A stretch of DNA of 64,000 nucleotides from an uncultured Nitrospiraceae bacterium. Its GTDB lineage: Bacteria; Nitrospirota; Nitrospiria; Nitrospirales; Nitrospiraceae. A program made the translations under genes and the position numbers. This document shows, in pieces, positions 1 to 64,000 of the stretch. How positions within the stretch are numbered: the stretch's first letter is position 1; each line of letters opens with the position of its first letter. A model generated the notes under the pieces. That model ran no database searches and was not told the DNA's origin. It saw only the letters and a program-made list of their open reading frames with translations. The stretch lies in NCBI GenBank assembly GCA_963706325.1, contig CAVPLT010000005.1:96001-160000 (forward strand), written 5' to 3'.

Positions 1-1
1 G

Positions 2-364
2 ATGCTGAATACACATCTTCAACGCTGTCCGGAATTTCTAGCCGGAGACCATACGAGATTGCGGGAACTCTTGCACCCTGCAAAGGCCTCACTGGCATTA
101 GGGTATAGCCTGGCGCACGGATCACTCGATCCGGGCAAGCAGTCTCTCTGGCATCGCTTAAAATCCTCCGAGGTGTACTATTTTATCGCAGGCCGCGGCG
201 TGATGAGCATCGAGGAAGAATCCACAAATGTCGAACCGGGCTCGGTGATCTATGTGCCGCCGGGTGCCAAGCAGTCATTATTGAATAGCGGAACGAATCA
301 GATGGAGTTTCTCTGCCTGGTCGATCCAGCCTGGACCGCGGAGGATGAGGCAGTCGTTGAATAG
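2..364 (+). CDS. Cupin domain protein
   Basis: Cupin motifs WHRLKSSEVYYFIAGRG and PGSVIYVPPGAKQSL. Confidence 0.85.
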   Translation: MLNTHLQRCPEFLAGDHTRLRELLHPAKASLALGYSLAHGSLDPGKQSLWHRLKSSEVYYFIAGRGVMSIEEESTNVEPGSVIYVPPGAKQSLLNSGTNQMEFLCLVDPAWTAEDEAVVE

Positions 365-382
365 ACGAGAGGAGATGGATAG

Positions 383-1459
383 GTGAAAGCGAGAATCGCA
401 GTCTTGGCCGGAGACGGAGTGGGCCGGGAAATTATTCCGGAAGCCGTTAAGGTCTTAAAGGTGGTCGCCGAGCGCTATGGCCATAGCTTCGAATTTTCAG
501 CCGGCGCTGTCGGCGGCTACGCCATCGATAAAGTCGGGGTCCCATTGCCGCAGGAGACACTGTTGATTGCGAAACAAAGCGACGCCGTGTTGCTGGGAGC
601 GGTTGGTGGTCCAAAATGGGAAGGTTTGGAATATAGCCTTCGTCCGGAGCGCGCTTTACTTGGCTTACGGGAACAACTTGGGCTCTATGCCAATTTGCGC
701 CCCGCTAAGCTGTACCCCATGCTAGCCGATGCCTCCAGCTTGCGACCTGAGGTCATTGAGGGGATCGACATGCTCGTCATCCGTGAGCTGACCGGAGGGA
801 TCTATTTCGGCAAGCCGAAGGGAATTGAAAAAATGTCCGGCGGTGGGGAACGCGGTTTCAATACTGAGGTCTATACGACGGATGAAATTCGGCGCATTGC
901 GGTAGTGGCCTTCGACGCGGCGCGCAAGCGCAGGAAGAAAGTCACTTCGGTCGACAAGGCCAATGTACTGGAGTCGTCAGAGCTATGGCGGCGGGTGGTG
1001 ACCGAGGTGCAGAAAGACTATATTGACGTGGCGTTGAGCCACATCTATGTCGACAATTGCGCAATGCAGCTAGTGCGTAATCCGCGACAATTCGATGTGT
1101 TACTGTGCAACAACATCTTCGGCGATATTCTCAGTGACGAAGCGGCAATGTTGACCGGGTCGATCGGTATGTTGCCCTCCGCCAGTATCGGAGCCAAGGT
1201 CGGGCTTTTCGAGCCGATTCATGGCAGCGCGCCGGACATCGCCGGAAAAAACATCGCCAATCCGATTGCGACCATTGCCTCCGCGGCGATGATGCTCTCC
1301 TATGCGTTTCGTTTGGATAAGGAAGCCGAAGCGATAGAGCAGGCGATCGTCAAGACGCTTGAACTGGGATTTCGCACCAAAGACATTCATGCCGAAGGTA
1401 TGCGGCTGGTCGGCACAACCGAAATGGGCGATGCCATTGCGCGCAACCTCGCCTCGTGA
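383..1459 (+). CDS. leuB: 3-isopropylmalate dehydrogenase
   Basis: [42 protein letters not shown]. Confidence 0.97.
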
Positions 1460-1463
1460 ATCA

Positions 1464-2675
1464 ATGACACGCCCGATACCATCCGTAATCATCGAGACGG
1501 TGGCCGGAAACGGCGAGCCAGGCTACACCGGAGACGGAGGACCGGCTAAAGCGGCTTCGTTAAACGAGCCGAAAGGTCTCTGTGTGGACCAAGCCGGAAA
1601 TCTCTACATCGCCGATTCTGAAAATCACGTCGTACGACGTGTCGATCTAAGGACGGGTGTGATTACTACCGTTGCAGGCATCTGTCCCGCCGGTATGACT
1701 GGACCGGTTTCCTCGCCACCTGCTGCGGAAGTTCCGGTAGCCGAGGACGAAGATCCCTTTGCCGATATCTCGGGGGATGCGACAAAGGCCTATTCTCAAG
1801 TTACCGATCTCAGTGGAACGGTACGCTACGTCACCGGAGGCCGGCTCACCGTAGAGCACGATTCCGGTGATGGCGGCCCTGCCCGTCGAGCTCGGCTGAA
1901 CTTTCCCAGCGCCGTGGCCGTCGATCGATTCGGTAACTTGTACATTGCCGATACGATGAACCATCGAGTGAGACGAGTCGATGCGACGACCGGCGTGATT
2001 ACCACGATTGCGGGAACCGGGCAGGCGCGCTATTCCGGCGATGGCGGTCCCGCGGTTCTTGCGGCGCTCAACGAACCGACTGGTCTGGCCGTCAGGGACG
2101 AGGCTTTGTATATCGCCGACCAGAGCAACAATCGTATACGTCGCGTGCAACTCTCCACGAACGTCATCACGACCATCGCAGGAGATGGAACAGCGGCCTA
2201 TAGCGGAGATCAGGTTCCGGCCGATCAAACTAGTTTGTCGGGGCCAAGCGGCGTGGCGCTAGCAGGCAAAGAAACCCTATACGTGGCCGATACCTTTAAT
2301 AGCCGAATTCGCTCCGTCGATGCGGCGTCGGGGCAGATTGCGACCGCGGTTGGCGACGGAGGAACGTATCGCTATCAAGGGCCAGATGAGCCCGATTCGC
2401 TGAGTCTCTCCAGGCCGACCGCAATCGCCGTCGATCACGACGAAAGATTGTACCTCACCGATTCGGACAGTCACTTGATTCGTGTTTGGGATCCTCAGAC
2501 GAAGACTATTAGGCGCTTGTCCGGCACCGGCATGCCGCAGTTCGGCGGGGACGGCGGCGATGCTTTGGCAGGAAGTCTTAATTACCCTTTCGGTGTGGCA
2601 GTCGGTGCGAACGGGATCGTCTACATCGCAGATACATTCAACCACCGCATCAGAGCTCTGACCGCGATTGCGTAA
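1464..2675 (+). CDS. NHL-repeat beta-propeller protein
   Basis: Repeated G(Y/F)xGDGGPA..A.LNxPxG(L/V)AVD..GNLYIAD..NHR(V/I)R units; start moved to ATG 1464 just after the leuB stop. Confidence 0.88.
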   Translation: MTRPIPSVIIETVAGNGEPGYTGDGGPAKAASLNEPKGLCVDQAGNLYIADSENHVVRRVDLRTGVITTVAGICPAGMTGPVSSPPAAEVPVAEDEDPFADISGDATKAYSQVTDLSGTVRYVTGGRLTVEHDSGDGGPARRARLNFPSAVAVDRFGNLYIADTMNHRVRRVDATTGVITTIAGTGQARYSGDGGPAVLAALNEPTGLAVRDEALYIADQSNNRIRRVQLSTNVITTIAGDGTAAYSGDQVPADQTSLSGPSGVALAGKETLYVADTFNSRIRSVDAASGQIATAVGDGGTYRYQGPDEPDSLSLSRPTAIAVDHDERLYLTDSDSHLIRVWDPQTKTIRRLSGTGMPQFGGDGGDALAGSLNYPFGVAVGANGIVYIADTFNHRIRALTAIA

Positions 2676-2685
2676 GGACAGCATC

Positions 2686-3705
2686 ATGTTGAAGAAGAAA
2701 AAGGCTTACACGGTGGCTGTGTTGGGAGCTACCGGGGTTGTTGGGAAGGAAAGTCTTGAGATTTTGGAAGAACGTAAGTTTCCTCTCGAGACGTTGCGCT
2801 TGTTTTCTTCGAAACGGTCGGCCGGCGAGGTTCTGTCGTGCCAGGGTAAAGAGTACAAGGTGGAAGAGTTGACGGAAGCGTCTTCTTTTGCCGGGGTGGA
2901 CCTTGCCTTTGTGTCCGCGACGGATGCGATAAGCCGGGACTATGGCGCGCGGTTGGGTGCGGCAGGCGTCGTGGTCATCGATGATAGCGGAGTCTTTCGC
3001 ATGGATCCCGATGTGCCGCTGGTGGTGCCAGAGGTCAATGCGGCTGCGCTGCGATCGATGAAGCGCGGCATTGTGGCCATTCCCAATTGCACGACGACCC
3101 CGCTCGTCATGGCGCTCAAGCCGCTTCGCGATGCTGCCGGCATCAAGCGGGTTGTGGTGACGACGTTTCAGTCGGTGTCTGGAACGGGGTCAGCGGCGAT
3201 GGATGAATTAGTCGATCAGACGAAAGCGTTGATCTCCTTCCAAGATGTGAAGGTAGAGGTCTATCCCTATCAAATCGCATTTAATCTCTTGCCGGCTGTC
3301 GGCTCCTTCGGTGAAGGTGGCAATTGCTCAGAAGAGGTCAAGATCGTCCGAGAAACGAGAAAGATTCTTGAGATGCCCTCCCTGCGGGTTACGGCGACTA
3401 CTGTGCGAGTCCCGGTATTGCGCTGCCACTCTGAGGCCGTCAATGTCGAACTCGAACGGCCGTTGAAGGCGAACGAGGCGCGAGCCGCACTTGCAGAGAT
3501 GCCAGGAGTCATCGTCTACGACGACCCTTTGAAGAAGCTCTACCCCATGCCGTTCGACGTCTCGGGCAAAGATGAGGTGTATGTGGGGCGGGTCCGGGAG
3601 GATGAATCCATCACCAATGGATTGAACCTCTGGGTGGTCAGCGACAATCTTCGAAAAGGCGCTGCTCTTAATGCCGTTCAAATCGCTGAATGTTTGATAC
3701 AATGA
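2686..3705 (+). CDS. asd: Aspartate-semialdehyde dehydrogenase
   Basis: GATGVVG, PLVVPEVN, catalytic PNCTT, DNLRKGAALNAVQIAE. Confidence 0.96.
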   Translation: MLKKKKAYTVAVLGATGVVGKESLEILEERKFPLETLRLFSSKRSAGEVLSCQGKEYKVEELTEASSFAGVDLAFVSATDAISRDYGARLGAAGVVVIDDSGVFRMDPDVPLVVPEVNAAALRSMKRGIVAIPNCTTTPLVMALKPLRDAAGIKRVVVTTFQSVSGTGSAAMDELVDQTKALISFQDVKVEVYPYQIAFNLLPAVGSFGEGGNCSEEVKIVRETRKILEMPSLRVTATTVRVPVLRCHSEAVNVELERPLKANEARAALAEMPGVIVYDDPLKKLYPMPFDVSGKDEVYVGRVREDESITNGLNLWVVSDNLRKGAALNAVQIAECLIQ

Positions 3706-3708
3706 ATA

Positions 3709-3963
3709 ATGGTACCCTGGAGCGGCGTGGGTCGCTGGTTGATCATCGTGGGGCTGGCCCTCGCCGCATTGGGAGGGCTGCTGGCGCTGGTAGAAAGATG
3801 GCCAGGAGTCGCCTCCACGTTCAGCTGGATCGGTAAGTTACCCGGCGATGATTCCATCACGCGCGAGCGGTTCAGTGTCCATGTCCCGATCGCGACCAGT
3901 CTCGTGCTCAGCATTCTGTTAAGCCTCCTTCTGTACGTCCTCTCATGGCTCTTTCGCCGGTGA
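3709..3963 (+). CDS. DUF2905-like small membrane protein
   Basis: Two hydrophobic segments around GKLPGD..VPIATSLVLS. Confidence 0.75.
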   Translation: MVPWSGVGRWLIIVGLALAALGGLLALVERWPGVASTFSWIGKLPGDDSITRERFSVHVPIATSLVLSILLSLLLYVLSWLFRR

Positions 3964-5156
3964 ATCAATCCAGTCTCAAAAACCTGCCACTCATAGCGGG
4001 TAGCCTCTTCGTATTGCTTGTCTGTGCGCAGCCCGTCTTTGCTGATTCCATTCGGGTGTTAGTGGCCCAAGAGGTCACGATCCTGGAGGTAAGTTCTGAT
4101 GGTGACCTGGCCCTCGTGACTGAGGCGGGCGAGACGAAAATGTTCCGATCTCCGGTCCACATTTCAGCCCGAAGCGATGGATTTCACGTTGATAGTCGGC
4201 GAGTGGCCGGAGGGCAGGTCGTGATTCGGCCTTTCCGAAATACTCTTTCGCTGATGATGACGCAAGGCAGCGCGATCGCCCATGGCCCCGCGCTTTCCAT
4301 TGGTGGAGTCGTCCGTGTGTTGCGCAAGGGGCGCACGCTGTCTGTCGTGAATCAGGTGGATTTAGAAGAGTATGTGAAGGGCGTGGTGCCTTCTGAGGTG
4401 AGCTCTGCCTGGCATCCGGAAATGTTGAAGGTGCAGGCGGTGGCGGCACGGACATATGCGCTGTATAACAAAATGCTGAGCGCCGCCCGGGAATACGATG
4501 TGATGTCCACCATTCAAGACCAGGTCTATCGTGGACGATCCGGTGTCGACCACCGTGTTGAAGAAGCCGTCGAATCGACGAGAGGCATTGTCGTCACCCA
4601 TCTGCAGGCACCCATTTATGCGGCCTTTTCATCCACGGCAGCGGGCCCGACCGAAGACGCCGTCAATGTGTGGGCAAACAAAGACCTGCCCTATCTTAAA
4701 GGCGTAGAATGTCCGTTCGATATCGAATCACCATACTACCAATGGAAAGCCAGCGTGAAGATCGACCAGCTGGAACAGAACTTACGGCGCCAGGGATTTT
4801 CCGTCGGAACGATCGCCACCATCACTCCGATTGTCTATAGTCGTGCCGGACGGGTGGCGCGACTCCGGATTCTCCATTCGGTTGGCGAGACGGTGTTACG
4901 AGGGGAGGACCTTCGTAAGGCGGTGGGATATACCGTCATTCCGAGTACTCAATTTGAAGTCGAATCGATCGGAGCCGACGTAGTGTTTACTGGTTATGGC
5001 GCGGGCCATGCCGTGGGCCTTTGTCAATGGGGCGCAAAGGAATTGGCGGAACTCGGCTATTCATATGACAGTATTCTCCAGTACTACTATCCAGGGACGG
5101 AGCTACACAACGCGGCCTTGTCGCAGTTAACCGCTCCGGCCATTCCAACCCCCTGA
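3945..5156 (+). CDS. SpoIID/LytB domain peptidoglycan hydrolase
   Basis: LEEYVKGVVPSE, LKVQAVAARTYA, GHAVGLCQWGA, ILQYYYPG. Confidence 0.92.
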   Translation: MALSPVNQSSLKNLPLIAGSLFVLLVCAQPVFADSIRVLVAQEVTILEVSSDGDLALVTEAGETKMFRSPVHISARSDGFHVDSRRVAGGQVVIRPFRNTLSLMMTQGSAIAHGPALSIGGVVRVLRKGRTLSVVNQVDLEEYVKGVVPSEVSSAWHPEMLKVQAVAARTYALYNKMLSAAREYDVMSTIQDQVYRGRSGVDHRVEEAVESTRGIVVTHLQAPIYAAFSSTAAGPTEDAVNVWANKDLPYLKGVECPFDIESPYYQWKASVKIDQLEQNLRRQGFSVGTIATITPIVYSRAGRVARLRILHSVGETVLRGEDLRKAVGYTVIPSTQFEVESIGADVVFTGYGAGHAVGLCQWGAKELAELGYSYDSILQYYYPGTELHNAALSQLTAPAIPTP

Positions 5157-6195
5157 TGTTGCTTAGCGAGTTTGATTTTCCTTTCGATCCGGCCTTGGTG
5201 GCTGACCATCCGGTCATTCCGCGTGATCGCGCGCGGATGCTGGTATTGGAACGCGTGAGTGGGGCGCGGAGGCACCATCATGTTGCCGATCTTCCGTTTC
5301 TCCTGCAACCCGGCGACCTTGTGGTGGTGAACAATACTAAGGTCATGCCGGCACGGGTCCCGGCTCATGTGCGCTCCACGGGCAAATTGATTGACCTGCT
5401 CTTTGTTCAGGATCTGGGGCAGGATGTATGGGAAGTGTTTATCAAGGGTCGATTCCGTCCTGGTTCCAGGATAGTCTTTCCCGACGGCGGCGAGGGGGAA
5501 ATTCTGGAGCGGAGCCAGGCCCGAACTACGTTAAGATTTACCGGCCAGGCGAGCGCGTACGATCTCATGCGGCAGCCGGCGCAATGCCGCTCCCTCCCTA
5601 CATTAAACGTCTGCCCACGCAGGATGACCTGCTGTGGTACCAAACCATGTTTGCGCAGCGTGAAGGCGCCATCGCTGCACCTACTGCCGGCCTGCATTTT
5701 ACGCGCGACCTAGTAGCGGCGTTAAAGAGAAAGGGCATTGAACTGGCGGAAATCACCCTGCACGTTGGCCCCGGCACATTTCGAAGCGTGAAAAGCGAGC
5801 AAATTGAGGACCACCGGATGCTAGCGGAACGAGTCGAGGTGTCTGATGATACTGTGGAGCAGATTCGCCGGGTCCGAGCGCGGGGGAATCGTGTGGTGGC
5901 AGTCGGAACGACCGTGGTGCGCGCGCTGGAAACCTGCGCACGGGGCGGGGCTGGCATCGTACCATTTCAAGGGCCGGCCGAGCTATTCATTACACCGGGG
6001 TTTGAGTTTCAGGTAATTGACGCGCTGGTGACAAATTTTCACTTGCCGCGAACCACCTTGTTGATGCTGGTCTCAGCTCTGGTAGGAGTCTATCCGCTTC
6101 GCGAAGCCTACCAAGAGGCGGTGGCGAAACGCTATCGGTTCTATAGCTATGGCGATGCGATGCTGATTGGAACGGGGTGGGCAGACGCTACATAA
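5156..6195 (+). pseudogene. queA: S-adenosylmethionine:tRNA ribosyltransferase-isomerase, split by a 1-nt deletion near 5575 (real or sequencing error)
   Basis: N-half (DLVVVNNTKVMPAR) in ORF 5156..5713; C-half (MPLPPYI, AAPTAGLHF, TLHVGPGTF, TNFHLP, YRFYSYGDAM) in ORF 5428..6195. Confidence 0.9.
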
Positions 6196-6886
6196 GCTCT
6201 TTATGAATCTTGACCGGTACCTTGCTCTTCATAGATTCGGTGTAAGCCATGAGCGCCCGCTGCTGTTTTTGAAAGAGGAAGCTCTGAAAAATCCGCTCCT
6301 TCGCAGCATCCACCTTGGCAGGATCGGTTTCACCCTGACGGGTGACGAGGGCCTGTGCTTCTGAATATTCCGAAGGCGTGAGGGCCACCGCATCCATGAC
6401 GACCAAGCGAGCTTTGTTGGTGAGAATATCCTTGGCTTCCATCGCTTCAAAGGATGAGGGGGTCAAACGATTTGCCGCCAGCAGTCTGCGATAGGCCTCG
6501 GGGTCGAACGTGCCATTCCGCTGGAATTCCGTTCGTTGCATAATCGCTTTACGGAGATCGTCGTCCGACACCGTGAGCCCCATGTCTTTCGCCACATGCA
6601 ACCACATGCGGTTGTCAATGAGTTGCTCCAGCACGAACTGTTTGAGGAATTCATCCTTGATGTCGGTTTGACCTTTGTCTTTGTAGAACCGGTATGTATT
6701 TTCGTAGGCGCGACGAAATTCATCCAGCGGGACGGCTTGATCCCCAACGGAAGCCACAACGTTGCCGCTCTCTTGACCAAATCCCCACCATCCCATGGTG
6801 ATGACAAACGCGAGGGCAAGAACGCCCATGATGGACTTGAGAAACCACGGATAGTCATGCGCTGCTTCGCGTAACAATTTGATCAT
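6188..6886 (-). CDS. SurA N-terminal domain (PpiD-like) periplasmic chaperone
   Basis: N-terminal TM then VASVGDQAV, VLEQLID, GLTVSDDDL, FQRNGTFD. Confidence 0.85.
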   Translation of the reverse strand: MIKLLREAAHDYPWFLKSIMGVLALAFVITMGWWGFGQESGNVVASVGDQAVPLDEFRRAYENTYRFYKDKGQTDIKDEFLKQFVLEQLIDNRMWLHVAKDMGLTVSDDDLRKAIMQRTEFQRNGTFDPEAYRRLLAANRLTPSSFEAMEAKDILTNKARLVVMDAVALTPSEYSEAQALVTRQGETDPAKVDAAKERIFQSFLFQKQQRALMAYTESMKSKVPVKIHKELM

Positions 6887-7046
6887 CGAGATCGCCTCTT
6901 GTCGGCACGGCTCCATGGATTCTACTCAGGTGCCGGCAATAAAGGCAAGAGGAGGAGAAGGGCGACTGCTGTGCGAGAAGATTGCGACTTTGTTTGTGCG
7001 GATGGGCGAGATTTGCTATAGTGACCCTCAATCGGGGAGATCTTCA

Positions 7047-7505
7047 TTGGCGGAGGTGGCAGCCGGGCAAAGCCCATTCGAACTGGGTGTCTATCCGAAG
7101 GCCCAGGTACTGAACCGATTCATCGCCAAGGTGATTGACCTCCTGCTCGTGGCTGCGGCCAGTAAACTGGTGCCGCCGGTGGGCATTCTTGTCGGCCTTG
7201 CTTACATCTTATTGGCCGATGGATTTGGGGGCGGTCGTAGTGTCGGGAAGCGGTTGATTGGGTTGCAAACCATTGTGCCGCACACTCGCGACCCCGCAGG
7301 ATTCAGAGAGTCAATTATCCGCAATCTGCCCTGTGGCCTAGCCCAATTGGCATTTGAGGTGCCTTATGTGGGGTGGATCGGATGGGGCGCCGTACTTTCA
7401 CTTGAAGCACTTTTGGTTATGGGGAATGAGCAAGGTCGGCGATTAGGTGACGAGATCGCGAAGACTCAGGTACTTGAGAGTGGACAGCTTGATGTACCGG
7501 ATTGA
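7047..7505 (+). CDS. RDD family membrane protein
   Basis: RFIAKVIDL, SVGKRLIGL, SIIRN, RRLGD; TTG start after GGGGAG and a TGnTATAGT extended -10 at 7014-7022. Confidence 0.8.
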   Translation: MAEVAAGQSPFELGVYPKAQVLNRFIAKVIDLLLVAAASKLVPPVGILVGLAYILLADGFGGGRSVGKRLIGLQTIVPHTRDPAGFRESIIRNLPCGLAQLAFEVPYVGWIGWGAVLSLEALLVMGNEQGRRLGDEIAKTQVLESGQLDVPD

Positions 7506-7524
7506 ATAACTCGATCGGCGTTGA

Positions 7525-8604
<1,080 letters not shown>

Positions 8605-8622
8605 ACTCCATCCTGAGAGTGG

Positions 8623-9504
8623 ATGGCTAGTTCGCGTTCGACATACGGCACCAGACGCCTCGCCATAGTGCTGTTCGCCCTCTTGATTGCCGCGCTCTTT
8701 CTTCTTCCTAGTCAAAGTGAGGGGTTACTGCAGTACGTCGGGGGACCGCTCGGACAGATCCTCAGTCTTCCGCTCGCCGCATTTTCAGCTCTTGATCACG
8801 GTATTTCTGAAACATGGGATGGCTACCTCGCCTTGCAGGGCGTCCGTGAAGAGAACCGCCAGCTTCGTCGAGATATCGAATCGCTCAAAGGAATAAATAA
8901 TCAGTTGCGTGACTCCGTGTCGGCCACGCAGCGATATGCAACTCTGCTGAACTTCACACAACAGTCGTCTACTCGCACTGTCGCGGCCCAAGTGATCGGG
9001 AGGGACGCGACAAACTGGTATCGAGGCGTGATTCTGAACAAAGGCGAAAGCGATGGTGTTCGTACGGAAATGGGGGTCGTCACTCCGGCCGGTGTCGTCG
9101 GCCGTATAGTAAAAACGAATTCGACCTCGTCGGTCGTCTTGTTGGTCACCGATCCGAACAATGCGATTGCAGGCTTGGTGCAGCGGACTCGCGACGAAGG
9201 CATTGTCGAAGGCACGAGCCATGGGCGCGCACGCCTCAAGTACATTCCCCTCCTGTCCCGAGTCCAGCCCGGCGATCGAGTGGTGACGTCGGGCCTCACA
9301 GGTTCTTTTCCCCGGGGTTTGGCGATCGGCGGATTGACGCAGGTGGAAAAGTCAGAGGGAGATTTATTTCAATCCGCAGAAATCGAGCCGGAGGTCGACC
9401 TATCAAAGCTGGATGAGGTGCTGGTCATTACGGCGCCCTACGAAGGTGCCGACGCGGCACAGAAACTCCTGCAGGAAATCCACGGGGATCGAAAGAAGCC
9501 ATGA
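8623..9504 (+). CDS. mreC: Rod shape-determining protein MreC
   Basis: TM, coiled coil, LNKGESDGV, GDRVVTSGL..FPRGL; follows mreB. Confidence 0.95.
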   Translation: MASSRSTYGTRRLAIVLFALLIAALFLLPSQSEGLLQYVGGPLGQILSLPLAAFSALDHGISETWDGYLALQGVREENRQLRRDIESLKGINNQLRDSVSATQRYATLLNFTQQSSTRTVAAQVIGRDATNWYRGVILNKGESDGVRTEMGVVTPAGVVGRIVKTNSTSSVVLLVTDPNNAIAGLVQRTRDEGIVEGTSHGRARLKYIPLLSRVQPGDRVVTSGLTGSFPRGLAIGGLTQVEKSEGDLFQSAEIEPEVDLSKLDEVLVITAPYEGADAAQKLLQEIHGDRKKP

Positions 9505-10001
9505 AGTTTGTCGTCTATGCGCTACTGGCGATGGTGGTGGTACCACTACAAACAACCCTGTTGCATTACGTCAGTATCCTCGGCGTACGACCCGATCTTG
9601 GTTTGATCGCGGCGTGTCTCGTGGGTTTTCTCGGTGGGGAGCTCGATGGTTTGATTCTCGGCCTTATTTTGGGGTGTTTCCAAGATATGCTGTCTGCCGG
9701 AGAGCTGTGGATCAATGTCGTGACGAAGGGAGGGGCCGGGTTTCTCGCCGGCATGGCGGGACGCCATATGGCCCATATCACTCCGGCTGTGTTGACGGTG
9801 GGCCTCGTTGTCATCTCCTGCTTGTCCAGCGGAGTCTTCCTTTACGCGATGAATCCGGCGAGCATTGATGATGTTTGGATGGGAGTCCGTTCGACCGTGC
9901 TGGTGCAGGCCGGATATGACGCCGCCATTGGAGCGGGTTTGTATCTGATGTTTCGGCGACGCTGGTCGGATGATCGAATGGTGACAGAGGGAGCGCTGTA
10001 A
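9501..10001 (+). CDS. mreD: Rod shape-determining protein MreD
   Basis: Hydrophobic, RPDL motif, position between mreC and mrdA. Confidence 0.88.
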   Translation: MKFVVYALLAMVVVPLQTTLLHYVSILGVRPDLGLIAACLVGFLGGELDGLILGLILGCFQDMLSAGELWINVVTKGGAGFLAGMAGRHMAHITPAVLTVGLVVISCLSSGVFLYAMNPASIDDVWMGVRSTVLVQAGYDAAIGAGLYLMFRRRWSDDRMVTEGAL

Positions 10002-10051
10002 GCGCATGCCTACCTTGCAACGACGTGTGGCGAAGGGCTGGGGATGAGGCC

Positions 10052-11923
10052 GTGATAGGGTTTAACGATTCCGACCTTCTCGACCTTCAGCGGCGACTTG
10101 CCATCCTGCGCGTAGGCCTTCTGTTGGTGGTGGCACTGTTGGCTCTGCGACTGTGGCATCTACAAATCCGGGAAGGCCCCTATTATCGCGACCTGTCCGA
10201 AAACAACCGGACACGGTCGGTCGTGCTTGAACCGGCCCGGGGGCTTATATTTGATCGGAATGGCATTTTGTTGGCGAACAATGTACCGAGTTTCGCTTTG
10301 TATGTCACATTGGAAGACGTGAAGGATCGTCAAGGTTTGGTCGCACAGCTGGCCTCTTTGCTTGGCCTAGATCCAGAGCTCGTTCAGAAGAAACTGTCGA
10401 TCGGAAAAGGAAGCAAGCTGCAGCCTCGCAAAATCAAGGATCGTCTGACACTGCGAGAGGCCACGTTAATCGAGTCTCACCGTTTAGACCTACCAGGCGT
10501 GATGGTTCAAGTGGAATCGCAACGGAATTATCCCGGCGGGGTGGTCGCCGCGCATCTGTTGGGTTATGTAGGAGAGGTGTCGGCGGAGCAACTCGAAAGG
10601 GCCGACTTTGCGGATCTCCATCAAGGCAGCATCGTGGGGCAGTACGGAGTGGAAAAGTCCTTTGACCGGCAGGTGCGCGGCCGGGCGGGACAGAAGAGCG
10701 TTGAGGTAGATGCGCTTGGCCATGAGAAACGTGCCGTCGTGGCAGAGAAGCCGGTTGCAGGCGACGATCTCCATCTCACCATTGATGTCCGCTTGCAAAA
10801 AATCGCGGAAGATCTTCTCGGGGAGGAATCCGGGGCTATTGTGGCGCTAGACCCTACCACCGGAGACGTTCTGGCGATGGCTAGTCGGCCTGGGTTTGAT
10901 CCGAATATGTTGTCGAAGGAGTTGACGAACAAACAATGGGTTGAAATAGTGCAAAATGAGGGACGGCCGTTGAATAACCGCGCGACGCAAGGCCAGTATC
11001 CGCCGGGATCAACCTTCAAGGTTGTGATGGCTGCGGCGGCCCTTGAGTCCAACACCGTGACGCCATCGACCATGGTTCGCTGCAACGGCGGCTACCAATT
11101 CGGCAATCGATTGTTTCGTGACTGGAAACCTGGTGGGCATGGTTCCGTCGACATGACCCAAGCGTTGATTCATTCTTGCGACGTCTATTTCTACACCATG
11201 GGCCAGCGCATGGGGATCGATACGATTGCCGAGTATGCGAAGCAATTCGGTCTTGGACAGGAATCCGGAGTGGAATTGGCCTCAGAGCGGGTGGGGATCG
11301 TCCCGTCTACGGCCTGGAAACAGAAGGCGAGAAATCAACCATGGTATCCCGGTGAAACCATTTCAGCCGCGATTGGTCAGGGGTATGTGACCGTGACGCC
11401 ATTGCAGATGGCGAATGTGATCGGGACTGTGGCAAATGACGGCGTATTGATGAAGCCGAGGTTGGTGCAAGCTGTTATGAATCGTGCAACGGGCGAGCGC
11501 GCCGAATTTCCGCCCACGGTTCGCGGGAAAGTGGCGGTCAAACCGGCGACCATCGCCTTAATCAAAGAGGCATTGGCCGATGTGGTGACGAAAGGAACCG
11601 CGACTCGAGCCAAGTCCTCCCTGGTGACGATTGCGGGAAAAACCGGTACGGCTCAAACGGCGGCTCTCCGCACCGGTCCAGATAAAGATATTCCGAAGAA
11701 GTTTCGAGACCATGCGTGGTTTGTTGCCTTTGCCCCGGTTGAGGCGCCGCGCATCGCCGTGGCGGTTCTAGCCGAACACATGGGCCATGGCGGGTCCGCT
11801 GCCGCGCCCTTGGCGAAGGATGTCATTGAGGCGTACGTGAAAGCCTATCCCCACGTGCTCACTGGAGCCAGAACCGGTGGCCGAACGAAGGCACCTGCTT
11901 TGGCAACCGGAACACGACCGTAG
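10052..11923 (+). CDS. mrdA: Penicillin-binding protein 2
   Basis: PARGLIFDRNG, SxxK (PGSTFK), SCD, KTG (AGKTGTAQ); start uncertain (10025 or 10052). Confidence 0.95.
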   Translation: MIGFNDSDLLDLQRRLAILRVGLLLVVALLALRLWHLQIREGPYYRDLSENNRTRSVVLEPARGLIFDRNGILLANNVPSFALYVTLEDVKDRQGLVAQLASLLGLDPELVQKKLSIGKGSKLQPRKIKDRLTLREATLIESHRLDLPGVMVQVESQRNYPGGVVAAHLLGYVGEVSAEQLERADFADLHQGSIVGQYGVEKSFDRQVRGRAGQKSVEVDALGHEKRAVVAEKPVAGDDLHLTIDVRLQKIAEDLLGEESGAIVALDPTTGDVLAMASRPGFDPNMLSKELTNKQWVEIVQNEGRPLNNRATQGQYPPGSTFKVVMAAAALESNTVTPSTMVRCNGGYQFGNRLFRDWKPGGHGSVDMTQALIHSCDVYFYTMGQRMGIDTIAEYAKQFGLGQESGVELASERVGIVPSTAWKQKARNQPWYPGETISAAIGQGYVTVTPLQMANVIGTVANDGVLMKPRLVQAVMNRATGERAEFPPTVRGKVAVKPATIALIKEALADVVTKGTATRAKSSLVTIAGKTGTAQTAALRTGPDKDIPKKFRDHAWFVAFAPVEAPRIAVAVLAEHMGHGGSAAAPLAKDVIEAYVKAYPHVLTGARTGGRTKAPALATGTRP

Positions 11924-11925
11924 AC

Positions 11926-13047
11926 GTGATGATTGATCGTGTAATAGACAGTCGAGGGCTAGATAGTTTCGATCTCCGGTTCATGGGACTGATCGCGGTG
12001 ATCCTGTCCGTGGGGGTGTTGTCGATTTATAGCGTGACACACTCTCAGGACACGTCCTTTCCTTATTACCTCAAGCAGCTCGTCTGGATTTTCTTAGGAA
12101 CGGTCGCGTTTCTGGTGATGTATCTGTCCGATTATCACAAGATTGCTCGTTTGGCCTATCCGACCTATGCGGTGATCTTGATTCTGTTGGCGGTTGTATT
12201 GCTTATGGGCAAGTCCAGTCGCGGAGCCCAGCGATGGATTCCGATCGGTCCCTTCGCGTTTCAGCCGTCTGAATTTGCCAAACTCGTGTTGGTGTTGGTG
12301 TTGGCCTATTACTACTCCCGCGTCTCTCGGGTGGGCTGGTTGCAGCGAGTCGTCGTGCCGGGCTTGATCGTGTTGCCAGGGCTGCTGTTGATTCTCAAAC
12401 AGCCGGACCTGGGCAGTGGATTAAGTTTTTTGGCTGTCTACGCGGCGATGTTGCTGATGGTTGGGGTGCGTTCGAAGGCGCTCGGGATTATTCTCCTGCT
12501 CTCCGTCATGTTATTCCCCTTTGTCTGGGAGATGGTCTGGGCCTCGCTGCACGATTATCAGCGTCAGCGCGTCATGGCGTTTGTCGACCCGGACTACGAT
12601 CCGGGGGGGAAAGGCTATCACGCGTTGCAATCCAAAATTGCCATCGGCTCGGGTGAGCTGGCAGGAAAAGGGCTCTATGGCGGCACGCAAAGCCAGCTGA
12701 AGTTCCTGCCGGAAGGGCATACCGACTTTGTATTTGCTGTGTATGCCGAGGAGTGGGGCTTTGTCGGGGTGTTGGTATTACTGGCCCTGTTTATCGCGCT
12801 GATATGGGTCTCATTGGAAATTGCCGCGCGTGCGAAAGACACGCTGGGTGCCTTACTCGCGGCCGGCATTGTGGCGATGTTGTGTTTTTGCGTGGTGGTC
12901 AATATCGGAATGACGGCGGGTATGTTTCCTATCGTGGGAATTCCGCTTCCGTTGGTCAGTTACGGAGGCAGTGCGACCATCATGACCATGGCTTCATTAG
13001 GGCTGCTACTGAATGTAAAACGACGACGGTTGACCCTCTTTTACTAG
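11926..13047 (+). CDS. rodA: SEDS glycosyltransferase RodA
   Basis: FQPSEFAK, QPDLG, LPEGHTDF, PLVSYGGS. Confidence 0.95.
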   Translation: MMIDRVIDSRGLDSFDLRFMGLIAVILSVGVLSIYSVTHSQDTSFPYYLKQLVWIFLGTVAFLVMYLSDYHKIARLAYPTYAVILILLAVVLLMGKSSRGAQRWIPIGPFAFQPSEFAKLVLVLVLAYYYSRVSRVGWLQRVVVPGLIVLPGLLLILKQPDLGSGLSFLAVYAAMLLMVGVRSKALGIILLLSVMLFPFVWEMVWASLHDYQRQRVMAFVDPDYDPGGKGYHALQSKIAIGSGELAGKGLYGGTQSQLKFLPEGHTDFVFAVYAEEWGFVGVLVLLALFIALIWVSLEIAARAKDTLGALLAAGIVAMLCFCVVVNIGMTAGMFPIVGIPLPLVSYGGSATIMTMASLGLLLNVKRRRLTLFY

Positions 13048-13191
13048 GCCGTGCCTGGACAGGGGTTGACTTGATATGAAATAACCATGGAATCAAACCG
13101 GCGCCGGACCAACGGCGAGACGAGAAAGAACCCGGGCCATGTGTCCGCGTTCGTCTGCCGATCTGCCCGATTTGAGTGTAAAGGAGTTTGT

Positions 13192-14703
13192 ATGGGGGTT
13201 GAGATAGCGATAAGCATAGCGCGGGAAGAAACCCGCGTGGCGGTCCTGGACAACGGGGTCGTCACGGACCTCTACGGAGACCGTGCCAAAGACCAAGATT
13301 TCGTAGGAAACATTTACAAAGGGCGAGTCGCGAAGGTGTTGCCCGGCATGCAGGCCGCCTTCATCGACATTGGGTTGGAAAAGGCGGCGTTTGTGCACGT
13401 GTCCGATCTCTCCATGGATTTGGAGTCCGGAGATACTCTTGTCGAAGGGGACGACGACGATAATAAGGACTCGGAGGTTCCGAAGCCGAAACGTCAAAAC
13501 TCAAAACCGATCGAAGAGTTGCTGACTGAAGGCCAGGAAGTCATGGTGCAAATTTCCAAAGGGCCGATCGGTACCAAAGGTTCGAGGGTGACAACCTATG
13601 TGTCATTGCCGGGGCGGTATCTGGTGTTCATGCCGACGGTCGAGCATATCGGTGTGTCCCGCCGTATTCCTCGAGACGAAGAGCGGGCTCGGTTGAAAGA
13701 AATCATGAAGCGGGCGCGCCGTCCGGGGTTCGGATACATCGTTCGGACAGTCAGTGAAGGCGTGAAGGAAGAGGAACTGCGGTCCGACGTCGAATTTCTT
13801 CACGTCTTGTGGCAGGACGTGTTGACCAAGCGTGATCAGCAGCCGGCCCCCAGCCTCTTGCACAGCGACTTGAGCTTGAGTTTTCGGGTGGTGCGCGATC
13901 TTTTTGGGCGTCGGGTCGATAGGCTCTTGATCGATAATCGCGAAGAGTACAATGCGATCAAGAACTTTGTACAGCGATTTTCGCCTGAACAAACCTCGCG
14001 TATCCACTTTTATGACAAAGAGGAGAGTCTGTTCGACTACCTGGGAGTCGAACAGGAAATTGCTCGTGCCATGAGTCGAAAAGTATGGCTCAAGTCCGGC
14101 GGGTATCTGGTGATCGACCATACTGAGGCAATGACGGTCATTGATGTCAACACGGGCCGATTTGTTGGTAAACGCGATCAGGAAGAGACGATTCTTCGGA
14201 ACAATCTGGAGGCCGCACGGGAAATTGCCTACCAGGTCAAGTTGCGAGGCATCGGCGGTATCATCATCGTGGATTTCATCGACATGGAGCGGGAGAAAAA
14301 TCGCGACAAGGTCTATCATGCCTTAGTGGATGCCATGTCCTCGGATAAGGCTCGCACCAGAATTTCAAGAGTTTCCGATCTTGGATTGATCGAAATTTCG
14401 CGCGAGCGCGTTCGGGAAGACCTCCTCCGGTCGCTCTCTGAACCCTGCCACTATTGTGATGGACGTGGCTATACCAAATCGCCCATGTCGGTAGCTTACG
14501 AAATTTTCCGTGAGGTGCGACGACTCGGTCATGAAATTGAGCAGCAACGCGTCATCGTGGGCGCGCATCCAACGGTCGCGCTACTGCTTCAGGAACAGGA
14601 ACAGCCCGGCGTTGAAGAGCTCGAACGGCGGTATGGCGCAAAAATTTTAATCACCCCCGATGAACGGTTGCATTTAGAGCAGTTTGACTTGGTCGTGATG
14701 TAG
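13192..14703 (+). CDS. rng: Ribonuclease G (Rne/Rng family)
   Basis: GNIYKGRV..VLPGMQAAFIDIG, IDVNTG, GGIIIVDFIDM, CxxC G; start set at ATG 13192. Confidence 0.93.
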   Translation: MGVEIAISIAREETRVAVLDNGVVTDLYGDRAKDQDFVGNIYKGRVAKVLPGMQAAFIDIGLEKAAFVHVSDLSMDLESGDTLVEGDDDDNKDSEVPKPKRQNSKPIEELLTEGQEVMVQISKGPIGTKGSRVTTYVSLPGRYLVFMPTVEHIGVSRRIPRDEERARLKEIMKRARRPGFGYIVRTVSEGVKEEELRSDVEFLHVLWQDVLTKRDQQPAPSLLHSDLSLSFRVVRDLFGRRVDRLLIDNREEYNAIKNFVQRFSPEQTSRIHFYDKEESLFDYLGVEQEIARAMSRKVWLKSGGYLVIDHTEAMTVIDVNTGRFVGKRDQEETILRNNLEAAREIAYQVKLRGIGGIIIVDFIDMEREKNRDKVYHALVDAMSSDKARTRISRVSDLGLIEISRERVREDLLRSLSEPCHYCDGRGYTKSPMSVAYEIFREVRRLGHEIEQQRVIVGAHPTVALLLQEQEQPGVEELERRYGAKILITPDERLHLEQFDLVVM

Positions 14704-14868
14704 CTCGATCTTTCATAATAGTCTGGCCAGTCCTACCGCGGCAGGAACTGATGTGTAAGAGTGATTGGAAAAGCCTCTCGTTCTCGGCGGATACCCTGTG
14801 ATTGAGCGCGGCCCCCGTGGCACTGGTACCGGCGTTGCACCCACGATGCGTGATGAGCTGAAACGATC

Positions 14869-16005
14869 GTGAGCAGCCGATCTCTCCGCCCTTGGTTTGT
14901 GCTCCGCGCCATTCCCGGTGTCGGAGATGCCATTCTTCTTAAGCTCGTACAGTCCTTGGGGACGCCGGATTCCGTCCTCGCAGCGACCCCAGCAGCATTG
15001 GAAGAGATCGGATGCCGCCCGCCTTTGATTGAAGCCCTTCGGCGCGGACCTGATGCGTTGGCGGTCCGACAACTTAATCAGGAATTGACCCAATTGGAGC
15101 GCCACAAGGTGACGGTGCTGACCTATTTGGATACGCAGTATCCGGCGCTGCTTAGAACCATCCCTGATCCTCCTCCCCTGTTGTATCTCAAGGGCACCTT
15201 GTTGGCTAGCGATCGTCATGCCATAGCCATTGTTGGTACGCGGAAGGTCAGTGTCGCAGGACGTGTCTTTGCCGAGGAGCTGGCTCGGGATCTGGCGGCC
15301 ATGGGATTCACGATTGTGAGCGGTCTGGCGCGGGGGGTGGACGCCGCTGCGCATCGTGGTGCTCTCGCGGGGCAGGGGCGAACGCTGGCGGTGATGGGAT
15401 GCGGGCTGGATCGCACATATCCGGCGGACCATCGGCACTTGCGCGAGGCGATCGAGCGCAGCGGAGCCGTCTTGTCTGAGCTTCCGCTAGGAGCAGCGCC
15501 GCACAGTTATCACTTCCCTCGTCGCAACCGAATTATCAGCGGACTCGCGTTGGGTGTCGTTGTGACCGAAGCCGCGATTGAGAGCGGATCACTCATCACG
15601 GCTCGATTGGCAGCTGAGCAGGGACGAGAAGTCTTCGCGGTGCCTGGTTTCGTAAACATTGAAAACAGCCGCGGGCCCAATAGCTTGATCAAGGACGGCG
15701 CGAGATTAGTAGAATCGGCGCGCGATGTGCTCGATGAATTGCGGCCGCAGTTGGATGCGGCATTTTGCAGCAGGCTTAACGCGCGAGTAAATGCCGAGCA
15801 GCCGGCTGACCTTCAGTTGGGAGCAGAAGAGACGTTGGTCTATGACGCCCTTCATGCGGTGCCGCAATCGATCGATGAAGTGATTCGAGTGACTGGACTT
15901 GCGGCATCTCAGGTGACCTCGATTTTGCTTGCATTGGAATTAAAAAATTGTATTCGGCAGTTACCGGGCAATGAGTATGTGCGGCTCTCCGGTGGAACTC
16001 GTTAG
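14869..16005 (+). CDS. dprA: DNA-processing protein DprA
   Basis: AIVGTR, VSGLARGVDAAAH, FPRRNRIISGL, SGSLITA, GREVFAVPG. Confidence 0.96.
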   Translation: MSSRSLRPWFVLRAIPGVGDAILLKLVQSLGTPDSVLAATPAALEEIGCRPPLIEALRRGPDALAVRQLNQELTQLERHKVTVLTYLDTQYPALLRTIPDPPPLLYLKGTLLASDRHAIAIVGTRKVSVAGRVFAEELARDLAAMGFTIVSGLARGVDAAAHRGALAGQGRTLAVMGCGLDRTYPADHRHLREAIERSGAVLSELPLGAAPHSYHFPRRNRIISGLALGVVVTEAAIESGSLITARLAAEQGREVFAVPGFVNIENSRGPNSLIKDGARLVESARDVLDELRPQLDAAFCSRLNARVNAEQPADLQLGAEETLVYDALHAVPQSIDEVIRVTGLAASQVTSILLALELKNCIRQLPGNEYVRLSGGTR

Positions 16006-16087
16006 AAGATTGAGGCTGACAGGCGCTCGATATTTGTTATAGTGGGTATGATACTGTGCTGGTAGATGCTGAGGAATAAGCAATCTC

Positions 16088-18424
16088 ATGGCTAAATCGC
16101 TGATCATTGTGGAGTCCCCGACCAAAGCGCGCACGATCACCAAGTATCTTGGTCGAGGATACTCTGTCATGGCCTCTGTCGGGCATGTCAAAGATTTGCC
16201 GACCAGTAAGTTGGGCGTGGATCTCGACAACGATTTTGAGCCGCAGTACGTGACGATCAAGGGAAAATCAAAAGTCCTCACTGATATCAAAAAGAAGGCG
16301 CAAGAAGTTGATACGGTCTTCTTGGCGCCGGACCCTGATCGCGAAGGAGAAGCGATTGCATGGCATATCGCGCAGGAGTTGGAAGGGAAAGGAAAAAAGA
16401 AGGGCCGCAAAATATATCGGGTTCTCTTTAATGAGATTACGGAATCGGCCATCAAGCGGGCGCTGAAATCACCCGGTGAAATCGACTTGAAGCTCGTGCA
16501 GGCTCAGCAGGCGCGGCGGGTCCTCGATCGTATCGTCGGCTATCAAGGCAGTCAGCTGCTATGGAAAAAGGTACGGCGAGGTCTCAGCATGGGCCGTGTC
16601 CAATCCGTGGCAGTGCGGCTGATTTGCGATCGTGAAAAAGAGCGGGAAGCATTTAGGGCGGAAGAATACTGGTCCATTGTGGCGCTCTTGGCCGGAGACA
16701 ATCCGCCGGCCTTTGAAGCCAAGCTGCATTCCATCAACGGACAGGATGCGGACATCAGCACTGGTGAGCACGCGCAGCAAATTCTCAACGCCGTACAGGC
16801 CAAGGCATTCGTCGTCCATTCAATTGAGCGCAGGGAGAAGAAACGAAATCCCGTCGCGCCATTCATCACGAGCCGGCTTCAGCAGGAAGCTGCGAGGAAA
16901 CTTCATTTCACGCCGAAAAAGACAATGACGCTCGCCCAGCAATTGTACGAAGGGATCGAGATCGGATCGGAAGGGGCGACAGGCCTGATCACCTATATGA
17001 GGACGGACTCTCCGCGAATATCACAAGAAGCGATGGAAGATGCCAGGGTGGTGATTCGGGAGCGATTCGGAGTGGAGTATCTGCCCGCTACCCCCAATGT
17101 CTACAAAACGCAAAAAGCTGCACAAGAGGCGCATGAAGCCATTCGGCCGACCTCCGCTGGGCGTGATCCCGAGACGATCCGCCAGTATCTCGAACAGGAT
17201 CAGTATCAGCTGTACAAATTGATCTGGAATCGATTCATCGCTTCGCAAATGGTACCGGCGATTCTGGATGTGACGCGTGTAGACTCGAGTCCGGTGGGAA
17301 CGCCGGATCGATATGTTTTTCGTACGACGGGCACAGTGGTCAAGTTCGCCGGGCACACGGCGGTATATTTGGAGGGAACGGACAAAGAACTGTCCTCGCA
17401 AAAGCCCAAGAGCGAGCAGGAGGCTGATGACGAATCGGACCGTCAACTTCCTGCGCTCAGAGAAGGCGAAGCGTTGCGTCTGGTGGCTCAGGAAGGCCAG
17501 ACTATGCCCGGTTTCCTCTCCAAACAACATTTTACGCAACCACCGCCACGGTATAATGAGGCGCTGCTAATTCGGGAGTTAGAAGATAAAGGTATTGGTC
17601 GACCTTCTACATATGCCTCGATTATTTCCACGATTCAAGATCGCAAATACGTCGAAAAGGTCGAAGGACGCTTCCTGCCAACGGAGACTGGTCGGACGGT
17701 CAACGAGTTTTTGCTGAAGGGATTTCCGGATCTCCTCGATACCGAATTTACCTCCCATATGGAGGAACAGCTTGATGAAGTCGAAGAGGGCACGAAGCCT
17801 TGGGTTTCTGCTGTCCGGGAATTTTATACCCCTTTTGTGAAAGACCTTGAGCTAGCTCAGAGCATTCCAGGGCCCAAGGATATCGTCGAGCCGCCCACAA
17901 ACCTTCCCTGTGAAAAATGCGGCCGCATGTTGGAGATCAAGTGGGGACGGAATGGGAAGTTCCTGGCTTGCCCGGGATATAAGGATGATCCTCCCTGCAA
18001 GAACACGCAGAATTTTGAAAAGTTGCCGGATGGGACGATCAAGATTGTTCCCAAATTGGAAGAGACGACCGACGAAAAATGCGAGAAGTGTTCGAGTCCA
18101 ATGGTGGTGAAATCAGGTCGCTTCGGCAAGTTCTTGGCCTGTTCCGCTTATCCTGAATGTAAGACGACCAAACCAATCGCCTTGGGCGTCAAGTGCCCTC
18201 AACCTGACTGCGGCGGAGATTTGGTTCAGAAGCGCACCAAAAAAGGGCGGAACTTCTACTCCTGTAGCCGCTATCCGCAATGTGAATTTGCCCTATGGGA
18301 TCGACCCATCAACAAGCCCTGTCCCAGCTGCCAGGCTCCGTTCCTCATTGAGAAAGTCAGTAAGCAGACCGGACGTTCTGTTCAATGCCGGAACGAAGAG
18401 TGTGGTTATCGCGACGCCGGTTGA
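16088..18424 (+). CDS. topA: DNA topoisomerase I with C-terminal zinc ribbons
   Basis: IVESPTKA, DPDREGEAI, GLITYMRTDS, GIGRPSTY, several C4 ribbons. Confidence 0.97.
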   Translation: MAKSLIIVESPTKARTITKYLGRGYSVMASVGHVKDLPTSKLGVDLDNDFEPQYVTIKGKSKVLTDIKKKAQEVDTVFLAPDPDREGEAIAWHIAQELEGKGKKKGRKIYRVLFNEITESAIKRALKSPGEIDLKLVQAQQARRVLDRIVGYQGSQLLWKKVRRGLSMGRVQSVAVRLICDREKEREAFRAEEYWSIVALLAGDNPPAFEAKLHSINGQDADISTGEHAQQILNAVQAKAFVVHSIERREKKRNPVAPFITSRLQQEAARKLHFTPKKTMTLAQQLYEGIEIGSEGATGLITYMRTDSPRISQEAMEDARVVIRERFGVEYLPATPNVYKTQKAAQEAHEAIRPTSAGRDPETIRQYLEQDQYQLYKLIWNRFIASQMVPAILDVTRVDSSPVGTPDRYVFRTTGTVVKFAGHTAVYLEGTDKELSSQKPKSEQEADDESDRQLPALREGEALRLVAQEGQTMPGFLSKQHFTQPPPRYNEALLIRELEDKGIGRPSTYASIISTIQDRKYVEKVEGRFLPTETGRTVNEFLLKGFPDLLDTEFTSHMEEQLDEVEEGTKPWVSAVREFYTPFVKDLELAQSIPGPKDIVEPPTNLPCEKCGRMLEIKWGRNGKFLACPGYKDDPPCKNTQNFEKLPDGTIKIVPKLEETTDEKCEKCSSPMVVKSGRFGKFLACSAYPECKTTKPIALGVKCPQPDCGGDLVQKRTKKGRNFYSCSRYPQCEFALWDRPINKPCPSCQAPFLIEKVSKQTGRSVQCRNEECGYRDAG

Positions 18425-18566
18425 TCCGTGTGAATCGTACGTTCCTTCCTTTGTGTCGCCCCCATAGCCTCGGCCAGGTATACGTGTCGCGTTAAAGCCT
18501 TCATCCGTGTGCCCTTCAGCTGGTCATGTGCCTGACCAGATTCGACAATGAGATCTGTTTTCATCG

Positions 18567-18588
18567 GAATTGAGAATGGTAGTCATAT
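18567..18588. promoter_or_regulatory. Fur-box-like site upstream of the bacterioferritins
   Basis: GAATTGAGAATGGTAGTCAT resembles the 7-1-7 TGATAATnATTATCA; TTGACA at 18605-18610. Confidence 0.55.
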
Positions 18589-18715
18589 ATACGTAACTTA
18601 AGACTTGACAGAGACCCCGGATTGTTCATACATAGAATATAAGGTGTAACTAGCAGGCGAGCGGCCGAGGCGGTTGCTCGCGAGGCGATAACGGTTCTGT
18701 CGGAAGGAGGCAGCG

Positions 18716-19192
18716 ATGAAATCCAAGCAGGGGGTGATCGAAGTTCTGAATAAGATTCTCACGGCGGATCTCACGGCCATCAATCAATATTTTGTGCATG
18801 CCAAAATGTGTTCGAATTGGGGCTATGATCGGTTGCATCACCATGTCCGGCAGCGGTCCTTTGATGAAATGAAGGATGCTGAAGAGTTGATTGAGCATAT
18901 TCTGTATTTGGAAGGTGTGCCCAATTTGCAGCGTATGAATACGGTGCAGGTCGGGGAAACCGTGCCTGAACAGTTCAAGGCAGATCTGAAAGCCGAGCAG
19001 GAAATGTTGAATCTCTTGAGCGATGGCGTGGTGCATTGTACGAAGGTCGGCGACTTCACCACCCGGCATATGTTTGAAGATATGGTTAAAGATGTCGATG
19101 AGCACATTGATTGGATTGAAACGCAAATGGAGACGATTAAGCAGGTGGGCCTTGAAATGTATCTCTCCGAGCAGATCAAGAAAGAAAGCTGA
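18716..19192 (+). CDS. bfr: Bacterioferritin, heme-Met-retaining subunit
   Basis: AINQYFVHA..NWG, DEMK, ILYLEG.PNLQ, EHIDWIETQ. Confidence 0.93.
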   Translation: MKSKQGVIEVLNKILTADLTAINQYFVHAKMCSNWGYDRLHHHVRQRSFDEMKDAEELIEHILYLEGVPNLQRMNTVQVGETVPEQFKADLKAEQEMLNLLSDGVVHCTKVGDFTTRHMFEDMVKDVDEHIDWIETQMETIKQVGLEMYLSEQIKKES

Positions 19193-19200
19193 TCAGAATT

Positions 19201-19680
19201 ATGAAAGCAAAAGAAGGAGTTCTCGAATTTTTGAATCAAATATTGAAGTCGGAATTGACGGCCGTTCATCAGTACTTGCTTCATGGGGCTATGTGCAAAA
19301 ACTGGGGCTATGCGCGGCTTCACGAGCATTTTAGCCATCTGGCCGATGAGGAAGTCGGTCATTCCTCAGGTCTGATCGATCATCTTCTGTATCTGGAGGG
19401 CTCCCCTGAGGTGGGGCACGTCGACCAGGTTGGGGTCGGACGGACGGTCGCGGACCTCCTCAAGGCGGATCTTGAGTTTGAACGTGACGATGTGGAGTTG
19501 CTTCGTCAAGGTATCTCCCATTGTTCCAAGGTGAAGGATTTTACAACACGGCATTTGCTCGAACACATGATCATCGATACCGAAGAGCACATTGATTGGT
19601 TCGAGACGCAGTTGCGGACCATTGATCAAGTGGCATTAGAGATGTATCTGGCAGAGCACATTAAATCCAGTAAGTCCTGA
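19201..19680 (+). CDS. bfr: Bacterioferritin, second paralog lacking the heme Met
   Basis: SELTAVHQY, EEVGH, LYLEG, EEHIDWFETQ. Confidence 0.9.
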   Translation: MKAKEGVLEFLNQILKSELTAVHQYLLHGAMCKNWGYARLHEHFSHLADEEVGHSSGLIDHLLYLEGSPEVGHVDQVGVGRTVADLLKADLEFERDDVELLRQGISHCSKVKDFTTRHLLEHMIIDTEEHIDWFETQLRTIDQVALEMYLAEHIKSSKS

Positions 19681-19692
19681 CTGCTTCATCGA

Positions 19693-19737
19693 GAAGGCCG
19701 GTCGCCTCCCTCCTATTAGTGGGAGGCCGGCCTCTTC
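19693..19737 (+). terminator. GC-rich hairpin after the bfr pair
   Basis: AGGCCGG-TC-GCCTCCC ... GGGAGGC-CGGCCT inverted repeat; weak U-tract. Confidence 0.45.
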
Positions 19738-20323
19738 GTAGACTGAACCGACTGATATCACTCTTGCCCCCAATTGCGCTTGTTTCGATTGAAAACGCGC
19801 AGCTGCTTCCTGCCACCTCCCTAAGTTATTACTCATTGCGTCGAAACGTTCGGTGTAGGGGCCTGGTAGTCGCACATGTTGCCGTATTCACTGCAAGCAG
19901 CAGGTCCCTTCCAGATCCCAGTGCTTGCTTAGCACTAGGGAGAGGTCGCTATCAATCTGGGTTAAGTAGTGGTGATTGCCGTCGAAGGTTGCAATGGGAA
20001 CGGCCCGTGGGTTCTGTGATCCCCAGAAGTACACAGAAGGTCGTAAGCAGATTCGGGTCGAACTGTGTGCTGGAGGATGCGCGGAAGGTGGGTCGAGCAA
20101 CGCAAATGATTTTCGAAAGGCCGGATATGACCTCGAACACATCCGTGATGGAGAGAATTGTGATCGATAAAGGAATGGAATGGCCAGTGATGTCGCCAGG
20201 GATAACCGATTCAGTCCCAGCTATCCTTCATCAATAGAGAGCCCACGATTGTGCTATACGATCTTGGCTGGGTTCACAAACTTTGGCCGCACTCACGTTG
20301 GAACGTCACGCTCAGTTAACTCA

Positions 20324-20839
20324 TCAGTGCTCTACCCGTTTACCAGACATTAATGGTTGCTTCAGCACCCACATCTCATAGAGAGGAATGACCAGCATGA
20401 TCAAAAATCCGGACGTCATGAGCGTATCTCCCGTGAGCATGGTAAGGACAAAAATAGGAGAGACGTAACTAATAAGCCATGGGGACAGCAAGTCGAGCGT
20501 GACTCCGCCGAATGAAATCCAGGTCGTCAACACCTTGAGCCGGTTGCTCGTATTGGTGAGATAGAGGACATGCACCAGAATCATAAACACTACGGGCATT
20601 GTAAACAAATGGAAGTGCGTGATCTCGGCAAGCTCACGGAATGACATCGGTTCGCCGAATGTCGCGTTGGACCCTCGATAATGATCGGCAATTCCTTGTG
20701 GCGACAATCCGGTCATGCTGTGAGCCCAGAAGAAGGAAAAGGCAAAGCCGGCCAACATCAAAGCGAGGAAAAACGTGTAGACGAGCCGAATATGGCGGTC
20801 CGAATCACGGAGACGAAAACGTGAGTTGAAGTTGCGCAT
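20324..20839 (-). CDS. Hypothetical multi-TM membrane protein with His residues in or near the helices
   Basis: About 4 hydrophobic segments; GIADHYRG, EITHFHLF, ILVHV; last gene of the operon. Confidence 0.8.
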   Translation of the reverse strand: MRNFNSRFRLRDSDRHIRLVYTFFLALMLAGFAFSFFWAHSMTGLSPQGIADHYRGSNATFGEPMSFRELAEITHFHLFTMPVVFMILVHVLYLTNTSNRLKVLTTWISFGGVTLDLLSPWLISYVSPIFVLTMLTGDTLMTSGFLIMLVIPLYEMWVLKQPLMSGKRVEH

Positions 20840-20851
20840 CGCTGGTAGGGC

Positions 20852-21541
20852 TCAGTCTCCGAAGATCGATTTGAAAAAGCCCTTTTCTGATTTCTGGGCG
20901 GTCATCGAGTCGCTTCCGAGTCCTTGAGGCTTCAAGTACAATTCATCGACGAGCACCAGAACTCGTTTTATTCCGGCAGTCATTGAACGAACCGACATCG
21001 TCGCTCCGCTAATATTGATGATGTCTTTATTGATACGCACTGGGTCCAGTACCGATTTACCCTCATATTGCACGTTGAAGCGCTTGGTCCGCACCTCGCT
21101 CCCACGCGCCTCCCGGAAAACCAGTAACTCCACGTTTGAGACAAGCCCCTGCGCGTCCACTCCGACCATATAAGTCATGGGTTTATGTTTACCGATTGTA
21201 TTCTGCACGAACGCATAGCCATCGATGTGCCCAGCGGTTTCGCCAATATACACATCAAAAGAGTCCTCAGGAAACTTCCAGCCGATGCGGCTCTCGACCA
21301 CAGATTTTTTGTCCATGGGAACTCGTAACAGTTCCTTTTTGATATGCCCTGATTTAGGGAACATCAGTCTCACCGCATCTTCTTCCGTCAGATAGACCTC
21401 AGCCATCGTCATCTCTCGGTCCGTCAAATACCGTTTGAGTTCCGCATCCCACACCCGTTCGGCCCAGACACAGTTAGGGGAAAGAGGAAACAGCAGTGCC
21501 AGCAAGAAGATGAGCAGCTGAAAGATCATGTTGGTACGCAT
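20852..21541 (-). CDS. Exported FMN-binding (NqrC/RnfG-like) domain protein
   Basis: Signal peptide; flavinylation motif NISGATMS matching [S/T]GA[S/T]. Confidence 0.88.
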   Translation of the reverse strand: MRTNMIFQLLIFLLALLFPLSPNCVWAERVWDAELKRYLTDREMTMAEVYLTEEDAVRLMFPKSGHIKKELLRVPMDKKSVVESRIGWKFPEDSFDVYIGETAGHIDGYAFVQNTIGKHKPMTYMVGVDAQGLVSNVELLVFREARGSEVRTKRFNVQYEGKSVLDPVRINKDIINISGATMSVRSMTAGIKRVLVLVDELYLKPQGLGSDSMTAQKSEKGFFKSIFGD

Positions 21542-21999
21542 CCTTGCTCTCTTAACTTTGCGTTGATCCGATCGACGATATCATTCGTTGCATCTTGCGA
21601 AGGCTCCGTCGGCCACCATTTGGTCGCTTGCGAAGTTGCCCCGCCGCGCGCATGCCATCGCTGTCTGGTTTCCAGGACACTTACAGAAACCGCATCCCTC
21701 GTTTGTTTCACGGAAACATTCATACGCGCCCGCTCTCTATTGCCGAAGCCCTCACGTGAAAAAATTCCAAATGAGCGCTCTGTAAGGGGTGCGACGTCCG
21801 TCCAGGCGGTTTCAATCAATCCCGTTCCCTTGTTGGAGGAAGCGACAGATTGTCCTTGCATGACATCAAGCGTGGCATCCCACACGGCATCATAGGCGCA
21901 CGCATAATTTTGCTCCCGGTCTCCGCTCAAGGTGGCACAGCCTGCACAGATCGAGAAAGTGATTATCATTGCGATACGCGAGATCAACACAGCAAACAC
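21526..21999 (-). CDS. Putative lipoprotein (BamC-N/DUF3568-like)
   Basis: Lipobox CAGC; YDAVWDATL..GLIETAW. Confidence 0.75.
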   Translation of the reverse strand: MFAVLISRIAMIITFSICAGCATLSGDREQNYACAYDAVWDATLDVMQGQSVASSNKGTGLIETAWTDVAPLTERSFGIFSREGFGNRERARMNVSVKQTRDAVSVSVLETRQRWHARGGATSQATKWWPTEPSQDATNDIVDRINAKLREQGCVPT

Positions 22000-22055
22000 G
22001 ACTCCTTCTTATTCAGGCGATTCCTCTCTGTTGAGAGGAATCGCCCGTCCTCGGG

Positions 22056-23528
22056 TTAGAAATACGTTGCGGCTGAAACTACAACAGCACTGTCGTGAAT
22101 CCGCTCTCCTGTGTTGGGGTTGAACGACTTCGGCAGATACTGATAGCTGATCTTAAAGACGGCATCTTCAACGGGACGATAGTTCAAGCCAAACGAAATT
22201 TGTTCAAGTTGGCCTTGGCTCTCGCCACGATTATCCATATTTAAGTTGACGCGGTCATATCGGACAACGGCGGTAAACGTGGAACCTTCCCCGAACCGCT
22301 TCGGAGAAAATTTTGTCAAGAAACTCGGCATGAAGTGGTAATTGCCTTGAATATAGAATCCCTGCATCCGTTGCGGAGGCGCCGCGAAAGAATTTAATGT
22401 GTTAAGGCCGGTGAGCAATGTGCCAGGGGTGGCAAACGTTGCACCCTGGACTGCACGGGAGTTTCCTCTTGAGTAAGCCCATGCTGCTTCGCCGAGGAGT
22501 TCAAATGGCCCTTTCTGGAGCGTCCAGTCAACGGCGGTGATACTCAGTGGGTTATAACTTGTTGAAGATTGATTGCCGTAGTAGCTCGACCCGGCAATTT
22601 CTACGCCGAGCATCGGACTGAAAGCCACTCGACCCGAGACCGCTTTCCCATTATTAATGTCCAAGCCGTCGTCGGAGGCACATTTGCGCTGTCTGGAATT
22701 CCGCGTTCCGTTTTCCTCACTGACTCGTGGAGAGCCATCTTGGTTGTATCCGCAAGGGCCGGTGGTCACATAGAACTCATAATCCAGCTTGCCGGTGCGA
22801 CTTGGATAGAGCGTGCCATAGAACCCCACCCCGGTCTCGGCCATGGTTGATGGGATGATCAGCTGACTGACGAGGGGCCGATCGGTCAAATCGTTCAGAG
22901 GCGAATCGTGCAGCAAGTTAAACTTGCCGATGGGGACGAGGAGAATTCCTGCCCGGATGTTGAAGGGCTCATGTACCAGATAGTCAATATGGGCAAACTC
23001 CAAGCTGATTTCATTGTCGCTAGTTTCTCTAATGCCGTGTTCGATCTCGATTTCAGATGCGAACTTTACGTGTTCAGTAATGTCGGCATAGATGAAGGGG
23101 ACGAATCGTTGCTGGTCGAATCCATTCGTCGTTCCGTTGCCAAAACCTCCGGTCTCTAGGACGGCTTTGTCGTGGGCTCGATATTGAATATCCATGTAGC
23201 CGCCCACGATAGCTTTGGGGGCTGATACGAACGGCTTGGCGTAGACCAGGCGTCCAGATCCGGTGGATCCGAAGGAGAGGGCCGGCTGACTCTCCGTTCG
23301 TCGCTCTCGTCCGACCTCCGGCAGTGATCCTACGCCGGGCTCAGAGTAAGGAGCCACGTTGTCACGCTTTTCGCCTACTCCCTCACGATGCTCGCGCTCT
23401 TGCAACCGCTGCTCTACGGCCTCATCGACTAGTTTTTTGATTTCCTCCGGGGTCATGTTTTCCGCCAATGCCGGCATAGCCGGTAATGCAGCCAGAATGA
23501 GAGCCCCGAGGATTGCCCGCATCTTCAT
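22056..23528 (-). CDS. Outer-membrane beta-barrel porin
   Basis: GGAGG SD at 23535-23539, signal peptide, short coiled segment, amphipathic strands, EIEIEH motif, C-terminal YF. Confidence 0.85.
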   Translation of the reverse strand: MKMRAILGALILAALPAMPALAENMTPEEIKKLVDEAVEQRLQEREHREGVGEKRDNVAPYSEPGVGSLPEVGRERRTESQPALSFGSTGSGRLVYAKPFVSAPKAIVGGYMDIQYRAHDKAVLETGGFGNGTTNGFDQQRFVPFIYADITEHVKFASEIEIEHGIRETSDNEISLEFAHIDYLVHEPFNIRAGILLVPIGKFNLLHDSPLNDLTDRPLVSQLIIPSTMAETGVGFYGTLYPSRTGKLDYEFYVTTGPCGYNQDGSPRVSEENGTRNSRQRKCASDDGLDINNGKAVSGRVAFSPMLGVEIAGSSYYGNQSSTSYNPLSITAVDWTLQKGPFELLGEAAWAYSRGNSRAVQGATFATPGTLLTGLNTLNSFAAPPQRMQGFYIQGNYHFMPSFLTKFSPKRFGEGSTFTAVVRYDRVNLNMDNRGESQGQLEQISFGLNYRPVEDAVFKISYQYLPKSFNPNTGERIHDSAVVVSAATYF

Positions 23529-23534
23529 GGGTAT

Positions 23535-23579
23535 CCTCCATCCGCGAGTAAGGTTGTAGGTTGACTCGGGACTCAAAGG
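23535..23579 (-). promoter_or_regulatory. SD-sequestering mRNA hairpin in the porin leader
   Basis: CCUUU-ga-GUCC-CGAGU pairs with ACUCG-c-GGAU-GGAGG (14 bp including G-U pairs). Confidence 0.6.
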
Positions 23580-23662
23580 TCTCTGGTCTGTAGTGAAAAC
23601 ACTTGGGTACGATCGAAGCTCTGGACGTTTGCCGGCGACGATTCCTCCTTTCAATGGTCGAA

Positions 23663-23839
23663 TCATGCTGTGACGGCGCTCCAGCCTTCGATTGAGGTGA
23701 ATGGGATCACGACGATGCGTTTGCAGCGCTTACACTTCAGTTCGAGCCCCTGCTCCCGAACTTTGGCGATGAGCTGACCGCATTCACAACGAGTTTCAGT
23801 GTGCTGACAGGATGGAGTGGATATATTGTTGGCAATCAT
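23663..23839 (-). CDS. 58-aa Mu-Com-like C4 zinc-finger protein (absent from the ORF track)
   Basis: Hand translation: MIANNISTPSCQHTETRCECGQLIAKVREQGLELKCKRCKRIVVIPFTSIEGWSAVTA; RCxCGxLIAK..ELKCxRCK pattern. Confidence 0.78.
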   Translation of the reverse strand: MIANNISTPSCQHTETRCECGQLIAKVREQGLELKCKRCKRIVVIPFTSIEGWSAVTA

Positions 23840-23860
23840 GTGCGAAATATTTATGTATGA

Positions 23861-23891
23861 TGAAATTGAGAACGATTATTGGTATCTCAAT
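23861..23891. promoter_or_regulatory. Fur-family operator upstream of the zinc-finger/porin operon
   Basis: ATTGAGA-N13-TCTCAAT perfect inverted repeat containing TGAGAACGATTATTG; minus-strand TTGACA at 23903-23908. Confidence 0.62.
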
Positions 23892-24475
23892 AGGGAAAAG
23901 AATGTCAAGCATAGATTCTCTGCCGCTTAAGTGAAGTGCGTTTGCCGGACTGTTTACTTATAATTGCCACAGGAGACAGAAGTTTCTGACGTATTGCAAG
24001 AGCGGGGGTTCCAGCCATTTGCTTCGCGTTCCTTTCAACCGGCGTTGTAATGATTCCTCGCTCTAAGCCCACAGCTGCTGTAATTACCTGAATTAGTAAA
24101 GACCTGTTGGCCCAGCCCTGCGTTATGTGGAAATGAGTACGGCAGATGGCCGATACAGCGGGAGATTCGAATCCGGCGACGGAGCGTTGTAAGCTTTCTT
24201 CCTGCTGGAGCGCAATGATCTCACGCGTGTAATCAGTGGACGCTCTACGTGTCGATGGTTCAACATCCGTATTCACTTTCTTTGGGCAATGAGCCGGTGC
24301 TTTTCAGTGACTTGGCGATTCGCGATCGATTCGCCGAGTTGAGGAGGCAGTTTGCTCCTATCAATTGAGGCCGAAGACGACAACAGGAGCAGGGCAGGCA
24401 GGGTCGTAGTGTCATGCCCTCACGGGCAAACTTTCGCAACTGTTAATCCTTCTCCAACAAAAACGGAGACCGCTT

Positions 24476-25573
24476 ATGAAGTGCTGCCCGATCCTCGGTA
24501 TCCAAAGTGTATCCAGCGTCACCTCTGGTAGGGACGCATTCACACGGAAAGGACTCCGCGTTGCGCTGATAAGTGGTCTTTTCATTGCGCTACTGTTCGT
24601 GGCTGGATGTGTGAGTGATGGGGGTACCTTTGTTCCTGTTGTGGTCAAGCGCACGCAGATACATATGGGAACCCTAGTGGCTATTACGGCGGTCGCGACA
24701 AGTCGGCAATCGGCACAAGAGGCAACGTCGGTAGGGTTTCAGGAGGTTCGTCGTTTAGAAGGGTTGCTCAGCACTTGGATCGCGACCAGCGAACTCTCGC
24801 ATGTCAACGAGGCGGCTGGCCTCAAGCCCATCCCAATCAGTCCGGATACGATGCGTATTCTGGAAGAGGCTATCGAGATGGGACGGTTGACGGAAGGCGG
24901 CTTCAATATTCTCATAGGTCCAGCAGTCGAAGCCTGGAGCGTTTTGGACCGACAAGAGATTCCATCGGAGCTGGCGTTACAAGCGGTTCACTCCCTCATG
25001 GATCTGAGATCGCTTCATCTTAACACCTCACAGGGAACCGTCTATCTGACCAAGGCTGGCATGCGAGTTGATGTTGGCGGTATCGGTAAGGGATATGCCG
25101 CGGATATGGCTGTTGCAGCGATGAAGAAGGCTGGCGCAACTGCGGGAGTCGTCGCGTTATCAGGTGATATCAAGACTTTCGGCAGACTGCCCGACGGAGC
25201 CATGTTCCCGTTCGGCATTCGACATCCGCGACGGGAAGGAGCGGTGTTGGCGTTTGTCGACCTGCAGGACGAGGCAATCTCAACAGCGGGAGACTATGAA
25301 CGGTATTTTGAACGAGATGGGGTGCGATACCATCACATTCTTGACCCGGTCACTCTGCAGCCTGCTCGGGACTGCCAAAGCGTCACGATCGTCGCTCGCG
25401 ACGGAATCACGGCCGATGGATTGGATACCGGGGTCTTTGTGATGGGGCGAGAGCGAGGCCTGGCGCTGATTGAACGGTTGCCGGGAGTTGGCGCGGTCAT
25501 TGTAGATCGTGATGGTAAGGTTTGGATATCTTCCTATCTGAAGGGAAGGGTCAGAATCGTTCGAAGCGATTAA
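24476..25573 (+). CDS. apbE: FAD:protein FMN transferase ApbE
   Basis: MGT, SELSHVN, DVGGIGKGYAAD, ISTAGDYER, HHILDP, ADGLDT; lipobox VAGC; true start probably downstream of 24476. Confidence 0.93.
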   Translation: MKCCPILGIQSVSSVTSGRDAFTRKGLRVALISGLFIALLFVAGCVSDGGTFVPVVVKRTQIHMGTLVAITAVATSRQSAQEATSVGFQEVRRLEGLLSTWIATSELSHVNEAAGLKPIPISPDTMRILEEAIEMGRLTEGGFNILIGPAVEAWSVLDRQEIPSELALQAVHSLMDLRSLHLNTSQGTVYLTKAGMRVDVGGIGKGYAADMAVAAMKKAGATAGVVALSGDIKTFGRLPDGAMFPFGIRHPRREGAVLAFVDLQDEAISTAGDYERYFERDGVRYHHILDPVTLQPARDCQSVTIVARDGITADGLDTGVFVMGRERGLALIERLPGVGAVIVDRDGKVWISSYLKGRVRIVRSD

Positions 25574-25689
25574 TTTGAAAGCCGCCTTTACCGCTAGCCC
25601 TCTGTCCATCGGGTTGAAGTCGTTCTGTCACCGAAGTTCTGACCGACCGAGGGATCACTGAGAAGCATGATGGCGCTGGCGATGTTTTA

Positions 25690-25844
25690 CTTTCTGCTAA
25701 AACAGGGTTGAAGGCGGTGCCAGGCTGATTTTGTCTCCCATAGAACGGTCAGCACGATAACGCTGGCATGTAGGCACAGTGGACGATCCACGAACTGCAC
25801 GGATGGACCACCATCGCCGGGTACACCGGGATGATGGCAGTCAC
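25690..25844 (-). pseudogene. Decayed TonB-like N-terminal remnant
   Basis: GTG overlaps the exbD stop; SWIV(s)LCLHASVIVLTVLW (SxxxH TM motif) readable across a frameshift, then further frameshift and stop. Confidence 0.45.
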
Positions 25845-26215
25845 AACCGAACCACCTCCAGGCTCACTGACTGAAATCCCAATCCCCGTATCTCATCTAC
25901 CACCGCGACAAATCGCTCCAATACAGTAACTTTGTCGGCTCGTACGACGACGAGGGACTCGCGCGGGTGCGCGAGGAGGACGGTCTTGAGTCCATCCGGC
26001 GGAATCGGCCGATCGTTTAAAAAAAGTTCGCCATTTGCTGTCAGCGTGACCACCACGGGCACATCCTTGCGATCTCCTGCCTCCTTCGCTTTCGCGAGAT
26101 TCACCGGGATCTGACCCGTGCTGATAAAGGTTGCCGTCGTCAGCACAATGACGAGCAACACCAGCATGACGTCCACCAACGGGATCACATTTATCTGATT
26201 GACCTCACGTTCCAT
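25841..26215 (-). CDS. exbD: Biopolymer transport protein ExbD
   Basis: INVIPLVDVMLVLL, VRADK. Confidence 0.93.
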   Translation of the reverse strand: MEREVNQINVIPLVDVMLVLLVIVLTTATFISTGQIPVNLAKAKEAGDRKDVPVVVTLTANGELFLNDRPIPPDGLKTVLLAHPRESLVVVRADKVTVLERFVAVVDEIRGLGFQSVSLEVVRL

Positions 26216-26630
26216 GTTGGGTCCTGTACATAGTCAGAAGTTCTGCCACGCGGCGGCGTAACACGTTGTTCATCACGACACAGGGAATAGCGACCAGCAG
26301 GCCGACGGCAGTTGCTTTCAACGCGAGGCTCAAGCCGATCATGATGGTATTGACGGCCATTGTGCCTGATGTGCCCATGGTGTGGAATGTCATCATAATT
26401 CCCAGAACGGTGCCCAGTAATCCGATATAGGGGGCATTGGCGGCAACCGTACCGATGATGACGAGCCTTTTTGTCAGCGCCATTTCAAAGGTCTGCGCAT
26501 CAGAAAATTGGGATAAATCCACGCGTCGATAATACAGCCACCGCTCGACGGCGACCGCCACTGACCACACACTCAACGCAATCAGTAGGCCGATGATTCC
26601 ATATTCCACTGCATTTTTCAGCACGTCCAT
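26205..26630 (-). CDS. exbB: Short-type ExbB
   Basis: NAPYIGLLGTVLGIM, ALKATAVGLLVAIP; GGAGG SD. Confidence 0.93.
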   Translation of the reverse strand: MDVLKNAVEYGIIGLLIALSVWSVAVAVERWLYYRRVDLSQFSDAQTFEMALTKRLVIIGTVAANAPYIGLLGTVLGIMMTFHTMGTSGTMAVNTIMIGLSLALKATAVGLLVAIPCVVMNNVLRRRVAELLTMYRTQHGT

Positions 26631-26708
26631 TCGCGGATCCTCCACCTCTCAATGTTGCCGGAATTTCTGTGGGTCTAGCTATGCCTGCTTAAGATTAAGC
26701 TGAACCAT

Positions 26709-27878
26709 TTAGGGCGCAAAAGTGCATGCAGCCGTCGACGGATCCGCATGTGATCCGGATGGCTGTGGGAACAGCACGGTATGTGATGCCACCACTCGCA
26801 GAGCAATCGCCGTTCCCACTTCATACAGGCTCAATGACGATTCGCTGCTGTGGACGATGTGTCCTGATCGGAGTTGGATGGTGTACAAATTCTCGGACCC
26901 TTTGAATTGTCTGCCCAGGATGTGCGCATTGGCCCCCTTCGTCGGCACCATATGAATATCGTCCGGGCGAATCATGACAACCACGTTGGTGCCTGTGGAG
27001 AATTTCTTGGTATTGGGAAATTCACCGATATCGGTGGTGACCAGGTTCTTCGTGACGATACCCGGAATAAAATCCGCTTGCCCGACGAAGTCGGCGACGA
27101 ATGGAGTCGTCGGCAGGTGATAAATCACCTCGGGTGTGTCGACTTGTTCCAGCCGTCCACGGTGCAAAACGGCCACCCGATCCGCCATGGCAAATGCTTC
27201 GTCATGGTCATGAGTGACGAGAATTGCAGTCGTTTTGGTTTGCCGAAGGAGGGCATGGAGGTCTTGCCGCATGCGACTGGCCATGTCGGGATCGAGATTG
27301 CTGAACGGTTCGTCCAGCAGCAGCAATACTGGCCGCAGAGCTAGCGCGCGCGCCAATGCGACGCGCTGCTGTTGGCCGCCGGACAGCTCGTGTGGATACC
27401 GATGTTCGAGCCCGCGTAACCCCGTCAGCGAAAGGAGTTCATCGACGACAGCCTTCTGTTGAGATCGTGAAAGATGACTGAGGCCAAAGACAATATTTTT
27501 CTCAACACGCAGATGGGGAAAGAGCGCGTATTCCTGAAACACCATACCGATGTGCCGCTGTTCGGTCGGAACCATCATGTCCCTCGAAGAGACGAGCTGC
27601 CCCGAGAGGGCGATGGTGCCGGAAATGACCCGCTCAAAGCCAGCGATTGCGCGCAGGATGGTGGTTTTGCCGCATCCGGAAGGGCCTAACAGGCTTAGGA
27701 TCTCTCCCTGGTGGACCGCCAGGGTAATGTGTTCGACAGCAGGCCGGGTTGGCTCGTACGCGCAAGAGATATCTTGTAGTTCGAGGACGGGTGAACGGGA
27801 GGGAGTCAGATCTTCCTGCACAGGGCTGGCAGTGTAATCCGGTCGCTTCTCGGGATCCAATTCGGTTACACCATTCAT
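26709..27878 (-). CDS. Fe3+ ABC transporter ATP-binding protein (FbpC/FutC-like)
   Basis: GPSGCGKT, VFQEYALFPH, LSGGQQQR, LLDEPFS, TOBE-like C-terminus. Confidence 0.9.
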   Translation of the reverse strand: MNGVTELDPEKRPDYTASPVQEDLTPSRSPVLELQDISCAYEPTRPAVEHITLAVHQGEILSLLGPSGCGKTTILRAIAGFERVISGTIALSGQLVSSRDMMVPTEQRHIGMVFQEYALFPHLRVEKNIVFGLSHLSRSQQKAVVDELLSLTGLRGLEHRYPHELSGGQQQRVALARALALRPVLLLLDEPFSNLDPDMASRMRQDLHALLRQTKTTAILVTHDHDEAFAMADRVAVLHRGRLEQVDTPEVIYHLPTTPFVADFVGQADFIPGIVTKNLVTTDIGEFPNTKKFSTGTNVVVMIRPDDIHMVPTKGANAHILGRQFKGSENLYTIQLRSGHIVHSSESSLSLYEVGTAIALRVVASHTVLFPQPSGSHADPSTAACTFAP

Positions 27879-29479
27879 GTGACGACCGCCTGGTGACGGC
27901 CGCGCCAATCCTTTGCGACCAGCAGTAGCAGAGCCGGCACACTCAGCAACACTATCAGCAGGGCGGAAGGCGCCGCCAGCTGATAATACTCCTCACTGGC
28001 TTCAAGCCAGACGCGAATGGCCAGTGTATCAAACCCGACCGGACGTAACAGTAAGGTGGCGGGAAGTTCCTTCATGGTCTGTAAAAACATTAGGACCCAG
28101 GCCGTGACACAGCCATTTTGAATAAGCGGGAGGGTGACGCGCCACAGCGTCTGCCGAGTGGTGCACCCTAAGGTTCGCGCGACTTCTTCCACATTGGGCG
28201 TCACCTGTTGCAAGGCCGGTTCCAGGGATTGCAGCCCGACGGGGATGAAATGCAGAATGTAAGCGACGAGTAACACAATCACCGAGCCGTACAGAGCTGG
28301 TGCAAAACGGGTGAAGAGCACCAGGACGGCGAGGGCGATGACGGGGCCGGGGAGGGCGTATCCTGCATAGGCCGCTTGGAGACAGGCGAGGTTGAGTCGT
28401 GAAGGTCGGCGGCTGGCCAGGTAGGCTAATGGGAGACCAATCAGGACGGCACCTCCGGCTGCCAAAGCGGATAACATGCTGCTATTCCAGACAAAGCCAA
28501 AAAATCGTGCATCGACCGCTCCTTGGGAAACGGCTGCGACGCTCCATTGAATCAGCATGAGGGCTGGAATTCCAAAGGAGGCTCCAAAGACCACCAGCAC
28601 ATAGAGCGTAATGAGGACGGTGCCCATGATACCTTCGCGACGTCGAGTCGACGTGCGATACCGGCCGGATGTTTGATAGAAGCGGCTGCGTTGGCGAAAC
28701 CATCGTTCCGTCACGAGGAAGACTATGGCCATCACCACGAGCAGCAGGCTGAGGATGCTGGCGGCGCTCTGGTCGTAGCGGCCGGTCATCTGCTGATAGA
28801 CCGCATAGGTGAGCGTTTGATAGCGAAGCAGGGAAACGGCTCCAAAGTCCGAGACAACATATAAGATGACTAGGGCGAGCCCTGCGGCAATAGCGGGACG
28901 AATAAGCGGCAGGGTAACTCGCCAGAGTACACTCCAACCTGACACGCCGCAGGCGCGTGCCACCTCCTCAAACGAGATGTTGAGATTGAGGAGCGCACTT
29001 CGAGCGAGCAGGTAAACGAAAGGAAAGGTATCGAGGGCCATGATCAGGGTCACGCCAAGGAAGCTTTGGGGAGAGAGGAGTCTCGCATCCTGACCCACGA
29101 GCGACTGCCACCACTGCTCTGCAGGACCCCCCATCCCGAGCAGATGGGCATAGACGTAGGCCAGCACGTAGGTCGGCATGGCAAGGGGGAGGACGATGGC
29201 CCATTCCCAGATTCGACGGCCGGGGAATTCATAACGGACCATGATCCAAGCCAAGGATACGCCAAGCACGAGAGTGGTGACGGCCACGCTTGTGGCAAGG
29301 GATAGGGTGTTCAACAGCAGCTCAGGAATACGGGTTGTCCACAGGCGGTTCCAGACGGCTGGGGAGGCGGTCAGTGCCACGTACATGATATAGCATGTAG
29401 GCAACACCAGGCATGCCGCAGTGATCAGGCTTACCCACTGCAGCGGGGACGGTGCGTTGAACCTCGTGGCAGTGAGCAT
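27875..29479 (-). CDS. Fe3+ ABC transporter permease (FbpB/FutB-like)
   Basis: Duplicated permease halves, PLAMPTYV, SDFGAV, KELPATLLLRP.GFDTLA. Confidence 0.9.
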   Translation of the reverse strand: MLTATRFNAPSPLQWVSLITAACLVLPTCYIMYVALTASPAVWNRLWTTRIPELLLNTLSLATSVAVTTLVLGVSLAWIMVRYEFPGRRIWEWAIVLPLAMPTYVLAYVYAHLLGMGGPAEQWWQSLVGQDARLLSPQSFLGVTLIMALDTFPFVYLLARSALLNLNISFEEVARACGVSGWSVLWRVTLPLIRPAIAAGLALVILYVVSDFGAVSLLRYQTLTYAVYQQMTGRYDQSAASILSLLLVVMAIVFLVTERWFRQRSRFYQTSGRYRTSTRRREGIMGTVLITLYVLVVFGASFGIPALMLIQWSVAAVSQGAVDARFFGFVWNSSMLSALAAGGAVLIGLPLAYLASRRPSRLNLACLQAAYAGYALPGPVIALAVLVLFTRFAPALYGSVIVLLVAYILHFIPVGLQSLEPALQQVTPNVEEVARTLGCTTRQTLWRVTLPLIQNGCVTAWVLMFLQTMKELPATLLLRPVGFDTLAIRVWLEASEEYYQLAAPSALLIVLLSVPALLLLVAKDWRGRHQAVVT

Positions 29480-29492
29480 AATAATGACAGGT

Positions 29493-30524
29493 TCAGCGGA
29501 GGCCAACCTGCTCGATCAGAGCGAGGGTCGGCTCGCGCAATTCGGCAAGTCGGGCCAGTGGAACGAGTGCAGCACGAAAGGCATGCCGATCGACGAGGGC
29601 TGGGTCGGCCTTCACATCCGGATGCAGAGGATATTCTTTATCAAGGTCAGCGAACAATTTCTGGCCTGCCTGGGCGACCAGGAACTCAATGAGAAGCTTG
29701 GCATTGTCGACGTGTTTCGACGCGCGTGTCACCCCGATACCGGACACATTCATAATCGCGCCCATGCCGCCCTCCTGCTGATCGGGCATTAAGGCTGCGA
29801 TCGGTGCTGTGGGCTGCGCTGCGAAATGGCGGTAAATATAATAATGGTTCACGATTCCTGCCGCGACTTGTCCTTTCGCCACGGCCTCCACGATTTGAGA
29901 ACTTTTCTGATACACCTGCGTACCCGCGTTGCCTTTGAGACCCTCGAGAAATTGTTTTGTCCGCTCGTCTCCGAGCGTTGCCTTGATGACCGACACGCCT
30001 GCTTGCAAATACTCGCTACCGGAGTTGGGAATGGCAATTTTGTTCTTCCATTCTGGTTGCGAAAGGTCGAGTAGTGACTTGATCTGATCCGGCTTCGCGA
30101 GGGTCGTGTTATAGACGACAATCCAGAATCGACCGGACAGGCCGATCCAGCTATTGTCGGAGGCTCGGAATTGCGAAGGAATGGCTCGTTCGACCTCCCG
30201 CATGTTCATGGGCCGCAGTAATTTGAGTTCTCGCGCGTGTTCCAGACTGCCCGCATCATTTGTCAGGAACACATCAGCGGGAGTATTGTCCCCTTCCGCT
30301 TGCAATCGGTTGACCAGTTCAGTTGTTCCGGACGACAGAAGCTCGATCTGAATGCCGCTTTTAGATTGGAATTGGTCCAGCACGGGTTTAATGAGCCGTT
30401 CTGCGCGTCCTGAGTACACGACGAGTTTGTCGGCAGCGAAGGTGTCAGCTGGAGTAAGTTGGAATATACCCAGCGCTCCCAGCAGAAAAGTCACAGCCCA
30501 CAACGGGCGTGAGGATGGAACCAT
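29493..30524 (-). CDS. Fe3+ ABC transporter substrate-binding protein (FbpA/FutA-like)
   Basis: VVYSGR, EG..TPADVFL, VNHYY di-tyrosine iron ligands, EYPL. Confidence 0.92.
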   Translation of the reverse strand: MVPSSRPLWAVTFLLGALGIFQLTPADTFAADKLVVYSGRAERLIKPVLDQFQSKSGIQIELLSSGTTELVNRLQAEGDNTPADVFLTNDAGSLEHARELKLLRPMNMREVERAIPSQFRASDNSWIGLSGRFWIVVYNTTLAKPDQIKSLLDLSQPEWKNKIAIPNSGSEYLQAGVSVIKATLGDERTKQFLEGLKGNAGTQVYQKSSQIVEAVAKGQVAAGIVNHYYIYRHFAAQPTAPIAALMPDQQEGGMGAIMNVSGIGVTRASKHVDNAKLLIEFLVAQAGQKLFADLDKEYPLHPDVKADPALVDRHAFRAALVPLARLAELREPTLALIEQVGLR

Positions 30525-30570
30525 GCGGCATGCCTCCAGTTCTTAGGACAGCCCGCTGGGCCGTCTTATT

Positions 30571-30592
30571 TGAAATTGATAAGCTCTCTCAA
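30571..30592. promoter_or_regulatory. Fur-box-like site between fur and the Fe3+ ABC operon
   Basis: TGAAATTGATAAGCTCTCTCAA, similar to the sites at 18567 and 23861. Confidence 0.55.
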
Positions 30593-30619
30593 GAGGATAC
30601 GGGATTGGAATGCAGTCCG

Positions 30620-31051
30620 TCAATGCCGACAGCGGGAACAAAGGCCGTAGAGTTCGAGTCGGTGGGTTTGAATCACAAAGCCGTTCTTCATTGCGACCTC
30701 TTCCTGCAATCGCTCAATCTCGCAATTCTCGAACTCCACAATAGTGCCACAGCCGGTACAGATGAGGTGGTCGTGATGGCCTTTATGGGCAATGTTATCG
30801 TATTGCGTTTGGGTGCCGAAGTGACGGGCTTGGGCAATTCCGGCTTCACAGAACAAGTTTAGCGTGCGGTAAATGGTAGCCAGCCCCAGGTGCGGGTCTT
30901 TTTTTGCGAGCTGATGATACATGGTTTCCGCAGTGACGTGTTCCTGGCGGAGAAAGGCGGTCAGGATCAGTTCTCGCTGGCGGGTTAATTTGAGTTGATG
31001 TTTCGCCAGGTGCTGGCGTAGCACATCCATTTCTTTGATGTTTTTGCTCAT
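30620..31051 (-). CDS. fur: Ferric uptake regulator family repressor
   Basis: LTRQR, GLATIYRTL, HHDHLICTGCG, ELYGLCSRC. Confidence 0.93.
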   Translation of the reverse strand: MSKNIKEMDVLRQHLAKHQLKLTRQRELILTAFLRQEHVTAETMYHQLAKKDPHLGLATIYRTLNLFCEAGIAQARHFGTQTQYDNIAHKGHHDHLICTGCGTIVEFENCEIERLQEEVAMKNGFVIQTHRLELYGLCSRCRH

Positions 31052-31199
31052 GGCGTACGGAACCGGTGTAAGAGAGCCACATTAAAGACGAAAGTGCATC
31101 GGTGGGTCAAGGGGAGAGGCGAATAGGTGCGATGAGCGATTGACGAATAGAAATGCGCCTGTCTATAGTCCTACCCGGTTTCGAACTATCATAGGAGAT

Positions 31200-31769
31200 A
31201 TGCGCGTGCGAAAACCTCATGAGATGACAGTCGACAGGGCGCTGCTGCTGTATGTGTTATCGCAGGCCGAGCCCTATGGATTGCTGAGCGATGTGAAGCT
31301 CCAACAGCTCTGTTTTCTCTGCGAGCTCCAGATGTTTGGAAAGGGCGTCAAGGGGTTTCATTTCGAGTTTGTTCGGTTTGCTTATGGAGCATTCAGCCGG
31401 GATCTCGACAATGATCTGACGTCCCTTCGGCGCAAGGAGCGAATCGAAAACTTCAGCCCCTCAGACCAGGTTCGCGATAAAGTCATTCCACTGCTTCTGA
31501 AAGGGATAGAAGGAAATGATACCAATGAACAAGTGCGGGATCTCATGCAGGCGGTCATTACCACTTACGGACCGCAGGATGTCACGGCCATTACGCAATC
31601 CGTCGAATCGGTCGAGTTGAGTACGCCCCAACAGCCGGATTTTAAGATTCCGATTCGTGACATTGTTTTTCACACGACATTATTGGTTCCTGCCAGGATC
31701 GAAGTCGCCACAGAGTTTACTCTCCCGGCGAGTCAGGCAGCTAAGCTGAACCTTGCAATGGGGTATTGA
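31200..31769 (+). CDS. Panacea/DUF4065 (SocA)-like winged-helix protein
   Basis: KLQQLCFL..FEFVRFAYGAFSRDLDNDL resembles the KLxKLxY..YGP(F/Y)S pattern; AGGAG SD. Confidence 0.6.
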   Translation: MRVRKPHEMTVDRALLLYVLSQAEPYGLLSDVKLQQLCFLCELQMFGKGVKGFHFEFVRFAYGAFSRDLDNDLTSLRRKERIENFSPSDQVRDKVIPLLLKGIEGNDTNEQVRDLMQAVITTYGPQDVTAITQSVESVELSTPQQPDFKIPIRDIVFHTTLLVPARIEVATEFTLPASQAAKLNLAMGY

Positions 31770-32051
31770 CCAGATTCTGAACCAGTTTTTGTCCGTCAGT
31801 CTCTCGAAGTGAAGTACTCCGCATTGGCAATGCTGTTCGTCACAGCTGCCGGCGTTCGGCATATCCAAGTTTTTATTATCATGCAAAGCGGACCTCACAT
31901 TGCAAAGTTCGCTGTCAATGTCCATGAGTTCGTTTTCATGGGACGTATCAGGCGGCTTGGCGGAGATCTTTAATCGCTGAAAAGACGCGAAACATGCGAG
32001 CCAATCAATACCTGAATGAGGCATGGGACGAGGGCAAGGGTCATCGTATCG

Positions 32052-32438
32052 CTAGGCGCGTCTGGGGAGGGCGAGTGCTGCTTGAATGGTGTGTAAGATC
32101 GAACCTGTCGCAACCGGCTCGAGCAAGCAGTATTCGATTTGGAGTTCGCGTACCACGCGTTGAAACTTTTCCCCCTCTCGTGCGGGGTCGTGTAAAGCGG
32201 CCGTCACGATGAGACGTGCGGTTGGGAAGGTCTGTCGCAGCTGCACCAGGTCTTCGGGACCCTGATCGTCGTCAGACACGAGACGGGCAATGACCAGATC
32301 GAGTGTGGACGCCAAGGGCTGAACGGGAGCGGTCTGCAAACTCGCACTATGTCGGACAACGTGTTCCATGCCCGGCAAGGCCAGTTTGATGAGCCGCTTG
32401 AGGTTTGGGTCTGCATTTACGACAAGAATATTAGCCAT
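32052..32438 (-). CDS. Atypical single-domain receiver (REC-like)
   Basis: ILVVNAD, DLVIARL, RLIVTA, LLEPV: REC pattern without acceptor Asp or Lys. Confidence 0.65.
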   Translation of the reverse strand: MANILVVNADPNLKRLIKLALPGMEHVVRHSASLQTAPVQPLASTLDLVIARLVSDDDQGPEDLVQLRQTFPTARLIVTAALHDPAREGEKFQRVVRELQIEYCLLEPVATGSILHTIQAALALPRRA

Positions 32439-32537
32439 AACATTCAGCCGAGACGCGCAGTGGTTCCGTGTGAGCGACCTTAACCGGATACAGCGGTCTT
32501 ATCTGGGAGAATGTGCTTCTTCCCCATAGGATGCGGA

Positions 32538-33224
32538 CTACACGACTTGTTGATCGAGGGCGTACCGCACCAGCTCCGCCGTCGTTTTCAGTCCGAGCTT
32601 GATGAGTAGCCGTGTGCGATAAGTGCTGACCGTTTTGATGCTCAACTTCAGGTGCTCCGCAATGTCCGTCAAACGCCGGCCCTGCGCAATCCATTGAAGC
32701 ACTTCAAACTCCCGATCCGACAATACTGGGGGATGAGAATCGCCAAGTAAGGCATTCCTATGCGGTCCTCTGTATTGATGAGGTGCCGCCGCATCAGCGT
32801 GGCGATACGGTTCGCCTTGTAGAAGCCTCGACACCGCCGAGCGGAGTTCTTCCGGGCCTCTGTCCTTTGTGAGATAGCCGAGTGCGCCGGCCCGAACCGC
32901 ACGAGCCGCATAGTGTTCTTCAGCATAGATGCTTAGAACCAGGGCGGCTGCCGTGGGTTGTACTGATTTGAGAATGCGCAAGATTTCCAGGCCGGGCATG
33001 TCAGGCAAGTTCAGGTCGAGAATCACGAGGTTCCAGGTTGCCGCATGGATTTGCGCAATAGCATCGTGGGCGGAACTCGTTCCTACGATGTGGGGCGTTA
33101 ACCCGTCTTCTGCGAGAAAATCCCGAAGGCACTCCCTCAGGCCTCGAGGCACCAACGCATGATCGTCTGCGATCAATATCTTGAGGTGAGGCGGGAAGTG
33201 GCTGCGGTCCTGGGGAAATTCCAT
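32538..33224 (-). CDS. NarL/FixJ family response regulator
   Basis: ILIADDH, VILDLNLP, GYLTK, LSDREFEVL, LSIKTVSTY. Confidence 0.92.
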   Translation of the reverse strand: MEFPQDRSHFPPHLKILIADDHALVPRGLRECLRDFLAEDGLTPHIVGTSSAHDAIAQIHAATWNLVILDLNLPDMPGLEILRILKSVQPTAAALVLSIYAEEHYAARAVRAGALGYLTKDRGPEELRSAVSRLLQGEPYRHADAAAPHQYRGPHRNALLGDSHPPVLSDREFEVLQWIAQGRRLTDIAEHLKLSIKTVSTYRTRLLIKLGLKTTAELVRYALDQQVV

Positions 33225-33706
33225 CTTATGCCAGCTCGTAGCGCGTCTCAGAGGCCCATACCATCCGACCCTCGGCATGGGTTGTTACGATTGACATTGA
33301 TTCGAGTCGATCTATCAGGCTGACATTCGAAGTGTGAACGCTGTAACGAAGGCACATGGGCGCCGCCTCTTCTCGACGCGCCCCTAGAGAAACTCTCCGA
33401 GTCATGGAATGAAGGCCAAAAGGACCCCTGCACCCAAGGGTGTTGTACGGGGGGCGATCAGCACTGGATGTCGGCGCCGTCATGAAGCTAAATGTGTGTC
33501 TCGGGGAAACCATGAGAACATGCGGGGGAGATATAGCAGAAGCATTGATGCAGGACATAGAGCTGATCGGCTCTAGAGGTACGGATAAGACCCAGGTTAT
33601 CGTACTAGGGTGAGCGGCTAAGCCTTGGGATGGTAGGAATGCTTGTTGAGCGACCGTTTCGATGGATCGGCCAGGTGATCGGAATTCATGAGGAGTGTGG
33701 GTGTGA

Positions 33707-35239
33707 TCAAAGCCGATACAGCGCGCCATACTTTTCTTCGAGGTACCGCAGAAACGGTTCGGGGTCGACCCCCGATCCGGTCACCCTTCTAGCCAGATGA
33801 TCAGGAGTAAACATCCGTCCCCACCGATGGATTTTTTGTTCCAGCCATCGACGGAGCGGCAGTAAGTTGCCCGCTTCCATATCTTCGTTCAATTGCGACA
33901 GTTCCCGTTTGGCCTGTTGGAAGAACTGGACGGAATAGAGATTGCCTAACGTATAGGTGGGGAAGTAGCCAAACGCTCCCATCGACCAGTGGACATCCTG
34001 AAGAACCCCTTCGGCATCCCGTTCCGGCACGATCCCCAGATAGGATTGCATCTTGTCATTCCATAAACCCGGTAAGTCCTCGGCCTGCGCTCGTCCCTCG
34101 ATGAGAGCCTGTTCGATTTCGACGCGAAGCATGATGTGCAGGTTATAGGTCAGTTCGTCCGCTTCGACGCGAATCAGGGATGGGGCGGCACGGTTGATCG
34201 CGGCATAGAACCGCTCGAGTGGCACATGTGCCAACTGTTGCGGAAAGGTGTGTTGCAACATCGGAAAGAAACAGCGCCAGAACGGGAGCGAGCGGCCGAC
34301 GCAATTCTCCCAGAGTCGTGACTGGCTCTCATGGAAACCGAGTGAAAGGGATTCGCCCAGGGGCGTGCCATAGTAACGAGGGTCCAATCCTTGATCGTAA
34401 AGGCCGTGACCCCCTTCATGAATGCAGCTGAACAGGCAGGAGGGCAAGTCTTTTTCGAAGACCCGCGTCGTTACACGAACATCGGTGGGGTGGAAAGAGG
34501 TGGTGAAGGGATGGGCCGAGAGGTCGAGTCGGCCACGGTCGAAATCATAACCCATGGCGGTGAGCACGAGCCGCCCAAACTCCACCTGCTTGGTCTGGTC
34601 GAAGTTTTGGTGCAGACAGCTGTCGTCGATGATCACTGCGCTGGACTGCACGTGCTTCAACAGCGGAACGAGACGTTCGCGCAGCCGAGCGAAGAGCGGC
34701 GTCAGCTGCGCCACTGTGGCTCCCGGCTCGTAAGTGTCCAGGAGCGCGTCGTAGGGTGAGGCCCGGTAGCCCAAGTAGTGTGCTTCGTCGCGTTTGAGGC
34801 CCAGCACAGTTTTGAGCGACGGCAAGAATTTTGCGAAACGGCTCTCATGGCGTGCCGTCACCCAGGCCTGTTGAGCCAAGGAACATTCGCGACTCAAGCG
34901 GATCACAAAATCAGACGGAAGTTTCTTCGCGCGGCTGAAATCACGCCAAGTCTCCCGCAAGAGCGCGCGCGACGGTTCATCCCAATTCTCGGTCGGGGAT
35001 TCGAGTGACGCTCCTGTGGCCGGATCAATCCACTGGGTGAGGAGACGTTCGACCTCCTCGGACACGAGCTTCTGATGCGCAAGACCTTCCAAGGTTGCGA
35101 TCTGCTCGGCTCGGGCCGCCCCGCCACCTACCGGCATGTACGTCTCCTGATCCCAGGATAGAACTGATGCGGCGCTCTGGATGCGTCGGATTTCAACGAG
35201 TCGAGCCGTCAGGGGTTCCAATATTGCCAACGTCTTCAC
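33707..35239 (-). CDS. Carboxypeptidase M32 (Taq)
   Basis: WDQETYMP, HPF, DVRVTT, HEGGH, HESQS, IRVEADE, GYFPTY. Confidence 0.96.
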   Translation of the reverse strand: MKTLAILEPLTARLVEIRRIQSAASVLSWDQETYMPVGGGAARAEQIATLEGLAHQKLVSEEVERLLTQWIDPATGASLESPTENWDEPSRALLRETWRDFSRAKKLPSDFVIRLSRECSLAQQAWVTARHESRFAKFLPSLKTVLGLKRDEAHYLGYRASPYDALLDTYEPGATVAQLTPLFARLRERLVPLLKHVQSSAVIIDDSCLHQNFDQTKQVEFGRLVLTAMGYDFDRGRLDLSAHPFTTSFHPTDVRVTTRVFEKDLPSCLFSCIHEGGHGLYDQGLDPRYYGTPLGESLSLGFHESQSRLWENCVGRSLPFWRCFFPMLQHTFPQQLAHVPLERFYAAINRAAPSLIRVEADELTYNLHIMLRVEIEQALIEGRAQAEDLPGLWNDKMQSYLGIVPERDAEGVLQDVHWSMGAFGYFPTYTLGNLYSVQFFQQAKRELSQLNEDMEAGNLLPLRRWLEQKIHRWGRMFTPDHLARRVTGSGVDPEPFLRYLEEKYGALYRL

Positions 35240-35316
35240 CTTCGCGCTCCTTCTCTCAATAAGACCGTGTTATGATCCCGCGGCCGAGGCGAATTGTCGC
35301 ATAACTCTCTCACGGA

Positions 35317-35988
35317 GTGAAACCAATGGCCGATCTGGTCCTGCCGCAAATTGACGCCTATGCCGCCGCCCATTCCTTGCCGGAAACCCCGGTTCGCAAA
35401 GCCCTACGCGAGGAAACGGAACGCACGATGGAGTTTGCCCGCATGCTCGTCGGCCCGTTGGAAGGGGCATTTTTGCATATGATGACTCGTCTGGTGCAGG
35501 CCCAGCGGGTGCTGGAAATCGGGATGTTTACGGGATACAGCGCACTCTGTTTTGCCGAAGCACTGCCCGAAGAAGGACGCGTGGTCACGTGCGAGGTAGA
35601 TGAAGAGTCTGCGGCCGTTGCTCGGCGTTACTTCGCCCAATCACCGCACGGCCGCAAGATTGAGATTCGCATGAGCCCCGCGCTGGAGACGATGGCTGAG
35701 TTGAAGGGGCCGTTCGACTTGATTTTTATCGATGCCGACAAAGTGAATTATCTTAATTATTACCATCGTGGGATGGAGCTGCTGTCACCTCGCGGCGTGA
35801 TGCTCATCGATAACGTCTTGTGGGACGGAGAAGTCCTGCGCGATCCCCCGCCGGACGACCGTACTGCGGCGATCCAGGAACTCAATCGAGTCGTCACCCG
35901 AGATGCTCACGTGACCGCCGTGCTGGCAACCATTCGAGACGGCATTTGGGTGATCACGCCAACCCCGTCGAATCACGCAGCGCCCTAA
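35317..35988 (+). CDS. Class I SAM-dependent O-methyltransferase (CCoAOMT/YrrM-like)
   Basis: VLEIGMFTGYS, FDLIFIDADK, DNVLW. Confidence 0.92.
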   Translation: MKPMADLVLPQIDAYAAAHSLPETPVRKALREETERTMEFARMLVGPLEGAFLHMMTRLVQAQRVLEIGMFTGYSALCFAEALPEEGRVVTCEVDEESAAVARRYFAQSPHGRKIEIRMSPALETMAELKGPFDLIFIDADKVNYLNYYHRGMELLSPRGVMLIDNVLWDGEVLRDPPPDDRTAAIQELNRVVTRDAHVTAVLATIRDGIWVITPTPSNHAAP

Positions 35989-36036
35989 ACAGCCTGCGCA
36001 GAGATGGATTCTACGTTCCGTCGAGGGATCATACGG

Positions 36037-36948
36037 ATGGAGAAACCGACAACATTCGCAGCCTATACCGCTCTCACCGCCTCAGCGCTGGTGTGGGGCG
36101 GCTCCATCGTGGGGCAGAAGATGGCTTTGGGGGCGTTCTCCGCGGTGGAGACGTCGGTTCTGCGTGCCGTCGGTGCGCTGGCGATTCTGATCCCGCTGTG
36201 GTGGTGGACCGAAGGCGGCCGCACCACCTTCACGGCTCGTGATCTCAAATTCCTGTGCCTGTTGGGTCTGGGGGTGCTGGGGAATCATCTCCTGACTCTG
36301 TTCGGTCTTCGCTATATCGGCGCTTCCACCGCCGGGGTCCTCATCGGCGCCAGTCCGGCCATTACGGCGTTGCTCTCCTCGCTGCTCGTCCGCGATATTC
36401 CTTTCCGGACAGTCGCAGCCGGCTGCGCCATATCCTTCGCGGGGGTTGCCCTCGTGTCCGGCGTGGGAGGAGATGCCCCTATTGGAGAGAGTCCCTGGCT
36501 AGGCGGCATCCTTGTCTTATTGGGCCTGGTCAGTTGGGCGCTGTATTCGATCGGTGGTCGGGAGGTTATGGAGCGGCTGTCTCCGCTGACTGTCAACTGG
36601 ACGACGTTATTGGTCTCTCTGCTGCTGCAGATTCCGCTCCTCTGGACCGATCAAAAGCTGCTGCTCTCCGGGACCGCAGTAGTACCAGTTTCAGGCTGGC
36701 TGGCGTTGTTCTACCTCATCGTGTTTGCGACGGCGTTGGGCCAACAGGCTTGGTTGTACGGGGTACAAGGGGTAGGTCCCTCCCGCGCCGGCGTATTCGT
36801 CAATTTGATTCCAGTGTCAGCGCTGCTCTTGTCCGCTGCGGTGCTGGGTGATGTGATTGGGGTTCGTGAAGTCGGAGGCATTCTCCTCATCCTCGCCGGT
36901 GTCTGGTTGGTGGGGTGGCAATCGACCCGACACAAGCAATCTGTGTGA
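36037..36948 (+). CDS. EamA/DMT family transporter
   Basis: About 10 TM, LVWGGS, two EamA halves, NLIPV. Confidence 0.9.
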   Translation: MEKPTTFAAYTALTASALVWGGSIVGQKMALGAFSAVETSVLRAVGALAILIPLWWWTEGGRTTFTARDLKFLCLLGLGVLGNHLLTLFGLRYIGASTAGVLIGASPAITALLSSLLVRDIPFRTVAAGCAISFAGVALVSGVGGDAPIGESPWLGGILVLLGLVSWALYSIGGREVMERLSPLTVNWTTLLVSLLLQIPLLWTDQKLLLSGTAVVPVSGWLALFYLIVFATALGQQAWLYGVQGVGPSRAGVFVNLIPVSALLLSAAVLGDVIGVREVGGILLILAGVWLVGWQSTRHKQSV

Positions 36949-37395
36949 GCGTTGGCTCTGGTCTGGGTTGCTCGCGAGAGCAGCCTGTCTGGTTGGGGAA
37001 TCAGCCCCCAGTCATTGATATGGGTGGAGCAGGATGGAGTCGCTGAAACTTCGGCAGCTTGCTCGGACCTTCGGCTCCATATCATCGAAGATTGGTGCCT
37101 GAGACGGTGGAAAATGTATGTTCGTCGATCCCCTTTGGCCGATGGATTCGACCTCATCGCGAAAACGCGGTCGATTCTTTCCTAATGCCCCCTGTGGCCT
37201 GTTCCGCGTTTTTTCGAAACAGTGAGCTTTGTCCCTCCTTCTTTTCTCCCATGGGCTCCGTCCTTCGCCCATTCGGTATCACGTCACGTCAGCGATGTAC
37301 TCCGTCCATGCAGACCATGCAATAGGGCCGTATTAGGGCCAATTGTCAGGATTTACCTTGCGGGGAAGGGGGCGTATCTTGAATACATGCACCCT

Positions 37396-37686
37396 ATGCG
37401 TGTGTTGCTCGTTGGAGATCGCGTAGATGTGCTCGACCTGTTTGAGCATATTTTGACGACGCGAGGGCATGACGTCACTGCTTGCGCGGACGGAGTGTCA
37501 GCGTGGCAGGCGTGTGGTGAGAAACCCTTTGACCTCGTGTTGCTGGATTGGGAGTTGCGCGCGAGTGGTATGGATGGTCTCCAACTTTGTCGGATGATTC
37601 GATCGAGCCGCGGAGGCAACCTGCTCGCGCTGGCGAAGTCATCTGCCGGCATCATCCATCAAACGTGGGCGATTCACAGCGAGTGA
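37396..37686 (+). pseudogene. Truncated response-regulator receiver
   Basis: MRVLLV..DGVSAW..FDLVLLDW..MDGLQLCRMIR, then loses similarity before the conserved Thr and KP motifs. Confidence 0.6.
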
Positions 37687-38218
37687 TGGGTCCCTCTGGA
37701 GGACTCAGGCGACGATCCGATGTTGGCACACCTGTGACACATCGGGCGGCGCCATGGACTTGACGGTTTCGGTTGGCTGTACCGGCCGATCTCGTGATAA
37801 GTCCTGAGTATTGTGATAAGTGCGCTTCAATTACTTGGCATAATCCTTGATGTAGTCATGGCTGTTGCATGAACCTTTGTGGCCTTTTGGGAGTCCTGGA
37901 GAGCGATAGACATCGTCATACCAGAGCATTATACGCGAAGCCATTCGTTGATTGGGGCTGCGAGAGGAGTTGGCTGAGAGGGACATTATCACCGGCCACA
38001 TGGGTCAGCTGGACAAGTGGGAATTACCACGGCACGCCCGTGGAACCTAAAACCAACCTTCAACGCCCAGGCGGGCCTTCAATCAGTAACCCTGAATGAT
38101 TCTGAAACAAGGAGAGGCAATTATGTGGAACGAGAAATTAGATCCGTCAGGTTTCGCTCGCAAAGGGAACGTCGGAACAGTATTGCCGGATATCGAACGG
38201 GTTACTGCCAAGGCGGCG

Positions 38219-38443
38219 ATGACCAAACGTCGCCCTGAGGATCTAACCCCTCGTGAAAATGAGATCTTGCAGTTGGTTTGGGCGGGACTCACGAATCGTA
38301 CGATTGCGGAGCAGTTGCACATCAGCATAAAAACAGCGGAGGCGCATCGCGCAAACATGATGAAGAAACTCCGCGTCTCAAACATTGCGCAACTGTTGAA
38401 AACCGCGCTGGAAGAGGGCCTGCTCCTGACTCATGTGAGCTGA
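38219..38443 (+). CDS. Stand-alone LuxR C-terminal HTH regulator
   Basis: LTPRENEILQL..GLTNRTIAEQLHISIKTAEAHRANMMKKL; start uncertain (38096-38219). Confidence 0.88.
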   Translation: MTKRRPEDLTPRENEILQLVWAGLTNRTIAEQLHISIKTAEAHRANMMKKLRVSNIAQLLKTALEEGLLLTHVS

Positions 38444-38589
38444 CGGGATGCGCAACGACCTGCGTTAGAGGGAGAAATCCTTCCCGGTATGCGGCAGCTT
38501 CACGCGGATCCTCCTCTCTAGAGGGCAAATGGCGCTCGCTCCGGCGACGGTGTTTACAGTAAAATGCCGCACCATCAAAGGAGCTACCA

Positions 38590-38982
38590 GTGGTCGAACA
38601 ACGAATTGAGGAAATTACCCGCGCGAACCTGACCTTCTACGCCGCCTTTGAAAGTCTGGATATGCTTCAGATGGACAAAGTGTGGGCTCACCTGGAATAT
38701 GTCACCTGCATCCATCCCGGATGGAGCCTTCGGAGCGACTGGCCTGCTGTACGCGATTCCTGGGTGCTGATCTTTAACAACACCTTCTCCATGAAATTTG
38801 AGCTGACGGATGTTCAGGTTCAAGTGGCCGGGGATCTGGGCTGGGTCATCTGCACCGAACACCTGACCAGCCGTCAGGACGACCAACCGGTTGAAACCCG
38901 CGTCCTTGCCACCAATCTGTTCGAACGTATTGGCGATGAATGGTTGATGATTCATCATCATGGCTCGCCCGTTATGGGTTAG
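38590..38982 (+). CDS. NTF2/SnoaL-like protein
   Basis: ANLTFYAAFE, CIHPGW, ATNLFER..WLMIHHHGS. Confidence 0.88.
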   Translation: MVEQRIEEITRANLTFYAAFESLDMLQMDKVWAHLEYVTCIHPGWSLRSDWPAVRDSWVLIFNNTFSMKFELTDVQVQVAGDLGWVICTEHLTSRQDDQPVETRVLATNLFERIGDEWLMIHHHGSPVMG

Positions 38983-39082
38983 CCCCCGCAGCCCCTCGTT
39001 GGTCTACAGCTGCCTTCCAAAGCATCTCGCTCTGTGAACCTTATGCAATAAGTTCGGAGCGCACTTCTTCGGTGACAAACAC

Positions 39083-39140
39083 TAGGGTCTTGCCGTAACA
39101 ATCCTAGGGAATTTCCGAGGGTAGTCTCGGCTTTTACCTA
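39083..39140. promoter_or_regulatory. Three phased 14-bp LuxR/NarL-type boxes
   Basis: TAGGGTCTTGCCGT (39083), TAGGGAATTTCCGA (39105), TCGGCTTTTACCTA (39127), exact 22-bp period; TATAGT at 39166. Confidence 0.5.
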
Positions 39141-39301
39141 TGACAGATCTCCAAAACAGGATTTTTATAGTGTCCAGTGCGACTGGACATATGATAACCT
39201 AGCGTCAGCTCGCAATGCAGTATCGTGAGTCGCCACTAGGACGGGCCGCTACGTCGAAAGAACTGAATCGTGCAGGTTGGCCTTTCACAGATTAAGCCAA
39301 A

Positions 39302-39934
39302 ATGGGTAGGGTGAGAGCTATGAGCAGTCGATTTGTGGGCGTTCAGGCTACCGAAATGCCGATGGTCGGATCTCTCATCAGGTTGAATCGAGGTGTCAGG
39401 GATCTGATGAGTTTGATCCACGAGGACTGGGTGACCAATTACCGGGATTGGACGTTGCCGGGGTTTCGAGCCATTGCCGTGCATCGCATAGGGACATGGC
39501 TCTCGGATAGACGTGCAAGCCTGCTGAAATCTTGTTTGCTTACGCTGTACCGGCTCATGTATCGCTATGTGCGGAATCATTATGGAATTGAAATCCCTTT
39601 ACCCGTCACGCTCGGACGTCGCTTGTTCCTGGCGCATCAACACGGCATTGTCTTCCATTGGAAGACGGTGATAGGGGATGACTGTCTGATCCGCCACAGT
39701 GCCACGATAGGCGCTGGGTATGGAGGGGAAAAAACTCTCCATAAAGGACCGCGTATAGGGAATCGCGTGGAGATCGGTCCCGGAGCTGTGATCTTTGCAG
39801 GAGTCAAAATCGGCGATGGCGCCATCATTGGCCCAAATACCGTGGTCATGGCGGATGTTCCAGCTGGGGCTAGAATTTTTGCGGAGGCACCTCGCGTGAT
39901 TCAGTTGCCGAGCGCGCAATGCAAAAGCTCGTGA
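39302..39934 (+). CDS. Serine-acetyltransferase-like (left-handed beta-helix) acyltransferase
   Basis: PGFRAIAVHRIG, YGIEIP, H..GIV, hexapeptide repeats. Confidence 0.88.
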   Translation: MGRVRAMSSRFVGVQATEMPMVGSLIRLNRGVRDLMSLIHEDWVTNYRDWTLPGFRAIAVHRIGTWLSDRRASLLKSCLLTLYRLMYRYVRNHYGIEIPLPVTLGRRLFLAHQHGIVFHWKTVIGDDCLIRHSATIGAGYGGEKTLHKGPRIGNRVEIGPGAVIFAGVKIGDGAIIGPNTVVMADVPAGARIFAEAPRVIQLPSAQCKSS

Positions 39935-40064
39935 CGAAAATAAGGTGTAGACACTCGTTAGAGTAGGCTGGTTCTGCTCCCAGCCAGGGCCTTTCCTAGT
40001 CATCTCAGTCTTGTCTTTAAAGCACACTACAACGTGATTTGATTGGAACGATCTGTCACTCGCC

Positions 40065-42068
40065 ATGAATAGCGCCACACCAGACCACATCTCCCTGGAT
40101 ACTGTGCTGACCGCGGAGGCTCGGGGGGACGCCTTTCGTAAGGCAGGAAAGTTCAAGCATGCCATCCAGGCCTATCTGGAGGCCGTGGCGCATCCACCAT
40201 CGGCCGAATTGTGTCTCAAACTCGCTCGAAGCTTTGAGCAGATCGGAAGCTATTCAGAAGCCTCTCGGTGGGCACTATCCATCGTGGATTCCGGCGACGA
40301 TTATACGGCATGGCAATCCGCATCGACGTTATTGCAACGCTGTGCATTGAAGGCTGAGAGGCCAACGGTCCGGTTCGTCAGGGCGGCGCTTCTGGGAAGC
40401 TATACTACAACCCAGCTCGGCGTGATGCTCTGTCTCGCTGCCAGCCGATTTGGGATCGCGATTGAACTTTATGAGAGCCACTATGGGCAGTACCAACAGG
40501 AGATCATCAATCCCGAAAGCGGGTTGTATGCATTCGGTCCAGAAGTCGTCATCCTGGCGGTTCACGAAAAAGACCTGCGGCTCTCAGAGTACAGCCCGAA
40601 TCCAGAAGAGGACATTGAGCAGGAAGTCAGCCGTTGGACGGCCCTCTGGCGACTGGTTGCGGAACGTTCCCGCGCCCGCATCATTCAGCATAACTTTGCG
40701 CTGCCTTGTGATATCCCCACCGGCCATCTTGCCGCACGTCTCCCCGGATCTCGATACATGATGGCGCAAGCCGTCAATGCTCGCCTTGGTAATGTGGCCG
40801 CGAATGAGGTTTCGCTGGTAGATTGTGAACGTCTGTCCGCATTCATTGGAAAGCCACGATGGTGTGACCCCCGATATTGGAACCTGTCCAAGCAAGCCGT
40901 GGCGCTAGAAGCCATTCCCTTGCTCGCACGACATACGGCGGCAGTCGTGGCGGCGGCGCTTGGGTTAAGTCGGAAATGTCTGGTGCTGGATCTGGACAAT
41001 ACGCTGTGGGGCGGGGTGATCGCAGAAGAAGGATTGGCAGGAATCCAATTGGGCCATGGCGTGGAGGGGGAGGCCTTCGTGGCCTTTCAGGACTATCTCC
41101 TTACATTGAAGGAGAAGGGCGTTATTCTAGCAATCTGCTCCAAGAACAACTATGCCGATGCCATTCTGCCGTTCGAAAAACATACCGAGATGCGACTGAA
41201 ACTTGGAGATATCGCCCTCTTCATTGCCAATTGGGAATCGAAACCCGACAACATCCGCAGGATCGCGAAGACGCTGCAAATCGGACTGGATTCAATGGTA
41301 TTTGTGGATGATAACCCTGTTGAGCGCGAGATCGTGAGCAAGTTTCTGCCCGAAGTTGACGTGATCCCTCTGCCGGAGGATCCGTCGTATTATGTCCGAG
41401 CGCTCTCTCAGTATCTCCTGCTCGAGACGAACTCGTTGACGGCCGAGGATAGTCAGCGAACCGACCAGTATCGGGCCCGGGCGCAGATCCAGGAGCTCGA
41501 GTCTACAGCCGGCTCGATTGAGGATTTTTATCGGAGCCTCCAGATGCAGGCAATTGTGGCGCCATTTGAGGCCTCGCAACTGCCGCGGATTGTTCAGCTC
41601 ATCGGCAAGACCAATCAGTTCAATCTCACCACTCGCCGGTACAGTATGCCGCACCTGGAGGCGTTCGTGCAGGATGCGAGCTGCGTGCACCTCGCGTTAC
41701 GGTTACGGGATCGCTATGCCGATCATGGGCTGGTCAGTCTGATTATCGCGCGCCAACAAGGCACGATGCTGGATATCGATACGTGGCTCATGAGTTGCCG
41801 TGTCATCGGTCGGACCGTGGAAACAACAATCCTGGAGCATCTCTGCCGGCGCGCAGCACAGCTTGGCTGCACGTCGCTTCAGGGAACCTATATTCCGACA
41901 GAGAAGAATGCGATGGCGGCAGATGCATACGCTAAATGTGGATTCGAGCGGGTCAGGCAGGATGGTGGACAGGAAATCTGGTTCTACGATCTTCTTGCCC
42001 AAGGCCTGATCACCAACGAGTTTGTGAAGACGGTCGAATCCTGGGAACTTGCCGATGGCGCTGCCTGA
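40065..42068 (+). CDS. FkbH-like HAD-IIIC protein with N-terminal TPR-like region
   Basis: KCLVLDLDNTLWGGV, CSKN, VFVDDNPVER, KTNQFNLTT, WLMSCRV. Confidence 0.93.
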   Translation: MNSATPDHISLDTVLTAEARGDAFRKAGKFKHAIQAYLEAVAHPPSAELCLKLARSFEQIGSYSEASRWALSIVDSGDDYTAWQSASTLLQRCALKAERPTVRFVRAALLGSYTTTQLGVMLCLAASRFGIAIELYESHYGQYQQEIINPESGLYAFGPEVVILAVHEKDLRLSEYSPNPEEDIEQEVSRWTALWRLVAERSRARIIQHNFALPCDIPTGHLAARLPGSRYMMAQAVNARLGNVAANEVSLVDCERLSAFIGKPRWCDPRYWNLSKQAVALEAIPLLARHTAAVVAAALGLSRKCLVLDLDNTLWGGVIAEEGLAGIQLGHGVEGEAFVAFQDYLLTLKEKGVILAICSKNNYADAILPFEKHTEMRLKLGDIALFIANWESKPDNIRRIAKTLQIGLDSMVFVDDNPVEREIVSKFLPEVDVIPLPEDPSYYVRALSQYLLLETNSLTAEDSQRTDQYRARAQIQELESTAGSIEDFYRSLQMQAIVAPFEASQLPRIVQLIGKTNQFNLTTRRYSMPHLEAFVQDASCVHLALRLRDRYADHGLVSLIIARQQGTMLDIDTWLMSCRVIGRTVETTILEHLCRRAAQLGCTSLQGTYIPTEKNAMAADAYAKCGFERVRQDGGQEIWFYDLLAQGLITNEFVKTVESWELADGAA

Positions 42069-42074
42069 CTCGCC

Positions 42075-43601
42075 GTGAGTGGTCCAGCCTCCCCACTGCA
42101 CATCACTACAGTATCTTTCACGGCTCAGGACCTGGCGTTGTTCAGTGCTGCCAGTCACGACCGGAACCCACTCCATATATCGGAGGAGTACGCCCGGGCC
42201 ACGCCCTATGGCGAACCCGTCGTGTTCGGGATTGTTGGGGCATTGGCTGCCCTCGGACAGCTCCCCCAGCAGGAGGAAAGAGTCCTACAGCGAGTCGAGC
42301 TCGAGTTCCGGAATCCACTCACCGTGGGAATGCCGTACCTTGTGAAAGTGGGCGAGCCGTCGACAGACCGGGCGTCCGTCAGACTCTATGATGCGGCTCG
42401 TTTGATGCTCAAAGCGACCTTCAGGTTTCTGCCTGGACCTAAGCAGGCGCGAGCGCACTCCATTAAAGAGGCGCCTGGTCCTACGGAGGCGGAGGACCGG
42501 CAGCGCGGGAGCTTTCGCGTAGGCGACTGCGTGAGAGGTATCTATGGTCCCGTTACCCGTCCGTTCCTGCAAGTGATTGAACGCTGGGGGCTTACTTCCA
42601 AGGGAGCGACCGCGATGCAGATCGCGGCAATGATGTGGGCAAGTTTTATGGTCGGAATGAAATTGCCCGGAAAACGCGCGATGTTTTGGCGATTGATGCT
42701 CGATTTCCATCCTGAAGATGGAAACCAGAAGGAACCGTTTTCATACGAGCTGACCGTTCAGGACTTCGACGAACGAGTCGATCTGCTTCATACCCTAGGC
42801 AGTCTTTCCTTAGGCGGCAGGATCTGCGCGGCGGCGCAGATGTGGGCCTTTGTGCGGCAGGATTCTCCCACACCGTCACTCCGTCAGATCACAAATCTTG
42901 CGCCACCTTCCGACCAGTTGAAAGGTAAGGTGGCATTGGTCATCGGTGGTAGTCGCGGCCTCGGTGCTGCGATCACCCAGGCATTGGCTTCGCAGGGGTG
43001 CACAGTCCTGGTGAACTATCATCAAAGCAATGCGGAGGCTGAGCACATTCGGACAAGTCTTGGAGACCAATCCCGCCTGATTAAGTTGGTGCAGGGGGAT
43101 GCTGCGGATGTTGAATGGTGCGAGGCCATGCGTCAGAATGTCCTTGCGCAGTACGGCGGTCTTGATGTGCTGGTGTGCAACGCCGCACCACCTATTCGCC
43201 CGCTGACGTTTGCGCCGGAGAAGCTCGCGCAGTTTCAGGACTTCATCGCGCGCAGTGTGGCGCTGGTCGGTTTACCCATGTCCAGTTTCCTGGATACGTT
43301 ATCTGAGCGTTCGGGGTGGAATGTGGTGATCTCATCGGCATTCGTGAAAGATCCCCCCGCAGATTGGCCGCACTACGTGACGGCCAAATGCGCCGTCGAG
43401 GGACTGGTGCACTGGGCCTCCGCTCAGCATCCGAAAGTGCGCAGTCTGATCGTCCGGCCGCCGAAGTTGCTGACGGATCAAACCAACACGACTTTCGGTC
43501 GGCAAGGGGCCATGCGGGTTGAGCAGGTGGCCACGGCGGTAGTCGGACAGCTCTGTCGCCCCGGGTTTCCCCAGACCGTGCAGGTACTGGACAGATTCTA
43601 A
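42075..43601 (+). CDS. MaoC-like dehydratase fused to an SDR ketoreductase
   Basis: FSAASHDRNPLH hotdog motif; GGSRGLG and YVTAK SDR motifs. Confidence 0.88.
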   Translation: MSGPASPLHITTVSFTAQDLALFSAASHDRNPLHISEEYARATPYGEPVVFGIVGALAALGQLPQQEERVLQRVELEFRNPLTVGMPYLVKVGEPSTDRASVRLYDAARLMLKATFRFLPGPKQARAHSIKEAPGPTEAEDRQRGSFRVGDCVRGIYGPVTRPFLQVIERWGLTSKGATAMQIAAMMWASFMVGMKLPGKRAMFWRLMLDFHPEDGNQKEPFSYELTVQDFDERVDLLHTLGSLSLGGRICAAAQMWAFVRQDSPTPSLRQITNLAPPSDQLKGKVALVIGGSRGLGAAITQALASQGCTVLVNYHQSNAEAEHIRTSLGDQSRLIKLVQGDAADVEWCEAMRQNVLAQYGGLDVLVCNAAPPIRPLTFAPEKLAQFQDFIARSVALVGLPMSSFLDTLSERSGWNVVISSAFVKDPPADWPHYVTAKCAVEGLVHWASAQHPKVRSLIVRPPKLLTDQTNTTFGRQGAMRVEQVATAVVGQLCRPGFPQTVQVLDRF

Positions 43602-43696
43602 GCGCGAAGCAGGCGCGGTCCCGCTGTGCATAAGGCGATCGCTGACAATTGATACGGAACGGATCGCAGGACGCGATCGAAACTTGGGAGTAGACA

Positions 43697-43933
43697 ATGG
43701 AGTTGCACGACCGACTGGAAGAAGTATTCCGGCAAGTGTTCGATAATGAGGATCTTCTCCTGGCCGATGAGATGAAGGCGACGGATATTGAAGGATGGGA
43801 TTCGGTCACTCATATCAATTTGATGTTTGGCATCGAGCAGGCGTTCGGCGTCCGGTTCAAGGGTAACGAGCTTGCAGACATGAAAAATATCGGGGAGCTC
43901 AAACAGTTTCTGACCACGAAAAGTGGCCGGTAG
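43697..43933 (+). CDS. Acyl carrier protein
   Basis: 78 aa, acidic, GWDSV phosphopantetheine site. Confidence 0.93.
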   Translation: MELHDRLEEVFRQVFDNEDLLLADEMKATDIEGWDSVTHINLMFGIEQAFGVRFKGNELADMKNIGELKQFLTTKSGR

Positions 43934-44153
43934 GCCGTTGAAGCGCTGCAGATCTTCCTGGTGCTAGAATCCTTCGGGTCTATTACTGCTGCAACCCCGT
44001 CGCTGGCGTGATCGAGGGTTCAGGTTGCACTCTTAGGCAAGGTGATCTCAGACTGGAATCTGGTGGCTGTGGGACCCGCAGCGTCATCACCATCTACCGT
44101 TGGATGGGTGATGCTTCGGGAGTATGAAATGTACCTTCGCGGATCTAATTTAA

Positions 44154-45425
44154 ATGGGTGACCTCGCGGTTCAAGTCGACAGATTAGCGAAGCGTTATCG
44201 CCTGGGGGCGACCCATGCCCACGACGGGTCCCTGGCCGGCGCGTTGACTCGGGGGGTACGCAATATGCTGGGCCGGCGGGCAGGGCCGTCCCCCGTCAGC
44301 GACGTCCTGTGGGCGCTCCGCGACGTGTCCTTCGAGATCAAAAAAGGCGAAGTCTTTGGGATCATCGGCACGAATGGGTCGGGAAAAAGTACGCTCCTCA
44401 AGATCCTCTCCCGGGTGACGGAGCCCACGCAGGGCCGGGCGGTGATCAATGGACGCTTCTGCGGTCTGCTGGAAGTGGGGACGGGCTTCCATCCGGAATT
44501 GACCGGCCGCGATAACGTGTACATGAGCGGGGCCATTCTCGGCATGAAGCGCCAGGAAATAGCCCGAAAGTTCGACGAAATCGTGGCGTTCGCCGAAGTG
44601 GAGCAGTTTATCGACACGCCGGTGAAGCATTATTCCAGCGGGATGTATGTCCGATTGGGATTCTCGGTCTTGGCCCACATGGACCCGGACATTCTCATTG
44701 TCGATGAGGTGCTGGCCGTGGGGGATGTCCGCTTCCAGAAAAAGTGCATGGGCAAGATGGAGGACGTGGGGCAGCAGGGGCGGACGGTGATCTTGGTGTC
44801 GCACGACATGCCGGCCATCACTCGGATGTGCAAACGCGCAATGCTCCTGAATAAGGGCCAAGTCGTGCAGGAAGGGTCGGCGCATGAGGTCGTCAATCAC
44901 TACCTCCATGCCGGCCACCTCAAACCCGATAAAGAGTGGCAGGACCCTGCTCAGGCGCCGGGGAACGAGGTGGTGCGCATGCGGGCCGCACGGGTGCAGA
45001 CCGTGTCGGGCATGGTCATGGATCGATTTGATATCCGAAAACCGATCGACCTCGAAGTGGAATTTGATGTGGTGAAGCCGGGGCATGTCTTCGTGCCGGT
45101 CTTCAACCTGTATAATGAGGAGGACGCCGTTATCTTCATCGCCCATGACCGCGATAAGTTATGGCAGCGAACCCCTCGTCCCGTCGGTCGATATGTGTCG
45201 ACCGCTCGAATTCCTGGGAACTTTCTTTCCGAAGGGGTCATTACCGTCTCGCCGATCATGCTGACGGAGGATCCTTTTCGGCTGCATGCCCATGCCCCTC
45301 GTGTGCTGGGCTTTCGAGTGGATGATACGGGGACCGGGGACTCGGCTCGAGGAGACTTTCATGGTCGATGGCCAGGATTCGTGCGCCCGCTACTGGAATG
45401 GAAGACTCGATTTACGCCAGCCTAG
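44154..45425 (+). CDS. wzt: Wzt-like polysaccharide ABC exporter ATPase with C-terminal carbohydrate-binding domain
   Basis: WALRDVSF, GTNGSGKST, GTGFHPELTGRDN, YSSGMYVRL, DEVLAVGD. Confidence 0.9.
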   Translation: MGDLAVQVDRLAKRYRLGATHAHDGSLAGALTRGVRNMLGRRAGPSPVSDVLWALRDVSFEIKKGEVFGIIGTNGSGKSTLLKILSRVTEPTQGRAVINGRFCGLLEVGTGFHPELTGRDNVYMSGAILGMKRQEIARKFDEIVAFAEVEQFIDTPVKHYSSGMYVRLGFSVLAHMDPDILIVDEVLAVGDVRFQKKCMGKMEDVGQQGRTVILVSHDMPAITRMCKRAMLLNKGQVVQEGSAHEVVNHYLHAGHLKPDKEWQDPAQAPGNEVVRMRAARVQTVSGMVMDRFDIRKPIDLEVEFDVVKPGHVFVPVFNLYNEEDAVIFIAHDRDKLWQRTPRPVGRYVSTARIPGNFLSEGVITVSPIMLTEDPFRLHAHAPRVLGFRVDDTGTGDSARGDFHGRWPGFVRPLLEWKTRFTPA

Positions 45426-45605
45426 CACAGCGGCAGAATGGTATCGCATCATCATATAGATCACTTCCCTCAAGCAAGTTGCTTCACATTGACATGACGT
45501 CCTGATTCTGGCTACGGTCCGACCGTTAGGACATTTTGCGCCGCGAAGAATCAGGGCGGGACGCCCTCATTCGACGCGATCGCAGGGAAATTCTCGTAAG
45601 GCGCC

Positions 45606-45995
45606 ATGAATGCCAAGATACTTGGGGCAGGGTTGTTGCTTGCGCTCTTGAACGGATGCACGACTGTCGCACAAGTGACGACATTGGCGGAGGAATCCTG
45701 TCATCGCGCGATGCAGGATCAGCTGGAATCGATTCTCACTGAGGAGCACGAACCACCAGAGATGGCGAATCGTTTGGCCGTAAATACGACCACGGTACTG
45801 GCCACCGGTGCGCTTGGACCTCGCCCCTTTGGAGTCTCGTCGCCGTCGGGTGCCGACTACAGTTTTTTTATCCAGCGCAAGGGCGACGAATGTCTGTTGC
45901 GACTGTACGGGCGGCAGAAGGGTTTTACTCGCTACACGAATAACTTGACCTATATTGCCACGCGATCGCTGGAGGCTTGTGCCTGCGCCGAGTAG
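45606..45995 (+). CDS. Putative lipoprotein
   Basis: Lipobox LNGC; upstream TTGACA (45489) and TACGGT. Confidence 0.72.
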   Translation: MNAKILGAGLLLALLNGCTTVAQVTTLAEESCHRAMQDQLESILTEEHEPPEMANRLAVNTTTVLATGALGPRPFGVSSPSGADYSFFIQRKGDECLLRLYGRQKGFTRYTNNLTYIATRSLEACACAE

Positions 45996-46284
45996 CCGGT
46001 TGCACCGTCAGGCGCTTGTAACGGCCGTCCAATGCTATCTTTTTCCACTCGGGGAGAGTCAACCCAGCATAGTGCAGCGTCTGGTCCTGCTTTCTGAGGA
46101 GTGCCCTTCCATTGAGCCTTGCCGGGGCACCGGATACCTAGCATAGCGAGACGAGCGCATGAAGCGGGGCGTTGTGATAGGTTTGCGAGGAAGGGCTGAC
46201 GTCAGCCTGTGTGGGGTAAGGGCTTCGGACAAGGACGGTGCGCTTGATCAGTTGCGCAAGGGGCACCCAAGGGGCAAATCTGTG

Positions 46285-46521
46285 TTAGAGCCCAGGGATG
46301 GGATGAGGTAGGTCCTTGGTGCCCAAGGTCTGGCGCCACTCTCCCACGATCTGGTCCCGTTCTTCCATGCTCATGCCTGCGTACTTACGGAACATCTGTG
46401 GTCCTCGTCGGCGCCGCCACGTGAGAAAGCCGAGAAAGTGGTCTTTGCAGACGGAACGGGTTCCGGCCGGGGCGTAGACGTGCGCCTGACATCCTTCGAT
46501 GATACAAACCTGTCCGCTCAT
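46285..46521 (-). CDS. Small hypothetical protein with C-x4-C..C-x2-H motif
   Basis: MSGQVCIIEGC..SVCKDHF; GGAGG SD upstream. Confidence 0.7.
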   Translation of the reverse strand: MSGQVCIIEGCQAHVYAPAGTRSVCKDHFLGFLTWRRRRGPQMFRKYAGMSMEERDQIVGEWRQTLGTKDLPHPIPGL

Positions 46522-46752
46522 CGGTGCCTCCCTTAATTCCCGCAAAGTATGCCGGAGATCGACCCGCAATTGCAATTCGCTCCGGCGGCGCCGCTTCCAC
46601 ATCCGACAGTGAAGCAGGCGGAGGAAGCAGGTGCCATCGGCGGTGGCTGCACGATCGGTAGTCTCTTGCGGAGGGATATTCCCCTTGCAATCGTGACAAG
46701 CAGCCAGGTACCGTACCGCGATCTCTTGCAGAGTTTAGAACTCGGGTATGCT

Positions 46753-46998
46753 ATGACAATGCAGGTCATATCGGTGGTCGGAGCGCTCATGGTGCTTTTC
46801 GCCTATGGCCTGATCCAAGCCGGAACCTGGCGTGAATTAGATGCAGGATACCTGGCGCTGAATATTGTTGGGTCGCTGCTTTTGGGAATCGTCGCTTTAG
46901 AGGATCGGCGGGTGGGGTTCGTGCTGCTGGAATTCGCATGGGCCGGGATTGCGATGGTCGGAGTCGCCCGAGCGGTTCGTGCCAGACGCGGCCTCTAG
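46753..46998 (+). CDS. CBU_0592-like small membrane protein
   Basis: GALMVLFAY, YLALNIVGSLLL, FVLLEFAW. Confidence 0.75.
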   Translation: MTMQVISVVGALMVLFAYGLIQAGTWRELDAGYLALNIVGSLLLGIVALEDRRVGFVLLEFAWAGIAMVGVARAVRARRGL

Positions 46999-47060
46999 CC
47001 AAGTGAGATGTGCGGGATGTACGACAGACATCGACTAGTCATGTAACGAAGGAGCAAGGA

Positions 47061-47546
47061 ATGATGGCAGGGTTATTGTCGGCAGATGAAATATTCGAGC
47101 AGGCCAAGAATGCGGCCGCCGCAGCGACCAATCAGGACGAGAAGGCGCTTCAGATCGACTATGATGCGTTACAGCTCAAGTTCCGGGCGGCCCTCGGCGA
47201 TCGCAAGGTGGCGCGATGCCACATCAATAAATTTCTTCCAGAAGGGTATGAGGATCAAGGGCGGTTCAACTTGGTGCTGCTGACCGCCGGGAACGTGATT
47301 TTCGATATCGTCATCGGAGATTCATATTTTCGGTATGATGTCGTGTCCGTCGGGCATTTGGACAAGGTTCAGGTCATCGATGCCATGTGGGACAATCGTG
47401 AGAAGCGCCAGGAGGAGCCGTTCTTGAGTCTTCGACTTATGCACGCCGAGGAGACGCATTTGCTGCTCGCGTTGGATGACGAAGCACGGAAGAGCCTGCT
47501 GGGATTTGCATCAGCCGTGTCGGCCGTGCGAAATCCTGAAAAGTAG
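47061..47546 (+). CDS. Hypothetical protein
   Basis: Clean ORF, AAGGAG SD, protein-like composition. Confidence 0.72.
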   Translation: MMAGLLSADEIFEQAKNAAAAATNQDEKALQIDYDALQLKFRAALGDRKVARCHINKFLPEGYEDQGRFNLVLLTAGNVIFDIVIGDSYFRYDVVSVGHLDKVQVIDAMWDNREKRQEEPFLSLRLMHAEETHLLLALDDEARKSLLGFASAVSAVRNPEK

Positions 47547-47602
47547 ATGACCTTTGCCATCTCGAAAACCGGGGGCGCGCGGTGTTAGTGACTGGGAACC
47601 TC

Positions 47603-47887
47603 GCAGGATGCTCAAAGTGGCCGTTCAGCAAGGCCGCAGCGAGGTCCGCGGCGCGAAGAATAATGAGCGCCATGTTTGTGGACGCCGGCGAGCCGGCAGT
47701 GACTGAGGGCCGAAGCGTCACGTTCTTACCCGCCCACCCCGTGCTTGCAGGGACAGGTGGATTGTCCCATGCGGGGTACGTTGAGGCGCTGAGGTTCACG
47801 ACGCGCTGAATATGCTGCGTCACGTTTGTGAACGCCGCAGAGATAGTGAGGCGGTAGTGTCTCGCGAGAACGCCACTGGCGGGCGTT
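47603..47887 (+). repeat. Dispersed intergenic repeat, expanded copy
   Basis: Blocks AAGGCCGCAGCGAG, GGTACGTTGAG, GCGAGAACG shared with copies at 50843 and 60906; internal ~41-bp direct repeat at 47647 and 47797. Confidence 0.72.
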
Positions 47888-48979
47888 CTAAGAGCGAACG
47901 TAGAACGGAAGCGTATGGACGGTTGCCGGGTGGCGCGTCCCAGCCACTTCCACCGTGAGTGCCGTATCAGGAGTAGAAAAGTCGCGCAGTGGAAATCCGA
48001 GGGCCAGGACGGCGTTCCGCTGCGGCGAGAAGACCGCGCTGCTCACCCATCCCACCTCCCGGTCGCCACTAAACAGTTTTGAACCTTTGGGCGGGACCGT
48101 CTTATCCTTGAGGACCAGGCCCACGAGGCGCCGGCGGACGTTGCCGTAGGTATCCATCCGTGCCACCACTTCCTGTCCCGGGTAACAACCTTTCGAGAGG
48201 CTGAAGGCCTTTCCTTCCAAATTGGCTTCCGGCGGCACGATCTCTTCGTTCAAGTCGGCGCCTGCCTTGGGTAAGCCGGCTTCGATCCGTAGGGCTTCAC
48301 GCGCCTGCGCTCCAACGGGCTTCATGCCCAAAGGGGCGCCAGCCGTCATGAGCTGCTCCCAGGCTGTCGCAATCGCAGTGACTGGTAGGAGCACTTCATA
48401 ATCCGCTTCACCCGTTTCTTCTGTGCGGAGGATCAGCGCGGGATCCCCGCCGATGGTGACGGAGAGGGTGTGCAACAGGTCAAGGGTGTGGACGTCGCTG
48501 TCGAACGCCGCCGTCACCGCCTCTGCGGATTTCGGTCCGCTCACCAGCAGCAGTCCCCAGCTCTCGGCGCAATTCTCCAACTTGGCCTTGGTGCCGTACA
48601 GGAGAAATTTTCGCAGCGCTTGAAACGTGGCATCACCCACCTCGCCCACATCTTCGATCCATACAGCTTCAGGTTGGACGTAGACCCGGAAATAGCCGAG
48701 CATTTTCCCCTTATGGGTGAGGAAGCTGGAGTAGCGACCCTGACCTGCTTGGAGAGGAAGGAGGTCGTTGCTGATGATGCTCTGCAGCCACTTGATGCGA
48801 TCATCGCCGGTCACCCGGCACTTGCCCCGATGAGACAGGTCTGACAGGCCGACGGCCCCGCGGACGGCCGCATGCTCCGCTACGACATTGCCATACTGTA
48901 CTGGAATGGCCGAGCCAGCCACGTCATCGAACGTGGCGCCGAGTTGAAGATGCTGGTTGTGGAGGGGAGATTGTTTCAT
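47888..48979 (-). CDS. ygfZ: YgfZ/GcvT-family folate-binding protein
   Basis: KGCYPGQE signature, LRIEAG. Confidence 0.88.
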   Translation of the reverse strand: MKQSPLHNQHLQLGATFDDVAGSAIPVQYGNVVAEHAAVRGAVGLSDLSHRGKCRVTGDDRIKWLQSIISNDLLPLQAGQGRYSSFLTHKGKMLGYFRVYVQPEAVWIEDVGEVGDATFQALRKFLLYGTKAKLENCAESWGLLLVSGPKSAEAVTAAFDSDVHTLDLLHTLSVTIGGDPALILRTEETGEADYEVLLPVTAIATAWEQLMTAGAPLGMKPVGAQAREALRIEAGLPKAGADLNEEIVPPEANLEGKAFSLSKGCYPGQEVVARMDTYGNVRRRLVGLVLKDKTVPPKGSKLFSGDREVGWVSSAVFSPQRNAVLALGFPLRDFSTPDTALTVEVAGTRHPATVHTLPFYVRS

Positions 48980-49012
48980 ACTGTGATGCGTACTCTCTCT
49001 GGTGCTCAGCCC

Positions 49013-49399
49013 TCACGGTTGAACGGACGGCTGATGGTGAATAAGTTCCTCAACGAGGTCCTTGGTGCGCGATGAAAACTCGTTCCGGGATACCACCTTC
49101 GTCACGCCGAGCTCCTTCGCCCGTCTCCACGTGTCCACTTCTTCGTGATTGGCGAAGGCGAGGATGGGGAACGAGCGCAGAGCCGGATTGGCCTGAAGGG
49201 CTTCCAAGGCTTTGAAGGCATCCACTCCCAAATCGTTCATATTGATGATCATGGCAGCGGGATTGGACGAAGCCGCTTTTTGCGCCACTTCGTCTTGGCT
49301 GCGGATTCGTTCCAACGTGTAGCCTTGTGGACGCAACGCGTCACGCACCTTCGTGTAGAAGAAGATGTCGGTGACGGCCACTAGGATGGTGCTATTCAT
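49013..49399 (-). CDS. Atypical receiver-like protein
   Basis: ILVAVTD, MIINMN (Asn at the acceptor position), PILAF, VVSR. Confidence 0.65.
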   Translation of the reverse strand: MNSTILVAVTDIFFYTKVRDALRPQGYTLERIRSQDEVAQKAASSNPAAMIINMNDLGVDAFKALEALQANPALRSFPILAFANHEEVDTWRRAKELGVTKVVSRNEFSSRTKDLVEELIHHQPSVQP

Positions 49400-49411
49400 C
49401 GTGTCTATCGG

Positions 49412-49927
49412 TCAATTCAGTGAGCTGATGAGCCGCCCCAGGGCTTTCTTCGCCAACGCATAGTCCGGATTGAGGGCGAGGGCTTGTTTATAGCAGTCGA
49501 TGGCCTCGCTCCACTTGCCTTGGCGTTCATACACGCGGCCGAGGTTCAAATGGGGGAACGCCGGACTTTCGTACCGTCTGGCCTGCATGGCTTTTTGAAA
49601 CCAGGGAATGGCTTCGTCCAAATCGCCCTTCTCGATCAGATAGGCGCCGATGTCGTTGTAGGGGTTGCCAAAGTCGGGATCGCAGGAGATCGCCTTGTGA
49701 CATTCATCGATCGCCTCGTCTAGCTTGCCCATGAAGCTATAGGTCCATCCGAGAAAGGTATAGGCTTCCGCTGTCTGGTGTGTCGCCAATGAAAGCTTGT
49801 AGAGGTTGACGGCTTCCTCCAGCTGACCTTTCATTTGTTGCTCGTAGGCTTGCTGGAAAATCTGCCAGGCTTCGCGCTTGTCTTCCTCGCTGCCGTCGCC
49901 CTGTATGAGAAAATCTTGCACATCCAT
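49412..49927 (-). CDS. TPR protein
   Basis: About four TPR units (AEAYTFLG, PYNDIG, PHLNLG). Confidence 0.9.
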   Translation of the reverse strand: MDVQDFLIQGDGSEEDKREAWQIFQQAYEQQMKGQLEEAVNLYKLSLATHQTAEAYTFLGWTYSFMGKLDEAIDECHKAISCDPDFGNPYNDIGAYLIEKGDLDEAIPWFQKAMQARRYESPAFPHLNLGRVYERQGKWSEAIDCYKQALALNPDYALAKKALGRLISSLN

Positions 49928-50023
49928 GGTCGCGTACGTCCTATCTGTCGACTGCCTTCCTCCAGCGCTCGCAGCGATGAAAAGTGTGCTCCGCGCGTTG
50001 CGGGAGCAGACCGTTCGTCTCCG

Positions 50024-50824
50024 CTACTTCTGCTGCAACCTCTTCTGAATCAATTCCGCCCCATAACGGCCCGATAGCAGCATCGAACCGAAGGCCGGGC
50101 CCATCCGTGGCGTACCGAACACCGCCGCGACGGCCAATCCGATGACGAAACAATTGGGAGAGACTTCGCCGGTCCGATCCATGACCTCTTCTTCCGACCG
50201 CGACACCCACATGGCGCCGTTGCCCGGCACCTGTGAATACAGCCCGCGTTTGTGCAGGAGATTGACCACCACTGCATCATGTCCGGTCGCGTCGACGACG
50301 AGTTTACTCTCCAGGGCGATCGGATCGACATGGATAATGTCATGGCCGGCCATTTCAGCGGTGGTGCTGTTGACCACGACACCTTCGAGCACGCCCTCCC
50401 CGCGCAGGATCAAATCGACCACTCGCGTCAGGTTCATGATCTTCGCGCCGGCATCGTAGGCGGCGGCAATCAGCGCGCCTGTGGCATGCGGAGGGTCGAC
50501 CATATACATGCCGGGGCATTCCTTGATCTGCTTACAAGGTACGCCCACCTCTTTGAGGATTTTGTGGGCTGGGGCGCAGATCGTCGCTTTATTCATCAAA
50601 TAGCCGCCGGACCAAAACCCACCCCCCAGCGCGAGGCTCTGCTCCACGATGAGGGTCTTGACGCCCATCCTGGCCAGGTCGTGAGCGCAGATCAAGCCGG
50701 AAGGTCCGGCGCCGACGATAATGACGTCGCTCTCGATGAGTTGATCGAACTCTTTATAATATTCCCGCGCGATGTGGCGGGTCACGTCGCGCTCTCGTAG
50801 TGGCGCCGGTTTTGGCTTCCCCAT
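50024..50824 (-). CDS. thi4: Thi4-type (sulfide-dependent) thiazole synthase
   Basis: DVIIVGAGPSGL, GGGFWSGG, HVDP, DATGHD, PRMGP.FGSMLLSG; start moved to ATG 50824. Confidence 0.93.
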   Translation of the reverse strand: MGKPKPAPLRERDVTRHIAREYYKEFDQLIESDVIIVGAGPSGLICAHDLARMGVKTLIVEQSLALGGGFWSGGYLMNKATICAPAHKILKEVGVPCKQIKECPGMYMVDPPHATGALIAAAYDAGAKIMNLTRVVDLILRGEGVLEGVVVNSTTAEMAGHDIIHVDPIALESKLVVDATGHDAVVVNLLHKRGLYSQVPGNGAMWVSRSEEEVMDRTGEVSPNCFVIGLAVAAVFGTPRMGPAFGSMLLSGRYGAELIQKRLQQK

Positions 50825-50842
50825 GCTGTCTTTCCCTTCACC

Positions 50843-50958
50843 GACCGTTGAAATGGCTTCCGACTTCGTTTTCGGCTCTTCCAAGTCCTCAACGTACCCT
50901 GATGTACGCCTCCGGTTTGGGCTCGCTTGTGGCCTCAACGGAGCCATTCTGACCAGCC

Positions 50959-50959
<1 letters not shown>
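50843..50959 (-). repeat. Dispersed palindromic intergenic repeat, copy between thiC and thi4
   Basis: Reverse strand GGCCACAAGCGAG, AGGCGTAC, GGTACGTTGAG, GAAAACGAAG; imperfect terminal inverted repeats. Confidence 0.7.
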
Positions 50960-52893
<1,934 letters not shown>

Positions 52894-52923
52894 TCATCGA
52901 AGGTGAGCGCTCGACGGCCAAAT

Positions 52924-52955
52924 AAAAAAAGCCGCATCCAGCTTGGGTGCGGCTT
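52924..52955 (-). terminator. Intrinsic terminator, riboswitch expression platform
   Basis: AAGCCGCACCCA-AGC-TGGATGCGGCTT followed by a T-run on the minus strand, between the aptamer and thiC. Confidence 0.85.
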
Positions 52956-52983
52956 GAAGCGATCACGAAGCCAGTGAACCGGT

Positions 52984-53068
52984 CGCTTCCCTACGCTGGT
53001 ATTACCCAGGTCAGGTTGTGAGGGTCGCCCGATCACTCGGACTCTCAGCCGGATGGCACCCCTAGCTG
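52984..53068 (-). ncRNA. TPP riboswitch
   Basis: Minus strand AGGGGTGCC..GGCTGAGA..ACCCT..AACCTGACCTGGGTAATACCAGCGTAGGGAAG, upstream of thiC. Confidence 0.96.
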
Positions 53069-53160
53069 TTAAGAGTGATCGTAACGACCCCTCATGGCGA
53101 AGTCAATCTTCCGGAAGGCCTAGTGGCTGGGGGGCTTCAGGGTAGCAAGTCCTGGTCGGT

Positions 53161-53724
53161 TCAGTCGCCGTCCTTGATGCCTGAACAGCTCGCTCCGAGC
53201 CAACGGCCCTTGATGTCAATGTGAACTGTGCCTGATCCTGAGCGCTCCATGTCGATGTTCGCCACGATCGTCTCGGGCGTTTGGGCTTCCATGGTCATGT
53301 GAGTGACGGAGGCGCGGGGTGGAGGGCACGAGCGTTCAATCACCAGTTTTCCTGCCGATTTTGAGAGCACTTTGGTTGCGCATTCAGACTGATCCTCGGC
53401 CTCCTCTCCCTTAATGATGCGGTTCTGATCCAGGTCTTCTTTGGTTACGCAGGACGTTATCGCACGGCTGCCGGCTTTGCCGGTTCGGGCTTGCATCGCT
53501 CGCTCGAAGTTGGCTCGTTGTTCAGGGGCCATCTTGGCCAGCACATCAGACGGCACGGGCATGCCGCTCGACAGGCCCGTATGGGTCATTTCCCAGGCGC
53601 CGGGCTTTGCGTTGAAGGAATCGGCCTGCGCGCCGGACTCCATACCTGGAAGAAGAGAGTTTAGTATCAGCCCAAACGTCGCTATGAAAATGAAGCCGCC
53701 AGGCATGGAAATCGTTCTGCTCAT
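53161..53724 (-). CDS. DUF3617-like exported protein
   Basis: Signal peptide, KPGAWEMT, SCVT, terminal GRWLGASC; AGGAGGAG SD. Confidence 0.78.
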   Translation of the reverse strand: MSRTISMPGGFIFIATFGLILNSLLPGMESGAQADSFNAKPGAWEMTHTGLSSGMPVPSDVLAKMAPEQRANFERAMQARTGKAGSRAITSCVTKEDLDQNRIIKGEEAEDQSECATKVLSKSAGKLVIERSCPPPRASVTHMTMEAQTPETIVANIDMERSGSGTVHIDIKGRWLGASCSGIKDGD

Positions 53725-53968
53725 CGTCGTATCTCCTCCTGTGGGCGCGCGACTGGCGCATGCACATCCGTAAGGCCGGATCATACGCGCTTAAAGCGGG
53801 TAAATCACGTGATCCATGACAGTGGGCTACTGACCGCCCGGCACCATAACAGTCAGAGTCCGTGGACAGAATCGGCAAAGTAGGCGGACGCAATCTCGCT
53901 TTATCCGGTTCATGGGGGTAAGATTTCTAGAGCGACAGTGAGAGTCCGTGAACAGAAATGGAGGCGGC

Positions 53969-54568
53969 ATGATGAAGGGGAGAGGCTTTTGGATCGGACT
54001 TGTGCTTGGCGCTCTCTCGATGGGCGTTTGGGGCCAGTGGGGGCCCGCCATCGCCAGCAAGGTGGCGAACCCGTCCGCGTGCATCCCAGCCGGAGCGGTG
54101 GCCGACTACCTTCATAACGTGATTCAAGCGGATCGAACGTTTTACACCACGGACGTGGTCGAGCGGATGCAGATGCGCGGCATTGTCTTTGCCGCGGAAA
54201 ATTGGCGAGAGAGTTCGCGACTTCCGCTTCCGGCCCAGTTCTTGTCGGAAGCAGGTCGCATCGTGTCCGCAGGACGCAGCGGCCTTCGATACCGATTGAT
54301 CAGCAATTGGGCGATCAATAATAAGAATAGCCCGTCTACCGATTTCGAGCGGATCGGTCTCACGGAGATTCTTGTGAATCCCGATCACCCCTATACGGCA
54401 GTGACGCAAGAGGGTGGAGCATCCCTCTTTCAAGCGCTGTATGCAGATACAGCCGTGTCTCAGTCCTGCGTGGGGTGCCATAACGCACATCCCAATAGCC
54501 CGAAGAAGGATTTTAAACCGCAGGACGTGATGGGCGGCATCCTGTTGACCATTCCGCTACCGCAATAG
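53969..54568 (+). CDS. DUF3365 (Tll0287-like) c-type heme protein
   Basis: LPLPAQF, YRLIS, SCVGCHN (CxxCH), DVMGGI. Confidence 0.85.
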   Translation: MMKGRGFWIGLVLGALSMGVWGQWGPAIASKVANPSACIPAGAVADYLHNVIQADRTFYTTDVVERMQMRGIVFAAENWRESSRLPLPAQFLSEAGRIVSAGRSGLRYRLISNWAINNKNSPSTDFERIGLTEILVNPDHPYTAVTQEGGASLFQALYADTAVSQSCVGCHNAHPNSPKKDFKPQDVMGGILLTIPLPQ

Positions 54569-54691
54569 GAGCCGTGATCAAAGGTTTTCACGACCGCATT
54601 GCTGGGGAAAAGTGGAGGAAGGATGACCTTACACGAGCATCTAGCTGGAAGCCGACGTGGTGCGGTGATAAGCCCCTTTCCAGTGCGAGCC

Positions 54692-55036
54692 TCAACGATT
54701 CGACGATGAATCATTGCCTACAACCGTCGTGGATGGCACAACCGCAGGGGGACGGTGCCCACGATTGTTCCGTTTCTGTCGGCGCCGGTCCAGCCACCAG
54801 GCCAGGAGAGGGAACAGGACGAAGGAGCCCGGAGCCATCAAGGCAAGGAGGTAGGGACTGAGGGACGTGAGCGTGACTAGATATCCTTGAAGCTGGGCCC
54901 GCTCAGCAGGTGTCCATCTGCTGCCGTTGCGTTGTTTCATTACCAAGGGCAGCAATCCTTGAATGCCCTGCATCTCAACCCTGATTCGATCCCGCTCGCG
55001 GATGAGGGGAGCATGAAAATACGAGAAAGGCTTCAT
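54692..55036 (-). CDS. Hypothetical membrane-associated protein
   Basis: GLLPLVMKQRNGSRWT..APGSFVLFPLLAWWLDRRR. Confidence 0.65.
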   Translation of the reverse strand: MKPFSYFHAPLIRERDRIRVEMQGIQGLLPLVMKQRNGSRWTPAERAQLQGYLVTLTSLSPYLLALMAPGSFVLFPLLAWWLDRRRQKRNNRGHRPPAVVPSTTVVGNDSSSNR

Positions 55037-55609
55037 GGGAATCCTTGTTACCAGCAGACCGGACAGGTCTTTGTGTGAGCATGAGCGGGAACATCTACGT
55101 CAGGCTGTCTGAGCTGCCTGTCCTGGACGGAAGAAATTAACGGAGCGAGAGCTGTAGCCGGTCTCCCACGCGAGGACCGGAGCATTCATGGGTCGGACGC
55201 ACATATTCTTAGCCGAGTGTCAGGCTGAGAAGGCCTTACAGCCCCCATGCGAAAGCCGATCTTCCGATACCTTCGATGCGTGGCTTAGGTATCGCATCCG
55301 GCACCGAAGAGTACGCAGGAGCGCAAGGGGTGTCAACTGAGGATGAAAATACGGCACGGATTTGGTTGGCGAGAGAGTGAGCCGCCCCTAACCTCCAAGC
55401 GGACCAAACCAAGCTCACCCTTGTGAAGAGGTTACCGCCCCCAACCACTTGGCTGGATGAAAGCCGTCGTGCGGGATGTCGGACTGCCATGGGACGCGAC
55501 ATGGGAACCCGGACTTCATTTCCATCAGTTCATAAAATTGACTCCCAATCCCATCCAGTCAGGAAACAGGCATGGTCCACGAGCCCTTGGTTTGGTACAG
55601 TCGGTTTCC

Positions 55610-56350
55610 ATGATGCGTTTGGTTCGATCCTTCATCGTTCCCGCGTTGGCCTGCCTCGGCTTGATCCTCTCGCCGGCGGCGGCCGTTTCTGCCGCTGACC
55701 GGGAATTTCCAGCCATCCTTCCTGATCCTCGGGCCGACGATTGGTGGATATCGCAACACGAAGCTCGATTGGCACGTGTGCGGCAGGGGAACGTCGATCT
55801 CCTCATGATCGGAGATTCCATCACGCAGGGATGGAGCAGCGATGGAAAGCGGGTGTGGGACACCTACTATGAACATCGCCGGGCGGTGAATCTCGGGGTC
55901 AATGGCGACGGGACGGAGCATGTCTTGTGGCGGCTTCAACAGGGGGAGATTGAGGGAATCAGCCCGAAGGTGGCGGTGGTCATGATCGGCACCAACAACA
56001 GCGCCACGCGCAAGGATCCACCCGAGCAGACGGCCGCTGGAGTCCAGGCTATTCTGACGGTCTTGCGCGCGCGTTTACCTGAGACGAAGATTCTCCTGCT
56101 GGGGATTTTCCCGCGAGGCGCATCCGCGACCGATCCACTTCGCCGCTTAAACGGCGCGATCAATGATCGCCTGCGACACTTCGCCGATGGTCAGCATGTG
56201 TTCTATTTGGACATCGGCCATTTGTTCCTCAATCCAAAGGGGCGACTAAAACCGGACCTCATGCCGGATCTTCTGCATCCCAGTGAGCGGGGCTATCGGG
56301 TGTGGGCCGAAGGTATGGAAGCGCGGCTCAGGGTGCTGCTGGGTGAGTGA
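55610..56350 (+). CDS. SGNH/GDSL hydrolase (PAF-AH Ib-like)
   Basis: IGDSITQGW, MIGTNN, DLLHP; signal peptide. Confidence 0.9.
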   Translation: MMRLVRSFIVPALACLGLILSPAAAVSAADREFPAILPDPRADDWWISQHEARLARVRQGNVDLLMIGDSITQGWSSDGKRVWDTYYEHRRAVNLGVNGDGTEHVLWRLQQGEIEGISPKVAVVMIGTNNSATRKDPPEQTAAGVQAILTVLRARLPETKILLLGIFPRGASATDPLRRLNGAINDRLRHFADGQHVFYLDIGHLFLNPKGRLKPDLMPDLLHPSERGYRVWAEGMEARLRVLLGE

Positions 56351-56940
56351 GGAGGAGTCGCACGTTGAGGCTCTTGCCATTGTGAGTGCAGAAACGCCCT
56401 GTTAGCGACCGCGAACGCCTGGTCCACAATATCTGCGGGCCTATGTTTGACGGTTATGCTCGCCGGGTCCTTGTTGAGAAAGTTGTCACCACTCCAACTC
56501 TTCGACGGTCTGATGCGCTGGGATCGAGCTCGGGCAGACATTGCCCCACACCTGCTCCACGCCGGCAGCACAGAACGTACATTGAGTAGGGGCACGTGCC
56601 TGCTTCAGGTGAGTCGGGTGGCTCGGTCTGTTGCGCTACTCGCAGGTAGGCCTGATTTCCAGCGTGCGGATCCTTTTAGGTGAAGCGCAGTCTACGGCAA
56701 AGTCGGAAAAGTGGATACCACTGCGGAGGCGGGGAGGGGCATTGTGCGAGGAGGGGAGTAATAAGCGGAGAGAGTCGCGCCGCCGTGCATTGTGTAATGG
56801 TCGGTTCCTCTCGCTTCTGGCGGCCTGCGCCCGGGTCGTCATACCAGTCAGCACATCGGTTGACCGAGGTTTGGCGTGGGCGTAACATCAAACCGTAAAC
56901 CGTGAACGGTCCTATCCCATTCGCATGGGAGGAAGCTGTT

Positions 56941-57186
56941 GTGGAGAACGACGCCCAGGATCAGCCCGTCCTCAAATACATTCAGAACCTGGCCGCAGAG
57001 GAACACCGATTGTACGAGCAAGGGACACTTCCTAAGGTCGATCGTAAGCGGCTCGCGCAAATCCAGGTCGAACTGGATCAGTGCTGGGATTTCTTGCGCC
57101 AGCGACGCGCTCTTCGTGACGTCGGGCTTGACCCGGACGATGCGGAGGTTCGCCCGCCACAGGTCGTCGAGAATTATGAGCAGTAG
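56941..57186 (+). CDS. DUF2630 family protein
   Basis: EEHRL, VELDQCWDFLRQRRA, VRPPQVVENY; GGAGG SD. Confidence 0.85.
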   Translation: MENDAQDQPVLKYIQNLAAEEHRLYEQGTLPKVDRKRLAQIQVELDQCWDFLRQRRALRDVGLDPDDAEVRPPQVVENYEQ

Positions 57187-57375
57187 GGATTCCTCGGCAC
57201 CGAGTGGACGAGAGTTGGTGCGTACCGCTCTTGAGTGATCCGACAGCAACTCTGATCGCTGTCTCGGCGTGTTTGATACCTCTGCCTTTGTACAGAGACC
57301 CTCGCAGCGATCTGAAAGCCGAGCCGCCACGCGCCGAGAAATGCGTGATTGCAAGACCTGACCCTCACTCTTGTG

Positions 57376-57504
57376 GACATTGCGTAAGACCGACTCCACG
57401 CATGCGGGACAGAACGTACATTCATAGGAGCAGATGCGTGCCTCACGTGAGTCGGGTGGCAGCGTTTTGTTGCAGTGCTCGCAGGTCGGCCTGAGTTCCA
57501 GCAT
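57376..57504 (-). pseudogene. Truncated DUF1272 zinc-binding protein
   Basis: MLELRPTCEHC..ARICSYECTFCPACVE..NV, then the expected CPNCGG is replaced by unrelated sequence. Confidence 0.7.
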
Positions 57505-57665
57505 GGCGGTTCCCTTAATCCGGAGTGGCTCACGAATCAGTTTGCTGTGGCCAAGTCTAGCGCAAAGCGGAAGGCGTATCCATTATTGCGGAGGCGATGG
57601 GGAAAGGGGGTGTGCGAGGAAGAGGCCGGAGCGCCATGGACCGCGAAATGATTCCTTGCGCCGAT

Positions 57666-59303
57666 TCATTTCTGCTCTGTCTTTAGGGCACTTGCTCTCT
57701 GTTGGTCAGCTACTATGCTGTAAACACTTCGTTCGCAGTATATTTCGCTCAGCTCATTTTGAGTAAGGTTATTCAGCTCGGTGAAGTCCGACGCGTTTGT
57801 CATCCATTCAAGAAGCTTTTCTTTCGGCGTGTTCTTATAGCTTTCGTACATGAAGTCGAATAGCTCCAGTGGTGTTTTTGTCTTTCGTCCTTGTTGAAGG
57901 TGCACACCAAAGAATGTGTCAGGGAACTTCTTGTAGTCGTCTAGTTCCGCCTGAGACATGGGCGCTCTGCAGATCCATCCATTTTCGTATCCTAAAAACA
58001 TTTCACCACTACTAGGATCCACAGTCGCCGTCGTTAACCGAGCAGGAACTTCCTTGCCGTCGGGCCCAGGTGCCATATAGGTCTGGCCGATCTGAATGCG
58101 AGGCAGCTGACAATCCGAAAACGCTACTGAGGGCAGTTCGCCGTCGAAAGTTGATGGGATATGGGAGTGTTTTTCAATAGATCGCATCAAATCAAATATC
58201 TCGACGTGTTTCTCTCGTGCTCGCAATGCCGCTCTGATGGATGGGAAAGCCGCCCCGAGGAAATTCGATATCTTGAAACCATAAAAGGTTGCGACCATAT
58301 GTGTTAGGGAGCTTTCAGGGAAGTAATGGTCAGATATATTAGTTAAGCAGACGTAAGCAGGTGGCGCCGGATGATTCGCGATCTTCAGGCGAGCCTCTGC
58401 GCTCTTGAGGAGGTATTCAGCACGTTTAATCAATCGTTCGGCTTGCTTCTCTGAGCTAATTGGGTAATTCAGATCGAGGAATACCAGTCTGGCGTGGTCT
58501 GCCCTTTTTTCTAACGCCTCTCTCAACTGACGGCCGATATTAAACCTCCTTGGCCCTTGGTTGCTTGCCCCAGGGTTTCTGGATTTCGCTTCTACTGAGA
58601 ACTTCTTATTAGACCTAGGGTAAGTTGCGGTGAACTCACAATGGGAGCTTGATCTATCAGATTCATTCTCAAATTCAAGTTCGAAACCTGCCTTAATCAA
58701 CCATGCTGCGACCTGGGTTTCAAAGAAAGCGCCAGGGAAGTTGTCTTCATTTCGCAGCCTAGCCAGAAGGCGTGTTTGGATATCTGAACCGTTGTGGGCA
58801 ATCAGATAGAGGTTGTATGCGAGTCGATAATAAGCAGATGCGGCTCCGGTCATTGGGGACGAAAAAACATTGCCTGCTTGTATTATGTGCTCGCGTTGTA
58901 AGGTGCAGACATTGTGGTACCATCTGAGAATGGGATGACGTTCGGCGAACGATTTCTTTAGTTCGGTATTTCCCCATTCCTCGCCTAGAGCACGCTTGAT
59001 GTAATCGCCAAGAAAGTCGTGGAAGGTCTTCCACTTGCCATAATGTACTTTGCTGCCGACCGCTACAAATCGATAGCCCTGAAATTCAGCTGAGATAATT
59101 GGCCGTCCAAGCCCTTGCTGCTGTTGGCGCTGAATCTCTTTCGCCTGCTTTTGTTCAAGGAGGCGTTTGCCCTCTTCTTCGATGCTCTTTTCAATGCGTG
59201 CCTGCTGGAAGAGAAATGGAAGTTCAAAACGATAATTGTTGTGACATTTTTTGAACTTACGTCCGCTACCACAAGGGCAAGGGTCGTTTCTTCCAATCTT
59301 CAT
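57666..59303 (-). CDS. SEC-C motif protein with possible PD-(D/E)xK nuclease-like core
   Basis: KIGRNDPCPCGSGRKFKKCH; FETQVA..CEFTA..VEAKS; visibly AT-richer than the flanks. Confidence 0.8.
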   Translation of the reverse strand: MKIGRNDPCPCGSGRKFKKCHNNYRFELPFLFQQARIEKSIEEEGKRLLEQKQAKEIQRQQQQGLGRPIISAEFQGYRFVAVGSKVHYGKWKTFHDFLGDYIKRALGEEWGNTELKKSFAERHPILRWYHNVCTLQREHIIQAGNVFSSPMTGAASAYYRLAYNLYLIAHNGSDIQTRLLARLRNEDNFPGAFFETQVAAWLIKAGFELEFENESDRSSSHCEFTATYPRSNKKFSVEAKSRNPGASNQGPRRFNIGRQLREALEKRADHARLVFLDLNYPISSEKQAERLIKRAEYLLKSAEARLKIANHPAPPAYVCLTNISDHYFPESSLTHMVATFYGFKISNFLGAAFPSIRAALRAREKHVEIFDLMRSIEKHSHIPSTFDGELPSVAFSDCQLPRIQIGQTYMAPGPDGKEVPARLTTATVDPSSGEMFLGYENGWICRAPMSQAELDDYKKFPDTFFGVHLQQGRKTKTPLELFDFMYESYKNTPKEKLLEWMTNASDFTELNNLTQNELSEIYCERSVYSIVADQQRASALKTEQK

Positions 59304-59801
59304 TAAGTATCCTGGCAATTAAGATTATGTGGTCATTCTACTTTTTCAAAGTCGTTCTGGTCCATGCGTGCCTCGGCACAGGCGCCTTATTCCTCTCTCA
59401 CCTATCTGACGGGAGAGGGCCAGCTCCTTGAGCGGCCGGCGGACTTTGCGGCTTGCTTCTCCATCCCGATCGGGTGGCACCTTCGCCTGGGATCCCTCAC
59501 TCGTAGAGGTGGTCCCGACACTGGGCGGGGGTGCGAGTACGTGAGGGCTGGCGAGCGATAGGGAATCGCCAGGCCAGCGGCTTCCTTTCCCCTGCTGGAA
59601 ACCCCTGAGCTGATGTAGTTGGCTACTGTACCCCCTAGTCGATACCGCATTTCCCCTGTCCCCTTCGCCCCATCTCACCAACCCTTCCTAGGCCCTCTTC
59701 TCATGGCTGGTTGCATTGATTGTGCGCGAAGGGGTGTCGTAGAATTAGCCGGTAGATATCGGCTCGTGACACAGGGTGCTCCCTCAACCGAAAGGCTGCA
59801 G

Positions 59802-60906
59802 GTGAAAACGGTCGCCACGCTCCCACGGCCCATCACTGACTATCAATCGCTGTCGGCCGAAGAACTCTTCGAACGGACTCGTGCGGCAAAACGCACCCTC
59901 GGCGATCGTGTGATGATTCTGGGGCACAACTATCAGCGGGACGAAGTGATCCAGCATGCCGATTTTCGCGGCGATTCCCTGATCCTGTCGCAACTGGCCG
60001 AGCAAAAATCCGATCGGCCCTACGTGGTCTTCTGCGGCGTGCACTTCATGGCCGAAACCGCCGATGTGTTGAGCCGGTCCAATCAAACCGTCATTCTCCC
60101 AGACATGGCAGCCGGCTGCTCCATGGCCGACATGGCCGCCATTGAACAGGTCGAACAGTGTTGGGATGCGCTCGGACGGATCGTGCCGGTCGAGGAGACA
60201 GTCATGCCGGCGGTCTATGTAAATTCAGCGGCAGTCTTGAAAGCCTTTTGTGGGGAGCATGGCGGGCTCACCTGCACATCCTCCAACGCGCGCAAGGTCA
60301 TCGAATGGAGCTGGGCGCGCCGCGAGAAGATCCTTGTTTTTCCCGGATGAACATTTGGGCCGCAATACGGCCAACAAGATGGGCATTCCTCGCGAGCAGA
60401 TGATCGTCTGGGATCCATTCATGCCGCGCGGCGGCAATTCCGTGGAGGCGATCCAGCGGTCGAAACTGATCTTGTGGAAGGGCCATTGCAGCGTGCACCA
60501 GATGTTTCAACCGTCGCACGTCGACAATTTCCGCAAGCAATACCAGGACGTGAAGGTGATCGTCCATCCGGAATGCCATGAAGATGTAGTCAATAAGGCC
60601 GACCTGGTCGGTTCGACGGAATTCATCATCCGAACGATCACGGCGGCTCCGGCAGGTACTACTTGGGCGGTCGGGACAGAACTCAATTTGGTCAACCGGC
60701 TGAAGCATGAACAGACCGACAAGAAAGTGTTTTTCCTCTCCTCCACCGTCTGTCAATGCGCCACCATGTATCGCATCGACGCTCCTCACCTCTGTTGGGC
60801 GCTGGAAAACCTGGTTGACGGTCATGTCGTGAATCACATCGTGGTCCCGGACGATGAAAAGCAGTGGGCGAAGGTTGCGCTGGACCGCATGATGGCGCTC
60901 AGTTAG
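59802..60906 (+). pseudogene. nadA: Quinolinate synthase, split by a +1 indel near 60335 (real or sequencing error)
   Basis: ILGHNYQ, VFCGVHFMAE, GCSMAD, YVNS, CTSSNA in one frame; FFPDEHLGRN, GHCSVH, VHPEC, CATM in the next. Confidence 0.92.
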
Positions 60907-61030
60907 CGGGATGGTGAAAATCGCTTCCAACTGCGTTCTCGCATCGCTCCAAAGCTCGACGTACCGCAAGCTTACGCCTCGCATTCTCGCTCGCTGCGGC
61001 CTTACCGGAAGACGCTTTTGACGATCCCGC
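60906..61030 (-). repeat. Dispersed palindromic intergenic repeat, compact copy
   Basis: Terminal inverted repeat GCGGGATGGTGAAAATCGCTTCC / GGAAGACGCTTTTGACGATCCCGC; same internal blocks as the other two copies. Confidence 0.8.
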
Positions 61031-61227
61031 AAGAATTGCTAAGCGTCATAACTCGGTTTGAGGTGCCGCCGGCTCATCGCCTCACCGGCATTCGAGAGCA
61101 CTCAGAATATTGGGCCTGCGCGGTCTAGGCCGCAACAAACCACTGGTTCCTCTCGCCTCGTTTCGGTATAGTCCTCTCTTTACGCGCACTTCATTCAAAA
61201 TTTCGCTCCGTTCGACTGATCGCACCG

Positions 61228-64000
61228 ATGGACTATAAAGCGACCCTCAACTTACCGAAAACCGACTTTCCCATGAAGGCGAACTTGCCGCAGCGGGAGC
61301 CGGAAATGCTCGCCCGTTGGGCGCAGGAACGGTTGTATGATCGGATCCAGGAGTCCCGCCGGGGTTGTGAACAATACATTCTCCACGATGGCCCCCCCTA
61401 CGCGAACGGCCGGATTCACATCGGTCATGCGCTGAACAAGATTTTGAAAGACCTCATCGTCAAGTCGAAGACGATGTCGGGCTATCACGTTCCCTATGTA
61501 CCGGGCTGGGATTGTCACGGCCTGCCGATCGAGCACCAGGTGCTGAAAGAGTTGGGCGACAAGAAGCGGGATCTGGATGCCCTTGCGATTCGCAAACTCT
61601 GTAAGGAATATGCCGAGAAGTACGTTGCGATTCAGCGCGAAGAGTTTCAGCGACTGGGTGTATTGGGTGACTGGCAGCACCCCTACCTCACTTTGAACCC
61701 TGCCTATGAAGGGACGATCATCCGGGAGTTCGGCCGGTTCGTGGAGCGAGGCGGGGTGTATAAGGGTCTGAAGCCTGTCCTGTGGTGCACGCAGGATCAG
61801 ACGGCGCTGGCCGAAGCTGAAGTCGAATATGACGACCACACGTCGCCCTCGGTCTATGTGAAGTTTCCGTTGGTGAGTCCTCCAGCCGTCCTGAGCAAAA
61901 GATTCGGCGGAGTTGCGTTCCCTGTCGATGTAAAGACTGCGTCGGTTCTGATCTGGACGACCACGCCTTGGACCTTGCCCGCTAATCAGGCGGTCTGCCT
62001 CCATGCCGACATCGACTATGCCTTCGTGCAGGTCGGTGATGAACTGCTCGTCATGGCTGAAAAATTGGTCGAATCGGTCGCCAAGGCCTGCAGTCTGACG
62101 GCGTATACCATCGTTGCCGTGAAAAAGGGCAGTGAGGGGTTCGAAGGACTGGAGACCCAACGTCCCTTGACCACCGGTCTTTCGCCGATTCTCCTGGGAG
62201 ATTTTGTCACATTGGAGCAGGGGACCGGCTGCGTGCATATCGCGCCGGGCCACGGTATGGAAGACTACTTGCTGGTGCTGGACCACAATGCGAAGGCCAG
62301 TGTCGGCGAGCGGCTCGAAATCCTCGCGCCGGTGGACAACGGCGGGAAGTTCACGTCGGCAGTTCCCGAGTTTGTCGGACAACATGTGTTCAAGGCGAAC
62401 CCCAAAATCGTGGAGCGCCTTCAGGAGAATGGCCGATTGCTTGGTCATGGCTCGCTGAAACACTCCTATCCCCATTGTTGGCGATGCAAGCAACCCGTGA
62501 TCTTTCGCGCGACCGAGCAGTGGTTCGTGTCCATGGAGACCAATGAGTTGCGGCAAGAAGCCCTGGCCGAGATTGATCGGGTGCGCTGGATCCCGGCGTA
62601 CGGGCGCGACCGGATCAATGGGATGATCGAAAACCGGCCCGATTGGTGTCTCTCTCGTCAACGGGTCTGGGGTACACCGATTCCCGGTTTTACCTGCGTG
62701 AAATGCGGCAAAGTGCTGGCCCACCCCCGGGTGATCGACCATGTGGCAGATTTGATCGGCGAACATGGCACGGACTATTGGTTTGCGAACCAGGCCGCCG
62801 CATTACTCCCCGCCGGGACCCAGTGTGAAGAGTGTGGCGGGGCGGAATTCGAGAAGGAACGCGACATTTTGGACGTGTGGTTCGAATCCGGCGTGAGTTA
62901 TGCGACGGTGCTCAAGCCCAGGCAATGGTGGCCGGCGGACCTGTACTTGGAGGGGTCGGACCAGCATCGCGGCTGGTTCCACAGCGCCTTGTTGGCCGGT
63001 GTGATTACCGATCGGCGCGCGCCCTACAAGGCGGTGCTGACGCATGGATTTGTTCTGGACGGGGCGGGGCGGAAGATGTCGAAGTCGGCGGGCAATGTCG
63101 TGGCGCCGCAGGATGTGATTAAACAATCCGGCGCGGAAATTCTTCGCCTCTGGGTGTCCGCGCAGGATTACCGCGAGGACCTGCGGATTTCACCGGAGAT
63201 CCTGGCTCACCTGATCGAAGCCTATCGGAAGATCCGGAATACCTGTCGCTTCCTGCTGAGCAATCTGTACGACTTCGATCCGTCACAGCATCGTGTGCCG
63301 TTCGAGCAGTTGCCTGAATTAGACCGATGGGCACTGATGCGGCTGGGCGATCTGATCCCGCGCGTGCGGAAGGGGTATGACGAATTTGAGTTCCATACGA
63401 TCTTTCATGCGTTGAACAATTTTTGCTCCGTCGATTTGAGCGCAGTCTATCTCGATATCCTGAAAGACCGGCTCTATACCTTCCGCAAGGACTCTCCGTT
63501 GCGACGCGGCTCGCAGACCGTGTTGTTCGATATCGTGGTGGCCCTCACGAAGCTGATGGCGCCGGTGCTGAGTTTCACCGCCGAAGAAATCTGGCGAACA
63601 TTGCCGGAAGCGGTCCGCGTCGACTCGAAGGCCGACAGCGTCCATCTGGCGATGTTCCCGGAAGTCGATCCGCGCTGGGCAGATGCTAAGTTGGCAAAGC
63701 GGTGGGAGCAGCTGCTTGAGGTGAGAGTGGCGGTTCAGGCGGCTCTCGAAGTGCAGCGTCGCGACAAGGTGATCGGCGCGCCGCTCGAGGCACGGGTCGT
63801 GATCGAGGCTCAGCCGGCACAGTATGAGTTGCTGAAGGCCTATGGCCAGGACTTGGCGGCGTTCTTCATCGTGTCGGACGTGGTGCTCATTGAGTTGCCG
63901 GATGTTCCAGAGAGCCCAGGTGTTATCATCAGCGTGGAGAAGGCCACCGGCACTAAGTGCGAACGCTGCTGGAATTATCGTCAGGCTGTGGGAACCTTTC
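61228..64000 (+). CDS. ileS: Isoleucyl-tRNA synthetase, 3' end beyond the window; absent from the ORF track
   Basis: MDYKATLNLPKTDFPMKANL, HDGPPYANG.IHIGH, EGSDQHRGWF, KMSKS, KCERCW; start, KMSKS and end all in one frame. Confidence 0.97.
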   Translation, partial: MDYKATLNLPKTDFPMKANLPQREPEMLARWAQERLYDRIQESRRGCEQYILHDGPPYANGRIHIGHALNKILKDLIVKSKTMSGYHVPYVPGWDCHGLPIEHQVLKELGDKKRDLDALAIRKLCKEYAEKYVAIQREEFQRLGVLGDWQHPYLTLNPAYEGTIIREFGRFVERGGVYKGLKPVLWCTQDQTALAEAEVEYDDHTSPSVYVKFPLVSPPAVLSKRFGGVAFPVDVKTASVLIWTTTPWTLPANQAVCLHADIDYAFVQVGDELLVMAEKLVESVAKACSLTAYTIVAVKKGSEGFEGLETQRPLTTGLSPILLGDFVTLEQGTGCVHIAPGHGMEDYLLVLDHNAKASVGERLEILAPVDNGGKFTSAVPEFVGQHVFKANPKIVERLQENGRLLGHGSLKHSYPHCWRCKQPVIFRATEQWFVSMETNELRQEALAEIDRVRWIPAYGRDRINGMIENRPDWCLSRQRVWGTPIPGFTCVKCGKVLAHPRVIDHVADLIGEHGTDYWFANQAAALLPAGTQCEECGGAEFEKERDILDVWFESGVSYATVLKPRQWWPADLYLEGSDQHRGWFHSALLAGVITDRRAPYKAVLTHGFVLDGAGRKMSKSAGNVVAPQDVIKQSGAEILRLWVSAQDYREDLRISPEILAHLIEAYRKIRNTCRFLLSNLYDFDPSQHRVPFEQLPELDRWALMRLGDLIPRVRKGYDEFEFHTIFHALNNFCSVDLSAVYLDILKDRLYTFRKDSPLRRGSQTVLFDIVVALTKLMAPVLSFTAEEIWRTLPEAVRVDSKADSVHLAMFPEVDPRWADAKLAKRWEQLLEVRVAVQAALEVQRRDKVIGAPLEARVVIEAQPAQYELLKAYGQDLAAFFIVSDVVLIELPDVPESPGVIISVEKATGTKCERCWNYRQAVGTF

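Follow-up and report, generated by a model that had tools for sequence, protein, structure and literature searches.

Does a regulator of the kind known from bacteriophage Mu, where the translation-inhibition structure of mom is opened by Com (PMC6483171), control an outer-membrane porin gene in a bacterial chromosome? The question is raised by a locus within a 64,000-nucleotide stretch of DNA from an uncultured Nitrospiraceae bacterium (hereafter the window, meaning the whole stretch analysed), in which a 58-codon open reading frame with the cysteine pattern of a zinc ribbon precedes a porin gene. A preliminary description of the locus had placed this frame and a set of short motifs on the minus strand; checked by position, all of these coordinates were correct. 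Near-identical proteins and contigs carry the name Nitrospira, which places the source organism in that genus.

A small gene under purifying selection heads an iron-uptake operon

The small gene was called at 23839-23663 of the minus strand from its open reading frame and its conservation, and it encodes a Com-like zinc ribbon of 58 aa with the cysteines arranged as C18-x-C20 and C36-x-x-C39. On the same strand, it is followed by an outer-membrane porin gene (22056..23528) encoding 490 aa, which opens with a signal peptide and gave a weak match to Porin_O_P (24.8 bits against a cut-off of 20.9). The porin ribosome-binding site, GGAGG, lies at 23539-23535 and the ATG at 23528-23526 (minus strand). 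The remainder of the operon (20324..21999, minus strand) consists of a lipoprotein-like ORF and genes for an exported FMN_bind protein and a small membrane protein, and an ApbE flavin transferase gene is encoded divergently (24476..25573, plus strand; E 5.6e-76). Two ferritin-like genes, ExbB, ExbD and an ABC importer with a TOBE domain lie near the operon. No phage genes were found among the neighbouring genes examined, and the small protein gave no tblastn match among 50,697 phage records. The gene neighbours and the phage search agree with the earlier proposal that an iron-uptake operon in the chromosome, free of nearby phage genes, begins with the small ORF.

Upstream of the small gene, a -35-like hexamer of the operon promoter, TTGACA (23903..23908, minus strand), showed at least 95% conservation across 82 distinct upstream regions from relatives. 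The same held for an AT-rich block of 27 nt (23886-23860, minus strand; GATAYYAATAATCGTTCTCAATTTCAT in relatives), which resembles a Fur box, as judged by eye against the Fur consensus. This likeness and the iron context suggest that the repressor acting at the putative operator belongs to the Fur family. A strict scan of 23400-24100 found no full sigma-70 promoter, and a scan of the same interval found no terminator. Among public RNA data, one metatranscriptome covers the locus by two 160-nt contigs only (23000-23159 and 23828-23987), and two further runs gave just short pieces or pieces derived from a relative.

The small gene was present in 37 of 41 related genomes, including all 24 of the genus Nitrospira at 76-90% identity, and several related genomes carry two to four copies. 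A sample spanning the phylum had it in 31 of 151 genomes, comprising every sampled member of two families (18/18 and 7/7) and sporadic cases elsewhere, and a profile search of 1.84 billion representatives returned 1453 relatives of the protein at E 0.001 or better. Across 79 distinct orthologues, variable columns were distributed 14/5/38 over the three codon positions of 38 core codons, and codon differences were synonymous in 52008 cases and non-synonymous in 8191. Residues R17, C18, C20, G21, K35, C36, R38 and C39 were invariant in 22 diverse family members. The 58-aa ORF is a real gene under purifying selection, and the preliminary claim of a conserved small Cys4 zinc-ribbon gene is upheld both by the four cysteines, invariant in 22/22, and by the synonymous excess over the 79 orthologues.

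Its position is conserved as well. The directly downstream gene matched a porin in 19 of 20 close loci, the twentieth ending too early to tell, with porin identity falling to about 48% in some of the close loci. Sister-family orthologues of the small gene likewise precede a porin. One locus, from a different family within the class, continues after the small gene with a 401-aa ORF that matched nothing in Pfam and an ApbE-FMN_bind fusion.

The small protein is a remote sequence relative of Mu Com

Comparison of a 22-sequence family profile with Mu Com gave an hhalign probability of 89.7% (E 1.8e-6) over 31 columns. The window protein itself was matched by PHROG 6417, annotated as a 'translational regulator' (E 9.8e-5), and by PHROG 13819 (gpCom) at E 0.015, and BLASTP against Mu Com, run as a single comparison, reported 35% identity over 31 residues (E 7e-5). 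By these comparisons, the small protein is a remote relative of Mu Com. It fails the Pfam test for membership of the Com family, because PF10122 (Zn_ribbon_Com; curated cut-off 22.9 bits) did not match it even at E 10. The best PF10122 match in the whole genome was a paralogue at 16.7 bits, and the window ORF was absent from the matches listed. Among relatives, PF10122 was the commonest weak Pfam match (11/22 family members); when 150 representatives were searched, 20 gave a match, one of them above the cut-off. The first zinc knuckle, CxC, is one residue shorter than the CxxC of Mu Com. Of the Com-type identity claimed in the preliminary description, the remote kinship seen by hhalign and PHROG was retained; a match to the Pfam family HMM was not obtained, and the first knuckle departs in its CxC spacing.

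An AF2 model of the small protein contained three strands with a mean pLDDT of 73.4. Foldseek comparison of this model with the PDB returned nothing at E 0.001 or better, the weak rows being generic zinc ribbons, and a PDB sequence search with the family profile returned weak ribosomal or unrelated zinc-ribbon rows at E 0.03 or worse and no Com structure. Pfam scans of the window protein and 22 relatives contained no HemP-family match. The gene had also been presented as hidden, which is only partly right, as 'Mu-like prophage FluMu protein com' is the name given to it in public records of related Nitrospira. The likeness to Com is therefore not new; the public label carries no function for the Nitrospira protein.

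An invariant leader core matches the published Com target

In the window, the small gene and the porin are separated by a spacer of 134 nt. The same length was found in 32 of 90 distinct leaders, most of which fall within 123-143 nt, and an ATG overlapping the small-gene stop was conserved in 74/90. We considered the 138-nt open frame that starts at this ATG as an N-terminal extension of the porin or a leader peptide and rejected it, the frame being in phase with the porin in 45/90 leaders and open throughout in 33/90. Because the conserved block is read in three frames and the leader is in phase with the porin in those 45 cases only, the leader is non-coding. Just 3' of the stop codon lies an SD-like block, GAAAGGAGG (23644..23652, minus strand), conserved in most close leaders; it was discarded as the ribosome-binding site of a small ORF, with no start codon downstream and with the block unpaired in the consensus fold. 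Rfam 15 gave 0 matches at E up to 10 on both strands of 23300-24100.

The leader contains a bipartite motif, CCAGAGACC-UUU-GAGUCCC (23568..23586, minus strand), which can be read as CC(N)3GAG and could form a small GAC/GUC hairpin. The window's 3-bp hairpin, the proposed binding form, is weak by itself. The core of the motif is GAGACC-UUU-GAGUCCC, with CC-UUU-GAG at 23579-23572 and GAGUCCC at 23574-23568. Both GAGUCCCGAG and CCAGAGACC were invariant in 81/81 distinct Nitrospiraceae leaders; across these leaders, the nucleotides of (G/A)CCAGAGACC-N3-4-GAGUCCCGAG are essentially unchanged except for the bases between the two halves, which vary. With about 1.1 copies of GAGNNCC per kb per strand across the window, two copies are not unusual by count alone, and conservation is what exceeds chance. 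Two further sites had been listed together with this block and were rarely seen in relatives: GAGCGCC at the end of the ORF (23681-23675) was seen in 1/20 close loci, and the CCAGAG at 23624 in 2/101 distinct leaders, the other CCAGAG lying at 23586. A second copy of the leader core elsewhere in the genome was also discarded, GAGTCCCGAGTC being unique and GACCAGAGACC occurring twice, about the number expected by chance.

SELEX with a Com zinc finger yielded GAG(N)2CC, usually present twice, on either side of a 3-4-bp stem, and the authors propose that Com recognises CC(N)2-3GAG in a hairpin loop adjoining the translation-inhibition structure, which melts upon binding (PMC6483171). At the level of sequence, the leader core matches this published target, either as GAG(N)2CC or as CC(N)2-3GAG in a hairpin loop. 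The GAG(N)2CC target named in the preliminary description is in print in PMC6483171 and forms the invariant core of the leader.

In the sister families, the motif unit takes the form GAGGNCC-N2-6-GAGNCCC and occurs as two units in 27, one in 11 and none in 3 of 41 leaders. A 4-bp GGNC/GNCC stem presenting a CC(N)2-6GAG loop is possible in 64 of 65 units. Among these 64, the stem variants were GGAC/GUCC (42), GGGC/GUCC (9), GGGC/GCCC (8), GGGC/GCUC (4) and GGAC/GUUC (1), and the third pair was exchanged between A-U, G-C and G-U.

The conserved leader structure is a predicted helix with porin codons

The lock on the porin had originally been placed in a local 14-bp stem covering the SD (23579-23564 with 23549-23535, minus strand). 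RNAfold of 23600-23520 returned exactly this stem as the minimum-energy fold of the 81-nt piece (-14.1 kcal/mol), and the inner hairpin of sister-family leaders pairs the SD too. Against the stem as the operative lock, its fold had a z-score of -0.20, with 81/200 dinucleotide shuffles folding equally well, and in 124-nt and 201-nt contexts these leader bases were paired with coding sequence in the minimum-energy fold. Across 81 Nitrospiraceae leaders only 75.8% of its cells paired; 6 of the 14 pairs, which are inner ones, failed in 36-58 of the 81 sequences with neither covariation nor compensation, and RNAalifold did not predict the stem on the 130-column or the full-leader alignment. The stem is complete only in about 27-29 sequences of the window's own clade, and is mutually exclusive with a better conserved long-range helix that extends beyond the coordinates of the preliminary description. 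We consider it very unlikely to be the operative lock. The folding proposed for it was reproduced in the short piece, no better than in shuffles, and disappeared in longer contexts; its conservation beyond the window's own clade was not found, and a 10-bp helix between leader and codons was conserved in its place. The preliminary interpretation is thus right as to the kind of system and wrong as to this stem.

The 5' arm of this 10-bp helix is GAGUCCCGAG (23574-23565, minus strand) and the 3' arm is CUCGGGGCUC (23510-23501, minus strand), which corresponds to porin codons 7-10 (+19 to +28). Its 810 alignment cells were paired in 99.3% of cases, with 8 one-sided pair-preserving changes and 6 unpaired cells, compared with 22-60% in slid controls. 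On both the 130-column and the full-leader alignments it was the sole structure predicted by RNAalifold, and the loop it closes, about 55 nt long, contains the SD and the AUG. Within Nitrospiraceae, double-sided covariation was seen in 0/10 pairs because both arms are frozen. Entropy at the third positions of codons 6-9 (ATC CTC GGG GCT) was 0.29-0.50 bits, whereas most of codons 10-23 reached 1.2-1.9; these frozen synonymous sites are informative and speak for the helix. An extra inner helix, GACC/GGUC, was set aside, being found only in the majority clade (51-52 of 81 leaders) and absent from the window's clade. As judged from these alignments and folds, the conserved structure of the leader is the 10-bp leader-codon helix and not the 14-bp stem.

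Single folds of 10 leaders all gave a leader-to-coding helix around the SD and AUG, with z-scores of -2.7 to -4.4 for seven sister-family leaders, -2.18 for the window, and -0.51 and -1.47 for two other Nitrospiraceae. We also scored the duplex of the motif unit with porin codons 2-21 against 200 shuffles, a leader passing when at most 5/200 were as good. The test was passed by 27/38 sister-family leaders and failed by 11/38, with 3 further loci that could not be scored; in Nitrospiraceae, 49/81 leaders passed and 32/81 failed. The window duplex reached -26.2 kcal/mol (z -3.24), matched by 0/200 shuffles.

The arms of the helix differ between lineages. In Nitrospiraceae, GAGUCCC+GAG pairs with CUC+GGGGCUC, and in one sister genus GAGUCCC+AAACA pairs with UGUUU+GGG(G/A)(C/U)UC. 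Another sister genus has GAGUCCCC with GGGGGC, plus GAGGACC with GGUCCUC, and one of its genomes has GAGGGCC with GGCCCUC. In a third family, GGACCCCGAG pairs with CUCGGGGUCC. That the arms vary by lineage yet remain complementary in sequence lends support to the predicted helix; it is support and not strict covariation, because the pairing register shifts between lineages and compensatory changes thus do not all fall in homologous columns. Inhibition by the conserved helix is an assumption, since in the window the helix encloses the SD without pairing it. The unit hairpin and the long helix exclude each other because both use the same GUC bases.

In paralogous leaders the motif lies at the foot of a predicted terminator

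The paralogues of the small gene fall in several settings. In a second group, the gene order is TonB, a 152-aa ORF, the Com-like gene and a TonB-dependent receptor gene, and the leader reads GAGGCC-A-(A/G)AG-GAC...GUC-CAGAGCCC, after which come a hairpin and a U run. CC(A/G)GAGCCC was found at the 5' foot of the terminator stem in 24/25 distinct second-group leaders, 22 of which also have GAGGCC upstream. Cells of this hairpin paired in 96.6% of cases, with 4 pairs changing on both sides, a result reached by 0/500 shuffles, and a simple scan also called the hairpin a terminator. On this comparative evidence, the second-group motif is the 5' foot of a covarying intrinsic terminator. The same design, with the motif in the terminator foot, was found at one locus in a distant family of the same phylum. 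A third paralogue group is convergent to a receptor gene; the receptor of one relative has an STN domain and is encoded close to an ECF sigma factor gene. Further paralogues were found in unrelated settings, with an HD-domain gene as neighbour in one case and an oxidoreductase gene in another. The window genome holds the porin copy and one third-group copy.

The recurrence of the motif bears on whether the small protein is involved at all. The cis elements might act without it, through mRNA stability, as a target of an sRNA or ligand, or as a ribosome standby site, and the protein might be a DNA-bound co-regulator, a role claimed for some HemP/HmuP proteins, or serve in metal handling. The likeness to Com lies below family thresholds, Foldseek reached only generic zinc ribbons with nothing at E 0.001 or better, and HemP/HmuP, in the same genomic position, are reported as transcriptional and post-transcriptional regulators (PMC9131926), all of which would suit such a division of roles. 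It is countered by the GAG...CC motif family, which accompanies three diverged paralogue or orthologue groups and two expression platforms, by the identity of the leader motif with the experimentally selected Com target (PMC6483171), and by the finding that no Rfam family matches. We regard an action of the cis elements independent of the protein as unlikely, with some residual weight.

A model for a Com-like switch downstream of a Fur-type operator

The small gene and the leader probably gate porin production post-transcriptionally, because the leader holds Com-type motifs able to pair with the porin start. On balance, we think it somewhat probable that the small protein binds RNA in the manner of Com and serves as an activator or antiterminator at a step after control by a Fur-type operator; that it binds RNA, that it activates and that the repressor is Fur are what we infer from sequence. 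Relief of the operator would yield one transcript carrying the Com-like gene, the 134-nt leader and the porin operon. In the naked RNA, GAGUCCCGAG would pair with porin codons 7-10, and the loop around the SD and AUG would hinder ribosome entry. The zinc-ribbon protein would then bind GAGACC-N3-GAGUCCC, with CC(N)3GAG displayed by the short hairpin. The hairpin would take the GUC bases of the long helix, and because the two structures share these bases, protein binding would free the start region and allow the porin to be translated. In the receptor paralogues, protein bound to the motif would block the foot of the terminator and cause antitermination. Uptake proteins would be made only once the regulator had accumulated on the Fur-derepressed transcript.

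The sign of the switch could also be the reverse, with the small protein stabilising the helix or terminator, or regulating itself, and so limiting the synthesis of outer-membrane proteins after Fur derepression. The protein and its presumed target share one transcript, an arrangement typical of autoregulators too; duplex-form binding is possible because the motif bases sit within paired arms, and one published study, cited in PMC6483171, reported duplex binding by Com. The published model of Com is nevertheless activation by melting, with the hairpin-loop form preferred (PMC6483171), and the loop-presenting unit hairpin, which is conserved with base-pair exchange, excludes the long helix. We therefore take a reversed sign to be distinctly improbable and retain activation by the small protein as the working model.

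More broadly, a Com-related zinc-ribbon family might serve as the protein 'ligand' of Nitrospirales leader switches, recognising a CC(N)2-6GAG hairpin, working through two expression platforms and adding a second gate to Fur control; this generalisation is tentative and falls a little short of probable. Its boldest form would make zinc or iron occupancy of the putative Cys4 site itself the signal.

The Com/mom pair has so far been treated as a phage curiosity, and Nitrospira are the main nitrite oxidisers in soils, waters and treatment plants. We found no description of a Nitrospira or iron-linked Com-like regulator in the open-access literature. A protein and an RNA motif of the Com kind appear here as a fixed, vertically conserved part of the Nitrospira iron-uptake machinery. 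If true, the model would establish small cis-encoded RNA-binding regulators as a new class of control for outer-membrane transport, in which one motif drives both translational and termination control, and would provide a compact, portable protein-RNA switch. It is directly testable with the 58-aa protein and an RNA of about 130 nt.

Comparison with known systems

The closest parallel in genomic position is HemP/HmuP/ChuP, where a Fur-regulated operon for outer-membrane uptake begins with the gene of a small protein that is proposed to act post-transcriptionally via conserved motifs (HPRE) in the leader of the receptor gene (PMC9131926). These proteins have no sequence relation to the Nitrospira protein; HemP/HmuP, by published accounts, bind haem and have no Cys4 ribbon, and the HPRE motif is unlike GAG...CC. 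The porin, the FMN_bind protein, the small membrane protein and the divergent ApbE gene recall the ApbE-associated extracytosolic flavoprotein clusters for iron reduction described in PMC8238504, a literature that deals with the cargo rather than with a switch.

With antitermination and attenuation leaders as a general class, the paralogues share a motif that overlaps the 5' foot of a covarying terminator placed between regulator and regulated gene; antitermination itself is, in these paralogues, a proposed outcome. We know of no Com-type zinc ribbon among the RNA-binding folds of protein-dependent antitermination or attenuation systems.

The fullest correspondence is with Mu Com/mom. In both cases, a small Cys4 zinc-ribbon gene lies just upstream of its target on one transcript, and the start region of the target falls within an RNA structure, inhibitory in Mu and presumed to be so in Nitrospira. 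GAG(N)2CC or CC(N)2-3GAG occurs in a short hairpin adjoining and overlapping that structure (PMC6483171), and the proteins share a remote sequence likeness over 31 columns. Unlike Mu Com/mom, the Nitrospira locus is chromosomal, without phage genes or mom, and its protein has a CxC first knuckle and lies below the Pfam threshold. Where the Mu genes overlap, the Nitrospira genes are separated by 134 nt; the presumed inhibitory helix extends as far as codons 7-10, and in the paralogous version a terminator takes its place. What would be controlled is an operon for outer-membrane iron uptake, preceded by a Fur-like operator. The proposed Nitrospira switch resembles Com/mom in kind but differs in knuckle spacing, context, target and platform.

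Sequence elements at the end of the small gene

The stop codon of the small gene, which encodes the 58-aa Com-like zinc ribbon heading the porin operon, overlaps an ATG in the tetranucleotide ATGA (window 23663-23666, minus strand), and this overlap is kept in 74 of the 90 distinct leaders. The reading frame opened by this ATG is not conserved, unlike the ATG itself. Just beyond lies a strong SD-like block, GAAAGGAGG (window 23644-23652, minus strand), found 0-13 nt past the stop codon of the small gene in most relatives. There is no start codon behind GAAAGGAGG, which is unpaired in the consensus fold; one guess is that it could serve as a ribosome standby site.

An operator-like sequence and ferritin-like genes elsewhere in the window

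The operator block, the conserved Fur-box-like 27 nt upstream of the small gene, has a lookalike with 3 mismatches in 18 on the plus strand at about 29839-29856, upstream of the ABC importer genes. This lookalike may be part of the same regulon. Two neighbouring ferritin-like (bacterioferritin-type) genes (window 18716-19680, plus strand) adjoin the iron-uptake island.

Com-like genes in other architectures and settings

Some family representatives of 99-127 aa (P0121, P0122, P0125 and others) carry a tandem pair of Com-like domains, and one 130-aa representative also has a Peptidase_M48 match. In one sister-family genome, the Com-like match (G034:C1:683851-684020) falls in two pieces in different frames, which suggests that this copy is frameshifted. 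At a locus from another family of the same class, a Com-like gene and a 401-aa ORF with no Pfam match are followed downstream by a gene for a single 512-aa protein in which ApbE and FMN_bind domains are fused (L123:214-1752, minus strand).

A Com-like paralogue in a sister-family genome (L039:1571-2843) has no iron context; of the genes beside it, one encodes a BrnT-like toxin domain and another an HD domain. Members of the third paralogue group are convergent to a TonB-dependent receptor gene (L040:301-4052 and L021:5921-9300), and the sequence downstream of the paralogue showed no GAG...CC leader. The L040 receptor has an STN domain, and the gene beside it encodes an ECF sigma factor, an arrangement like that of FecI/FecA.
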